From Oopsacas minuta (lineage: Eukaryota; Animalia; Porifera): DNA of 64,000 bases. Below, piece after piece: positions 1 to 64,000 of the stretch. Where the stretch lies: the NCBI GenBank assembly GCA_024704765.1, contig JAKMXF010000365.1, positions 994,131-1,058,130 of the forward strand, in the 5' to 3' direction. A program made the translations under genes and the position numbers. Position 1 is the first letter of the stretch. Each line of letters starts with the position of its first letter. The notes under the pieces are model-generated. The model ran no database searches and had not been told where the DNA came from. It saw only the letters and a program-made list of their open reading frames with translations.

Positions 1-713
1 ATTTCAGAGTCTGAAAGTTATAAATTCACAGATTTATCGCATGAATAATCATATTTTCACTACCTTTTTGCATTTTATTCAAAATCATGTTAGAGATTTT
101 GTTTTAGCTGCTATTCAGGGGTAATCGAGTATTGTAGATTTCAGAGCCAACTTTTGCACAAATAAATGCTTACTAGACATATATAGTGACTAATTACTGA
201 AAACTTTCAGCATAAAATGGTTTATAATTATTTAGGCAAAAATACACCATTTCTGCAATTTAAAACTCAAATAATATTTGTTCGATCGGCTAAACTTCTA
301 TCCCAAAATCCACAATTTATTGTCAACAAGCCTTATGTATAGTAGGCTATGGGTCTGCATTAAGTAGCTCAAAATTTGAGTAGCGCATCCACTGTATTCT
401 ATATAAGGGGGTGGGTAACACAAGAGCAATTTCCTCAAACTTGTCTGAATAGAGTTAATAGACAGTTAAACAACGCTGAAATAACACTTAGGCGGTGAAA
501 AATAGAGAAAATCCGTCAATTTCTGTCTCAACAAGCTAAATAGCCTCAAATACAGCTCGTGCGCTACTCAAATCAAGCGCACACTCTTAAATATAATATA
601 TCAAACATATAATATATAAATACGCACATGATATCAAACACAGGGATACAATAATATATAGAAAACATCACTAATACATATTAAATCCAGTCAAATATAT
701 ATCAGCTGATCTC

Positions 714-1421
714 TTATAATTTTGGCAATTTGGCTTCTTCAATAAAGAAATACTTAGAGCTGACATTTGGATCATGAGATTCTAATAAATCACGAACATT
801 AGACAATAAATATGGCCTCCTTGTAATAATAGCATTGATCAGATAGGTGGGCAGATAACCCTTCAAATCACCTGAACTTACAGTAATTAATTCACAACTG
901 GTGTTAGCTTCATTGCTTATGTTTAATGTACCGCCAAATGTTGCTGATCTTACGGATCCTGGAGTGACTGGTACAAAATCGTCAGGGATAGAAGTATACA
1001 TTGTTAAACGGGTTTTTGGGTCAATAAAAGTACATTTGTAGGCGACAATTAGCTCTCTAGGAGCTATGGGCCAAGGCAAAGTGTATGAAACTCTGTATAT
1101 ATATAGTTCAGGACCAAATTCTTGTAACAACTCCACACCTGTACAATGTGAATCCATAGCCATATTATTCCTAGCATCTATCGCGTATCTCCATGCTAAT
1201 TCTGCTGGAACATTTACTGATACACGGCCCCTTGAGAGGCCATTGGTTGGGCTACCGTCAGTGGGAGTATACTTCCAGACCTCTACACCCTCAGCTGTCT
1301 CCACATACTTCCAGCCATCTGCTTCTGTAGCTTTTGTGTATTTCAGGAATTTCTCTGTGCAATTTTCCAACAGACTAGTCAGAGAAGATTTATCGATATC
1401 AACTGAGAGCTTGGCTGCCAT
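714..1421 (-). CDS. START (StAR-related lipid transfer) domain protein, copy A, 235 aa, single exon
   Basis: ATG at 1421 (MAAKLSVDIDK) aligns with the ATG of copy B. START-like features: GWK...GVEVWK, YSLPWP..PRELIV, DLKGYLPTYLIN. The ORF track's upstream extension is not conserved in the paralogue. Confidence 0.85.
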   Translation of the reverse strand: MAAKLSVDIDKSSLTSLLENCTEKFLKYTKATEADGWKYVETAEGVEVWKYTPTDGSPTNGLSRGRVSVNVPAELAWRYAIDARNNMAMDSHCTGVELLQEFGPELYIYRVSYTLPWPIAPRELIVAYKCTFIDPKTRLTMYTSIPDDFVPVTPGSVRSATFGGTLNISNEANTSCELITVSSGDLKGYLPTYLINAIITRRPYLLSNVRDLLESHDPNVSSKYFFIEEAKLPKL

Positions 1422-4400
1422 ATATAGATCACTAATATTGGAAAAGTAGAATACAATAGAAATATAATTAGTTAATTCAATGAGTAATCGTGTACGGTGA
1501 TTTGTTTGTTTGTGTACATGATTAGAGGAATTAGTATCCAGCACAAGCTGCGGAGGTACATTGTTGAAAGTCGCACACGAAAATATTCCCTGCTAACTTC
1601 ACAACCATAGTATAATTAATAATATACAAATGGCATACCAAGGTTACCAAAGTTGTACACAAGTGTCTTACTTCCACAGTCATTATGAATATACTGATTC
1701 TAGTTCCTCATAAAGCTGTGCAGCTGTTCCGCGTCAAGTAGGAATTAATGCATTGTGAAACGAACCCTGTATTTCCAACTTATTTGACAATGATAATGAT
1801 CGAATTACTCCCTAATGACATGTCTGACACTGGTCCAAGAAAAAATTCTTCACCACAATCCAAATACTAATGAAGTAACACACAAAAACCACAGTAAACG
1901 CATTTAATTAACTAGTATGCCAAATTTCTACTTGACGCGGGACATAGCTACTAATTGCTCTTTACACAATATACCTAGAATAAAGAATCATAAATAATAT
2001 TATAATAAAATGTTGTAACCAACAGAGTTCCTAGAAATCATGGATGAAAGCACGTGTAGTTACACTAAGTTTGCACGTTTACAAATTATATATTTGCCGC
2101 TAAGTAAATTTCAATTAGTTTCACAAAATTAAAGGTGGGTAACAATAGAAAGATAATTAATGTATTAGCAATATAGCTTATCGGTCTGGGGGCTACGTCC
2201 CTTTGAAAATGTACGTAGAATTTGAAAATTAATAATATGACAAAAATTCCTAAAATGCAGTGCTTCCGTATTTTATAATTCAATAAGATTATAAGATTGA
2301 ATAATTGTACCTCTGGTGTAATTGGATCGATCTTTAATAGTATCTAATCGAGATTGCGAAGGGAATACAAATTTTAAGTGTTGATGCTTAAGTGTGTCAT
2401 GGGGATATATTAGGTGAGGACAGAAGGTCCGAGGTCAAGTTGTGTGTATCGCGAGTAAAGCGGATCAATTTGTGCCAATATTGATATTATCTGAGAATGG
2501 TGAGGCATGGATATCGTTACACACAGGGGCGTAGCAAGCCGTTTCCTATTGGTCACGTTAGTCTATACAAATATATGTATATGGAGCTACCAAAAGTTTG
2601 GTTGAAACCTAACCAACTGTAGCGTCTCGTACGGATATGTACATGGGCGCAGAAAGTACCTAATGTCAGGGGGTGTACCTAATTAACTACTAGCATGGGT
2701 ATACCCTCCCTGAGTCTCTGACCCTCACAGTTTCGGCGTTCATGGTTGTAATATCATCTTGTTCTTGCAAATCAGAGTGCTGGAATAAGGAAATTGTACA
2801 GTAGCTAAAATACAAAGCAGCAATACTCGTTGCTTTACTGGCCAGGAGGAGTATGCCCTTCCTGATTGTTTCCTCAGTCAGGAGGTAATACCACCCTGGC
2901 AAAAACCAGAGTGTCAAACCCCCCCTAACCATGTAACAACTTATAAACGCTAAGCTTTCATGAAGGTGTACTATACGTATATCACATACAAAAAGTGCAG
3001 GATGTGCTCCTAGAATAAGGAAAATTAGAATTTGTTGTTGGGTTAGATGCCTATTAATATAGTAATTATACTAGTGATGTATTATTGGGTTTCATTGTCG
3101 TATTAGTTTAGAGGCTTGATTGTGAAATTAGGTCACTATTACACAAAGCCTTAATTATTCAATGATTAGCTGCATATCATCCTTCTTTTATAGAAAGAAA
3201 GGATGGATTAACTAAATTGGCATCTCATATGTTGCAAGATTCCCGAGATGAATCCAAAGAATATTTTATGAATGAATTAAATGTCAGAGCTGAGCCTGTG
3301 ACGAAACCCATGTTATGATGATTTACAGATAACTCTCTATAATCACAAAAACTATTTCATAACAGTAATCAATGTAAAGTTGGAAAACAAACATAGCATA
3401 CAAATTGAATAGCAAAATTTGCATTTTATGATTGTCCCCTACACAAAATAACTAATTTTTTTTCACATTTCTGTACAAAGCTAGTGTGACGATTGTGTAC
3501 AGACAGAGCAACGTTAGTGTACAAATATATGGTACATAAGTGCAGTATGATTGTACACAAAAGTCGCACTAGCTTTGTAAAATTATGACAATCGTGAAAT
3601 AGTGAGATAAAAATCCAAATAATCACCAATTATAACAAATATTCATAACTAATCCAATCAATACACCATTCACCAAGTAGATGTAGATTGAAAATACCCA
3701 ATTTTACAACCAGGAGATAGTCAGACATCCGGATAACATCCAGCATTTAGGAGCAATATTTACACTAATCCAAGGTAAAAAAAGCTAATGCAACCTTTGT
3801 GTACAGATATATCTATATTATTAAAACTCCATTATTGTGTGTTCGTTTGTCCACTTTGTATTGTAATAATAGGGGAAGATGATCTGCGTATATAAAATAG
3901 AGAATAAAATAGCCTTCTGTTGACGATATGGGAAAGGTAAACAATTACATTAGGGTAATCGAGTATGTTGATTGCGAATATGATATTGTAAACAACATGT
4001 GATGAATATTTTTATTATATGATTAATCACATTTTCACACCTCTCGGATGATAATTCAAACGATGCTAGAGAATTCGTTGCAACGGCATTATGGGATAAT
4101 CAGGTACGCTGATTCCGAATTTCGCCCTTTCAATGTACTCATTGGTAAATAATAGTTGGTCTTATGAAAATATTCGAGGCATGAAGTGTCAAGTTCATGC
4201 GAAAACTCTAAGCCGCCTAGAGCGAGCAATTTATTGCTATATGGGGAAACTTCTTACACATATGTACGACTGTACTTATATAGTACGTGTATAAATTCCA
4301 GAGTGTGGAGTTTCTCAAACGTTTTAATGAACTTAAAGGAAGCTTTAGTACGAAGGATAAATACTTGGCTACGCACAATCACCAACCAAGTTCGCCTCAA

Positions 4401-5092
4401 CTCTTCTATTACACTCAGTGCCGGATAAATTACATAGGAGCCCTGGAGTTTATACAAGGACCCCCTTTTTACAAGTAACATTACAAATTTGAATTGAAAT
4501 TCGCGCTTCGCGGATAATAAGAAGAAATGCAAAATTTGATTTCAGGGTCTGTTATTACAGTGTAGCTGATGAGAACAATTCTCTACCAATATTTTGAGAT
4601 TTGAATATTTTGTTCACTTAATAGTTAATACATAGTTATGCGAAATCTCTGATTGAGAAACTCTAATTCAATGCCGATACCCTCCTTTCCTTGACAACAA
4701 ATAAACACACATATAACATTGAGCTTAATAATATCGATCCTTGTATTCTTGGGAATATTGCCTGTAATTAATTAAATAAATTCGACACCAGCTTATTTAA
4801 CCCATTCAGTCTTTCCTCTTTCTATGAAAGAAGGATGATTACAGCTATATTGGATAATTAACGCTTTGTATTTTATAAATGTATATTCTTGATCTATTTA
4901 CACAATCGAATCACAAGACTAATTTAACCATCCTTGTAATTATTACTCTACTTTCAAGTATATAAATACTTAATTAATAGGCATCTTAGCTAAGAACAAT
5001 TTATTAATTCTCTAATCAAGGAGGAATCTAAAGCCCTATACCTTCTGTTTATGATATACATACTAGTAAACCTTCATTTTATAGGATATACG

Positions 5093-5190
5093 TTAGGGCG
5101 ACCATTATACAGGATTTATCTTGGACACTACAGGATTTTCGGCAAATTTCATATTTGTCCAGGGTTGTAATGCACAAGTACAGGATTCTT
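5093..5190 (+). mobile_element. Probable hAT (Blackjack/Tip100-like) element end with TACAGGATT subterminal repeats
   Basis: TAGGGCGACCAT resembles hAT TAGGGTGACCA termini and is followed by several tacaggatt copies. No partner TIR found. Confidence 0.35.
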
Positions 5191-5816
5191 GAGTTAAAAT
5201 TTTGAATATGAATTAAGTGATTAAGGATCCATGCCCTTGAGGATGTAGTTGAATATACCCTAAGTACGATTGTTACACATAATAACTCATTTTACGGCCT
5301 GCATACAGCTATTAATATATAATCTTGATTACACATAGCTATTCCATTTACTTTTCAGAAAATATACAGGAACTTTTTAATCTGGCTATCAATACAAGCA
5401 GCAACCATGATCTTAAACGAGATTCATGATATTTCTATTACAAATTAAAACTCCATTTTATAGTTTTATACATATATGCTCAAATGTACAGGATTAAGAC
5501 CTAATCATGCCATTAACTCAAACATACAGTGATCAGAGGGAGATATTTTATGTAAAGAGATATTTGTGCCATAGATATTTTTCCAGAGTATTTTAATGCA
5601 TTGTTCGAGTTCCAGGGAGGAAATTTCCGCCATTTCACACAAAAGTTGCACTAGTTTAGTATTGTCATACTTCCACAATGATTTTAAACATACAATTCCA
5701 GTTCCTCAATAAATCTTCTACATAAACTAACAAGTCCACAGTACACGATTACTCATTGAGTTTAGTAGCATATCATATTCCAATTGTATTCAAAAAAACT
5801 TAATAGTGCTCTATAT

Positions 5817-6524
5817 ATGGCAGCCAAGCTCTCAGTTGATATCGATAAATCTTCTCTGACTAGTCTGTTGGAAAATTGCACAGAGAAATTCCTGAAATAC
5901 ACAAAGGCCACAGAAGCAGATGGCTGGAAGTATGCTAACACGGAGAATGGTGTAGAGGTGTGGAAGTATTCTCCCACTGACGGTAGCCCAACCAATGGCC
6001 TCGCAAGAGGACGTATACCAGTAAAAGTTCCACCAGAATTAGCATGGAGATATGTGATAGATGCTAGAAATAATATGGCTATGGATTCACATTGTACAGG
6101 TGTGGAGTTGTTACAAGAATTTGGTCCTGAACTATATATATACAGAATTTCATACTCTTTGCCTTGGCCCATAACTCCTAGAGAGTTAATTGTTGCTTAC
6201 AATTGTACTTTTATTGACCCAAAAACCCGTTTAACTTTGTTTACTTCTATTCCTGAAGAATTTGTACCAGTCACTCCAGGATTCGTGAGAGCAGAATCAT
6301 TCGGCGGCATTTTGAACATAAGTAATGAAGCTAACACCAGTTGTGAATTAATTTCTGTAAGTTCAGGTGATTTGAAGGGTTATCTGCCCACCTATCTGAT
6401 CAATGCTATTATTACAAGGAGGCCATATTTATTGTCTAAAGTTCGTGATTTATTAGAATCTCATGATCCAAATGTCAGCTCTAAGTATTTCTTTATTGAA
6501 GAAGCCAAATTGCCCAAACTATAA
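5817..6524 (+). CDS. START domain protein, copy B, 235 aa, single exon
   Basis: Same length as copy A and highly similar, with an identical C-terminus (RDLLESHDPNVSSKYFFIEEAKLPKL). The 3' flank (gagatcagctgatatatatttgactggattt) is shared with copy A. Confidence 0.85.
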   Translation: MAAKLSVDIDKSSLTSLLENCTEKFLKYTKATEADGWKYANTENGVEVWKYSPTDGSPTNGLARGRIPVKVPPELAWRYVIDARNNMAMDSHCTGVELLQEFGPELYIYRISYSLPWPITPRELIVAYNCTFIDPKTRLTLFTSIPEEFVPVTPGFVRAESFGGILNISNEANTSCELISVSSGDLKGYLPTYLINAIITRRPYLLSKVRDLLESHDPNVSSKYFFIEEAKLPKL

Positions 6525-6984
6525 GAGATCAGCTGATATATATTTGACTGGATTTACATATTTAGTGATATTTCTATTATTGTATACTCACATGTGTGTT
6601 GATATATTCTATTGTATGTTAAGTATATTGTTTCCTTCTAAGTTGCAACTGTACCAGACCATTATGTATCCTAAGTTATATGGTAGCAAACGGATTTAGC
6701 CTTCAACCAGTTGAGTAACTTGTTATAATTGTCATATTTATCTGAGATGAGATGTTTTTATGTTATTTTACAGGTTTCAAAATACAATGTTCAGTCGACC
6801 TACTGGTAGTGCAGCTCCTGGTCTTTTTTATTTTGTCGAACGAAATTACCGGATAGCTTCATATCTTTGATTTCTTTTCCTAAAGGCAAAATATACATGG
6901 TTGTTTGTTTCGATTGCCTTGTTAAATAGTATTCATGGGTTATTTGGCTGTTAGAGTAATATGTTGTTTTGTGAATCATATTCA

Positions 6985-7211
6985 GCTAATTCTGGTAGAA
7001 CTTTTACTGATACACGGCCTCTTGAGAGGCCATTGGTTGGGCTACCGTCAGTGGGAGAATACTTCCACACCTCTACACCATTCTCCGTGTTAGCATACTT
7101 CCAGCCATCTGCTTCTGTGGCCTTTGTGTATTTCAGGAATTTCTCTGTGCAATTTTCCAACAGACTAGTCAGAGAAGATTTATCGATATCAACTGAGAGC
7201 TTGGCTGCCAT
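6985..7211 (-). pseudogene. Truncated START paralogue, copy C (about 76 codons)
   Basis: Homology stops abruptly after KVLPELA and runs into unrelated sequence and a stop. Confidence 0.85.
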
Positions 7212-7870
7212 ATATAGAGCACTATTAAGTTTTTTTGAATACAATTGGAATATGATATGCTACTAAACTCAATGAGTAATCGTGTACTGTGGACTTGTTA
7301 GTTTATGTAGAAGATTTATTGAGGAACTGGAATTGTATGTTTAAAATCATTGTGGAAGTATGACAATACTAAACTAGTGCAACTTTTGTGTGAAATGGCG
7401 GAAATTTCCTCCCTGGAACTCGAACAATGCATTAAAATACCCTGGAATTACATCTATGGCACAAATGTCTCTTTACACGAATATCTTCCTCCATTACTGA
7501 AGTATGAATATATCAAATACTTTAAGGAATTGCTAAGATCTAGCAACATACGTATTATATATGCCTGCAGGATATTTCGTGACTGTAATTACAAAATTTA
7601 ATTCTGTTGTTAGAAGCATCAATGCCATGTAGCTACTAATTGTTCTTTACTCAATACGAGTGAGCAACGCTTGCTAGCGCTGCACTGCTTGCGATACTTT
7701 TTCTGTGAAATTCTTACAATAAAGAACAATAAAAATATAAATTCTCGTCCCCAGCTCCGGTATCTTGAAATTTATGAATGAGAAACAAGTACTTGTAATT
7801 TCCTTTACATAAACTCGATTTTGAATATATAATTTTAAATAATATGAATATGTCTAAAATACAGTACATA

Positions 7871-8094
7871 CCGTAGTACCTCGAATAATAGCTGGGACGA
7901 TTATTGATTTCAATCCCCTTAAGAGGGAAGCTTTGAATTTTGTAAACACGATAATTTCTATATAATCATACCTATATGGTTGCATTATGTGTATTTATCC
8001 TAACAAACAGTAGATTGACCAAATAAAGGGCAATAACGATTCACTTAAAAGCAGTTTTTTTTAGCTTCGGGGGGCTAATTTCGAGGTAATACGG
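7871..8094. mobile_element. Tc1/mariner (pogo-like) MITE, about 224 bp
   Basis: TA|CCGTAGTACCTCGAA at the left and TTCGAGGTAATACGG|TA at the right form imperfect TIRs with TA flanks. Confidence 0.6.
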
Positions 8095-9480
8095 TATAAT
8101 ATGATTCTACAACTATTTTTATTATGATATTAAGTTATAAATACAACATCATGAGCGTAGCAAGCTCATAAATGCTGTCTGACCACCACCAGTATAATAA
8201 TGCAACCTGCCCTGCTCTGGACCCATCAGTAATAGAACTCACAGTATTTACAAAAATGGTTCGGCCCTGAACATGGCGTGACATTTGCCCTTTAGGCCAT
8301 TATCGTTAATTGTATATAGTAGGGTTAGCAAGGGGGAAATACAAAAAAACTTACAGCACTAGAGAGGCAGTATAGAAATAATAATTTTTTATTGTGGCTA
8401 AGGTGCCTATTATTAATATTGTAAAATAATTCAAAAGGTAAACTGTGTATAATTAAAGGGAGGAAGCTTGATAAATGGATATGTAAATCGAGTCTTAATA
8501 CTACTGATACTACATAGGAAAAACTTCAAATTCGCTAAGAGAGCAATGAATAAAGATAAATATACAATGGTAGGTCAACAGTTAATCATGAATTCAAAGT
8601 AAACGTATTTGTATAGTGAAAGATTGTAGATAACGCCGGTAATGTAGTATTAACCGTATTATGTGTAATGATTGTATGGTTTGCTTATAATTTAAGTTTG
8701 ATGCTTCGAAAATTCAAATAGTCTAGGCGCGTAAGTTAAATCGAGAACTCATTTAGGCGCGCTACATAAAAACCCGGAAGAAGCTCTGAGTACGCTGAAT
8801 CCGAATTTCGCATTTTCAAGTTTCTCATATGTAAATTTATTGTTGTTTTTATTGAATATCAAGTAAACAAATTAGCAAAATCTCAAAATTTACTTAGTCA
8901 CTTGCTATCAACGGCTACAAAGGGGGACAAATGAATAACTGTATCCGCAGCTGATGCTTTGTTGACAATTATCCTAAAACATCCTAAGAGGTAATAAATA
9001 TAAAAGAGATCAATTAATGGAATAAACTTTGAAGACATTTGATGATCCCGTTCAATACTTTAGAAATATAAGTTATATTAGTTTATCTGAGAATCCAGAA
9101 TTAACAGCAGGTGATCAATTTCGAGAATCCTAAATATAAATTCTGCCTCATGCAATAACCTCGTCGTGAATCTATAAAATTAATTTATTCAAAATACCAT
9201 AATTTGCAATATTCCTCAATCAAGTGTTCACATTAACCCTTCTTTGATAATAATACACACATTTATACGATTTAAACTAAGATCGCATGAAGCATAATAT
9301 CGCTTATAAATCATATAATTAGAATTCGTATTAACACCCTAACCTTTTAATGAGTGCCATATGAGTACAATCTGAGCCAAATAAGTGCTCAATACCAGTC
9401 ATCCAGTGAGTTGTAAATAGCTTCGCTTATTATAAATAAGAGCATTAATTAATTGTTTGAATATATGTCTGTATTCTCCA

Positions 9481-10677
9481 ATGGGAAGCAAAGCTGAAGA
9501 AACATATTCGAAACATATTCATCGGTATAATTTCAAGTTTATCATTGAAGAACCAGAAAAAATTGGGAATGGAATTAATGCTTTTTTGGTGTACATTGTC
9601 AGGTATGAGACAAATCTTCCCTCTTTCACTCAGTCGCAAAATAGTGTAAGAAGAAGATACAGCGATTTTCTTAAGCTCTTCATGGATTTGTCATCAAGAT
9701 ATGCAAGATTTGGGCACATAATCCCAACAGCTCCAGAAAAATCCCTTCAAACATTGACTAAGGTTAAATTAGGGAAGAATCTCGAAGCAATTAATTGTGA
9801 AGTATTCCTGGAAAAGAGGCGTGGTGCATTAGAGAGATTTTTAAACAGAATTGGAGCTCATCCCGTGCTCTGTCTAGACAGTGGATTCAAGAACTTTTTG
9901 GAAGCAGAAGGAGATTTACCCAGAACAAGAGAAACAGCTATGATCAGTAAAGAAGGCATCAGGAGAATGGTCAAGGATGTGGGAGATCATTTTCCTAAAA
10001 TGGGAAAGAGATCGACAGAGACTGATATGTGGTTTGAGATGAAACAGACTCAGTTCGATAACTTGGAAATGCAAATGAAAAAGTTAGCGAGAGCAATTGA
10101 TCATCTGGTTTTAGAGAGACAGAAGTTATGTGATGCCTGTTTCACATTTTCAAAAGATTTAACTGTGTTAGGACAAGTGGAAACTAAATCTGAGATATGC
10201 GTTTCAATTCAAGCTTTGTCTGATTTGGAGTTTAAAATGGGAGAATTTAACCAGCAGCAATGGAAACTAGAATTCCTGCTACTTGGAGAACTGATTAAAG
10301 ATTACCTTGGATTAATTAGTTCTATTAAAAAGTGTTTCGTTGAGAGAGCTCGCATTTTTAAATCTTGGCAGAGATTACAAGGTGCTCTGATACTCTCAAG
10401 AGAAAAAGAAGGGAAATTCCAAGTCCAAGGCAAGCCAGAAAAACTGATCATAATTCAAGCAGAAATTACTTCTATCTCCCAACAAGCATTAGAAAACGAG
10501 GATTTATATGATAGAATTTCTGAAAATATAGCTGAAGAAATTGAAAACTTTGAATCACAGAAATCTGTGGATTTCAAAGCAACAATCAAACGTTACCTAC
10601 AATGCCTTTTGGATCAGCAAGAGCAAATAGTGAAATGTTGGCAAGGTTTCCAGCCTGCTTTACTTAGGATGATGTAG
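9481..10677 (+). CDS. SNX1/SNX2: Sorting nexin 1/2 (Vps5-type PX-BAR), single exon
   Basis: PX motifs (VRRRYSDFLKL, IIPTAPEKS, EKRRGALERFLNRI..HPVL) followed by a helical BAR domain ending in KCWQGFQP. ATG at 9481. Confidence 0.9.
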   Translation: MGSKAEETYSKHIHRYNFKFIIEEPEKIGNGINAFLVYIVRYETNLPSFTQSQNSVRRRYSDFLKLFMDLSSRYARFGHIIPTAPEKSLQTLTKVKLGKNLEAINCEVFLEKRRGALERFLNRIGAHPVLCLDSGFKNFLEAEGDLPRTRETAMISKEGIRRMVKDVGDHFPKMGKRSTETDMWFEMKQTQFDNLEMQMKKLARAIDHLVLERQKLCDACFTFSKDLTVLGQVETKSEICVSIQALSDLEFKMGEFNQQQWKLEFLLLGELIKDYLGLISSIKKCFVERARIFKSWQRLQGALILSREKEGKFQVQGKPEKLIIIQAEITSISQQALENEDLYDRISENIAEEIENFESQKSVDFKATIKRYLQCLLDQQEQIVKCWQGFQPALLRMM

Positions 10678-11559
10678 TTACATTCTCATATTGTTCATTT
10701 ATTTATATAGTTATCTTACAAACTAATTATAGTGTAATAATTACTCTTCTTTGGATATTGACAAAAACATGTTAGTCATAATACAACATGTAATGTATTG
10801 TACTCTTGTGTTTTGTTTCAAAAGTCGGTAGTAATAAATATTTCCTCATTAATAATATTATTAAATTTATCAATAAGATCCACTTTCTAATAAATAATGC
10901 ATACATACATACAACGGCCATTGGTCACCTATCACCAGTGGCTTTATTAAAATCTCTATCCAACAGTCACCCTTATTCCCTAGTTACCCGATTAGATCTA
11001 CGAATAACACTACAATAGAGTGAATAGACTGAACTAACAATTTACTTTTATAAGTTGCATGTTTGTAATACGATGTGGAGACTGGGTTATATCTGCAAAT
11101 ATCCAACCCAAATTAAATGTTTATTTCTATGTACAATTTTTATATTAATCGGCACTGCTAGATTTCGCGCGGAAGGATATAAGTGCAAACCTCGAAGGCT
11201 CAGACATCATCCATGTCATTGGGGCGTCTACCTGTAGAAAATGCACTAAAAGTCGATCGACAAACAACAAAGTCCAATTTGGATATATATGACAAACTAG
11301 AAAAATGCAAAATAGGAATCAGCGTACATTGTCTCATGATCCCACCTGTGTATCCTTTAATATTATACCTGTTGAGATCAGATCTCTACCATTATTCAAG
11401 ATTACAATTATATGCTTACTTTATATTCATAAAAACAACAATAATTTTACACACAAGACTGCACTAAAAGGTGTTGGACTGTCACGCTATAGTTGGCCCG
11501 CAGCTATAAATGGTGCAGTCGTATATTTGATCCGCCAAATGTATTTGTTTGCTAACCCG

Positions 11560-11665
11560 CCTAACCGAATATCGAATACTGATGTTCGGGAGGCAGCCAA
11601 ATATTAAACTATTTGGCAAATACATTTGGTTAAAACGAATACTGAACTTTTCGGTTACAACCCTG
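11560..11665. mobile_element. Probable hAT terminal remnant
   Basis: Ends in ttcggttacaaccctg (reverse complement CAGGGTTGTAACCGAA), with accgaata/tcgaata subterminal repeats typical of Ac-like ends. Confidence 0.4.
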
Positions 11666-12195
11666 ACTTTTAATAAATTTCAGAATTACAAATATCATAG
11701 ACTATGTAATTCATAAAATAGGATCTTGCACTAATCCCTGGGAATCTCTTAGCTACAGTACAAATAGATAGGAAAATCCATAAATATTACAATTAGAAGG
11801 TTTAATAGGAACTAATTCTGACCTACTTTGAGGGGACCAAATATAGAATGACAGGACCTGGCTCCACCTACTCGTATACGGGCTATACTGCTGATATATA
11901 ATACTATATATTTATGTCTCATTCTAAGTTCCCTCATTGGTGTATGGCACCAGAGGCGGAAATTTTAGAGACCACTATGGGCATAGAATGTTATGACAAT
12001 TCCTACCAATATAAGCATTTTCTAGTCATTACGTGTACTAAGTTACTAACCAAGCTACTAGTAGTAGCAAGCAGATTTCAATTGGTCAGGCTGACCTATG
12101 CAAAATATATGGAACCCCCAAATGTTGGACGTTTGAAAAGAGTTACAGTGGGGATAAAATTTTGATTTCCATAACTATCGTTGTTTATGACTATA

Positions 12196-12260
12196 CAGTA
12201 GAACTCGTAGACGTACTATTTTTGTCTCACGAGGGGGTATGTCTTATCTCAGTTCTACTG
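12196..12260. mobile_element. 65-bp pogo/Tigger-like mini-MITE
   Basis: TA|CAGTAGAACT ... AGTTCTACTG|TA: perfect 10-bp TIRs with TA flanks. Confidence 0.55.
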
Positions 12261-12389
12261 TATCTCGATTTGTACATCTCATAGGACAGTTTTGATTCCC
12301 CATCACACATATAGTTATAAATATAAAAGAGAATCCAATCAATAAATACAATTATTATTTAAATCACAAAACTATAGAGGTTCATTCTT

Positions 12390-13828
12390 TTATTGTGGTT
12401 TAGATGGAGTACTGCTAGAAGCTACTTTCTTAGACTTAACAACACGTATAAATTCAGGTTTATGATATATCATCCTACCATTCTTATCCTTTGTTGCTGT
12501 CATTCCTGGTTTATCATAGCACTGACACCAATCTGCCCATTTCTTGTTGTCTTCAGCATATTTGTTGATTCCTAGTGTTACCACTTCCTGAGGGACGCTA
12601 CGACAGAGATCCAGTATATCCTCACCTAGATTCACAAGACAATTTACTTGTATTTACTTGTAGTAATCACTAACTAACCTTTAGCTCCCTCTTCCCCCTC
12701 AGTATCAGCTATTGCCTGTAGCACATCTCTAGCAGGAAGAAATGGATTGATTCCAGCTCTGAATAGAATCTCAGCTCGTAAGTAATTACCGATTCCATTA
12801 AAATAGAGCTGCTCTAGTAGAGCCTCACAGATGCAATTGTTGAATTGCTGCAAACAAATACATAATTATATGATAGAATTATCTGACCTAAACTTCATAG
12901 CATTTGTAGAGCAGAGACATACCTTAGCTTTCAGGTTAGAGAGTACATTCTTTCTGAACAGATCATACTCAGTTAAAGGATCAGGTCCTCTGTTGTCACT
13001 CCATAATTCTCCTTTCTCTGCAATATGCCACACACCCCATCCCTTCTGATCTGAGAAAAATAGGGAATGTGTTGTACAAGAAGTGATAAATTGGAGTTTT
13101 GGATATTTAGGAGCTTCTGTTGTTTTATTGAAGAATATTAGGCCTAAGAATTAAGGATAATGCATGTTATTCCCAATTAATATAATAAAAGTTTGTTAAA
13201 TTCAGGTTTCTCAAATCATGAACTGAAATTTGTTTACCAACAACTGCCCAGACAAAATTATTCAGTCATATCTAAAATTTTCATATAAATACTACTGTTT
13301 TGACATATTTGTTCCGGGAAGAAATATATTTATCTACAAGAATATTTTATGAAAATTGTCACGAATTTCACACGTTTGCCTAGTTCAAATATGCATACCT
13401 TATTTCCCTGAATAAGAGCTCATGCGTTTCTTCTTTTCGTGTGCATTTTTCTTAAACTATTAACAATTTTTGAATATATATCATTTTGGGGTACTAATGA
13501 TCCCAATTTGTGTCATATTTTTCTCGAAACATTCGTTGTGCTAAATGTTCGGTCCCTTTCTCCTTAAGATATTATCTAAACAAGAAACCCCACCTGTCAG
13601 GCTGAAATGAACTAAGAGTCTTATCTCTGCATCTGCTCCTGCTCCAATCCCGAAAAGTATTATTGCTAATTCTTTACCTCTACATTCTGATCGAATACCG
13701 AATTCATCCCATTTAATAGGAATGTTAGGGTTTTTAGCTGAAAAGTTCATTATTGAATTAAAAGTAAAATTTTCTCCAGCATCATTGATAATTTTGCAAA
13801 ACAAAGCAACTTCTCCTAATTCAGGCAT
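12390..13828 (-). CDS. NEIL1: Endonuclease VIII-like 1 DNA glycosylase, 4 exons (13828-13594, 13143-12923, 12847-12679, 12625-12390), 286 aa
   Basis: N-terminal MPE, RGKEL, RGPDPLTEY..FRKNVL.NL, H2TH motif ICEALLEQLYFNGIGNYLRAEIL, DILDLCRSVPQEVV and zincless finger PGM...DKNGRMIY. GT-AG introns of 450, 75 and 53 nt join in frame (861 nt total). Confidence 0.92.
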
Positions 13829-14373
13829 TAGCGGAATAATTCTCAAGTTTGAACTGTCCTTGTTGAGATTATTATAATTTAATACAGCTATTTATACATA
13901 AACTAAAATAGACAAGCATGCCCTATGTCACGAGCCAATTTAATTTATCTCAGGTTACCAATAAATAGATTATGTAATCCTTCACACATTTGGTCAATCT
14001 TCAAACTGATACTATTCACTATGTTGTAAATGCTAATTAGGATTTATACGTAGCTGGATAGCTGTAACTATCGATAGTTATTCGATAAAATAGGACTTAA
14101 AACAGATTTAACTTTATTGGATATTAATTTAATTATTTTGTCCAATTCGAAACACGGAGTGCCGAGTATACGAGGACACATAGCACTTGGAAGCCGTATA
14201 AATTAATAATACACTAAATACTTGCTAGTTGCTACAACCTACAAGGATGATACACGTAGAGTATACCAAATTTAATAGTTAAAGTATTAAATCTATTACA
14301 CGTACATAGATGGAATAACATGTTGTTACTGATAAATATATATACATGAAGGAGATAACTATAGAGTTGAAGT

Positions 14374-16809
14374 CTAAAACACACGTATTTTGTCCTGTTG
14401 CACAAGGACAAGATTCTCATCTATTAGAAGGACAGTGATAAATACCATGAATATAGCGAATGCTGACAGAACATGCCAGATGTCATGATCATCATAAAAG
14501 TTAAGGAAAATGCAATCATTATTCAACTCTCTTGCGACTGCAGGACTCTCCTCCCAGTGGATTGATGTTTGTCCCCAGAAGTACAGTGCGAAAGCCCACA
14601 ATGCAAACGTCAATATCATCATCAACAATACGCACACGAACACGAATGGACGATGAAGAAATTCCTTCTTCGCAAACTTCTGAATCCAATAGTACAGAGT
14701 GTACAATAGCACATGGAGAATGAAGAGGTAGAAAATTGCAGAGGAGACTGTATCCAACAAATCTGGAATCCATAGAAGCGTTAATACAATGAGTGACAAA
14801 ACTAAAACAATGTAACACAAGAATATTCTAGACTTGTTATACAGAGGCCAAAATAATTGTCTCAATACTCGCAAAATGCTCTTATGATTCAACCAATCTT
14901 TATAATAGTAGTAGGGCAAGTTGCTGAGAAATAAATTATAAATCAGATAGATCTCGACCAATGTAAATACGATCAGTGCCAAGGTTAATATTATCCTTCC
15001 GGGGAAGTTGTCGTTATCCTGTCTGAATAGCGTTACATATGTGAAGAAAACAGCTATGGAAAGCATCACGAATATAGCAAAAGGGTATATTGTAGCTTCA
15101 GGGTTTCTATTTTTGTACAATCTTATGAATAACATAGTAGCGATGATATACATGAACGTAGTGTCGAACTGGTAATTAGTCAATGAGGGACAGAGATGAT
15201 AGACGCAACTCATAATGCCTTCAAAGAATAGAGCAAGAGCTAAACTATAATACAAGCCAAATACCTGTGGAATACCTGTAGTAGACAGACCATGAGATTT
15301 CAGTTCTCTCATAAAAGAAATATTCTTGATAACAACAATAATGAAAAAGAGGAAACTCAGCAGAAAATAGCTAACATTACTCCAAATGCTGTTAAATGCA
15401 AGAATGGAATTCAGCTCATGAGCACATTTGTAGTTGAAATAGCATATATCCTGGATGCCTGTTGTCCTAACTGCTTCATGATTGAGGTAAACTACCTGTA
15501 ATCCAGGAATAAAGTAGAATACGCCAACGATTATAACAAGGAAAATGTACATTACAGCATTTCTATTCAAATATCTCAGAGGGCTTAAGTTTAAATCGCT
15601 CAATGCAATTTCCTTCTCGTTTATAATATTGTAGTAGTAAGCTCCTCTCACACGATTATTTAACACTCCGTTTGAAATACTACTCTTATACATTTCAAGA
15701 TAGTCACTACTCGATCCTGCAGGATTTTCAACTGAAGATTCCATTTGTTGATCTAAGGTGATAGATTGCATTTCACCTGTTTCTGCTACCTCTTGCAATT
15801 CAACATGCTTCTGTTCACTCACATTATCATTGTCTTCATGTGCTCTAGAAATAGGAATTCTTAAAAATAGAGAGAAATGCTTCATTAATTTCGGGAAAAA
15901 CCTCGCAATTATCAACTCAAATCCTATAATAAATGCAAACAGCACATATGCTAAGAAGAAGATTGCGGGCATGACAAGGATGGGGACCCAGAATTCAGTA
16001 CTCCCCGCGTTGACCACTAGGGATATATTCTTTTGGAAATGAGGTGACGAGATGTTCGTAGAAAACTCAACAGAGGTTTGGCATTCAATGGCTGGCAGAG
16101 GTATGAGGAACACAGCCATGCGACCTTCTAGGAAGTCTGAGCGTCTCACTCTGAGATCTGCTACTCCCCTCATAGTCATTTCATAGTCAGGAATTTGTCT
16201 GCTGGAGCGTTTGGTAAAATCTGGAGGGCATGAGAAGCTAGCAATTCTTACAAGAGAACAAAGTTCTGAAACAGAATTCAGATGCACTTCTACAATTGGT
16301 ATATCAAAAGGAATATCCAAAACAAAATAAGCCGAAAAGGAGGAAGAAATTGAAGTAGTAGCTTGTTGATCTATCTGTATTTGGTTGGGATAAAACCTTG
16401 AAACTTTTAACTTATATCGTATTGGATTCACGGAAAAGGTTTGTACTCTAACTGTAATAAAATTTACAGTATTATTCAGTTGAGAGGGACAAGCTGTTCT
16501 AGAAGTTGTTGTTATTATCTCATCGGGGATTGAATAGAAGGTTGTAGGAAGCGACCAAGCTTCTACATAAGACTGATGGGAAGCGTATATTTCTATGGGA
16601 GATGTGGTATCGTTAGAAAACACAGCTGTTTCGATTCGAAACGATTGAACAGGGAAGGAAAATTCGTAGATATGGATAGAATTATTAGAAATGACTGCAG
16701 CATACTCTTTATCAATTGAACCTATGATGGTATCTGACAATATAACTGAACTACATATCTGTATTATGCTCAAAAGGAAGCAGGAAATAATACACACATA
16801 TGCCTTCAT
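14374..16809 (-). CDS. SIDT: SID-1 transmembrane family protein (SIDT1/2-like), 811 aa, single exon
   Basis: Signal peptide, large ectodomain and multiple TM helices. Conserved CYFNYKCAH, FNSIWSNVSY, GIMSCVYHLCPS..NYQFDT, CIFLNFYDDHDIWH and C-terminal DKIRVF. First ATG is 16809 (the track start is TTG). Confidence 0.95.
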   Translation of the reverse strand: MKAYVCIISCFLLSIIQICSSVILSDTIIGSIDKEYAAVISNNSIHIYEFSFPVQSFRIETAVFSNDTTSPIEIYASHQSYVEAWSLPTTFYSIPDEIITTTSRTACPSQLNNTVNFITVRVQTFSVNPIRYKLKVSRFYPNQIQIDQQATTSISSSFSAYFVLDIPFDIPIVEVHLNSVSELCSLVRIASFSCPPDFTKRSSRQIPDYEMTMRGVADLRVRRSDFLEGRMAVFLIPLPAIECQTSVEFSTNISSPHFQKNISLVVNAGSTEFWVPILVMPAIFFLAYVLFAFIIGFELIIARFFPKLMKHFSLFLRIPISRAHEDNDNVSEQKHVELQEVAETGEMQSITLDQQMESSVENPAGSSSDYLEMYKSSISNGVLNNRVRGAYYYNIINEKEIALSDLNLSPLRYLNRNAVMYIFLVIIVGVFYFIPGLQVVYLNHEAVRTTGIQDICYFNYKCAHELNSILAFNSIWSNVSYFLLSFLFFIIVVIKNISFMRELKSHGLSTTGIPQVFGLYYSLALALFFEGIMSCVYHLCPSLTNYQFDTTFMYIIATMLFIRLYKNRNPEATIYPFAIFVMLSIAVFFTYVTLFRQDNDNFPGRIILTLALIVFTLVEIYLIYNLFLSNLPYYYYKDWLNHKSILRVLRQLFWPLYNKSRIFLCYIVLVLSLIVLTLLWIPDLLDTVSSAIFYLFILHVLLYTLYYWIQKFAKKEFLHRPFVFVCVLLMMILTFALWAFALYFWGQTSIHWEESPAVARELNNDCIFLNFYDDHDIWHVLSAFAIFMVFITVLLIDENLVLVQQDKIRVF

Positions 16810-17491
16810 TATATATGTAATGTCCAATTTCTAACTATTTTTTCTAATGTTTTATAGGGAAAAATTAATTGATTAGTTGGTTGGCATATAAATACACGTA
16901 AGTATAAAATTTAATTCGTTTTGGTTGTGTTCTGATAAATTAAAAGATAACTACATTTTTATCTTCATACAGCAATTAATATCCTTAGCTGGAAATGCCA
17001 GCAATCTTCATTTTAATTAATGAATCAAAGAAATTAGAAATAATTACGTCTTGTGGCTGTATTTACTAGAATATTCATACTTTTAACCGATTACGGTCGA
17101 AGTGTCACTTTCGTAACGAAAAGGAACACTCAAAGTTTACCACTTACTTATTTAACCAATTCCCCTACCTAAATTGAGATTTCAGCACCTTTTTCGTAAG
17201 AATGTGACAGTTCGACGTAATCGGGTTATAGTAGAGTAATTTTGAAAATTGCTGTGTCATGAAGCAGTCATTTTAGAAGGAATTTTGCGACGTTGCCATA
17301 GCAAAAACATTTTCAAAAATACGAGAGCTTCGCTCCGTCACTTTTTTGAGAAATTACTTCTCAAATCTATTCAGTAATTAGCTCCCACTTATATCTAATT
17401 TATTCGAAAAATCCTGGTTATCAAAAATTTCGAAAAAAACGCTAATTGAAATTCACCCATTTTGCAATTTAGAAACTAAAATTAATAGGAA

Positions 17492-18557
17492 CATAGCCTA
17501 CTAAACATAAGGCCTAACAGTAACTCGAATTTTTGGCACCAGGGATGCAGTATTAGCTGAAAGCATTTATAGACATAGTTTCTTCATTGCAGAAAAATGT
17601 ATTTTTGGCTGAATAAATGTATTACATTTTTGTAGAACAGCAAATTTTACACAAATAAATGGTAAAAACTTTGAGGAATGTGTAAAAATATGTGTCTAGT
17701 AAGCATTTATTTTGTAAAATATATCATTCTTTGATGCTTTGTAGAACGTTAAATATTGCATTTATCAACTCAAAGTGAATAAATGAAATGATCTATAGAT
17801 CCTTTTATACAAAATGTCAAAAATTTGTCATTCAAAAGTTGGCTCGTTGTTGAGTTAAAGTAGAGACCATGGATGGCAATTTTTTATGAATATTCAATTA
17901 TAACTCGAGAATCATTAAAATTATCATAAAATCAAGATAGTCAATTTATATTATTTATCCGACTTCCCATACCCTTGCAATATATTTTGATATGATATCT
18001 CTCACCAATGTGACGATGCCCATATATGGTCATTTTCAATATTCTGCAATACTCTTCAATTATTTCATATCAAAATATATTGCAAGGGTATGGGAAGTCG
18101 GATAAATAATATAAATTGACTATCTTGATTTTATGATAATTTTAATGATTCTCGAGTTATAATTGAATATTCATAAAAAATTGCCATCCATGGTCTCTAC
18201 TTTAACTCAACAACGAGCCAACTTTTGAATGACAAATTTTTGACATTTTGTATAAAAGGATCTATAGATCATTTCATTTATTCACTTTGAGTTGATAAAT
18301 GCAATATTTAACGTTCTACAAAGCATCAAAGAATGATATATTTTACAAAATAAATGCTTACTAGATACATATTTTTACACATTCCTCAAAGTTTTTACCA
18401 TTTATTTGTGTAAAATTTGCTGTTCTACAAAATGTAATACATTTATTCAGCCAAAAATACATTTTTCTGCAATGAAGAAACTATGTCTATAAATGCTTTC
18501 AGCTAATACTGCATCCCTGGTACTTTTACTGTTAGGCCTTATATTTAGTAGTCTATG
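17492..18557. repeat. Long near-perfect palindrome (about 500-bp arms, 69-bp spacer 17996-18064), foldback/TIR-element derived
   Basis: 18065-18521 is the reverse complement of 17538-17995 with only a few substitutions/indels. Similarity continues outward across an indel. Confidence 0.95.
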
Positions 18558-19339
18558 GCGTACGGTAATTATTTTACTAATAAATACCAATATTATCGAA
18601 AAACCCACAAATCCCATGAAATGAACCATGATCCGTATTAACTTAGCACAAAAACGCAATAGAAAGACTATTTAAATAAACTCATAAAAATGGTTAACAA
18701 ATATGACTTATTTTGTGTTCGCATACACTTTTTGAAGGAATATCTTCGATTTTCTAGGATTGAATTATTAATGCTGTTTTTACGGCGAATATCACTAAAA
18801 TGATTATTTAACGGGTGTTTATGAAAATGAAGATCATCTTTTGGTTACTTTAACTAACATTTAACAAGTAGAAGGCATTTTGATAAAAAGGATTAGTTGA
18901 AGTTTTGAGAATTTCTGAAAAAATTACCATATATGGGCATCAACTTTGATTGCGTCATTGTGGTTAAAATAACTTGGAAAGCAGGTTCAAAAGTAGTCTA
19001 GATGTCTCCGCCGTATATGGAAACCGACATACAGTCGAATTTGTATTGATAACTGCAATACTTCATTATCAAAGAGAATATATTCAATGGAACTTATTTT
19101 GGCAATTCTTTGCTTAGCTATCCGTGTATATTCCCGTGTCAGGCCATGATCTACATAGTTTTTCATGGATCATATTGTCACACCTATTTGCATATTTTGT
19201 AAATCATGCCTGTGATTTCGTTTCCAAAGGAGGTAATTGCATGAAAATTATTGGAATCTTATCTATAGCTTAAGGACGAATAAAATATTGAATATCCTAA
19301 AATATTTCTCAGATCCTGGAGCCTAAAATCAGTTGGGGT

Positions 19340-20021
19340 CAGTACCGGATTTAGGAGTGTTCGGAGTGTGCGGTCGAACCTCCACATTTAGGGGCCTCCA
19401 CAACTCAACGTCATTAATTTTGTACACACTGTAATTCTACTTTAAACACTTTCGAGTAGAATTACAGTTAATCACTTTTTCTGACCTTATTAATGATTTT
19501 GCGTCCAGAAAAGCACGCAGAGTGATCTTATAGAGCAGGGGTCTTCAAACGTTTTGCTTTGAGAGCCACTTTATGACTTTTGATCATAATCCCGAGCCAT
19601 ATGAAAATTCGAAAGACTTGATGAAATTGTTTACCATAACACGAATTGATATTTCAATTTATATATCACAGTACTAAATAGAGCCTCAGTGAAAATCAAA
19701 CAAATGCAATTCTAGCAAATTTAACAATGCAACTGTATACACAGAATATAGTTATTGTATATTCATGATATATTTGTGCAACTAAATAATTGGAGGTCAT
19801 GACAAGTCCTGCCATGCTATCACTGGGCGATTTGGGCCTTCGGCTAGGGCGGTACTACTTATAGGGTTGAATTTTACATATGCAAATTTTGAATACAATA
19901 AACACAAGCATTCTAAATTGAGGAATGGGGACAGGTAGGCGAACCATGATGGCTTTGAATTGGCTTCAGGGGCCCGGGAATTGCCCTCGAACAGGCCCTC
20001 CACATACCTAAATCCGGCACT
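19340..20021. mobile_element. hAT-type MITE (CAGTRCCGGATTTAGG TIRs), with a second hAT-type end (CAGGGGTCTTCAAAC, ~19536) inside
   Basis: 15/16 inverted match between 19340-19355 and 20006-20021. No clear 8-bp TSD. Confidence 0.55.
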
Positions 20022-20367
20022 GGCGCATTGCGGATTTGCGGTATCTACACGGGTGAGGGTCAGGGGGCGTGCCTGGCCTGAAAAGAATATAAACAAATTA
20101 TTATCCCAGAGCTGCACTACCAGTTTGTCGGCTGGACATTTTTATTTTATTGGGTTTTGTATTAAAATTCGTGATTTTCTACCCGCGGCAATTATCGACT
20201 TCTCAGAAGCAGGATTGCCAGCCCAATTCAATCGAACAAATTTTCTAATCCTGATTGCTACTATTTTCATTCGATTGGATTGTCAGATCGGATTATTGAT
20301 TGTTAACCTCATTTCACTTCAACATATAAGTCGACTAAGATTTAGTCTTTATGTGTATGTGTGTTAG

Positions 20368-23300
20368 ATGTCTTATCCCTCTGATCAGACAGGAGAGGGA
20401 TCTCAATGGAACGGGACTGCTCTCTTAGCTCAATCCGGGAACAAACGTATGATTATAACTCCATCAGCTCGCGCTTCTTTGAAATCAATGGATCAACGTG
20501 TAGGAGCTCATGAAATGCTGGACGACACTACTTCTATAACTTCTGGTATTAGTATTACTAGCCAGGGAATACTAGCTGGTAATGTATACAGAGTAGGAGG
20601 TCTAACACGTGAGCTTGTAGAGAGACTTCAGGAATCTGAGAGAGAAGGGTCACTAGCAGCTCTCCCTCCGAACATTGATTATATTGAGTTGAAACCTGGA
20701 GATGCTCCTCCTAAGGGATTTGCTTGGGAAGCTCATTCAAAAAAGAAAGGTACAAATTTTACTGTTAACTGCATAGAACTTTAATGTATTAGAAATTACT
20801 GTATTGCTCTGAATAAGCGCGCGCTATGTTTATTCAGGGAAGTACAGTATGTTCTTTCTCAGAAAGCAATTGAAAGATTTAGTGAAGAATTTATTCCATT
20901 ATTTCCTATTGAAAGGAAATAGTTAGTTACTTTTGGAGATGTTTCTTATCAAGATAACGTTGCACCCCTATCTCCGGTTGTTGCTAAAACACGAGACTGG
21001 ACGGATAGCTGGGGTATCCCGGGGAATGACTCATACTTGGGAGGATTTAGTAACATACTTTGTGGATAACCTTCTTCCCGCAGCGACCTAGCAAGCGAAG
21101 CAAACTAGTATCACTCAATATACTAATGAATTATTCTACACAATTTGCACCCAAATCAGTGAATATAACATTCATATTACTGGTCATTAATTAACAATCT
21201 TAAATAATATTATTTGCATTCCAATCATTTGAAGTGGTATAATAAGCAACCTACTGTAATTATCAGAAAATTCAAATACTGATATATACTGATTGAATTA
21301 TTCACTGTTTCTGGTCAGCAGATATTTCAAATAATTACAAATCGGTTATGATGCTATCCATATCCATACTCTTATACAAATATCAGTTAGAAATATACCT
21401 TCATATTCTATCTTATCATTTTATTGGTGAGAAGCTTAATCGGATAGGTTATGTCACTCAAATATTATAATTCTTAATTTTATACATTTAGATTACTTAT
21501 TCCAACACCGCGGGGCCAAATCTTATGCATAATAAGGAGATTCCATCTTAAGCGATATTTAGTACAAATCTTATAAGGTTTATTTATTGGGATCAGCGGC
21601 TTGGTAATTATAAGTAATTACTAGCAAACTGACTTTGTTCTTACACGATGCTAGCCAAATAATCTTACTAAATATTAATAGATGTTAGGATAGTGGTTTG
21701 CCAAAATAGAAGTAGGGGGAGGCGCTCCCTATTCAAGTTGTCCTTTTTCTTAAAATCTCGGTGAAACCGGCTCTCAGGGATATAATTAGGGCGCCCCCCC
21801 CACTTCGGTTTTTGGCAAAGCACCATTGCTGCTGTTAGATATTTTTCACACCACATACTGCATTCCTGTTTATGAGGATAATATTTCCTAGATTTTACCA
21901 TGGATGAGATATTCCTTATAACGAATATACTATACCATAGTTTATATCACATGTGGGCCTCGGTGTTCGTTTGAAAAGGGCATGAATGCAGCCCAAAGAA
22001 ATTTTCTGACACTTTTAGCCTTCATTGACTTGAGATAAGTATATTTTTTTCTTCCATATACAACCCTACCTTTCTATAACGGCTTTGTAATCCAAGTAAA
22101 TATTTAATTGCAATTACACTTGAATTATTATTCAACACCTTATATTCTATAGACTTGTACAGTTGTATATATTTGTTCTTTTTATTATTCCAATAATGTT
22201 TAGTAATGTTGTTGGTTTCAGATTTCTCGTATTCTGGTGTAGTGTCAAGTTTAAATAGACACATTTGGTTTCTCTTTTCGTGCTACTACAAGCATTGAAA
22301 CGGACTTCGAGCGCATTATGAAGAGTAATGACTGAATTTGACAAATTTAATATTAAAAAGACTATGTATTTCGGGGACTTAGAATGGCTTATTTTGTAAT
22401 AAACTGAAAAGACTTGCAAGTTCACTTTTATACAATCATGGTAGTAGAAAACATCCTCAAGTTTTGCGGCCCTCCAAGTCGGCTGCAAATTTCACTGCGG
22501 CCCAAAAGCTAACATTTGTGCCCACCCCTGGTCTCTATGCTATATCATTACTTCTTTCTTAGGAAAACCGCGCATAAACCTAATCCCTGAGAGTATTCGT
22601 AAGATAGCTGGTATTCGTAGTGTCTCTGAGAAATCTCTCGCTGCTCTAGGCCCCTCACTACTGGAGGAGGGAGATACAGACAGTGCACCTTGGGATAGCA
22701 ATACCAAACAAATGTTTCTGAGACAAGTGGAGATTTGGAAGGCGCCAGGAGACACTTTAGGATTTTACGTGAGTAGAGGAGATGGTCATGAACGGAGTGA
22801 TGGAGTGTTTCTCTCTCGTCTGGTGTTAGGTAGCTATGTTGAAAGACTGGGACTACTTCAGGTGGGAGACGAGATCTTAGCTATCAATGGTATTCCTGTA
22901 GGGGACATGCCTCTACAGAATGTTGTTATGTTATTGAAGTATGTGCAGAGGCTGGAACTCACGGTGAAGGTCAGTTTATACTAATACATTATAACAAGTG
23001 GGTGGGGCACAGGTTATTAAACTAGGTATACTTACATTAATGAGGTCAGGCACACTCAATTTCAGGTGAAGCACAGGCCCCACCCTCCCGCCGTCTCTGA
23101 ATATAACTTATTAATATTATCACCATATTCATATTAATTACCTCGCTTGATAGCCGAGACAGTCAACTCGAAAGCTAGAATATCAATAATATCTCAATTA
23201 CTGTATCATAATTCTATTTGTGTAAACTGGTGCATACTAGCTTGGCTAATTTGTTAGACTACATGTCTGCTTAATATACCGGTACCGGCGGGACGTATAA

Positions 23301-24818
23301 CAAAGATGACATAAATGATTCAGAGGGCATAAATACATACGTACCTTACTTAATTAAGTATACCTAATTAGTTGTAGTTGGACTTGAAGGTGTTGGTGTA
23401 ATTTGGGTTATGTCGTGTAATATTTTGCGGAACTCCTACTAATCTTGCTAATACAGATATTAATACAGTATAAATGTATAGGTATCAGACAAATTATGGT
23501 TTGTATTTAGAAGGTATTACTATGGTATGTACTGCTCTTTACAAATCTATACAGTTATTGTATACACAATATTACTGTATATAGGCACTCCATGGTTCCA
23601 TTGAATACATTAAACACCACTCTAGTATTTTCCTTAATGATTGGGTTAATGCAGTGGTTCCCAACCTGGGGTCCATGGACCCTTTGGCGGTCCACGGGCG
23701 AAAATGGTTATAACCGCTGGGTTAATGGATATTCTCCACTATATCAATCTATATTATTAAAACTCAATTATTGTGTGTTTTTGGCAGTGAAATCAATGGA
23801 CAAAATACCCCGATTTCAACTGTATTTATAACGATTTTCTCACACCTCATGAGAGGATTTGTAATAATAATTATGCTATGACTGTATATTACCAATATAG
23901 GCTCCTTCAGGCTGGTCACATCTCTACAGGAAGTTTAACAAACGTCCTAAACCCTCAAGGAAGGCTCCACCTGTACCTAGTGCTCCTTTCAACCATTCCA
24001 AACCTATCCTCACTCCATTTGCTCCTGTCTCAGATAAATCTAGACCTACTCATCCTCATCCCCAGCTCGTACCATTTCCTTCTGTGTCTGCTCCCGTCGA
24101 TTCTAGACAGAGATCTTCTAGCTCTACGGACCCTCCCACAGAGCCTATAGTACCACCCTCCGGTATAATGCCCATTCACTCACGAGGTTTCTCAGATATT
24201 TCCATGCCTAATCCTGTCTCATACCGACCTGTGGAATCAGATTTCTTAGCTGTTGCAGATCACCAGCACTCTCTATCTTCCACTGGTAAATTCCAATACA
24301 CCGGTCGGGTTAATAAGCACTATTTGCATCGGGAACCTGAACACTTATTGAATGCAGAACAGCTGGAGTTCATGGCCCAGCTGGAGAGAGAGGAACATCT
24401 ATTCGAATCAGAGGATACAACACAAGATACTCAGCATGTATTTGTAGATCATGCTAATATTGATGTAAGTTGTTTGCCTGTAGTCCTCCCCCTGGATGTC
24501 ACAGATGTCATACCTGTCATACCTGTCATTAAGTCGGATGATTCTACTCACACTGATACTGAGCAGGATTTGGATTCCACACCTCCTCTCCTTCAGCTGT
24601 TTCCTCCTGACCACATTGATACAGACCAGGAGTCTGTTCCAACCACAGAAGTAATTGACTCAGAATCTAACCCTGACTTTGAGCGTGCAGACACACCTAG
24701 TATTGTTTCTATCAACTTATCCAGAGAAGGTTCAATTGTAGAACTCCCTCCTCTACACGATCAGTTGGCAGATGTACCACAGGATGATCAACTGCTTCCG
24801 AAAATATATATCAAATGA
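20368..24818 (+). CDS. Syd-1/RhoGAP100F-like PDZ protein lacking C2 and RhoGAP domains; predicted exons 20368-20749, 20954-21049, 22563-22969, 23901-24818; 600 aa
   Basis: All three GT-AG introns are phase-consistent (1,1,0) and give a 1803-nt ORF. The PDZ (VEIWKAPGDTLGFYVSRGDGHERSDGVFLSRLVLGS...LLQVGDEILAING) and the upstream block ILAGNVYRVGGLTRELVERLQESE resemble Drosophila Syd-1 as I recall it. The C-terminal exon is Pro-rich then acidic. Confidence 0.75.
22250..22532 (+). mobile_element. hAT (SPIN/Buster/Charlie-like) 3' remnant inside intron 2
   Basis: Frameshifted C-terminal peptide HLVSL/RATTSIETDFERIMKSND*, followed by a Charlie-type end (tgcggccc...tgcccacccctg). Confidence 0.5.
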
Positions 24819-25112
24819 TTATCTATTATAATTGCAGTTTCCAAGAGTCTCTCTTGGTAGGCTCATCCCTAGTTTTTGCTATTTTATTCACCTCGAACTT
24901 TCATATTTTCTTTAACTACCATTTTAAATGCAATCACCTAATTCTATGTTTCACTGCCATAAACTACCATCATATGAGCTATTATCTGGCTTTACACGCA
25001 AGTACTTATCTTATAAAAGTACATTTCTACGTAATTTATTATTCTAGAACACATTACAGATTACACAATATTAGCTATAGTTATATTATAACTACATTAG
25101 CTTGTAATCAGT

Positions 25113-26990
25113 ATGTCCATCTTTCAGAGCAATCTCACACGTGTGAACAAAGGTCCTGGATTCTACCAAATCAACAAGAATTACATTCTCAGGTTTCCTG
25201 ATGAGCTCATCAAGACTGCAGACAAAGCCAAGCCCCTGTCTACAATAAAGGGCATAACTTGCCTCCCAGAGAAGAAATTCGAGATAAAGTTTTCAAGCGG
25301 TCCACGATGGCTCATGCAAGCTCCCTCGTCTAAGATTCAGATGAAGTGGGTAGTAGAGATTGCACAACTCACGGGTTGTAGCATTGAGGACAAGATGAAA
25401 CCAGAGGTTGTCCCTGAACCTGTACCTGTACGAACCCCAACAAGCAAAACGGTATACGTAGGGAAATCGCAGATTTCTGGACTTCATAATCCTCGTTCTC
25501 AAACTCAGAGAATGGCTAAACCTAAATCACTTGATAGTGATAATGCCAAGGTTACGAATCCAATCTTTCACAATGCACATTCTTTTCACGCTCTCCCTTG
25601 TCATGAATTTCCTGTCTGTGTTGATACTCTACAAGATCAGTCCCAGAAATTACCTACAATGTATCAACAGATGTCACCCAACCTCAAGCCATCAACAATA
25701 GCCACCCACACTGAAGATATGTCTCCACTACCTCGGGGGCCAGAATCTGCTACCGTGCTAGAAATTGGTGCCAATCTGATGGAGTGTATACCCCCTCCAG
25801 ATTCTACTCTTGATGATGGTATAGTTCTTAACAAGGATGAGAACAGGGAAGAAGCTGGTAACTATGTTCTAGAGGATGAGTACCTAGACATGCAGCTCCC
25901 TGAGCTCATACTTAATACAGGAAAACTACTACTAGAAGATACAGCATCAAAAAGCCCTAAACATCCCAATACTGAGAATATTCTGGACAAGAAAGATCTC
26001 TACTCCTTCCTAACTAACTCTAGAGAGCTGAGTGATATACTCTCTACTCCATACTCTGCTGTTGACAAGTCTGGGAAGTTATTCGCTAGAGCTGAGAATA
26101 CTCAAGATCCTTACTCACATATAGGGGAGGAAGTTAGGCCTGGGGTTAATGTGCCTGCTGTTAAAGAGGAAGAACTCAAGATCTTAGAAGTTATAGGACA
26201 GGGAGCATTCGGAGAGGTCTCCCTTGCTGAGTGGACACCTGACTCTTCTGACAAGATTATGGTAGCTATTAAGAATGTAAAGCAAGGAATCAGTGATGTT
26301 CAGATAAAGAACTTCTTGAAAGAAATCTTGCTAATGTCTCACATGTCTCACATGAATGTACTCGGAATATGTGGAGTTGTAGACAGAGGTGCTGATATAA
26401 ACCCATGGATCGTTATGCCCTTCTGTAAGCACGGCTCTTTGAAGTCTTATCTCCGAGACATGGATGATATGCCTTCCCTCAAGAAGCTTATATACTTCTG
26501 TTCAGACATAGCATACGGTATGTCCTATCTAGCGTCACAGAACATAATACACAGAGACCTAGCTGCCAGGAACATAGTGGTGGATGAAAATGAGATTTGT
26601 AAGGTGACAGATTTCGGTTTTTCTCGGCAGTTAGATTCTGAGATATACGTGTCTAGCAATACGCAAGAGGTCCCGGTCAGGTGGACAGCTCCTGAAGCAT
26701 TGAATGAAGCTAAACATTCTGTGTCAAGCGATGTGTGGAGTTACGGTGTTGTCATGTGGGAGATATTCACCAAGTGCGTAAGACAACCTTATGACCATCT
26801 TAACACCAATAACTATATGATATTACACAATCTGAACAAGGGAGAGAGACTACAGCCTCCTAACGAATGTCCTAATTGTATTTCTGGTATCATGCGTGCC
26901 TGTTGGATACACAATCCTGAATCCAGACCCAGTTTTGATTTGATATTCTCTCTCCTCTTCCAGATGATAAGGAGATTGGACAGATCTTAG
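25113..26990 (+). CDS. Non-receptor tyrosine kinase with N-terminal PH-like domain, 625 aa, single ORF
   Basis: Kinase motifs IGQGAFGEV, VAIK, HRDLAARN, DFG, PVRWTAPE, SDVWSYGV. The N-terminal ~95 aa has a PH pattern ending FEIKF...WLMQAPS..QMKWVVEI. No TM, SH2 or SH3 seen. Confidence 0.9.
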   Translation: MSIFQSNLTRVNKGPGFYQINKNYILRFPDELIKTADKAKPLSTIKGITCLPEKKFEIKFSSGPRWLMQAPSSKIQMKWVVEIAQLTGCSIEDKMKPEVVPEPVPVRTPTSKTVYVGKSQISGLHNPRSQTQRMAKPKSLDSDNAKVTNPIFHNAHSFHALPCHEFPVCVDTLQDQSQKLPTMYQQMSPNLKPSTIATHTEDMSPLPRGPESATVLEIGANLMECIPPPDSTLDDGIVLNKDENREEAGNYVLEDEYLDMQLPELILNTGKLLLEDTASKSPKHPNTENILDKKDLYSFLTNSRELSDILSTPYSAVDKSGKLFARAENTQDPYSHIGEEVRPGVNVPAVKEEELKILEVIGQGAFGEVSLAEWTPDSSDKIMVAIKNVKQGISDVQIKNFLKEILLMSHMSHMNVLGICGVVDRGADINPWIVMPFCKHGSLKSYLRDMDDMPSLKKLIYFCSDIAYGMSYLASQNIIHRDLAARNIVVDENEICKVTDFGFSRQLDSEIYVSSNTQEVPVRWTAPEALNEAKHSVSSDVWSYGVVMWEIFTKCVRQPYDHLNTNNYMILHNLNKGERLQPPNECPNCISGIMRACWIHNPESRPSFDLIFSLLFQMIRRLDRS

Positions 26991-27467
26991 ATTTTTATAC
27001 CGCTTCAATTGTTTAAATCATCCATATTATTTGAATGTTGCATACTTTTAGAGCTTCTCTTTGTATATTTTTGCTATTACCAAGTTGAATGCTATTCTTA
27101 TCCAAATGATGTATATTTTATATTTATGCAAATCGACAGAATATTTATAACCATTGAGCTATATTAGCCTTTGTGTTACATTCTCTACTTAGTCAACAGC
27201 CAAATGTCTGTGTTCAGGTCGGATTGGAGTACTTTATGAATTTATTAATTTTTGAATGAATCCCTCGCTCCCACCACAGGTAATCGCCCCCATCGTCAAA
27301 TACCAACCTCTATTCTCATATTAAAAGTTCCTAACCCGATGTTGTTCTACTTCACTTTACTTACTTGAGTCATAATTATTCTAAAGCGATTCCCTTGCTT
27401 GGTCGCTGCGGCACTGCTTTATGCCTCAGATTTAGCTTAAGTATGAAACAGCTAAATTTAGTAGTGG

Positions 27468-28236
27468 TGTTGGGTAGTATTTTGAGATTCTTGTATTAAG
27501 TAACACCATGGACACTCATATCGTAGTATTTGAGGAGAGTATAGAATTCTGAGATTTAAGTATGTAACACGAATTGTGCATGTAGTTTATTGTAATTTGG
27601 TGATAATGTGTGCTGAGATTCTGTGTTACTTAACAAAGTATATAAACTCCTACATCGAAGTCACAATTTTTTGATAATTCAAAATATTTTTACGTGAATT
27701 TTATATTTGTTTTCCTGAAATTTCTTCTCTCTTATAAATTCACATTATATTATGTATATTTTATCTATATGTTGTAAACTTGCATGTTTGTTTGAATATT
27801 TCATTATTATGTACTTTGTATTTATTTATTTTAATTCATTACACTCTGACACACAATTAGTTTAGAGAGAAAGAGATGTTTTATGTTTACAACATTGGAT
27901 CGTTTAATATAGTAACGTTTCATGTTTACTTGCACACTCCCTGGAACTCTTATTAACTTTATTAAAATCAATATAGTGTTAATTATTCAGTCATTTTGCG
28001 AATCAAAAGTTAGTGAATAATCATCACTTTGTATACTGTATTTAATATAGGTGAAATATTGTAATTTGTTAGGCACATTACATCTCTAAAGTATAGATAG
28101 TTGAGTATTACAATGAACTACATGTACAATTCGTGTTACATACTTAAATCTCAGAATTCTATACTCTCCTCAAAATACTACGATATGAGTGTCCATGGTG
28201 TTACTTAATACAAGAATCTCAAAATACTACGCAACA
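27468..28236. mobile_element. Non-autonomous TIR element, about 770 bp, with ~135-bp inverted arms
   Basis: 27474-27607 is the reverse complement of 28108-28230 with few differences. The interior is AT-rich and non-coding. Confidence 0.8.
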
Positions 28237-28256
28237 GTGCTTTTTTTTATTTGTTA

Positions 28257-28300
28257 ATTCGACGTGTGCAGAGTATATTCATACTCTGCACACGTCGAAT
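28257..28300. other. Perfect hairpin, 20-bp stem and 4-nt loop
   Basis: attcgacgtgtgcagagtat-attc-atactctgcacacgtcgaat. Confidence 0.9.
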
Positions 28301-28807
28301 GGTCAGTTTTGAAACTACAAGATTGGATTAGGTTCAGTAGATAGCCCTGACAATTTATCACTATATATAGTGGAGTCTCCCAAAGAGGACAATCCTTTAC
28401 AACAGACAAACCTCCTGGAACGGAACGATTTAGCCATCATATATGTAATACTTAGCAGTCTCCGAGAAGCGGACAACTCCCTAAAGCGAACAGAAGCGAT
28501 GTCCCCAACATGTCCATTATTGGAGACTCTACTGTACCATAGTTTCGACTTGAAAATGTAAAATTAGGCCTAGAAATGGGCTTAAATGTATGAAAATGCA
28601 AAATTAAGCCGATTTTATTGATACATGTATGGAAATTTAATGTATTGCCGGAGCCTTAAGCAATTTTTAAGAATCGAATAATTTCCAATGGAAATCCTCA
28701 GTTTCTTGAGAACTTTACGTAATTTTCCATTGTAAAACCAGCTGGGTCGAGGTAGAGTTAGGGAATCGGCTAAATCTGGTTCACGTTTAGTGACAGTTAC
28801 GGTGCTA

Positions 28808-30448
28808 GGACATCTTGCCGAAAGATATTTTACAGAAGTTATTGTTAATTAATTGTACACTAAAATAGTGATAAATTTTTAGCTTTTTAGTTTATTGTAG
28901 AAAATTGAAAAAATATGAAAATAAAATAAAAATGAAATATTTGTAGGTTAAATTATGCGTTATACCACTAAGATATTCTAGATGTGGTATATATATATAT
29001 ATATATTCGTCTACCAACTTCTCTAAACGTCTATTAAGTTGAACGTACTTCTTCTTAGATTTCGGCAGTTCATGTCCACATCTATCTTTTTCTAGTGTAA
29101 TTTCATTATCTCTCTGTTCCATAATAATTTTGCGAATTAGTTTAGAGAGAGTTGGATGCGTTGTGTTGATTCTTATATCGAATGCTCTATGCCAGCCCTC
29201 CACAAAATCATTCGTCCGTGGCAGAACTCGTTCCATTCTATCTCTAACATTCCGTAGTTCTATGGAAAATAACGGACGTAGTCTTTGTCCATGATGTTCT
29301 AACCCAATCAATGTCTTCTCAAAGTAGTGACTGAAAGCACTTAAGTCATCTACTAGATCATTAGATAGGGAATCAGTGAGTTCTCCATAACATGGAATGA
29401 CATCTATTTCCGGTACAAATGCTAATGCCCGAAATTGCTTCATAACCACTGCGAATTCTTCATCACATTGGTAGCGAAGTTGAAATCCTAGGGCCTGAAT
29501 CTGTCGCCAAATCGCTTGCCCAAAATGAAAATAACATCCCTGAAGTACTGCAGTTGGAAAATTCTGTGTAAGTGCGTTTAAAGCAGCTCTTTCAAAATCG
29601 ATCATTATCGTATCAGGTTGTAATGAGGGATCACGCTCCTTCAGAGTAGAGAAGATTTGATTGTACGTCAATTCTGTTTATTTTTAGCTATACAAAAGAT
29701 TAGGGGAATTGTCACCGTCTCAGTTAATAACGCATGGACAGTGTATAATTGGTGTCCAAGTGGTGCGGAATCAAACGTACAATCGCAAACCAATTTGGGT
29801 GTCGAGCTAGCATTCTGATATTTTCTTCTGTTCCGAGGATAATTAGATCGATCTCTGGATTGTTGGAGATTAACAATTGTTAGCCCCTTGTTGTATGTAT
29901 AGATTCGTAAAAATCTATATCTGAAAGTTTCCTCTTGCGTCGTACAATTTTAGACAAGCATTCCTTAGTGGGAAGTTTTACTGTTGCAGCAATTGAGATT
30001 GAGCTTGTTGCATTCTGGGTTACCGAAGAAGTAACTTCTTCAGTTAGTGTAGATCGTAATTTGATCGCTTCTATAGTTTTAACTGCCTCAACAGATGCGA
30101 AATCGGGTTGATGATTGTGGTTTAGAGGTGACTTTTTCACAAATCCGTTTATTCTAGAAGTTATCATACGACTATTGCATAAACCTCTCTTCTCACAACG
30201 CCAATAAGTTGAATGATTAGAATCTTTATCTTTGATATATATGTAACCATTATATATCAGTTTCTTTCCTCCGAAAATTGTTGATGTCAATTCCATTTTA
30301 TCGATAATAGTAAGTATTCGATAGTGTTAGTATTTGTAGTGATTATACTGGTAGAATGTGTATAAACACCTAGCATTCATTACATTATTTATTTTATGGA
30401 TATAATTAGCTCCATGTGATTAATTTGTTATCTTTCGGCAAGGTGTCC
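28808..30448 (-). mobile_element. Decayed Mutator-like (MULE) transposon: FLYWCH zinc finger plus MULE transposase, frameshifted
   Basis: YWRCEKRGLC...NHNH (29880-30296); WFCDCTF in the broken region (normally DGTF); IMIDFERAA...GCYFHFGQAIWR and RTNDFVEGWH (28892-29671). TIRs ggacatcttgccgaaagata / tatctttcggcaaggtgtcc. Imperfect 9-bp flanking direct repeat acggtgcta / acggtgtta, the right one offset by 4 nt. Confidence 0.9.
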
Positions 30449-30829
30449 GGACACGGTGTTACACGATCGTAGGATATCCCAAGAAACGTGTCAAATTAGG
30501 AATTCAATCCTAAACAATTCACCAATATCTCTGAATTCTCTGAAGTGAAGCTTTGAAAAGTGAGGTTGCGAATTATATCACTATGCATTGAGATGTTGTT
30601 TGATGTTTATTAACTGTCCGATTTGAACAAACTACAGTTAGAGGTGGCCATATAGTTGAAATCGGGTAGGAGGCTCTATTTAGCAAATTCTGGACTCCGA
30701 CTTGTAGAAAGAAGGTAATTGCATGCATTACCTTCCACAAGTCTGAGTCCGGAATACGTTAAATCTTCAAGAATCATTTTGAAATAATTATTCACATAGT
30801 TACCCTTTTTTAATTAGTTCCTCATCGAA

Positions 30830-32143
30830 ATGGACAAGAAACACAGATTATTTATTCCAGTCTTCATATTTACAATTATCATGATAATCCTACTGGCGTT
30901 ATCTGCCATCTTAATCATATCCCTTCTCATCTTTATGTTGAGGCATCCTAACAATGATGTATCAGTCATTAGTTTCAACTCGTCTAGACAATTATATTTC
31001 CCAGTTTCACCTGACCTAGATCCTCCTACCTCTCTATACAGTATCCAAACACTTAATCAAATACTCTCTAATCCAGTATACACTCCTGAAGAACATAAGA
31101 TAATCGGTCTATGGAATTTTACCAATGCAGATACTTTTATGTTGATAGAAGACGAGACAGACATTCCAAATCCTTTCATTCGTGCAGCTTTCTACGCTTA
31201 TTCTAAGCACTTTCCATTGAGTATCAGTGTAGATGATATATGGCTAATTATCCTGCAGACAGCAAGTTTGAAAATTAATAATAATTCTGAAGAGTTGAGA
31301 CATAACTTTGTGAATTTCTCTGATAAAATGATTTTAAAGGTTAGAAGAGATAACTTCATTCTTGACTCATTAGACAATGACTGGGGTGGAGTAGCTGAGG
31401 AGTTTGTTGAATTGATAGGAGAGAATACGATTGGAGACTTTGATGCAATCAGTAAAACCACATTCTCTACAACTTCAGACGTTAGTCGAGTTGCCTCTGC
31501 CATGACTATTATGGAATCTGTCAAGAGCTTCTTTGATTACCGGCTTTATACTTTATGTGGATTTCCTTATATTATCCTGGAAGGTAATGAATCTGATTGG
31601 TTGCTGCTTAAGAACACAACAATCAAACTTCTAGCTAAGTTGGGTAGTTTTGGGAAAGAATGGGCTGTCTCATTATTGCCATTATTGGATAAGATGATGG
31701 AACCGTTTGCTGATGAGATTGATACTCAATTTTGGAATTCCATGGTTAAGCGAGGAGGTCGTCTCAACTGTGTACCTGACCATTATATAAGCGGATGGAT
31801 TAACATATTATTTCCATTTCTAATATCTACTAAACTGGCAAAGAATACATACTCTGTTCCCTACCAATCTATCAATGATTACGCTAATCCTAAATTCAGT
31901 GATTTGATTAGTTTTGATGATGAAACGTTTGAGGGATATTACGAGGGAGCTGATGTGGAGTTATTCCCCATTGGACTAGCATCTGTTCCTGTCGAATGGT
32001 GTTACCTTTCTGCTTTATATAACCTGAAGTTTAATGCCGGATTCCTGGGAGTAACTCAATCAGAAAATGGTTTGATCAGACCTCAAGTGGGGTGGTATGT
32101 GTTGAGAGAGATTTCTCCAAAAACTCCAGAATATTGTGAATAA
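30830..32143 (+). CDS. DUF4419 family protein with N-terminal transmembrane anchor, 437 aa, single exon
   Basis: Family-type motifs AY..H.PL.I..DDIWL.ILQ, SEELRH.FV, FSTT, CGFP.I.LEG..SDW, FW, YISGWI, GFLGV.Q...IRPQVGW. Residues 7-36 are hydrophobic. Confidence 0.85.
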   Translation: MDKKHRLFIPVFIFTIIMIILLALSAILIISLLIFMLRHPNNDVSVISFNSSRQLYFPVSPDLDPPTSLYSIQTLNQILSNPVYTPEEHKIIGLWNFTNADTFMLIEDETDIPNPFIRAAFYAYSKHFPLSISVDDIWLIILQTASLKINNNSEELRHNFVNFSDKMILKVRRDNFILDSLDNDWGGVAEEFVELIGENTIGDFDAISKTTFSTTSDVSRVASAMTIMESVKSFFDYRLYTLCGFPYIILEGNESDWLLLKNTTIKLLAKLGSFGKEWAVSLLPLLDKMMEPFADEIDTQFWNSMVKRGGRLNCVPDHYISGWINILFPFLISTKLAKNTYSVPYQSINDYANPKFSDLISFDDETFEGYYEGADVELFPIGLASVPVEWCYLSALYNLKFNAGFLGVTQSENGLIRPQVGWYVLREISPKTPEYCE

Positions 32144-33618
32144 TATATTACATTTTCCTATTTCATTACTAATCTTGTTATATTGTTGAACATTCCTGTA
32201 TAACGAAAAGTTGAATTCCCTTAGAGTTGACACATTTCCATGGTTACAATTCGGATGTTAATATACTGATTCAGTATATGTAATATTTATTGTATGTATA
32301 TGTATGTATGTATGGAGGGCATTAGACAATCCTCAATTAAAGGATCTAGATCCCGATCCTGATCCTGATCCTGGCTGAAATGATGATCGGCGTTCCCGGT
32401 TCCGATCTTTATCTAAAAGGATCTACGATCCCATCACGATCCAATTTACGATCTTCTAATAGTCTAATTGATGATCTATTTTTCGAAATACAGTTGAATA
32501 TATTGAATACTATAGCTGGAAGTTCGACAATAAGTTATTATATGATTTTCTATTTATTCATATGTACATTTCTGGTATGTACACAATTTATATTAAAGTT
32601 ATTCTCTTTACGTGTTGAGCCATCTTCTGCATGTAAGTATTTGTGAGCACGTATAATGTAACAACTTTGATTCTACTTAATGCCGAAACCAAATATCCTA
32701 ACAGATATTTGCAGACAAATGTGGTGATAAATAATCTCAAATCGCCGCCTGTGCCTACACAAATTTTACCAAAAACATCCGTATTAAAATATACTACCCC
32801 GAAAATCGTGATACGATATATATACTTTAGCCCCATACACTTAATTATACCTTCAATCGAAATAATCAAGATTGCAATAGTTTCTTATACTAAGACCCAG
32901 TTTCGAAAAGTCCGACGACGAATATTCCACTATTCATAAAATTCTGCAATATTAATTTATGGCGGAGTTAATAGAATATTCAAATTGAAAATCTGATCAA
33001 CTCAACATAGGTGTCATATACCTTGAGCTACATATTATAAATATCTTATACAATTATAATTATATTTCTCACAAATACAGGCGATAAATTATGTTTCTGT
33101 GAGAAATATGCAAAGTATTATAAGAAAATTAAGAGGATGATCTAGTAAAGTCAATCGTGTTAAAATATGCTATCAAAGGTTAATATGTGTATAAATAGAC
33201 TCAGCTAGCATAGCGACGTCGAACAAGGGATCGCTCGATAGGATTCGCAGAAAGTTTGAGAATGGATTGTTTTCACATTCCTAAGGAAATTTTGCGTTGC
33301 AAGAGAAAATACTCTAAATATGGCCAGTATATATATATAGCAAACTGCTTGAAATTTGATGCTAAACACGAATATGACCATAAATTGATCTGAAGCAATC
33401 GAATGAGCTAGCCTACATTTGCAACACAGGCGATTTCTGTTGGGCACTAAGTTTTGACCCCCGAAACTTTCAAATTCCCGTGGTCGTATTTTCGAAGACT
33501 TATTTTCTGGAGTTCAGTGTGATTCTCCAATGCATATAAAACAATAAAACAATTTGTTGCAATTTTTTGGTTATTTTTCTTACATTGCCCCGTCTAATTC
33601 CTTTTATACTAAGTTGGT

Positions 33619-34035
33619 ATGGCAACAAACAGTCCTCCTAAGAAAAGACATAAACAAGAATCTATCAGAGATCCTAACACGAATACAGAGTCAAAGGTAG
33701 ACCTACCGATTAACTTAGACAAAGAACAAGTTGGAAAACAGTTGAATGGAAGTAGCATTGGGATACAACCTGAGAAATTCAAGACCGCACCTGAAAAATA
33801 TCGTCTTGAGACAGAAATCTCAATTTTAAATGATGAATCTATTAGACTCAAGAAAAGATTGGAATCTCTCTCTTCTGAATATTCTGAATTTGAGATGCAG
33901 GATATTCTAGATAAACTGCATGAGTATAATGATATTAAAGATGTTACACAGATTCTGCTTGGTAAATTAGCCGATTTTGATGAGATACCAGTTTCAGCTC
34001 TCTATCCTAGATTTGGACTCAAAACTACAGATTAG
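33619..34035 (+). CDS. SWI5: DNA repair protein SWI5/Sae3 homolog, 138 aa
   Basis: C-terminal family signature LDKLHEYNDIKDVTQILLGKLA....VSALYPRFGL. Confidence 0.9.
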   Translation: MATNSPPKKRHKQESIRDPNTNTESKVDLPINLDKEQVGKQLNGSSIGIQPEKFKTAPEKYRLETEISILNDESIRLKKRLESLSSEYSEFEMQDILDKLHEYNDIKDVTQILLGKLADFDEIPVSALYPRFGLKTTD

Positions 34036-34306
34036 ATGTATTTTCCTAATTCAATACCACACAATTATCGCTTAAGATGTTTATATATTCATCAAATATT
34101 CAAAAACTATCACTTAGCTTGTCACTTCAGTAAATCTCGCTTAATATATCATCAAGCCATTTTCACCTCATATTTCCCTCCTGGATTATTTATTATTCAA
34201 TTTTAGCTTAAGAACCAGTTTAGCGTATACATCGTGTTATATATAATTTATTGATTACATTGAACATCATTTCAGTAACCTGGCGTTGCGACTAATTATG
34301 GGATAC

Positions 34307-34346
34307 TGAATGTTGAATGTTGAATGTTGAATGTTGAATGCTGAAT
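34307..34346. repeat. Heptamer microsatellite (TGAATGT)x~5.5
   Basis: Read directly from the sequence. Confidence 0.9.
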
Positions 34347-35371
34347 ACAAAACTCACTTCCATCATATTTCATCAGTCATCACCTCAGAATTTGAAAATA
34401 TTCAATTTGCAAAATTGCAGAAATTTATAAATATATCTGAGTGTGAGTGTGAATGTGATGATAATAGATTGACTGGATTTTCGAATGATAGTGTTATTGA
34501 GTCTCATTATATAACGAAGTGAGCGAGAAGTAAAACTGGTTATTTTATAGAAGAAATCCAGAATTCAATATCAGAAAATATTATTATTATATTAGCATGC
34601 TAAATAACCTGTATTACCTACAGGATTTAGTTGTGCCCTGACATTTGAAATTTTCTAATGTGTATATTTTCACATCTTTTGACACTTCTGTATTTCTGAG
34701 CTGTGTGCCGTTTATCCCGACATAATCCTGGTGTTAGAGTGCAAGCTGCAAGGTGTCCCCGTAATTTAGCCCCCACACTTCTGTCTAGACAGGACTGTAC
34801 CTTATATCGTGATCAGAATTGAGATATCCTTATCAATTCTACCCCTTACTTATTGCCAAAGCGGTTTTGATCAATTTTCTAAACCTAATTTCTGACAAAA
34901 TATGCAGTCTAGACAAGACGACGAAACATCAGGGGTGGCGCCAGGACTTTCCCGACGAGAGGGCTAAGCTCCCAACGGGGGCAACTAAATTTGAGGATGA
35001 AATTCAGCATATAGGCATATAGGCTCATGCGTCTGGATGGGAAAGGATGACGTCAGCTCGCCCTCCCTATACTTTTTGTATTATGGTGGAGTCAGATCAC
35101 CTTTAAGTGTCCACGACCATTCCCTATAGCAAATTGTACAGCAGGAAGATCTAGATAATGAATATCTTACTACTAGCACTTGAAAGCATTGATTTTTATG
35201 ATGTTTGTACGTAAGTTTCATTTCCTATTGCGTTTCTTACTACTTTGCACTTCTAAAGACATTATTGGACAAGTCAGTTCAATTATGTATTTAGAAGTTC
35301 TAATATGGACTGAGTTATTAGCACCTGGAAATGTTTTTAATAGTACCTACGTATATTCATAGTATTCAATA

Positions 35372-35616
35372 CAGAGTTGTACGTTGGCCGCCCTCGACCC
35401 GCAAGCCAACAAGCTGCGGGCTTGCCAGAAAATATTCTCATCATTACCCGCATTAAGCTGCTTAGCAAAACTCCGCAGTCTCAGGTTACTGTTTTGAATT
35501 GCTACAAGTTACGAAATGGGAATACTTAAGGGTAAAACTAACCATACTTTCTCCGGAAAATTTTGATTTTTGCGGGCCGGGCTGCAGTTAGAAATTTCGC
35601 CCCACGTACAGCTCTG
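35372..35616. mobile_element. hAT MITE, 245 bp
   Basis: TIRs CAGAGTTGTACGT / ACGTACAGCTCTG (12/13) and 8-bp TSD attcaata / atttaata (7/8). Confidence 0.75.
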
Positions 35617-36041
35617 ATTTAATAATCAGACAACACAACATAATAGATTACGAAATGATAATTACAATTTCTCAGCAAATTCAGAGGTTCTACCAATTGA
35701 CTTGTAAATAATTTGTATTTCAATCTAACCTTTCTTCCTATGATTTCCCCAACGGATTGCTTAATATTCCTCGGGGCTGAGGTTCCCCGACGGGGGGCTA
35801 TAGCCCCCTTGCCCCCCTACCGCTACCCCAGCGAAACACCTTACCCTCATGCCTAAAGTCTGAGGGACATCTAGCCCTCTGACACCGGCCATAATACAGT
35901 AACTACAGTCCTTATATTTCTGTTCCAATGCTATGTTTGGAGGGAGTACTAATGATGATGTGGGATGATTTCCCACTGTTTCATTGTTTTGCTTTTTCAA
36001 ATAGATATTCAAATTTGTTTAGTATATAGCTAATATAGCTA

Positions 36042-36920
36042 ATGAGTTATTTTGCTAAGCCTAAGATTAAACCTGCAGAAACCAACGATAACTGTCTACC
36101 AGTTGTAAAGTATAAAGGAAAGGTTACACCTTTTATCAGTGTAGGTAGAGAAGGTACACGTGAGGGAGAGTTAAAGAATCCATGGGGAGTAACAGTGGAT
36201 TATAAAAGTGGTAATATCTACGTTGCCGAACAGAGTAATGACAGGATACAAGTGTTTGACAGAGGTGTATATTTATACAAATTCATATCTAAGAGGATGA
36301 ATTCTCCTCTTGGTCTTGCTATATCTCAAGAGAGATTATTCGTCACTCACTATGCAACTGGCTGTTTGTTAGTGTTCAATTTAAACGGAGAATTAATCAC
36401 TCAATTTAGCTTAAATTCTAAGGGGAAGACTATAGGCCACGAGGAGACTGAATTCCCAAGTGCTCGTGGCCTTGCTTTAAATGAGAGTAATGGAGATTTA
36501 TATGTTTGCAATAAATCTGACGTAAGAGTACATATATTTTCAAGTGACTACTTAACCCAAAGTTATTTCGGAATTGGGATAGCATTGCCATTAGATATAC
36601 AAGTTACGAAGGATTGTATCTGTGTCTTGTCTAATAGAAATCCATTTTTACACACTTTTGATTTCAATTTTACTCGAATTCAGAATTTAATCTCAGATTC
36701 TATTTATGGACATTTGAAAGCTCCGAATGGGTTTTATATAGATGGAGCAGGTAATTTTATTATTTCTAATTTCAGTCAAGATTCCGTAACAGTAGTTGAT
36801 AAAGATGGATCAGTACTTTACAAGTTCACAAAATATCTGAAAGGTCCTATTGGGATCACATTAGATTCAAATAGTCGGATACTTGTTGTGGGTCACAATA
36901 ATAAACTTCTCATATTCTAA
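36042..36920 (+). CDS. Stand-alone NHL-repeat beta-propeller protein, 292 aa
   Basis: Repeated NHL units: GELKNPWGVTVD...IYVAEQSNDRIQVF, SPLGLAI, ARGLAL, APNGFYID..GNFII, GPIGITLDSNSRILV. Confidence 0.88.
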   Translation: MSYFAKPKIKPAETNDNCLPVVKYKGKVTPFISVGREGTREGELKNPWGVTVDYKSGNIYVAEQSNDRIQVFDRGVYLYKFISKRMNSPLGLAISQERLFVTHYATGCLLVFNLNGELITQFSLNSKGKTIGHEETEFPSARGLALNESNGDLYVCNKSDVRVHIFSSDYLTQSYFGIGIALPLDIQVTKDCICVLSNRNPFLHTFDFNFTRIQNLISDSIYGHLKAPNGFYIDGAGNFIISNFSQDSVTVVDKDGSVLYKFTKYLKGPIGITLDSNSRILVVGHNNKLLIF

Positions 36921-37664
36921 CAGTTCTTATTACGTTTCAATGAATTTGTTGTAAATTTATTTCTTTTAAAACTATTTTTATGTTTAACCCAGCAGAACAT
37001 ATTATCCGTAAACAGAATACGTATTCTCTATGTTATATTGTGTTGTACATAGTAATGTGATGAATATCTTAAAATACTGTGTGGAAATTTTCTTGTATAT
37101 AATTTTAGGTTGTACACTAAACAAACTAATTCGATACAAATGTCCTGAGGACACTTGAGTTGTAAGGATGCTTACACGCCAAGTGACTAGCATTAGTACT
37201 TTGTAGTCATATTTTCTTCGTTGAAATCAATCCTAAATAGTTGCCCCCCCCCTCCCCCCTAGAGTAGCTAAACATGTATAATTCCCTAGGCTGCTATTTA
37301 AGTATATATATACGATATGTATTTACTCTAGGTTATATCACATTGATGATTGAATGGCTACTTCTGGCTCAGGTGAAGAAGGAAATAGTTTTGACCTTAA
37401 GGTTTTTGTAAATTATTATTCCTATAAAATTTGAGTCACTTAATGCTGAAAAACCAATCACCGCATCGCGAGCAAGCGAATCCCACTCGTATAATTAATA
37501 AATAGTAATTAGCCACAGTATGCTACCTCAAATTCTCAGTGCCACTTAATAGATTTACTTACTTACTTACATATACCTTACTATAAGTTGGCTCAGGTTG
37601 TTATTTTAGATTTATTATTGTTTGTAGCAATATTTCAGATTTGAATTTTTGTTTTTCTATTTCA

Positions 37665-38384
37665 ATGGATATTTTGTACTTTGTGTTGTTCCCGCTATTC
37701 GTTTTAGTTTGTAGTTACATTTATGTCGCTAGAAATGAAGCATTAAAGCAGAAAATATTTGCTAAATTATGGTTATCGGGAATGAGTAAGCAAACAGACA
37801 TCATGTTATATCGGTGTAAGAAGGAATTAATGAAAAAGGTTAAATTGGAAGGAAATCTCCTGGAAGTTGGTAGTGGAGATGGCATTAACATGAAATATTA
37901 TTTACAATATAGCGACAACATAAAATCATTGACGTGTATAGAGCCAAACAAGCAGTTCACAGATGTATTAAATTCAAAGAGTACTTCTTTTCCTATCAAT
38001 AATTACAATTTAAGATTCTCAGAGTTTGTAGCAAGTAGCGAGAAGAAGGTAGATAAATTTGATGTTATAATACTATGTCTAGTGTTGTGTTCAATAGAAG
38101 ATCCTAGTGAAGTTATTGACGAATGTTACAAACTGCTAGTACCTGGAGGCAGGTTGCTAGTGCTGGAGCATGTCATTGATCAGGAGAGTACACAAGCTAT
38201 GTTAATGCAGTATCTGTTTAATCCTTTGTGGAAAATATTTGGAGATAACTGTTGTCTGACTAGACAGCCTTTTTTACATCTGAGGACTATGGACTGGACG
38301 GATATTTCTGAACAGATGATAAGGGTTAACAAGAACAAGATTCCTGTTTTAAGACAGTTCTATTCTTGTGTAGCCACTAAATAA
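37665..38384 (+). CDS. METTL7: SAM-dependent thiol methyltransferase METTL7/TMT1-like, 239 aa
   Basis: N-terminal TM, motif I LLEVGSGDGIN, FDVII..LVLCSI, LVPGGRLLVLEHV, CCLTR. Confidence 0.85.
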   Translation: MDILYFVLFPLFVLVCSYIYVARNEALKQKIFAKLWLSGMSKQTDIMLYRCKKELMKKVKLEGNLLEVGSGDGINMKYYLQYSDNIKSLTCIEPNKQFTDVLNSKSTSFPINNYNLRFSEFVASSEKKVDKFDVIILCLVLCSIEDPSEVIDECYKLLVPGGRLLVLEHVIDQESTQAMLMQYLFNPLWKIFGDNCCLTRQPFLHLRTMDWTDISEQMIRVNKNKIPVLRQFYSCVATK

Positions 38385-39425
38385 CGTAATTTTACCATCT
38401 CTTTGTTGTTATGTATATATCTTTATCTTATCTAAATTTGTTAGTTGTAAAATACGTATATTCAGCTATATTCGACTACTGTTGAGAGTTCCCGGACTGG
38501 GCCGAGGCTGGCAAGAGGGATTTCCAAGGTTGAGTTAAACTTAATTCTCCGAAAGTCCAAAACCAAACTGAATAAACTTGAGGCCTCATTTGAAATTTTA
38601 TTATTACTTGCTGACTTACAGTATCTATAATTTAACATTCAAACCTATAGTATGTTTATCATTTATATATTTCATGGATTAGCGTGAATGCTAGTCTCAT
38701 ACGCGTTGTACTAGTTTTTCTTCGTGTTTAAGTTGTTGAAACTGTTTTTTAGGGAAGAGATTAATTTATAGTCCCAATTAGTCTTTAACTGGATTTTGAG
38801 TTGTCTAGACGGATTTTTATGGATTAGTTTAACCAATAGATTGCTATTGTTTAACTAATTTTAAAAATTGGTCTCCCAAGACCAAAATTTTCGTGACAAC
38901 AGTTTCACAATTTCGCTCAAAAAGGTATCCCTCTAACTTCCCCTCCAACTGGGGAAAATAACCTCGATATCTTTTGTAAAACTAATAGCATTGCTAGAGA
39001 GTTCTAATTTCTTACCTTTGAATAGCATGTATAGTATGATTAGTATCTTATAAGTCATAACTATACCAAAAGTTATAGCCTAACAAGTTTGTTTAAGAAT
39101 TACGATTATTTTATGGACTATGGAGTCAGGACACGTATATGTCTTTCAAAAGGAATTAATTACTTCTACATCATTCAGTGACGTAGAGAGGATGGCGCAT
39201 TTGATGTATTTGCTCCACCTCTTTTCGTTGCGTCAGGCTATGTCATAGCACATTCCCCCTATTTCTTGCTACGTGCTGAAGTAATCTGTCAAAGCTGGCT
39301 ACCCCATCGAGTCATCATTCTTACCCGACATTAATTAATACATAAAAGTATTTTATCCTAAATTACCACATTTATCCTGACATTAAATAATTGTTGGGAG
39401 TTTATCTCTACTATTCTCACTTAGC

Positions 39426-41981
39426 ATGAATTTACGTTATAAACTCGTATTAAGTATTGCTATAATTCTCCTCTCATCCCTCCTTCCCTACCTCAACACA
39501 CTGCAGGGAGATCTTGTACATGATGATAAATTTGCTATAGTAGAGAATCCTGATATATTAAACAACTTGAATATCATAAATATATTCAGTAATGACTTCT
39601 GGGGTACTCCCATTCTGAATCCAAAGAGTCACAAATCCTACAGACCTCTTACTATTCTATCTTTTAAACTGAATCACTATCTACATGGATTATCTCCCTA
39701 CGGTTATCATCTATTCAATATATTAATACACTCTCTTAATTCTCTTATGTTATTCATCATTTCTTATTGGTACATATTCCAGGATAACATAACACTATCC
39801 TTATATACTGCATGTTTATTTGCTTCTCATCCGATACACACAGAAGCAGTAGCTGGTGTTGTAGGGAGAGCAGAGCTTCTAGCTTGCTTCACATTTCTAA
39901 TAACTTTATTACTCTATCATCATCTGTGTATATCTACTAATTCTAGTACTCAGATTAATTACTGCTCTCATATATTTGTACTTCTATTAGTTGGTGTAGT
40001 TACAGGTATAGCTACTCTGTGTAAAGAGAATGGAATAACCATATTGGGTGTATGTGGAGTTATTGATCTTACTATATACTCTAGAAATAACGTTAGAACA
40101 GCTGGAGCATTTCTGTATAAATTAGAATATAGTAATGCATTTAAATGCTGTAAGCTGTTCCTGATGAGATCGTTATTCCTCTTCATTACTCTAGTACTGA
40201 TTCTATTTCTTAGAATTCTAATTCAAGGAGGAGAACTTCCCAAATTTCTTGACGAAGATAATCCAGCTTCATTCTCTACCCCCCTTACCAAATTCCTAAG
40301 CTATAATTATATCTATTTTGTTAATGTATTTCTACTCCTCATGCCTTCTAGACTGTCTTATGATTGGCAGATGGGGAGTATACCATTGCTACAGGAAATT
40401 ACTGATGAGAGAAATATCTGTTCGCTAACACTCTGGGTTATGATACTGTGTGTTCTATTTAAGCTCTCTTATTATTGGATTAAGTCATCTGATGTCTGTT
40501 ATAAACCAATACTATACTCTCTTGTACTACTGATTGTACCTTTCCTTCCTTCCAGTAATCTATTCTTGAGAGTTGGGTTTGTACTAGCAGAAAGAGTGCT
40601 GTATATTCCAAGCATCAGTTTGTGTATTTGTATTCCTGCTGGATTCAATTTACTTTTTAATAAGTTCAAAATTCCAAGGCTGTGTTCACTTTCTCTATGT
40701 TTAATCGTTATATTATTCTCATTGAAAACTTATCAGAGAAATAAAGTATGGCTCAGTAGAGAATCTCTATTCATTTCTGGTATCAGAGATATGCCTAATA
40801 ATGCAAAGATGCATTATAATTACGCTAACTTCCTTAAAGACAATCTACAGACCCCAGAAGCTATTCTCCATTATAAATCAGCTGTAGCTTTATGGCCATC
40901 TCATGCTAGCTCTCACAACAACCTGGGTACTCTATTGGAGGGAGAGGAAGCTATACATCACTTCAGGTCTGCTATTGCTGCTAAACCTACTCATTCTAGA
41001 GCTATGTATAATCTGGGCAATCGTCTGGCTAAGGAGTACAAGTACTCAGAAGCAATAGACACCTACTATTCCTCTCTACGTGTTGATAATTCCTCTAGTG
41101 ACTGTTGGCTGAGTCTAACTGCAGCACTAATTAAGACACAGGCTTCTGTTAATGAGATTAATTTCAGCCTACAAAATGCAGAATCTACAGCTACACGATC
41201 ACTTAGCAACTGGCTTAACTTAGCACAGATGTATCTAGATGTAGGAAATTTATCCAAAGCAGAAGTGTATTTCACTAAATGTATAGAAGAGATAGCTAGT
41301 ATACTAAAGGATGGTACTGAGAACTGTTATCTCGGATTAGCTACTGTGTATCGTAGAAACAATGAATTGGTTAAAGCAGAAAGATGGTATGAACAAGCAC
41401 TTCAATTATTCCCAGATTTTAACCTAGCTTACACAACTTATGGATCATTTCAATTTAATATACACAATTACAAAAGAGCTGTTGAGTTGTATAGAATTGC
41501 TTTTAATACATTTCCAATACAAACAGAAGAAAATATTTCCAATTTTGTGCAAATGCTATTGAAAAATGGATTGATTAATGAAGCTAGATCGTTAATACAC
41601 AAACACTTCAATTCAAATACTCAATCCGTTATTCTGCTTAAACTATTCATTCAGATTGAAATGGCAGATAAGAAAGACCTGTATGCTATTGAACTGTTAA
41701 CAAACTACTCTAGCATTGTAGAGAATAATGAAGATTTGTTATACTTTAAGGCTATAGCACTCAGAAACATTGGTAACTATACTGAAGCACTTCATGTGTA
41801 TCAAAGTATTCTGCTAACTGATGCTAATAACTCTAGAGTACTTCATGATATAGGAGTAATATACCATATACTAAAGAAGTACAAAGAATCTCTATTCTAT
41901 TATGAACGAGCTCTTGATCTAACGCCTGGAGATCCGTTAATTATGCAGAATATACAAAAGGTAAAGAAATTTATTCCTTAA
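39426..41981 (+). CDS. TMTC: Protein O-mannosyltransferase TMTC family (TM + DUF1736 + TPR), 851 aa, single exon
   Basis: LVHDDKFAI..N, DFWG, SHKSYRPL, HPIHTEAVAGVVGRAELL, CKENGIT, LSYDWQMGSIP, GFVLAERVLYIPS, then TPR repeats. Confidence 0.95.
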   Translation: MNLRYKLVLSIAIILLSSLLPYLNTLQGDLVHDDKFAIVENPDILNNLNIINIFSNDFWGTPILNPKSHKSYRPLTILSFKLNHYLHGLSPYGYHLFNILIHSLNSLMLFIISYWYIFQDNITLSLYTACLFASHPIHTEAVAGVVGRAELLACFTFLITLLLYHHLCISTNSSTQINYCSHIFVLLLVGVVTGIATLCKENGITILGVCGVIDLTIYSRNNVRTAGAFLYKLEYSNAFKCCKLFLMRSLFLFITLVLILFLRILIQGGELPKFLDEDNPASFSTPLTKFLSYNYIYFVNVFLLLMPSRLSYDWQMGSIPLLQEITDERNICSLTLWVMILCVLFKLSYYWIKSSDVCYKPILYSLVLLIVPFLPSSNLFLRVGFVLAERVLYIPSISLCICIPAGFNLLFNKFKIPRLCSLSLCLIVILFSLKTYQRNKVWLSRESLFISGIRDMPNNAKMHYNYANFLKDNLQTPEAILHYKSAVALWPSHASSHNNLGTLLEGEEAIHHFRSAIAAKPTHSRAMYNLGNRLAKEYKYSEAIDTYYSSLRVDNSSSDCWLSLTAALIKTQASVNEINFSLQNAESTATRSLSNWLNLAQMYLDVGNLSKAEVYFTKCIEEIASILKDGTENCYLGLATVYRRNNELVKAERWYEQALQLFPDFNLAYTTYGSFQFNIHNYKRAVELYRIAFNTFPIQTEENISNFVQMLLKNGLINEARSLIHKHFNSNTQSVILLKLFIQIEMADKKDLYAIELLTNYSSIVENNEDLLYFKAIALRNIGNYTEALHVYQSILLTDANNSRVLHDIGVIYHILKKYKESLFYYERALDLTPGDPLIMQNIQKVKKFIP

Positions 41982-42284
41982 ATAAAATATTATCCTATTT
42001 TGATTTAATAGTTTTATTCAATTGAAGAAATGCATTTATTTATTTTATACGAGATTATGTCAGCCTTTGAGTCTTCCAGTTTCTTTAATTAATTCTGAAC
42101 ATACAAACAAAAGTTGAGCAGATGAGCTAAAGGATTTGAGCTAAACCCTTTAGCTTATCCGGTCGTGTATTATTAGGATACTACCGCTCTGCGGCTTGCG
42201 AACACTGTGCTCGCATGGGGCTTGGCACTTCGTGCCTCGAATTAAGCAAAGCATATAAAGTGCGTTGATGACAAATTCATATTT

Positions 42285-42680
42285 GGAATCAGCGTACCCG
42301 ATTAACCTGGTAGAACGGTTGAAAGCAAGTTTCTAGGATTAATTAGAAAATATGTAATTGAAATATCAAATTCGATATATCTGGTGAGAACAAGTCTCTA
42401 AGTATATTTCGAGAATTCAGCAATTTGTTTACTTTAAATTCATAAAAACAACAACAAATTTACATATGATTAATCCAAAAGTGTGAAAATCGGATTCAAC
42501 ATGTTCGATATATTTAGTGAAGTTTTATTTAATTCTATTTTCTTCCTTGATAAACACGATAAATACATAGTTATGCGACAATTTCAAAATTGCATACCGT
42601 AAATCCTTTCCTTGACAACGGATAAATTAATAGACAGACAGACAAACAGACAACAATTGAAATTAATAATATAGATCTAA
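42285..42680 (+). repeat. Dispersed repeat family, Helentron/DINE-1-like non-autonomous element; other copies at ~4630-4740, 8790-8880 (rev), 50990-51330 (tandem), 60355-60620 (rev), 61950-62250
   Basis: About 200 bp of 42430-42625 is near-identical to 62025-62220 and to the reverse complement of 60390-60620. Copies begin ggaatcagcgta / ggactcagcata and end with a (CAGA)n microsatellite plus ...aatatagat. Confidence 0.6.
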
Positions 42681-43370
42681 GCTGTAAATTCACTGTTCAG
42701 ATAATTATTCCTATATTGTATATCTAATTTATTTCTCTAATTTTTCGGGATTTATAAGTATATTAACTTTTGTAATAAACAGACGTAAACTATTTATTTG
42801 AATAATCAATTGTGAACACAATAAGTCTGTCTATTGTTGGGGAATTACCGAAATTATGAGGTTAGAAATAGGGTTTCGATCTGAAAGAATGGATGGAATT
42901 CAAACTTTTAGTGCAAAGAATTAACTGAAAGTTATGGTGAAGGGTATATTCAACTTTTAACCATAAATATGAGTTTGAATACTAATTCATTCGGAGTTTC
43001 ATTATCTAAAGGTGTTAGAATTCACATTCGATCGGGGGAAATAAGACGATCCCGGAACAATAGCCAAACCTCGGCAAAACAGGGATTCCCGGTCGATCGC
43101 TAAGTACAACCAACCATTATAGGCCTCTTAAGATTAGTTGTGTTGTACAAGTAGATGTATACATGGTCTAATGATTAGGGATAGCTTTGGATCGATCACA
43201 ATAAGTCGATTTTTAAGGGGGCAAAGCCCACCAAACCCCCTAGGGCGCTCGATTTGTGTACCCCCCTCTATAACCCTCTGGCTATGCTACTGCTGTTATG
43301 TAAGCTTCTAGTATAACTGGAAAATTATTAGCCTCTAATTGCGCTACAAGATTACTCAGCAATTTATATT

Positions 43371-44738
43371 ATGGACTCTGTTGTGGAAAATACACCAACA
43401 GACTCAATGAACATTTCTGTTTCTGACTTCACACAACACCTGTCATTGATAGAACAGCAATTAGAATTTGATCCTGATAACCAAACACTCATTTCTGTTA
43501 AGAATGATATTTTAAAGTTTCTGGAACTAGCTAACAGCAATATCACAGGTGCTATAACTGATGTTATGACTCCCTCTCAAAGCATAGAACATACTGAGAT
43601 TGTTGTTGGTGAAAAATATTCTATTCAATACACAAATTATACAGGTGAAATAACAACCAGGAATTGTATTATAATGGAGATAGACTCTACTTCTAACTCC
43701 GCCGTTGTTCTGTTCACTCATCCGACAGAGCAGTCCATGCTTCCTTGTCAGTACTTCCTTGAAGGGAATTGTAAGTTTGAAGAAGAGTGTAAACACAGTC
43801 ACGGATACAAGGTTGATTTATCTCTGATAGATAGTTACGAAGAGATTGATATCTCACAAGCTCAGGAGGATGCTGCTTGTCTAGTGTATGATAGTAATGA
43901 TGGTATCTGGAATAATGGAATTATTATAAAGAAATTCGATACTAAATGTGAAGTGTGGGTAGATAGATTGAATAGGAAAGAGCAGGTTCCAATAAATGAC
44001 TTATTTTTGCTAAAGACACGTACAAATGAATTCTTACAATCATCTGGAGAAGATAGTGAATTTGAATGCAGAACTATTTCAGGATCGTCCAGTCCTCCAG
44101 TCATTAAGGAATTTAATGGAGAAGTTTCCTGGGAGAGACATACGAGAGGAATAGGTTCTAAGCTGATGAGTAGAATGGGATATATTCCAGGTAGTGGACT
44201 TGGCGTAGAAGGTAATGGCATTAAAGACCCAGTTGAGATTGTAGTCCTTCCGAAACGGAGAAGTCTTGATCAGTGCATGGAATCCAAACTCAAAGGTACA
44301 ATCAAAAAGGAGAAAATAATTCACAAATATAAGAGGTCTATTACAAAGAAAGAATTTAAGAACAAATCAGCTGATTCTGTCAATTTGGATGTTTTTGATT
44401 TCTTGAATGACTCTATTCATCTTCAGCAGTTAGTTCATAGTGAGAATGAGAGAAAGGAGAATAATCTACACAATTATACCAGAAACGATAAGAAAGGATT
44501 AGATGTATCACACTCTAGAAGACTGCAATTAGACAGACAGTTGAGAGATGCTAGAACAGAAGTCGAGAAACTCAAACTATCTCTCTATAGAAATAGAAAA
44601 GATTCTGTAATAGCTAAGCAGATAGAAATTAAGCTTAAGAAAGGAGAGAGAGATTTATCTCTGTTGGAACAGGAAGAGAGTAATATTAATTTTAAAATAA
44701 GTTCTCAGAAGAAGAGGGCTAATATGGCTGTATTTTGA
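43371..44738 (+). CDS. ZGPAT: Zinc finger CCCH-type with G-patch domain protein, 455 aa, single exon
   Basis: CCCH PCQYFLEGNCKFEEECKHSHG, Tudor-like region, G-patch WERHTRGIGSKLMSRMGY..GSGLG..GNGI..PV, C-terminal coiled coil. Confidence 0.93.
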   Translation: MDSVVENTPTDSMNISVSDFTQHLSLIEQQLEFDPDNQTLISVKNDILKFLELANSNITGAITDVMTPSQSIEHTEIVVGEKYSIQYTNYTGEITTRNCIIMEIDSTSNSAVVLFTHPTEQSMLPCQYFLEGNCKFEEECKHSHGYKVDLSLIDSYEEIDISQAQEDAACLVYDSNDGIWNNGIIIKKFDTKCEVWVDRLNRKEQVPINDLFLLKTRTNEFLQSSGEDSEFECRTISGSSSPPVIKEFNGEVSWERHTRGIGSKLMSRMGYIPGSGLGVEGNGIKDPVEIVVLPKRRSLDQCMESKLKGTIKKEKIIHKYKRSITKKEFKNKSADSVNLDVFDFLNDSIHLQQLVHSENERKENNLHNYTRNDKKGLDVSHSRRLQLDRQLRDARTEVEKLKLSLYRNRKDSVIAKQIEIKLKKGERDLSLLEQEESNINFKISSQKKRANMAVF

Positions 44739-45327
44739 TTCTTATTATTATTATTTACTTAACTAATAGTTTGTAGTTATAATGGTGGCACATCCATTTC
44801 ATACAGTACGTGACCATCGTACTATCTATATTTACCAGGTGCTCGGTTAAATCAACCTACCTGTTATTTAACCCACTGTTTGACACAAGGATTTGAAATC
44901 TTGCTTGGATTCGTGTCCAGTGTGGACTGCCCTCGTTGGCGGACATTTTGGGCATCCTTCTGCTCGCTCCCTGATAAGAATTAACTTTTATGAAATTACC
45001 TGACTACATCCCGAAGAGGTTAACAATTTGGATAATAATCGTTACTATGAGGCTCAAAGCGAGGAGATTAAGAGGCTATACATGTATACATAATTATCAT
45101 TTATAATAGCGAAAACAAATACCTTATATCTAGCTCAGCTATACTATAGTACAGTTTTTGCGTATTAACTTTTCTATCTTCGAGGAAGGTCATTTTTTCA
45201 GATTAATGAAAGTCACCTTTTCGAATGAGGGTATGGAGTTTTGATTGGAAAAAACTGTACTATACAATAGCTCAGCTATATATAAGAATCTCTATAAAAA
45301 ATGTAAGTGAGCAAGAGCCACAAGGAT

Positions 45328-45558
45328 TCAGAGCGACATCATTTTACGAAAAAACAGTTGACTTTTCCATTTCCATCCACTTCAGCTTCTCGCATCATCT
45401 CTTCCACCTCCTTGTTAGCTCTTATGCCAGCCTAGTTATAACGTGACGTAATTCACTCGCACAGATCAAACCAGTCCCATTTTTGTCAAACAATCTGAAT
45501 GCTTCTTTCATTTATATCTCGATATCTATCTCTTTCATTTTACGAGCCATCAAGTAGA
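45328..45558 (-). pseudogene. Calmodulin(-like) pseudogene fragment, C-lobe EF3-EF4
   Basis: Manual translation: [68 protein letters not shown]/MMSL*. Collinear with calmodulin, with two stops and two frameshifts. Confidence 0.85.
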
Positions 45559-45697
45559 GGTTGGATTTGCTCGAGCTCTACACCAGGTTAATGTAACTGA
45601 TCTCAAAACCATGATTCAAGCATTCAGGAAGGGCGATATTGTCTATACACAATTACACATAGAGTGCCCACTAGAGTGTTGAGAAGCCCATTGGAAG

Positions 45698-48178
45698 TAG
45701 GGATCGACCGGTTACCCGGCCCCGGCCTAAAGTCCCGAACCTTGCCGGGGACTAGTTAGTTTTAAAAAGATATAATTCACCTTACTATACTATCAGTCTA
45801 TCACTATCAACTACTTATACTAACAAAGATTCTAATGTGTTTGTGAGCTTGCTTCGTCCCCGAAAATTTCTTCAACTTCTAAGTTGTGGTTCGGAAGAAC
45901 AACTTGAGGATGTGGCTGCTGTAGCTTGAATGAACCAAAACCAATCGCTCTGAGATTATACTTGAGAAATAAGAGCTTCTCTATGTTAGGAGGGAGCAAA
46001 CGGATCCTATCGCCTTGAGAAATTTTACCGGCCATTTTAAATTCTCGTTCACTTGGAACTGATCCGCAAGGTGGACTCAATTACTGAAAGGCAAGTATAG
46101 ACAATATTGGATACAGATTCAAGTTCATACGCCAGTACCGCAATGTATCTAGCTCTCGGTGAATTTTCTTGTCAGCGAAGTAGTGCAACATTTCATGTTT
46201 TACTTCGTTTCTGATCGTATCTTCCTCATCACAAATAGTATTATTATTAACCGAATCGGATTGGCCATCTGAATCACTTAAAATTGCATCCCAGCAACTT
46301 TTTGCAGGGGAATCGGCGTTAATTTGAAAACTGCCTTCTGCCAAAGACCGTTTAAAGATGTTGGAAGCAACACTAGTTAATCTACCCTTTGCCTCTTCTG
46401 CTTTCGCCTTATCCATAAAGCCACTCGTTTTATATCTAGGATCCAGAAGAGTGGCCAGTGCATGCACTTCACTTGTTTCGACATCAACGAAATGCACTCG
46501 GGGATCAAGCCCCCTAAAATAACGTTTCAGCTGTACGATCATTTCGTTTTTCATAGTATTGATTCCAAATTCATCGATAGCATTCAATTCATAAAATATT
46601 TTCTTGATGAATGGAATGGTATCGGAAATGCAAGCATATTCGTGTTCTGCATCCAATGTTGCATCGGCGAATGGTTTTAATAAACGAATTACTTTGGGAA
46701 TAAGCATCCAGTCATTTGGAGTTAGTTGGTATTCTATATTAATATCATCTTCTGCGCAACGAATAGCACGTTTCTGCTGAATTAACCGGACTAACATAGC
46801 ATAGTAAGAACTCCAGCGTGTTTTCTCGCCCAAAATCAGAGTGCGTCCAGGAACACCATTGTAATCTGCTTGACGACCTCTGAGAACTCCCATCGCCTTC
46901 AGACTCTTCCGAAAAAGGAAATCAATTTGGTGGCACGGGCCATCATGGATTGGACACCACTTTGTTCAAAAATAGAATTCATGACCACTAGATGTATAAT
47001 ATGTACAAACAACCTGCATTATCTTGGTTGTTGATAACCATGGCATTCACCATATTGAGGGCATTATCTCGCAATATCAAGTGGAGCTTTCCCTCTAATT
47101 TCCAATAAAAAATGATCATGCGCAACGTCTTGGCAATTGAATCAGCTGTATGTGATGTATCATATGGAAAACAACGCAGCACAACTGCTTTTCGCTCTCC
47201 TTTCTTGTTGATGAAATGCAGCGTGAAGCTAATAAAAGCGTGTTGACTCTTTGATGTCCAAATATCAGTCGTTGCACTACAAAAGTCTCCGAGATTATTG
47301 TGCAACAGCTCCATGATATTGAATTGTACACGTCTGTATATATCTGGAATAATCCTTTGGCAGAGCACTTTTTCACTTGGAACATCGAATTTGTGATTCA
47401 AATGACTAATAAAAACGTTGAATCTTTCGTTTTCAACTGTAGTGTAAGGGAGAAGTGAATCACATATCCATTCAGCTAAAAATAATTCCCCCTGTTTTGA
47501 TCAGGGTGATCAGGTAGCCATTTTTTTCAATTCGAATGATTCTTCTAGACTCTGTTAGGTTTGTGAACCTGGGGTAGCCAAAATGTAGATAGATTGTTGC
47601 TTCGAATTCTCCTTATCTTTTTTGCATCTTTTTGCTTCATCAGCATTTCCTATTATTATTGCCTCCTTGTATTCGACAGGGTGATACGATTCCAAGTGAC
47701 TCCAAAGCGATTTAGTTGAAAAAGACTTTTTTAAACCTCCATGAGTACCCCTTCGGATCTTCCTCGTTTTTCCGTGACAGACAGAAATGTTGCATTTGGC
47801 AATTGATTCATCTGAACAATCGACATCATAAAATCTCCAGACCTCAGATGCGTACCTTTTGGCCATTGATATGAATAGTAAATTCAAACAATCAATTGTA
47901 TGTATTATTTATATTATTCAATTATAATTACCTTTTGACACTTTCAAATAACATGTACTATATTGATACTATGTATTGAGAACCCAGATATCTGATTACA
48001 ATTACGACTCTATTCACGTTGACTATATTTTCACGCTGTTGACTTTAAAGGAGCTTTGCGCATAGGTTTATAAGGTGAATAATATTACTAATTAGCACAG
48101 AAACAACTGTAAACTTGCATTATTTACTATAAACTCTAACCCCGGCCCCGGCAAAATTTTGCCCCCGTTCGATCCCTA
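45698..48178 (-). mobile_element. Full-length hAT (Ac/ZBED-like) transposon, 2481 bp, transposase frameshifted
   Basis: TIRs TAGGGATCGACCGG / CCGTTCGATCCCTA; 8-bp TSD attggaag / atcggaag. BED finger (SEVWRFY...C...LWSHLESYH), TTDIWTS, RDNA, TRWSS, LLDPRYK, SVPSEREF and dimerisation domain are spread over four ORF pieces. Confidence 0.95.
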
Positions 48179-49294
48179 ATCGGAAGTATCGAAAGCTGAA
48201 GAAGGTATGGACCGCCTATTTTAACTGGATGCCCAGTTTACTATTATACACAAGTCTATAGCACTTATCGGCATGGTGTCTCCTCTCATATATGAATGAT
48301 TGAACCATGGATAATAAATTTAAAATTTCCCCAAAAAATTATCCTCGAGGCATATAGTGCTAGCATAGGCGTAGCTAGGGGGTTGCTAGGGGTTGCTGAC
48401 AACCCCAGCGCTACTGTCAGCAACTCCTGGATCACTGGGGATGCACGCAATTTCTGTATTATTGGGGTTGCTAGCAACCCCAGTGGTAACCCCAAAGAGG
48501 AAATGCTAGCTACTCCTCTAAGTACCGAGTATAATACCCGGCGCGTATCAACCCAAACCACAAGAAATATAGCTATTTAATACTTAAGCAAACCTGAGGC
48601 ACTAAGCTGTCGCGCTAGTAGTTACATAATATCTCCTACAATATATTTTCAACTTATTTCCTCTGGTTTTTACGTATTCCGGAAAAGAAATACCAGATTG
48701 AGAACCACTGTCCAAATGGTTGAAATACATCAGAAATAAATTCCTAGGGTGCATAGGCGTTACTATGGCTTGCTGGCAATCACAGTAGAAACACCATTAG
48801 TACATATTGCATCCCATGGAGTAGTACATTTTGGCGGACGCCACAAGTCAGGGGAGTGAACAAGGCAAATCCAGTCTTGAACTAACACTGAATACATTTT
48901 TTGACTCATGGAGAGCTTATAATCCTGACTTGAAATTTGGAAATACATTATCTCATGAGTATTATGAAAGTTAGATATTACTAGTATATCAAAATATCCT
49001 GTAATATTCATTAATGGCAGCGTCAAGGTAAGTCCGGGACTCCGGGTAAACTCCTGGTCTGGGCTGACGGAGATTTCCGGGTGCTCAAATGTTTGAATAC
49101 AATGACGCATCTCGAAAGTAACTCCAAAGAGGAAATGCTTGTTACATCTCTGCAAAAGAGGTTAATATTCTGTTGCAGTCTCGATATTGCATGTTGATAT
49201 TAACACTTATAAATTCAGAAATTATTGTGTTTCAGATCATATTCGTCGAATAAATGGAAACGTAAAGTTAGGAGAGACTGTGAGGGTATATATA

Positions 49295-50212
49295 TACTCT
49301 AAGTGGACAAAAGTATTTCAACACACAAATATATTGTCATCAATTGTATACTCTTTCCCGCTCCTATATATTGTGTACTCTATATTCGTAGCTGCTATCT
49401 AGTAATTTGTATAGAATAACATATGTTTTTCAAGAATTTCAAAAACATATTTTCGATTTACGCTTTTTGAAGGTGTTAATTATTAATAATTATTAGATAA
49501 TTATTGATAATCAAATATGTGGTAATTCAAAGCCTATTAAGAATCTATAATGTCTGACTTGATATTTGAATTCTACGTAGGTGAGTTACCCCAGATTGAA
49601 ATTTCCAATCGGATTGAACAAATTTACTAAAGTTATAGAAGAATTTCAATTTGTCCTACTTGTGCCACTTTTTGAAAAAAGTGGCACAGGTGGCAGGAAA
49701 AAGCGCCACTACAAGGAAAGCAACTAGGGCTAGGAGGAATAACTCGAAGTAATATTTTCGAATGATATGACTATGCTAACCCTTGAATTCCATAATTACC
49801 TCTTGGTAGCGGCCACTTGTGCCACCTTGGGCAAAGGGTGGCACAAATGGCACAAATTGAAATTTATCTATATCTCTGGTAAAAATTGTTCAATCCGATT
49901 GGAAATTTCAATCTGGGGTAACTCACCTACGTAGAATTCAAATATCAAGTCAGAAATTATAGATTCTTAATAGGCTTTGAATTACCACATATTTGATTAT
50001 CAATAATTATCTAATAATTATTAATAATTAACACCTTCAAAAAGCGTAAATCGAAAATATGTTTTTGAAATTCTTGAAAAACATATGTTATTCTATACAA
50101 ATTACTAGATAGCAGCTACGAATATAGAGTACACAATATATAGGAGCGGGAAAGAGTATACAATTGATGACAATATATTTGTGTGTTGAAATACTTTTGT
50201 CCACTTAGAGTA
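49295..50212. mobile_element. Tc1/mariner-derived non-autonomous element with ~400-bp inverted arms, inserted in (TA)n
   Basis: 49297-49694 vs 49811-50210 are reverse complements. The terminus CTCTAAGTGGACAAAAGTATTTCAACAC resembles Tc1 TIRs, and both sides are flanked by TA runs. Confidence 0.8.
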
Positions 50213-50733
50213 TATATATGTAGGCGACCGTCAAATACCAGGTCCTTGACGCTATCACTACTCTAGAACTTTTTAATCATATTCTCTAACTCACAAAGTA
50301 TATTATTGACATTATTTTCATATGTCTACAGTGTAGCCTCGTTAATACGTACACCAACGAGTGATCAAAATTATTTGCTTCATCCACAGTTCGTATTAGC
50401 CATAATAGCAATCGGATAACCATTATATGTTCGTTTACCCTGGTAAATAGTATTACCCTTGTTTTGTTAACGAGGTCCCTCTATTTATGCTTAGAGCACG
50501 ATGTACGTATAGTATTTCTTTTGTTTTATGTTATTTAGGCCGAGGAGTAGAATGTATAATCCGTCAGCTGGAGGAATATGATGTGAACCCTTTACCCAAG
50601 ATGCCTGGATTGGTGCTTTTATGGACAAGGATTCCTCTCAGCCGGCCTTTTCTGAAAGAAACATACTCATTAAATACATAAATGAGCTTGCATCTCAAAG
50701 TCTGTACTTTGGGTCCTCAATCATTGCAAAATT

Positions 50734-50785
50734 GAAGCAGTTGTTTATCTAAATCCTCTCTGGTATTTAGATAAACAACTGCTTC
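50734..50785. other. Perfect hairpin, 21-bp stem and 10-nt loop
   Basis: gaagcagttgtttatctaaat-cctctctggt-atttagataaacaactgcttc. Confidence 0.9.
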
Positions 50786-52274
50786 TACCAACTTGGATTG
50801 ATTTATGTAATTACTGTTTACAAGTAAGCTATGCTTCCTTGTGCTACGCGGTTGCGGACACTGTCTCCACAATAGGCGCCTAGGTTACTCCTAATCAACT
50901 GATAATTTGTGTTATGTATTACCAAGTAACCTATGCATATTTTGAAAGTCACTCTCTATTCGAATATTCACGATATGCTATTCACAACTTCATATTCGAA
51001 TTTCGCATTCTTACCTCTGTAGCCGTTAAAAGTATACGAACTTTTTTGAATTTGTTTATTTTTGTACATATACAACAACAAAATATTAATCATATTCGGA
51101 CCCAGCAGACTCGATTACCCCAGTACACGCGTTGAAAGCATGATTCTAAGACCCTTTTGAAATTTGTTTACTTTATGTACGTAAACAACAACAAATATTG
51201 ATCATATGATGCTGAAAATATCATATTCGGACTCAGCATACTCGATTACCCCATTATAGCTTTAGAAGTATGATTCTAAGACCCTTTTCAATTCTTGTAT
51301 TTCCCTTATGTACGTATGTAAATAAAAACAAACAAATATGAATTATGTGAAAATGTGTGATTATTTTCTTTAGATATTTAAATTGTTTCTAGAAACGTCA
51401 TTCTCCACCCCTCGTACTAAATTTCAAGTCTGTATCTCTTACCAGTTCCTCAATCAATTCGGACAAATCCAATCATTGAGTTTAATATATAAGATTTCTG
51501 TTATGTATCATTTGTTGATCATAATGTGAACTTAACACCTATGTACTATTATAATGCGGAAAATGTATGAAATAAGACAAATGTCTGTATGATACGAATA
51601 TATACCCTATAATACTTTATTATATCGAGTTATGATGATTATAACAAGTAGGTTACATATTCGTTAAATTTCATTTCTGTTGGTGTCGTGGATCCCTGGT
51701 CCAATATCCATAACCAGTTGTGAGGTCTTATGTATAGTAGGCTCTGCTCTGATAAATGTTAAAAGTTCAGAGATTAAGAAACTCTATAAATTAAGCCATG
51801 TAAGTTATTATTTTTGTTTCTCATTCCCGCCTGTCGGAAAGATTTTATTTGTATTATTCCCAATTTATGGATAATTCTTTAGTCACAGAGTGTGCAATCC
51901 ACATTTTACTACTTGTTTAGTTGAAAAATTCAATATTTTAATCCCAGAAAGAATGTGGCGACATAATCGAAGGGTCAATATATTTCATATATTAACTGGC
52001 GTATACAAAATATATTATTTGTTTCTCATCTGAAATGTTTTCGGAGATTAGCACGGCGGGCGGTATTTTATTTTTATTTTTTATACGCTAGATATGAAAT
52101 ATTTTGACCCCTCGATTATCTCGTCACATTCTCTTTAATAGTTATGAACTTGGCATTAATAATTTTGAATTTCTCAACTATGTAACTAGTAAAACGTGGA
52201 TTGTCCGAAAGATTTATCCATAAATTTGGAAAATACAAATGTTCTTTCCAGACGAGGGACAATTATTGGAATCT

Positions 52275-52310
52275 CTTCGTAAACCGGCACCGCGGTGCCA
52301 GTTTACGAAG
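52275..52310. other. GC-rich 36-bp near-perfect palindrome
   Basis: cttcgtaaac-c-ggcacc-gc-ggtgcc-a-gtttacgaag. Confidence 0.85.
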
Positions 52311-52502
52311 AAATTCCGGATGAGAAACAAGTAATTAATTTTACACGGCTTTATGGATATATTTTTGATAAAACGTTCGTTCTGTCTACAATAATTTATT
52401 ATCAAATCAGGGAGCTAGAGAGCTGTCACTGCATCTTCAGAAGATTAGTCGACAATCACAAACTCGCCACCTACCATCATCGTCATTGAGGAAGTTCTCT
52501 TG

Positions 52503-52780
52503 CTAGGTGATGAAGTACTCTAATTCAATGACCTCATTCTCCAGGGGAAATAACTCGTGTTGCAGATCCAATTTCACATTCTTGATCTCTCCCCCTATAC
52601 GGCTGTCCCTATGATATTTCTTCATTTTATTGCTTCTCCTTAGTACTTTTATAGCTGTCCTCTCGTCTTCAGAATATTTCTCAATTTTCAGTATCTCATT
52701 CAAATCCTTAATATCCATTTGAGTGATTTCGTCTTCAGTAAAGTAGTTATGTAGCTTACCATTTTGCTTTGCTTTTTTGC
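52503..52780 (-). pseudogene. Divergent Maf-like bZIP fragment (extended homology and basic regions, short zipper)
   Basis: YFTEDEITQMDIKDLNEIL...ERTAIKVLRRSNKMKKYHRDSR parallels Maf FSDDQLVSMSVRELN...LKQRRRTLKNRGYAQSCR. No in-frame ATG upstream of the EHR, so it is either a pseudogene or has an unrecognised 5' exon. Confidence 0.6.
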
Positions 52781-54609
52781 TCGATTCTTGTATGAAGATT
52801 ATAATTGTATTATATTTTCAGTCCAAAAATTACGTAGTTAGGAATGTACGTTGAAACTAGCCACAGGCAAGCAACAAGATTATTCCAATACATTGTAGTG
52901 AAACAATTACTATATCAATTGCATTTCAAGGCCTCTAAATTCAAATCAATTGGAAAAAGGACAATTGAACAGATGATCAGCTCGCGAAAGTGCGTTCAAT
53001 AATTAAATAAATATATTTATTTTTATTTTTGCTTTGTTATTTCTGAAAATATTATTGATTATATTTGAGTTTATGATTGAGTTAGATTTTTTTCTCAGAA
53101 AAAAATACATATTTTATGAAATATTATTCAAATATCCGTATGGATAGTATTGAAATCAAGAATTCTATTCACGAAATCACAGGATAGGGGTTTAACACTA
53201 ACACGGTAAGTTTTCCAATTTCTAAGAGTATTTGAAAATCACAGACCAGAATCAATCACAAAAATTAAAGATTACACAGAAATGGCTACTCTTCATTAGT
53301 ACAAATTAAATAAGAAAAATCTAGAAATTCATAGGCAGTGCCCCCCCGTTTATTCGGCCTCCTAGAGTACTTGAATATAACCACAAAATTATTTAATTAA
53401 TTTTGTAGGCCATTAAATATATCCTAAGTAAATTTACTGGCATAATGTAAAACTCTAGTTTGTTGGGTGGAATAATCTACCTAATCATTCTATACTATAA
53501 TTATATTAATAATGGATTAATTATATTTATACTAGGAAAACAGTTAATTAATCAATTCACTTAATTAACACATGAATGAGATGGATAATCAATTCCTAAA
53601 TTGGAACAATCTAAAATTCATTAACATGTCTGCAATCAGCGTACGTAGTCTTAGACAACGTGCTTTGTGTGCAATCGCCAAAAGGATTATTTGATTTACG
53701 GAGAAATAATTATATTTTTCCTGGACTACCATCGTCAAATTCATGGATTTTATGTTCAAAAATCAAAAACAATATTTTAAATAATCCATTTATTTCACCG
53801 TAAGATGTCCAGAAAAATCGTCATTATTCTGAAAGCAATATAACCTCTGGATATGAAGACTCGTACTTGTCCGAGCCAGGCCCAAAATACCCCTGTATGC
53901 CAAAAATCAGCCGTGGGTCCTCCAGTTTCTTCAATCAACTCTGGACATACATACATAATTATACATAGATTAATTGCGTTTTAACTGATTCTTTTTTTAC
54001 CCTAAAAAAGAACAATCCACAAACTTTGAGGGTTAATTTAACTTTTATGATATTTATACATATCGCCTCTCTTTTTATTCGTTGCTTGGTTACTTTCCTA
54101 TCTGTGTTATGTAGTAGTCTATATCCGATCCAGATTTTAATCCCCGATTCCAACCGTACTAGCCAATTCAATAACCACAATCAAATAATGAAACAATTTT
54201 CTTAGTGACAAGACTTTTACTAATCTATGTCTATTGAGAAACATTAGTAATAATAAAGCATTATACATAGGATATTAGTATCAGATAATTATTAGTTATA
54301 AGCAATATTTCAACCGATCGAATCGAATATCACTATTCATGAATAGCTTCCTAACCAATATTGATACCACTACTGACGATATTTGGATTCGATTACTCTA
54401 ACGGTCTAACCGATTGCATAATATTGTGGATATCGATTATAGGAACACCCGGCACTCTTGGGAGTAGTAAAATATGTTTTTAAACCGATGTATTCGTATC
54501 CCCTGGTTAAATAATACAAGGAGGGAGTATATCAGATTTACATAGCATTTTCATTGAAACCTGCTAAAATGCAGCCAGTGTGCACAATTTTAAGTTAATC
54601 CAATTTATA

Positions 54610-54790
54610 TGTCGATATTCGTCATCAGCGTAAAGTTTCCGTCGTTGAGGTGATCACTTGATTTGGAGATATTATTTCCCTAGCAACCCAAGAAAGCCTC
54701 AGGAATGTGACAACATTACATTCTCAAAATTTAGCAAATATGGCTCCTCGTTCGACGGTACTAGGCAAGCTGAGTCTAGTTATACATATA
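54610..54790. repeat. Repeat family flanking the protease gene; copies at ~58360-58470 (direct) and ~58810-58950 (inverted)
   Basis: Shared ccctagcaac.caagaa...gtgacaacatt.cattctcaaaattt and cagcgtaaagttt blocks. Confidence 0.7.
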
Positions 54791-55199
54791 TCAACCCTCT
54801 CTATATCGTCATATGACTCGATTGCTGGGATTTTTCTCATATTATTGCTCTCTCTACCTTATAGTCAGAGCAGTTAACGCTGAAACCCTGACAAGTCCGG
54901 TAAAAGCACCAAATTTGGTTTAGATTACACTAGGATGTGCTTGAACTTTTAGAAGGGGAGCCATTCATTGAAGTTCAGGAGTTTGATGCACACTCGGTTT
55001 TATGTGCCACTTTGGACACATTTTGAAAGTGTTTAAATGCATATAACCCATCCAGTTTCAATCGAAATGAATTTTGGTCGATATTCATAATAATTTACTA
55101 CCTACATAATACAGTATCAATTAGCACTGTTATACTATAGCTAGAACCTAGAATACTAAATTGTTAGTTGTTAGAAGAGCGAGCAGTTTGTAGCAAGGT

Positions 55200-57693
55200 T
55201 TATACTTTATTGTAAAAGATAATTGCTTCCTTATTAGGCGTGAAGTCGAATTCAATGTAATACTTATAGAAGAATGAAACTCCAAAAATAAAGTCTGGTG
55301 AATTCATTCCTAACGGATTGAGATAGATTGTTGAGTAACACTCTTTTCCTAACAGAATGATATAATATTCTGGTTCCAAAGTAATCCTTTGTATACCAAA
55401 CATTATTTCAATAGTTGGAGCGATACTTCTTGATTTACATGGTACCCTATTTTCACTATCAGGATCTAAATAGAATTACAATTTCAAACAAACATACAGT
55501 TATTAATCCTGAATCGCACGAATAGTATAATTTCGCAGTTCAGAAATATAAGATCTGAGTGTATTGTGGGAAGTGGTGAAAACAGAAGAAATCCATTTAT
55601 GAATTTCTATCCTTGAGATTCATATATAAAGATCAGCTGAATTATACTAATTTTTGAACCAAATGGATGGGTATAAGCTACCAATCAAACAGTACAGTGG
55701 TTATACTTATGGCAAATAAGAACACCTTTGAAACTTGGAAGTAGCAACATATGTTCTTATAAGCGAAACCAACTGTACAACTTTCTATTCCAATTCAACT
55801 TACGAATAATAGCGTTTATTTCATCCACCAATGCTTTAGGTGAGTAAACTGCAGGTGCCCCTGAATCAACTTCTACTGTGCATGGGCCTATTCCATTCAT
55901 GCAGAACACATCACCGTTTACACTAATACTTGTCATCTTGATTATAGTTAGACCACCTGGTAACATATCGACCGAAACAGCGCTATTGGGCTTTATAACT
56001 TTATCCATGCGACCGCCGAATGTAATCTCTCCTCCAACCTTCTTATTTGGTCCTGGTTGCAGATAAAGTGAGTACACTGGGCGCGTAATAAGATTCTGTT
56101 GAATCATGAAGTAGATCGCTGAAGGATGAGGATCTTTTATACCCATGTTTAAACCTATATACAGGATATATATATATGATGATAAATTCTTATCAGAGTT
56201 GCATCCGCGGGCCTTAATGTCTGCAGTTAGGAGTGAACCTACCCCGCAAAAGTCCAACTAAATACAAAATATGCGAAAAATTATCATAATCATATCTTGA
56301 ACTAGCTAGTTAATATACACATAACCTCCCTATAAGAAATACACTGAAGAGCAAACAGTACTTAACTTACCTATTACACCATCGTTGCCATTTTGAGCTC
56401 TAGAAAGGTCAGAAGCTGCTCCAAACTGCATGTCATGTACAGTAATTACATCTGTTATATGAACTTCATCGTGTACTAAATCACCTGATACATGCTCACC
56501 AAAATAGTCTATTTTGAAGCTTTTGTATTTCTGTTTTATATTTACAACGTATTTTGGATGTCCCGCACAATTTGGATTTTTACTATCCAAGCACTTATCT
56601 CCGAATACCCAAAATAGATCAGATCCTGTGTCTAACTGCACCTAAGTATGTATAACTATTGTTAATATTCATTTAAGAATTCTTAAGATCGAAAATTTGA
56701 TACAAGTGTAAATCTCAAATCACCATCTGTGCCAGACTTAAATTTACCAAATTAATTTTCGTGGATTATTGGAATTATACTATTCTACTAAATATCCATT
56801 TTAGCAAAGAAAGATAAAAATAGAATTTTAATAATCTTGTTAGACATTTAAAAATGTTAAAATCGAATTTTACGTCCCTGTTTACCTCTATTTAACAAGT
56901 GGAAGCTAATCTTTAGGATAAATTTTGAAATCTTCACCAAAGTTGTGAAATATGATTAATCATATGATAAATCAGTGTATATAGTATATTTAATGGGATG
57001 TATTGACCAATAGAATTGCAGTCTACGGTAAATACAAATACATTACAGTGCTAATTAAATTACAAACACTCCACCAGTACTAATTTTATGCATTATGGCT
57101 AATTATAAAAGCCTACAATCTGATTGGGCTAAAATACAGAGGTGTCAAAAGGTGTGAAAATATACACATTAGAAAATTTCAAATGGCAGGCCCACAACTA
57201 GATGTCACTACGAGTATACATGCCAAATTTGGCGTCTTAATCTCAAAAGGTGTGAACAGCAGAGCGAAAACACTTTGTTGATTATAAATTGGTGTATTTC
57301 TAATGTATACTTTTTGTGGCATTCTTAAAGTATCATTGTTTCGAAATGAAGCTATAATAACTGAATACAGTAAATACATCTACTGAATTGTTGTAGAAAT
57401 ACCTTACATGCAATTCTAATGTAACTCACATTGAATATTTGTTTGGCGATTACTACTTGCATCAAATACGCCAGTCCATCTTGTATTCTTTGAGCATGAG
57501 CATCATCAACAATCGCTAAGTCTACTTCACACTTGCTCTGATTAGACATCAATTTACAGTCCCAATCTCGGGGATGGATTACTTCTAAAGGCACAGAGAA
57601 TTGTTTGGAATTCTCTTCTACTCCTGGTTTTGAGGCCACGTATCCCAGGGATAACGTCACCATGATACAGAGTAAGCACACACAAGTATACAT
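55200..57693 (-). CDS. Secreted pepsin-family (A1) aspartic protease, 4 exons (57693-57430, 56641-56371, 56154-55804, 55465-55200)
   Basis: Signal peptide, VQLDTGSDLFWV, C..C..H..Y, flap Tyr (IDYFG), DGVIGL, GGEITFGG, VDSGAP, FIFG...YYIEFD. GT-AG junctions are phase-consistent (0,1,1). Confidence 0.88.
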
Positions 57694-60600
57694 CTTATTG
57701 AATTCTTTTTCTACTTCTGAGTGATAGTTACACAAATTTTTCCTCGTATTTATCACTCATCCGAAGAATAGATTTGAAAGTGTTTTGGTTAGAGGTTTGA
57801 GTCCATTGATGCAATGAATAGACAATTTGAAAAGTGGTCTCTTGAATAGAAATTTTCATTTTTGCAGGAAAATTCTCGCATCTTTAGATCATATTTGAAC
57901 CATTTATGTGATTTTTGTAATTCTAAAACTTGATTTGGCGTCTCTTTATTACATTCCACAATTTCTATTTACATAGAAATCTCACTTATAATCTAATGTT
58001 TAAACTAAATCATGAGCGTAGAATTTTAATTGTTCAAAGAAAAAGTCGCAGTGAGCACATAATTCTCTTTTCATCTCATAGATAATTCATCGAGAATAAT
58101 ATTTCTCACATTATGTAAACTTAAGCAGTCAGTGATAATCCAATAATTTGAACCTCTAGATTTTGGAATATCGGATCCAAAAAGCGAACATTTCTACAAA
58201 TAAAGATATGGCCATTATACAACAGTTACATTATGGAGCCATTCTAACGTTCCGAAATGCTACATTCCCTAAATTCATTACATAGCAGATACACTACATA
58301 ACTATAATACTACTTATAAGTGAGAGATTTCATGTCGTTCGATAGGTCACTCGAATATGTTTGGGGTTATTTTCCCTAGCTACACAAGAATGTAGCAACA
58401 TTCCATTCTCAAACTTTAACCCTATCGAGTGACCCTTTGTTCAACACCGCTACTAACTGAGTCTAGTTATGTACATATGGACTTTTATGATTTTACCGGC
58501 TCGACCATCGTGGTCAATTTTCTTGATATAATTTACATATTTTACATGATTACACAATGTTATCTTCTGTTTTCTAATAGTACGTAGCTATGAATAGATT
58601 CATTTCCCATATGTTGTAGATCTTATAGCTGTGTATTATTACAATACAGACGCTAACCTTGTGTGTCCATGAAAAATATTTAAGAATAATCAAGAAATTT
58701 GAGAGACAGTGAGGTCGATCTAGTAAAATCGTGATAAAAGATCAATTAGAGTGATTATATGTTCGTAACTACAATCAACACGCCTGGCGGCGTCAAATGG
58801 GTGTCATTCAATATGTTTTGATAAATTTTGAGAATGCAATGTTGTCACATACCTGAGGATTTCTTGCGTTGCTAGGGTAATAATACCTCCAATATGATCA
58901 AGTAACCACTTGGACGACGAAAACTTTACGCTGATTACGAATATCGATATATAAATTGGATTCACTTCAAATTGTGTACGTTTGCTGCATTTTAGCCTAT
59001 TGGAAATGAAAATGCTATGTTTTGTGGTCACAATTTTGGATTAAGAAATTGGTAACATTTGTGTTTGGCGTCGTTAGGGTTAGGTCATAAGCCATCCAAA
59101 AATATGTAGTGTAAAAATCCCCAACGAAATTACAGTAATAACCTGACTATAAGCGATATCCACTGTACTGATATTCGATTGAACTCGAATATTGAAATAT
59201 TCAGTCCCAAGTTCCAACCCTGTTCATAAGTTATCCCGGATTAGAAAATGTAATTGTTAATCCCGATTTGCCTGGATTGTAAGCCCTAAGCACAACAACA
59301 GTCAGGAAAAAGGAATGCAAGATAAACGATAGCTGCTATCCAATTCAGTTGTGCGTCTAGACAAGCTTCCTGATACACGTTACGTTACCATTCAGACCAT
59401 GAGGCCAGAAAGGAACATCGAATAACACTGTTATATCCCTTGAGTGTGAGCAGTGTCTTGCCTAAACCCTCAGGACTATGAAGGGCCTACAAAAGGATTA
59501 AGAACAACGGAACATCGTTAACTAGATAATTAGTTAGAACAGTGTAGCTAAACGCGTCAAATATATTGGATAGGATACCCAAGTAGTTGACTAGCACCCT
59601 ATACAATTACATTGTATATTTTGACTCTCCGTTGTCTGTTTAACGGTATTTCCATAGTGTTATGTGTATTGTATATGATCCGAAGATCTCAATTCCTTCC
59701 GTCAATATATAGTACAGGAAGTGGAGCAGTATAAATATGTCTGGCAGGATTCTTATTATGTTCCTAGCACCTTGTGTGTAAGTTATCTAGGTATAACTGC
59801 ACTAGAATATTGTATCAAACTGTAGGAAAGTGGAGGATAAATAGAAGGTATGTGAATGGATGCAATGCTAGGAATTTGTATCCAAAACTTTCATTTCTCA
59901 TCAACTAAAGTAGTTTCCGAATTGTACCATCAATTTCTCAGTGCTGTAATTTCTTTAGGGAATACATGCTGCCGAATCACAATAAAAATAAGAGTCCAGT
60001 TCGATCTTTCAGACCAACGCCACTAGAAAAACAAGAGAAGAAGTGTTTGAAATCGGTCCGGACGGGGGACAAAATTTGGGACCAGCGGGGATGAGAAACA
60101 AGTATATTACTTTACATGGCCTTATCTAAATATCCTACAATAAGTTATGTCAGTTATGTTGAATACAAATAGAAATAATTACGCAATCAGGTAATTTATT
60201 ATATTTTCTTGTCCTTAATTAATACTAATCATACACAATTAATACAAGCATTTATGAATTTAAGGATTGTTGTAATTTTTCAAGGTAGATGAAACAAATA
60301 ATTAAAGATTGTACTGAGTAGACCTGACATAAATAACAAAGGAAAAGAGGCCTCGTTAATCTTTATTATTACCTCTCAATTGTTGTTTGCTTGTCCGTTG
60401 TCAAGGAAAGGATTTACGGTATGCAATTTTGAAATTGTCACATAACTATGTATTTATCGTGTTTATCAAAGAACTAAATAGAATTGAATGAAACTTCACT
60501 AAATATATTGAACATGCTGAATCCGATTTTCACATTTGTGGATTAATCATATGTAAATTTATCGTTGTTTTATGAATATAAAGTAAACAAATTATTCAAA

Positions 60601-60907
60601 TCTCAAAATATACGTACAGACTTGCTCTCAACAGAAATATATGAGTAATCAAGTACACTGAATATGAATATGATATTTTCAACTACTTATTGAGAATATT
60701 TGTTGTTTTATAGATGTATAAAGTAAGCAATTTTCTTTTGGGAGGTATATTTGTGTAACATACTATTATAAATATTGTCATATTACATAAATCTAATTCA
60801 GTGTATAAATGTATGCATTACAATTAGAAATTTATCCAAGCTAATATTGAGAAATCAAAATAGCAATTTTGCATTAGAACTTTAGATTTGATATAATTAT
60901 AATTGTA

Positions 60908-61300
60908 TTAGCATTGATTTGAATAGAATAATTCTCTTCTGTACCATTCAATCTCTTTGAAAAGTTGAATTTTCAGATTCAGCAAGTCTTTCCTTTCAAT
61001 TCTTAACAATTCTAATTCTATATTATCATATTCTTTGTCACAACGGAGCTTTGTTGCATATTTTTGGGAAGATATTCTGTCTTTTATTCTCTTTCTTAAC
61101 AATCTAATCGCACTCTCTCCTCTCTTATCTAATACATCTACTCTCTTACCTTCTTCTATTAAACTGTTTAACCTTTTCCTATCAATTTCCCTTACTAATT
61201 TATCATTAAGATAAAACTGTATGTTCTCATTAGAAATATAGTCCTTTGTTAGTGTAGGGTTGAGAATCTCTTGGAATATCTTTTCTATTGAATTTTCCAT
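60908..61300 (-). CDS. Small divergent Maf-like bZIP protein, 130 aa
   Basis: EHR-like FYLNDKLVREIDRKRLNSLI, basic region LLRKRIKDRISSQKYATKLR, heptad Leu/Ile zipper. Confidence 0.6.
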   Translation of the reverse strand: MENSIEKIFQEILNPTLTKDYISNENIQFYLNDKLVREIDRKRLNSLIEEGKRVDVLDKRGESAIRLLRKRIKDRISSQKYATKLRCDKEYDNIELELLRIERKDLLNLKIQLFKEIEWYRRELFYSNQC

Positions 61301-64000
61301 TATATTTACGTATTTAATATTTTACTTTAGAACTCAGAATATTTATAGAAATCTCGTTCATTAAAAATTTGAAGTCTAAGAACATTATTATCAGTAGCTT
61401 GGAAAATTGTCAAAGATGTACTTTCTCTTATAATTCGAATATTCACTTAGATAATCTTACTAGTGAAGTATTAAAATAGGAACAATTAGACAGAGCTCTT
61501 TTACATTGGAATTACTTTATTTACAAGTCTTGAATAAATCCTTGTGTCTCCTAAGGGTTTTAGAAATATTGACATTAACGTATCACCATAATCTACAATT
61601 AATACATGCGATTCTTTGTTGTGAAATTCGATATATCAAGCCAAAATTTAAAGTCTAGCAAAACAATAGTTCAACTAATTAATCAAACTACAATTCAAGG
61701 ATACTTAGATACATTCTTAGCAATAACCAACATGTTTCACAGGCAGCAATGAAACAATTCCATAAATCGTATTTTACAATTAAAGAGCTTTTAGCTTGTC
61801 GCTTTGCGCCTTCAGGTTACTCTATTATTTACACGAGTCTTTGGCTCGTCGCTTCGCGATGAACTCGGCACATTGCGCCTCGAGGTATTCAACGGACAAA
61901 TAAACAGACAAACAACAATTGAGATTTAATAATATTGATGTTGTGTACAATATTCAGACTCAGCATACTCGAGTATACTAGTATAGTCGTTGAAAATATG
62001 ATTCTACCTCAATTTGAAATTTGTTTACTTTATATTCATAAAAGCAACAACAAATTTACATATGATTAATCCAAAAGTGTGAAAATCGGATTCAACATGT
62101 TCGATATATTTAGTGAAGTTTTATTTATTTCTATTTTCTTCCTTGATAAACACGATAAATACATAGTTATGCGACAATTTCAAAATTGCATACCGTAAAT
62201 CCTTTCCTTGACAACGGACAGACAAACAATTGTGATTTATTAATATAGATTTATGTTCGAGATTCGGAATCAGGGTAATTCGTCACACGACTGTATTTAT
62301 ACATTTGTATGACCAGAATTGATTGAAGAAAAAATGACTCACAAGGCTGATTTTTGCAAGATACAAGTTCTAGTTAGCTTGAACAAGTTCGAGTCTTGGA
62401 CGAAATATGACGTTATTGTCACTATTTTAGCGTGCTTCCTATATACTAATAGCAAAGTTGGGGCTGGTTAACCGAATTTATTGGGTGGCTAAAACCTTTT
62501 GAAAAAAGCGGTAAACTGGTTAAGGAGTCTTCAGATGAAAAAAGGTGATTTTCTTGTTACTCATAAATTTTGAGTTAGCTACAGACATTGTGCCTAATTA
62601 ACTTGTGATTATAAATATTTATCCATTTTCTATTTTGAACAGCTGGTTGTTGTCTATAAATGTATCCCACAGTTGGTAGACAAACACAAACAGCTAATTT
62701 GAAGATATTATATTGTAATGTATGGTATTTATAAAAATTACAGTGTGTGAAAGGCTGACAGTGAAGGATGCAATAATATGCACGAACAGATACTTATTCA
62801 CCACATTATGGTTTCCTATAAATAGACCATGTATACCGTAATTTCCCTTTTCAAGAATCAGTATGTCAAGAAAGAAACAACCTGTATGAGTGAATTTTAC
62901 TCATTGAAATGTACACATTTATATTTCATTGATTATCTCAAAACCATGTTTTTTGGACAATCATGAAGTTAACTTGATAAAATACTTCAGCTGGGGCTTT
63001 GAAAATTTGGAGTATGACAACTAGAGGGTGAACCAATTTTTGAACCAATATTGAGTGGAATATGCAAGTACTTTGTTCTCAGCAATTGCTATATCAGTCG
63101 GGACTACAGGGTTTTGATGCTTTCTTCAGGTTGGGCCCCTGTATATTGTTAGAACTTAGGTTCTGCGAATATACTGGTCTTGATCTTGGTTAAAAATATA
63201 GTACTGGCTTAGTTGATTATACTGATTATACAGAGAAAAGTATAAGCTCTATATCAGGGGATTTTAACAATTTGCACCTTAAGCCCCATCTAATAAATGT
63301 GGGAAATACTCACGACCCCCCTAATAACGATAAGAAAATTTTTTAATAGAGCTTATAGTAAATATGACATACAATCATACGTACATAATTATCAATGAAA
63401 TTTATATGCATAATGTGAAGGTTGAATTTGGGTTTTTTCAACAAGTTGAGAAATTGTTTGGTCAGTTTTAGAAAGCCAGCATCTTTAATCATGTTCAACA
63501 ATTGTAATTAGTCTTCGGAGTAAGTTCGCTTTTTAATGTTGCTTTTTTCAGCCATCTTAACAGTGGATTTTGAAAGTTGGATTTCGTAAAAATTGAAGTA
63601 GTACGAAGATTAAATGAGAAATATCAAAGGGATATATAAACAAATATACCTAATTGGAGTATTTATAGACTTAACTTGTGAAATATCCATGTATAGTCAG
63701 TATGGAAATGATTCTTAATGTTTCTATTGTTTAAATTTAATCTAGCCTCCTCAAGTTCCATATGATATGATGTCAGTATTGTCATGAAATACAATAATAA
63801 TGTCATATATACGTAATTGAAACCATTATAGATGCGCTGAAAGCACATTGCACGTATATAACATATACATTACACATAGGAGTCACACGCAATACACACA
63901 CAATGCATTTTATATTCAGCTAAAAATTGATAATTTAAAGAATTTTTGACTTATTAATCAGTAAATTTTAATGATGTTATGGAAATTATCTGAACTTTTC

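What the first reader, a model, noticed from the sequence alone, without database searches (positions are those of the whole stretch)
20368..24818. Syd-1 (presynaptic scaffold)-like PDZ gene without C2/RhoGAP domains in a probably nerveless animal
Four phase-consistent exons encode 600 aa. Two separate segments resemble Drosophila Syd-1/RhoGAP100F as I recall it: the pre-PDZ block (ILAGNVYRVGGLTRELVERLQESE vs VVQGDFRKVSGISTEIFRQIEAVE) and the PDZ (GDGHERSDGVFLSR vs GNGADRTDGVFISR), which is closer than Par-6. Syd-1 PDZ binds neurexin and seeds active zones with liprin-alpha. Here the C2 and RhoGAP domains are replaced by a Pro-rich/acidic tail. If the host is a sponge, this may be a pre-neuronal or derived scaffold form of Syd-1.
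Basis: partly seen in the sequence, partly recalled or inferred. Interest (0 to 1): 0.75.

Follow-up and report, generated by a model that had tools for sequence, protein, structure and literature searches.

The report
Glass-sponge Syd-1 without its GAP half
The glass sponge Oopsacas minuta keeps only the front half (two short conserved blocks plus the PDZ docking domain) of Syd-1, a protein that organises nerve terminals in flies and worms, and has lost the enzyme half that demosponges and bilaterians still carry.

Summary
The gene is real. It has three exons rather than four (20368-20749, 22563-22969, 23901-24818) and encodes 568 aa rather than 600. Start, splice sites and stop are conserved in five other assemblies that are probably glass sponges, and all exons are under strong purifying selection.

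The genome is Oopsacas minuta (Hexactinellida). A search of 1.84 billion proteins with exon 2 found one tight family at 77-103 bits. It includes Drosophila RhoGAP100F (Syd-1), Saccoglossus "RhoGAP100F-like", Geodia "RhoGAP100F" and, near-identical to one hit, Dysidea "syd-1-like". Other PDZ types score 34 bits or less per domain, and Par-6 scores 36-46.

Both pre-PDZ blocks also align with Syd-1, in the same order.

The gene ends at a conserved stop and is followed by an unrelated tyrosine-kinase gene. I found no C2_SYDE domain and no SYDE-type RhoGAP anywhere in the 61-Mb assembly. Demosponges keep PDZ plus RhoGAP, so the glass-sponge form is a derived truncation, not an ancestral one.

The likely function is a GAP-less PDZ adaptor, and that part is inferred. 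The PDZ-only tree could not exclude a Par-6 sister position, but profile scores, indels and flanking blocks do. The scan has no note of this on other DNA. The exons were never joined.

The parts
20368..20749 (+). Exon 1 (127 codons + 1 nt, phase 1). The conserved start is MS(S/Y)P. The N-terminal ~60 aa vary; residues 66-127 are nearly invariant among glass-sponge orthologues.
   Evidence: Six orthologous exon ORFs at 69-86% identity. Donor AAAG|gt is at the same position in all five loci. dN/dS is about 0.08.
20569..20655 (+). Pre-PDZ block 1 (residues I68-L96: ILAGNVYRVGGLTRELVERLQESEREGSL). It matches the Syd-1 block DFRKVSGISSEIFRQIEAVEND of bilaterians and the ..ILAQLKAVEND.. block of demosponge-type Syd-1.
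   Evidence: hhalign P=0.0019 against the bilaterian block and P=0.029 against the sponge-type block. The bilaterian and sponge-type blocks match each other at P=3e-6. Order relative to block 2 and the PDZ is the same in all. AF2 on exon 1 alone gives only a weak strand plus helix here (pLDDT ~50).
20750..22562 (+). Intron 1 (gt..ag, 1813 nt). The orthologous introns are 56-595 nt.
22563..22969 (+). Exon 2 (407 nt, ends in phase 0), 84-90% identical among five assemblies.
   Evidence: dN/dS is about 0.02 with synonymous sites saturated.
22565..22636 (+). Pre-PDZ block 2 (KPRINLIPESIRKIAGIRSVSEKS). It matches K.L.I.LVEGSFRRIAGIRE, which lies directly before the PDZ of demosponge-type Syd-1. It also resembles the Par-6 semi-CRIB (P.DFR.VS.I).
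   Evidence: hhalign P=6.6e-5, 24 columns, 38% identity. tblastn with Dysidea and other sponge Syd-1 proteins spans 133-134 aa of exon 2, including this block. Against the Par-6 semi-CRIB P=0.041. AF2 pLDDT is below 50.
22712..22969 (+). Syd-1-type PDZ domain (86 aa). It keeps the xLGF carboxylate-binding loop, has the short beta2-beta3 loop GDGHERSDG, and ends YVQRLELTVK as in sponge Syd-1.
   Evidence: Pfam PDZ E=1e-11. AF2 pLDDT is 84-93. Identity is 59% to the Geodia RhoGAP100F PDZ, 46-54% to other Syd-1 and 37-44% to Par-6. Syd-1 profile 113 bits, Par-6 profile 44 bits.
22970..23900 (+). Intron 2 (gt..ag, 931 nt)
23901..24818 (+). Exon 3 (305 codons + TGA): a lineage-specific tail with no Pfam family. 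It is Pro-rich and basic at the start and acidic at the end, with conserved islands.
   Evidence: 42-61% identity over its full length in four orthologues. No Pfam hit. The stop is at the same position in four loci and one codon earlier in L004 (…KIYIS*). dN/dS is about 0.17.
23958..23978 (+). Conserved class I SH3-ligand-like motif [RK]xxPxxP (RKAPPVP) just after the PDZ.
   Evidence: Present in all five orthologues (alignment A4). Reading it as an SH3 ligand is an inference from the consensus.
24105..24125 (+). Conserved basophilic phosphosite-like run RQRSSSS (RxRxxS).
   Evidence: R69, R71, S73 and S74 are invariant in A4. The kinase-site reading is inferred.
24792..24818 (+). Conserved C-terminus LLPKIYIK followed by TGA.

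Best explanation
This is the glass-sponge descendant of the metazoan Syd-1 (RhoGAP100F/SYDE) gene, and it has lost the C2-RhoGAP half. About 265 residues remain, in the same order as the front of sponge Syd-1: pre-PDZ block 1, a spacer of similar length, pre-PDZ block 2, and a Syd-1-type PDZ. These are joined to a 305-aa, probably disordered tail found only in these glass sponges, which carries a conserved [RK]xxPxxP motif, basophilic Ser clusters and an acidic end.

Shown: homology to Syd-1, absence of C2 and RhoGAP, conservation of the truncated structure across glass sponges, and purifying selection.

Inferred: it acts as a non-enzymatic adaptor. The PDZ would dock the hydrophobic C-terminus of a membrane protein, and possibly phosphoinositides as reported for C. 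elegans SYD-1. The conserved pre-PDZ blocks would bind a partner that Syd-1 proteins share. The tail would recruit SH3 proteins and be regulated by phosphorylation. A GAP-independent scaffold role has a precedent: in Drosophila, Syd-1's GAP activity is needed for Brp/ELKS clustering but not for neurexin-1 clustering. Neurexin was reported missing in Oopsacas, so the PDZ ligand must be something else.
For: Gene model and conservation.

Syd-1 identity of the PDZ:
- An hmmsearch of 1.84 billion proteins with the exon-2 profile gave about 100 single-PDZ proteins at 77-103 bits. Domains of multi-PDZ proteins scored 34 bits or less.
- Of the nine single-PDZ hits scanned, eight had PDZ plus RhoGAP and three of those also had C2_SYDE. 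A local HMM found RhoGAP in 28 of the 100 single-PDZ hits.
- Named members are D. ananassae RhoGAP100F, Saccoglossus RhoGAP100F-like, Geodia barretti RhoGAP100F and Dysidea avara syd-1-like.
- Matches are reciprocal: Syd-1 proteins and a sponge-Syd-1 profile hit exon 2 as their best PDZ in the whole genome (127 bits, against 61 for Par-6).
- Profile classification: 113-119 bits under the Syd-1 PDZ profile, 43-45 under the Par-6 profile.
- The PDZ has the Syd-1 state at both Par-6-specific insertions.

Pre-PDZ blocks.

No GAP half:
- The stop is conserved, and neither the 64-kb window nor six orthologous loci contain RhoGAP or C2.
- The nearest RhoGAPs on the contig are more than 200 kb away.
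- PF25336 has no hit in the genome at E<=1.
- Nothing matches the linker/C2 part of the sponge Syd-1 profile.
- The eight RhoGAP loci that scored best for Syd-1 queries all belong to other types: ARHGAP12/15-like, GMIP-like, ARAP, RhoGAP-SH3, PH-RhoGAP, myosin IX, BAR-RhoGAP and ARHGAP19-like.

Literature: GAP-independent neurexin clustering (Spinner 2018, as cited in PMC7397595); PIP2 binding by the SYD-1 PDZ and C2 (bioRxiv 10.1101/2023.11.17.567618); neurexin not found in Oopsacas (PMC10280926).
Against: - The PDZ-only tree (93 columns) is poorly resolved. An AU test does not reject a glass-sponge + Par-6 clade (p=0.64), and the constrained tree even had a slightly higher likelihood.
- The exon-1 block is only moderately significant (P=0.0019 and 0.029), and HMMER alone did not detect it.
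- Absence of a SYDE-type GAP rests on one draft assembly and on similarity ranking. The other glass-sponge assemblies were seen only within +/-10 kb of the gene.
- There is no RNA evidence for the junctions.
- The pre-PDZ parts and exon 1 are not confidently folded by AlphaFold.
- Every functional statement (ligand class, SH3 binding, phosphorylation) is inference.
Confidence: 0.8

Rival explanations
1. The GAP half still exists, either as a separate, very diverged or unassembled gene (gene fission) or as distant exons joined by alternative splicing. On this view the PDZ-only appearance is an artefact of annotation or assembly.
For: One draft assembly only. Sponge-type Syd-1 RhoGAP and C2 domains are themselves diverged: Pfam C2_SYDE is not detected in most of them, so a glass-sponge copy could escape detection.
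Against: The stop and the C-terminal LLPKIYI(K/S) motif are conserved in five assemblies. The next gene is a tyrosine kinase in the window and in three of the relatives. There is no C2 or RhoGAP in the window or the orthologous loci. PF25336 has no hit in the genome, and nothing matches the linker/C2 of the sponge Syd-1 profile. The eight RhoGAP loci that scored best for Syd-1 queries belong to other types. The window runs to the end of contig C365.
Confidence: 0.07
2. The PDZ-only form is ancestral. On this view C2-RhoGAP was fused to a Syd-1-like PDZ gene later, and glass sponges preserve the state before fusion.
For: Sponges branch early. The PDZ and its flanking blocks look like a self-contained module, and the Par-6 CRIB-PDZ is its nearest relative.
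Against: Demosponges (Dysidea avara by name, plus many sponge-type proteins that cluster with Geodia) and bilaterians share PDZ plus RhoGAP, and some sponge-type members show a weak C2_SYDE match. In the PDZ tree the glass-sponge PDZ sits inside the sponge-type group (SH-aLRT 80). By established sponge phylogeny (my knowledge), glass sponges and demosponges are sister classes, so one loss is the most parsimonious reading.
Confidence: 0.05
3. The gene does not descend from Syd-1. It would be a lineage-specific or Par-6-related single-PDZ protein that merely resembles Syd-1.
For: The AU test does not reject glass sponge + Par-6. Par-6 is the best solved structural and sequence neighbour. Block 2 resembles the Par-6 semi-CRIB.
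Against: Profile scores are 113-119 bits (Syd-1) against 43-45 (Par-6). Both Par-6-specific insertions are absent. No PB1 domain. Oopsacas has its own complete Par-6. Two flanking blocks lie in the same order as in Syd-1. Best hits are reciprocal.
Confidence: 0.04
4. It is a truncated paralogue: a partial duplicate of the front half of Syd-1 took on a new role, and the full-length parent gene was later lost in glass sponges. This contrasts with truncation of the single gene in place.
For: The tail has no detectable similarity to the PDZ-to-C2 linker of sponge Syd-1. The stem branch of the glass-sponge PDZ is long (0.94).
Against: There is only one Syd-1-type PDZ in the genome. Nothing distinguishes this history from truncation in place, and the end state is the same.
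Confidence: 0.12

Closest known systems
Invertebrate Syd-1 / RhoGAP100F (C. elegans SYD-1, Drosophila Syd-1; PDZ-C2-RhoGAP)
   Same: The PDZ is of the same subfamily: 46-54% identity, the G(D/N)G..R.DG(V/I)F(I/L)SR loop and the same loop lengths. The pre-PDZ block (F/Y)R.V(S/G)G(I/L)(S/T).E(I/L)...(I/L)...E is shared.
   Different: No C2 and no RhoGAP, and 568 aa against about 1,100-1,850. The tail is unrelated. The host has no neurons, and its genome paper did not find neurexin, the known PDZ ligand.
Demosponge-type Syd-1 (Dysidea avara 'syd-1-like' XP protein P0344; Geodia barretti 'RhoGAP100F' P0021; unnamed ENA proteins P0024, P0035, P0037, P0041 and others)
   Same: These are the closest relatives. 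The PDZ is up to 59% identical with the same YVQRL.LTVK ending. Block 2 (SFRRIAGIRE against SIRKIAGIRS) and block 1 lie in the same order with similar spacing.
   Different: They continue through a linker (with a weak C2_SYDE match in P0037 and P0041) into a RhoGAP domain. The glass-sponge gene stops after its own 305-aa tail. The glass-sponge protein also has about 20 extra residues between block 2 and the PDZ.
Vertebrate SYDE1/SYDE2 (mSYD1A/B)
   Same: Same gene family by descent. A disordered region serves scaffold functions (my knowledge of Wentzel et al. 2013; domain layout as in PMC8918327).
   Different: The loss is complementary: vertebrates lost the PDZ and kept C2-RhoGAP, while glass sponges kept the PDZ and lost C2-RhoGAP.
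Par-6 (PB1 - semi-CRIB - PDZ)
   Same: It is the nearest other PDZ family. Syd-1 plus Par-6 PDZs separate from multi-PDZ domains with SH-aLRT 98, and Par-6 is the top solved structural match (1nf3_C). A (D/S)(F/I)R.(V/I)(S/A).I motif lies before the PDZ.
   Different: No PB1. The PDZ lacks the 7-aa and 1-aa insertions of Par-6. It scores 44 bits under the Par-6 profile, against 171-204 for real Par-6. Oopsacas has a separate Par-6 at C295.

Membership tests
Syd-1 / RhoGAP100F / SYDE | Syd-1-subfamily PDZ domain (invertebrate members) | tested here: met
   77-103 bits to family members in a 1.84-billion-protein search. 113 bits under a family profile built without glass sponges, against 62-72 for Par-6 PDZs. 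Reciprocal best hit in the genome.
Syd-1 / RhoGAP100F / SYDE | Conserved pre-PDZ blocks in the same order as the PDZ | tested here: met
   Block 2 P=6.6e-5 against sponge-type. Block 1 P=0.0019 against bilaterian and 0.029 against sponge-type. Same order and similar spacing. The strength of this evidence is moderate.
Syd-1 / RhoGAP100F / SYDE | C2 domain of SYDE type (PF25336) | tested here: not met
   No Pfam hit in any exon. No PF25336 hit in the whole genome at E<=1. tblastn with Syd-1 proteins finds nothing beyond exon 2 in the window or the orthologous loci.
Syd-1 / RhoGAP100F / SYDE | RhoGAP domain (PF00620) C-terminal to the C2 | tested here: not met
   The gene ends at a conserved stop. 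There is no RhoGAP within the window, and the nearest on the contig are more than 200 kb away. The eight RhoGAP loci that scored best for Syd-1 queries belong to other types.
Syd-1 / RhoGAP100F / SYDE | PDZ binds the neurexin C-terminus; presynaptic active-zone assembly with liprin-alpha | not testable with these tools
   The host has no synapses, and the genome paper did not find neurexin or neuroligin (PMC10280926).
Par-6 | N-terminal PB1 domain | tested here: not met
   No PB1 (PF00564) in exon 1 at E<=0.1. The true Oopsacas Par-6 has PB1 plus PDZ.
Par-6 | Semi-CRIB motif directly before the PDZ | tested here: inconclusive
   Block 2, LIPESIRKIAGI, aligns to the Par-6 P.DFR.VS.I at only P=0.041, and it lies 36 rather than 18 residues before the first strand. 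The bilaterian Syd-1 DFRKVSGI matches the Par-6 motif at P=1.9e-5 over 8 columns.
Par-6 | Par-6-type PDZ (long beta2-beta3 loop, high score under the Par-6 profile) | tested here: not met
   Lacks both Par-6 insertions. 43-45 bits against 171-204 for Par-6. The PDZ-only AU test alone could not exclude a sister position.
PDZ domain (PF00595) | Profile match above the curated cut-off and a PDZ fold | tested here: met
   45.4 bits against a cut-off of 23.2. AF2 gives six strands and two helices at pLDDT 84-93. Foldseek probability is 1.00 to many PDZ structures.

The most novel reading that the evidence does not exclude
The part glass sponges kept may be a Par-6-like 'semi-CRIB + PDZ' module that binds a Rho-family GTPase. 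Syd-1 proteins carry one or two copies of a hydrophobic-R-basic-hydrophobic-(S/A/G)-G-hydrophobic motif before the PDZ: DFRKVSGI in flies, SFRRIAGI in demosponges, and VYRVGGL plus PESIRKIAGI in glass sponges. These resemble the Par-6 semi-CRIB P.DFR.VS.I, and the Syd-1 and Par-6 PDZs are each other's nearest relatives. If so, Syd-1 and Par-6 would share a CRIB-PDZ ancestor. The GAP-less glass-sponge protein would then be a GTPase effector or scaffold rather than a plain PDZ adaptor, and full-length Syd-1 would combine GTPase-sensing and GAP modules in one protein. I found no paper that makes this link.
Probability: 0.2. Interest if true: 0.7.

Novelty: new variant of a known kind. Interest (0 to 1): 0.5.

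Why it matters
Syd-1 is one of the earliest organisers of the presynaptic active zone in worms and flies. This result puts a clear Syd-1 lineage in sponges. In demosponges it has the PDZ-RhoGAP layout, which public annotation names but which I did not find discussed in the held literature.

One nerveless, syncytial lineage has kept only the docking half, under very strong constraint (dN/dS about 0.02 for the PDZ exon), for a long time. That amounts to a natural separation-of-function allele. It argues that the pre-PDZ-plus-PDZ module has a conserved job that needs neither GAP activity nor neurexin nor neurons. It also gives a small, tractable protein with which to find that ancestral partner.

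The loss mirrors the vertebrate one, where the PDZ was lost and C2-RhoGAP kept, which shows that the two halves can work apart.

Tried and rejected
- **Exon 1, sequence and fold searches.** The PDB sequence search found nothing below E=1. The ESM Atlas gave no usable hit. Pfam gave nothing. AF2 on exon 1 alone gave mean pLDDT 40, so no fold search was worthwhile.
- **Exon-1 and exon-3 profiles against the top hits.** HMMER against the 150 best PDZ hits gave no individually significant match. Weak exon-1 hits did recur at the same place 60-80 aa before the PDZ, and that pointed me to the block.
- **Generic C2 near RhoGAP.** Cross-checking generic C2 (PF00168) positions against RhoGAP positions in the genome found no same-strand neighbours.
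- **Possible orphan GAP half at C88:286278-288068 (L016).** Its RhoGAP is diverged and aligned a little upstream of the domain with one sponge Syd-1. I rejected it: no C2, a lower score under the Syd-1 profile than ARAP or myosin IX, and 25 of 30 Atlas neighbours are ARHGAP19.
- **PDZ-only maximum-likelihood trees.** With one Par-6 sequence, Par-6 fell inside Syd-1 on a long branch. With 16, Par-6 and the glass sponges each formed 100% clades and the glass sponges sat in the sponge-type Syd-1 group (SH-aLRT 80). The AU test still could not reject glass sponge + Par-6. I therefore rest the classification on profile scores, indels and flanking blocks, not on the tree.
Rejected in favour of three exons and 568 aa.
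- **Annotated Oopsacas protein.** Cluster look-ups of three hexactinellid exon-level hits found no named or full-length member.
- The three exons were never joined, so the 568-aa protein was not searched, aligned or folded as a whole.

Full report
**What is at the locus.** The window is AT-rich eukaryotic DNA (33-42% GC). On the + strand, three open stretches carry the coding sequence. Reading the DNA gives:
- exon 1: 20368-20749, ending AAAG|gt, phase 1
- exon 2: 22563-22969, starting ag|GA and ending AAG|gt, phase 0
- exon 3: 23901-24818, starting ag|GCT and ending in TGA

That is 1,704 coding nt, or 568 codons. A word search with exon 1 found six exon-sized ORFs at 69-86% identity in unnamed ENA/Logan assemblies. 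I fetched their contigs. tblastn of each window exon then aligned end to end with four of them: exon 1 at 69-81%, exon 2 at 84-90%, exon 3 at 42-61% (alignments).

The start codon, both donors, both acceptors and the stop lie at the same positions in all five loci. Two orthologues use GC donors, and L004 ends KIYIS* instead of KIYIK*. Synonymous sites are saturated (pS 0.57-0.88) while non-synonymous change stays low. Where dS can be estimated, dN/dS is about 0.02 for exon 2, 0.08 for exon 1 and 0.17 for exon 3.

So this is a real, constrained gene.

**The host.** The assembly has 61,460,524 bases in 365 contigs, and the window is the last 64 kb of contig C365. The second-best PDZ match in the genome, at C295:224257, lies in an ORF with a Par-6 semi-CRIB and PDZ. 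That ORF is 100% identical to NCBI 'PAR6 [Oopsacas minuta]' on a contig of 542,108 bases, which is the length of C295. The published O. minuta genome has 365 scaffolds at 36% GC (PMC10280926). The host is therefore the glass sponge Oopsacas minuta, a nerveless syncytial animal. The five other assemblies that carry orthologues are probably other hexactinellids. That is an inference from their similarity, since they are unnamed.

**Classifying the PDZ.**
- Pfam finds only a PDZ, in exon 2 (E=1e-11), and nothing in exons 1 or 3.
- In the PDB, the best single-domain sequence matches are Par-6 PDZs at 38-40 bits, and no Syd-1 structure is present.
- I spent the one exhaustive search on a profile of exon 2 from five species. 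The result is bimodal. About 100 proteins with a single PDZ score 77-103 bits, while the multi-PDZ proteins in the list reach only 13-34 bits per domain.
- Pfam scans of nine of the single-PDZ hits gave PDZ plus RhoGAP in eight, with C2_SYDE (PF25336) in three. With local profiles, 28 of the 100 have a RhoGAP, and no hit shorter than about 600 aa does; 17 have a C2_SYDE match.
- Names from the source databases: P0144 is Drosophila ananassae RhoGAP100F (the fly Syd-1), P0051 is Saccoglossus RhoGAP100F-like, and P0021 is Geodia barretti 'Rho GTPase-activating protein 100F'. P0344, near-identical to P0027, is 'rho GTPase-activating protein syd-1-like [Dysidea avara]' with PDZ plus RhoGAP.
- The relation is reciprocal. 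Saccoglossus Syd-1, an unnamed sponge-type Syd-1 and a seven-sequence sponge-type profile all pick exon 2 as their best PDZ in the Oopsacas genome. The profile scores it at 127 bits, against 61 for Par-6.

**Syd-1 or Par-6.**
- PDZ identity to the window is 59% for Geodia, 49-54% for other sponge-type proteins, 46-51% for bilaterian Syd-1 and 37-44% for Par-6. Par-6 PDZs carry a 7-residue and a 1-residue insertion that the window's PDZ and all Syd-1 PDZs lack.
- A Syd-1 PDZ profile built without glass sponges scores the five glass-sponge PDZs at 113-119 bits. Its own members score 121-152 and 120 Par-6 PDZs score 62-72. A Par-6 profile scores the glass-sponge PDZs at 43-45 bits, against 171-204 for Par-6 and 37-66 for Syd-1.
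- In a maximum-likelihood tree with 16 Par-6 PDZs, Par-6 and the glass sponges are each 100% clades. The glass sponges sit inside the sponge-type PDZ-RhoGAP group (SH-aLRT 80). Syd-1 plus Par-6 separate from multi-PDZ domains at 98.
- The tree alone is not decisive. With 93 columns and two long stems, an AU test does not reject a glass-sponge + Par-6 clade (p=0.64).

I therefore rest the assignment on the profile scores, the indels, the flanking blocks described next, and the presence of a separate, complete Par-6 in the same genome.

**The pre-PDZ region.** Inspecting the hits shows two conserved blocks.

Block 1:
- Arthropod-type and other bilaterian Syd-1 carry ..VVQ.DFRKVSGIS.EIFRQIEAVEND about 60-70 aa before the PDZ.
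- Sponge-type proteins carry ..(K/R).PP.ILAQLKAVEND..L.
- The window carries ILAGNVYRVGGLTRELVERLQESEREGSL, residues 68-96 of exon 1.

Block 2:
- Sponge-type proteins carry KSGK.L.I.LVEGSFRRIAGIRE about 19 aa before the PDZ.
- The start of exon 2 reads KPRINLIPESIRKIAGIRSVSEKS.
- hhalign gives P=6.6e-5 over 24 columns at 38% identity.
- tblastn with Dysidea and other sponge Syd-1 proteins covers 133-134 aa of exon 2, including this block (E about 1e-24).

Order and spacing (block 1, about 40-45 aa, block 2, PDZ) are the same as in sponge Syd-1. The glass sponges have about 20 extra residues between block 2 and the PDZ. AlphaFold models the PDZ confidently (pLDDT 84-93) but neither pre-PDZ part (below 50; exon 1 alone averages 40). 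That fits linear motifs, or elements that fold only on a partner. The closest solved structure is the Par-6 CRIB-PDZ bound to Cdc42 (1nf3_C).

**No C2 and no RhoGAP.**
- The gene ends at a conserved stop after a conserved LLPKIYI(K/S) terminus.
- 295 bp downstream begins a separate single-exon gene for a tyrosine kinase, and the same neighbour follows in three of the relatives. Upstream, on the other strand, is a SID-1 homologue.
- Syd-1 proteins from sponges, a hemichordate and a fly match nothing but exon 2 in the whole 64-kb window and in the six orthologous loci, even at E<=1.
- In the whole genome, PF25336 has no match at E<=1. No generic C2 lies next to a RhoGAP on the same strand. The sponge-Syd-1 profile matches nothing in its linker/C2 part.
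- The eight RhoGAP loci that scored best for Syd-1 queries all belong to other types:
  - SH3-PH-RhoGAP, with 198 bits to ARHGAP15
  - FCH-C1-RhoGAP (GMIP-like), RhoGAP-SH3 and PH-RhoGAP
  - ArfGAP-PH-RhoGAP-RA (ARAP)
  - myosin IX and BAR-RhoGAP
  - an ARHGAP19-like protein

Within the limits of one draft assembly, Oopsacas has no SYDE-type GAP.

**Direction of change.** Bilaterians and demosponge-type proteins share the PDZ-(C2)-RhoGAP layout, and the glass-sponge PDZ groups with the sponge-type proteins. The simplest history is therefore loss of the C-terminal half on the glass-sponge stem, with a new tail evolving in its place. The tail has no detectable similarity to the Syd-1 linker. Whether this happened in place or through a truncated duplicate cannot be told from these data. 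Vertebrates made the complementary loss: they have no PDZ and keep C2-RhoGAP (PMC8918327).

**How it probably works.** This section is inference. The PDZ keeps the xLGF carboxylate-binding loop. By alignment to PSD-95 PDZ3, recalled from memory and not tested here, the first position of helix B is Leu rather than His, as in Syd-1 and Par-6; the Syd-1 and Par-6 alignment is. I would therefore expect it to prefer hydrophobic (class II-like) C-termini.

Known Syd-1 biology gives precedents:
- The PDZ binds the neurexin tail.
- In flies, GAP activity is needed for Brp/ELKS clustering but not for neurexin-1 clustering (Spinner et al. 2018, cited in PMC7397595).
- In C. elegans, the PDZ and C2 both contact PIP2 (bioRxiv 10.1101/2023.11.17.567618).

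The Oopsacas paper did not find neurexin or neuroligin, so the ligand must be another membrane protein. The tail has a conserved [RK]xxPxxP motif right after the PDZ, an invariant R.R.SS run, further conserved Ser/Pro islands and an acidic end with Ser/Thr next to acidic residues. This is the make-up of a regulated, disordered recruiting arm. My best reading is a non-enzymatic membrane-proximal adaptor that preserves the GAP-independent scaffold function of Syd-1.

**A side hypothesis.**
- The Syd-1 motif DFRKVSGI matches the Par-6 semi-CRIB DFR.VS.I at P=1.9e-5, though over only 8 columns.
- Sponge block 2 lies about as far from the PDZ as the Par-6 semi-CRIB does.
- Glass-sponge block 2 (LIPESIRKIAGI) matches P.DFR.VS.I position for position, including the Pro, but only at P=0.041.
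- Together with the sister relation of the two PDZ families, this suggests that Syd-1 carries a Par-6-like GTPase-binding CRIB-PDZ module.
- I found no paper proposing this.
- I give it about 20%.

**Novelty and verdict.** Sponge Syd-1 homologues are named by automatic annotation (Geodia, Dysidea). I found no paper in the held library that discusses them, nor any GAP-less form, and the Oopsacas genome paper does not mention Syd-1. This is a new variant of a known kind, of moderate interest. Earlier notes of this scan cover only this same stretch and its neighbours in the window, not other DNA.

Noticed in passing
window 25113-26990 (+): A single-exon gene for a tyrosine kinase with a PH-like N-terminus (Pfam PK_Tyr_Ser-Thr, E=3e-83) lies 295 bp downstream of the Syd-1-like gene. 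The same neighbour follows the orthologous gene in three of the relatives (L001-L003) but not in L004. It is a separate gene and is already noted by the scan as s1-235808.
   Followed up: partly
window 14374-16827 (-): An 817-aa open frame with a full SID-1 dsRNA-channel domain (PF13965, E=1e-111) lies upstream on the opposite strand.
   Followed up: no
L001:10382-10383 and L003:10349-10350: Intron 1 of the orthologous gene uses a GC donor (AAAG|gcgagt) in two relatives, whereas the window, L002 and L004 use GT.
   Followed up: no
L007:8135-8842 (G000:C295:224134-224841): This is the last exon of Oopsacas Par-6 (semi-CRIB PQDFRQVSTI plus PDZ). Its PDZ is the second-closest PDZ in the genome to the Syd-1-like one. 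The Par-6 semi-CRIB resembles the DFRKVSGI block of bilaterian Syd-1 (hhalign P=1.9e-5 over 8 columns).
   Followed up: partly
protein P0021 (Geodia barretti CAI8026263.1, 530 aa): The public Geodia 'RhoGAP100F' model starts with a tyrosinase-domain fragment and has no RhoGAP. Its closest relative, P0025, has PDZ plus RhoGAP. The Geodia model looks chimeric or truncated.
   Followed up: no
G000: C343:308404, C330:157419, C365:782039, C222:1605376, C30:41869, C255:156567, C365:336414, C88:286695: A partial RhoGAP inventory of Oopsacas: ARHGAP12/15-like (SH3-PH-GAP), GMIP-like (FCH-C1-GAP), ARAP (ArfGAP-PH-GAP-RA), GAP-SH3, PH-GAP (ARHGAP21/23-like, 1554-aa open frame), myosin IX, BAR-GAP and ARHGAP19-like. 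Several are very long single open frames.
   Followed up: partly
L002:1-4700: Retrotransposon ORFs (RT, RNase H, integrase) and a THAP/transposase-like ORF lie upstream of the orthologous gene in one relative, so the upstream neighbourhood is not conserved.
   Followed up: no
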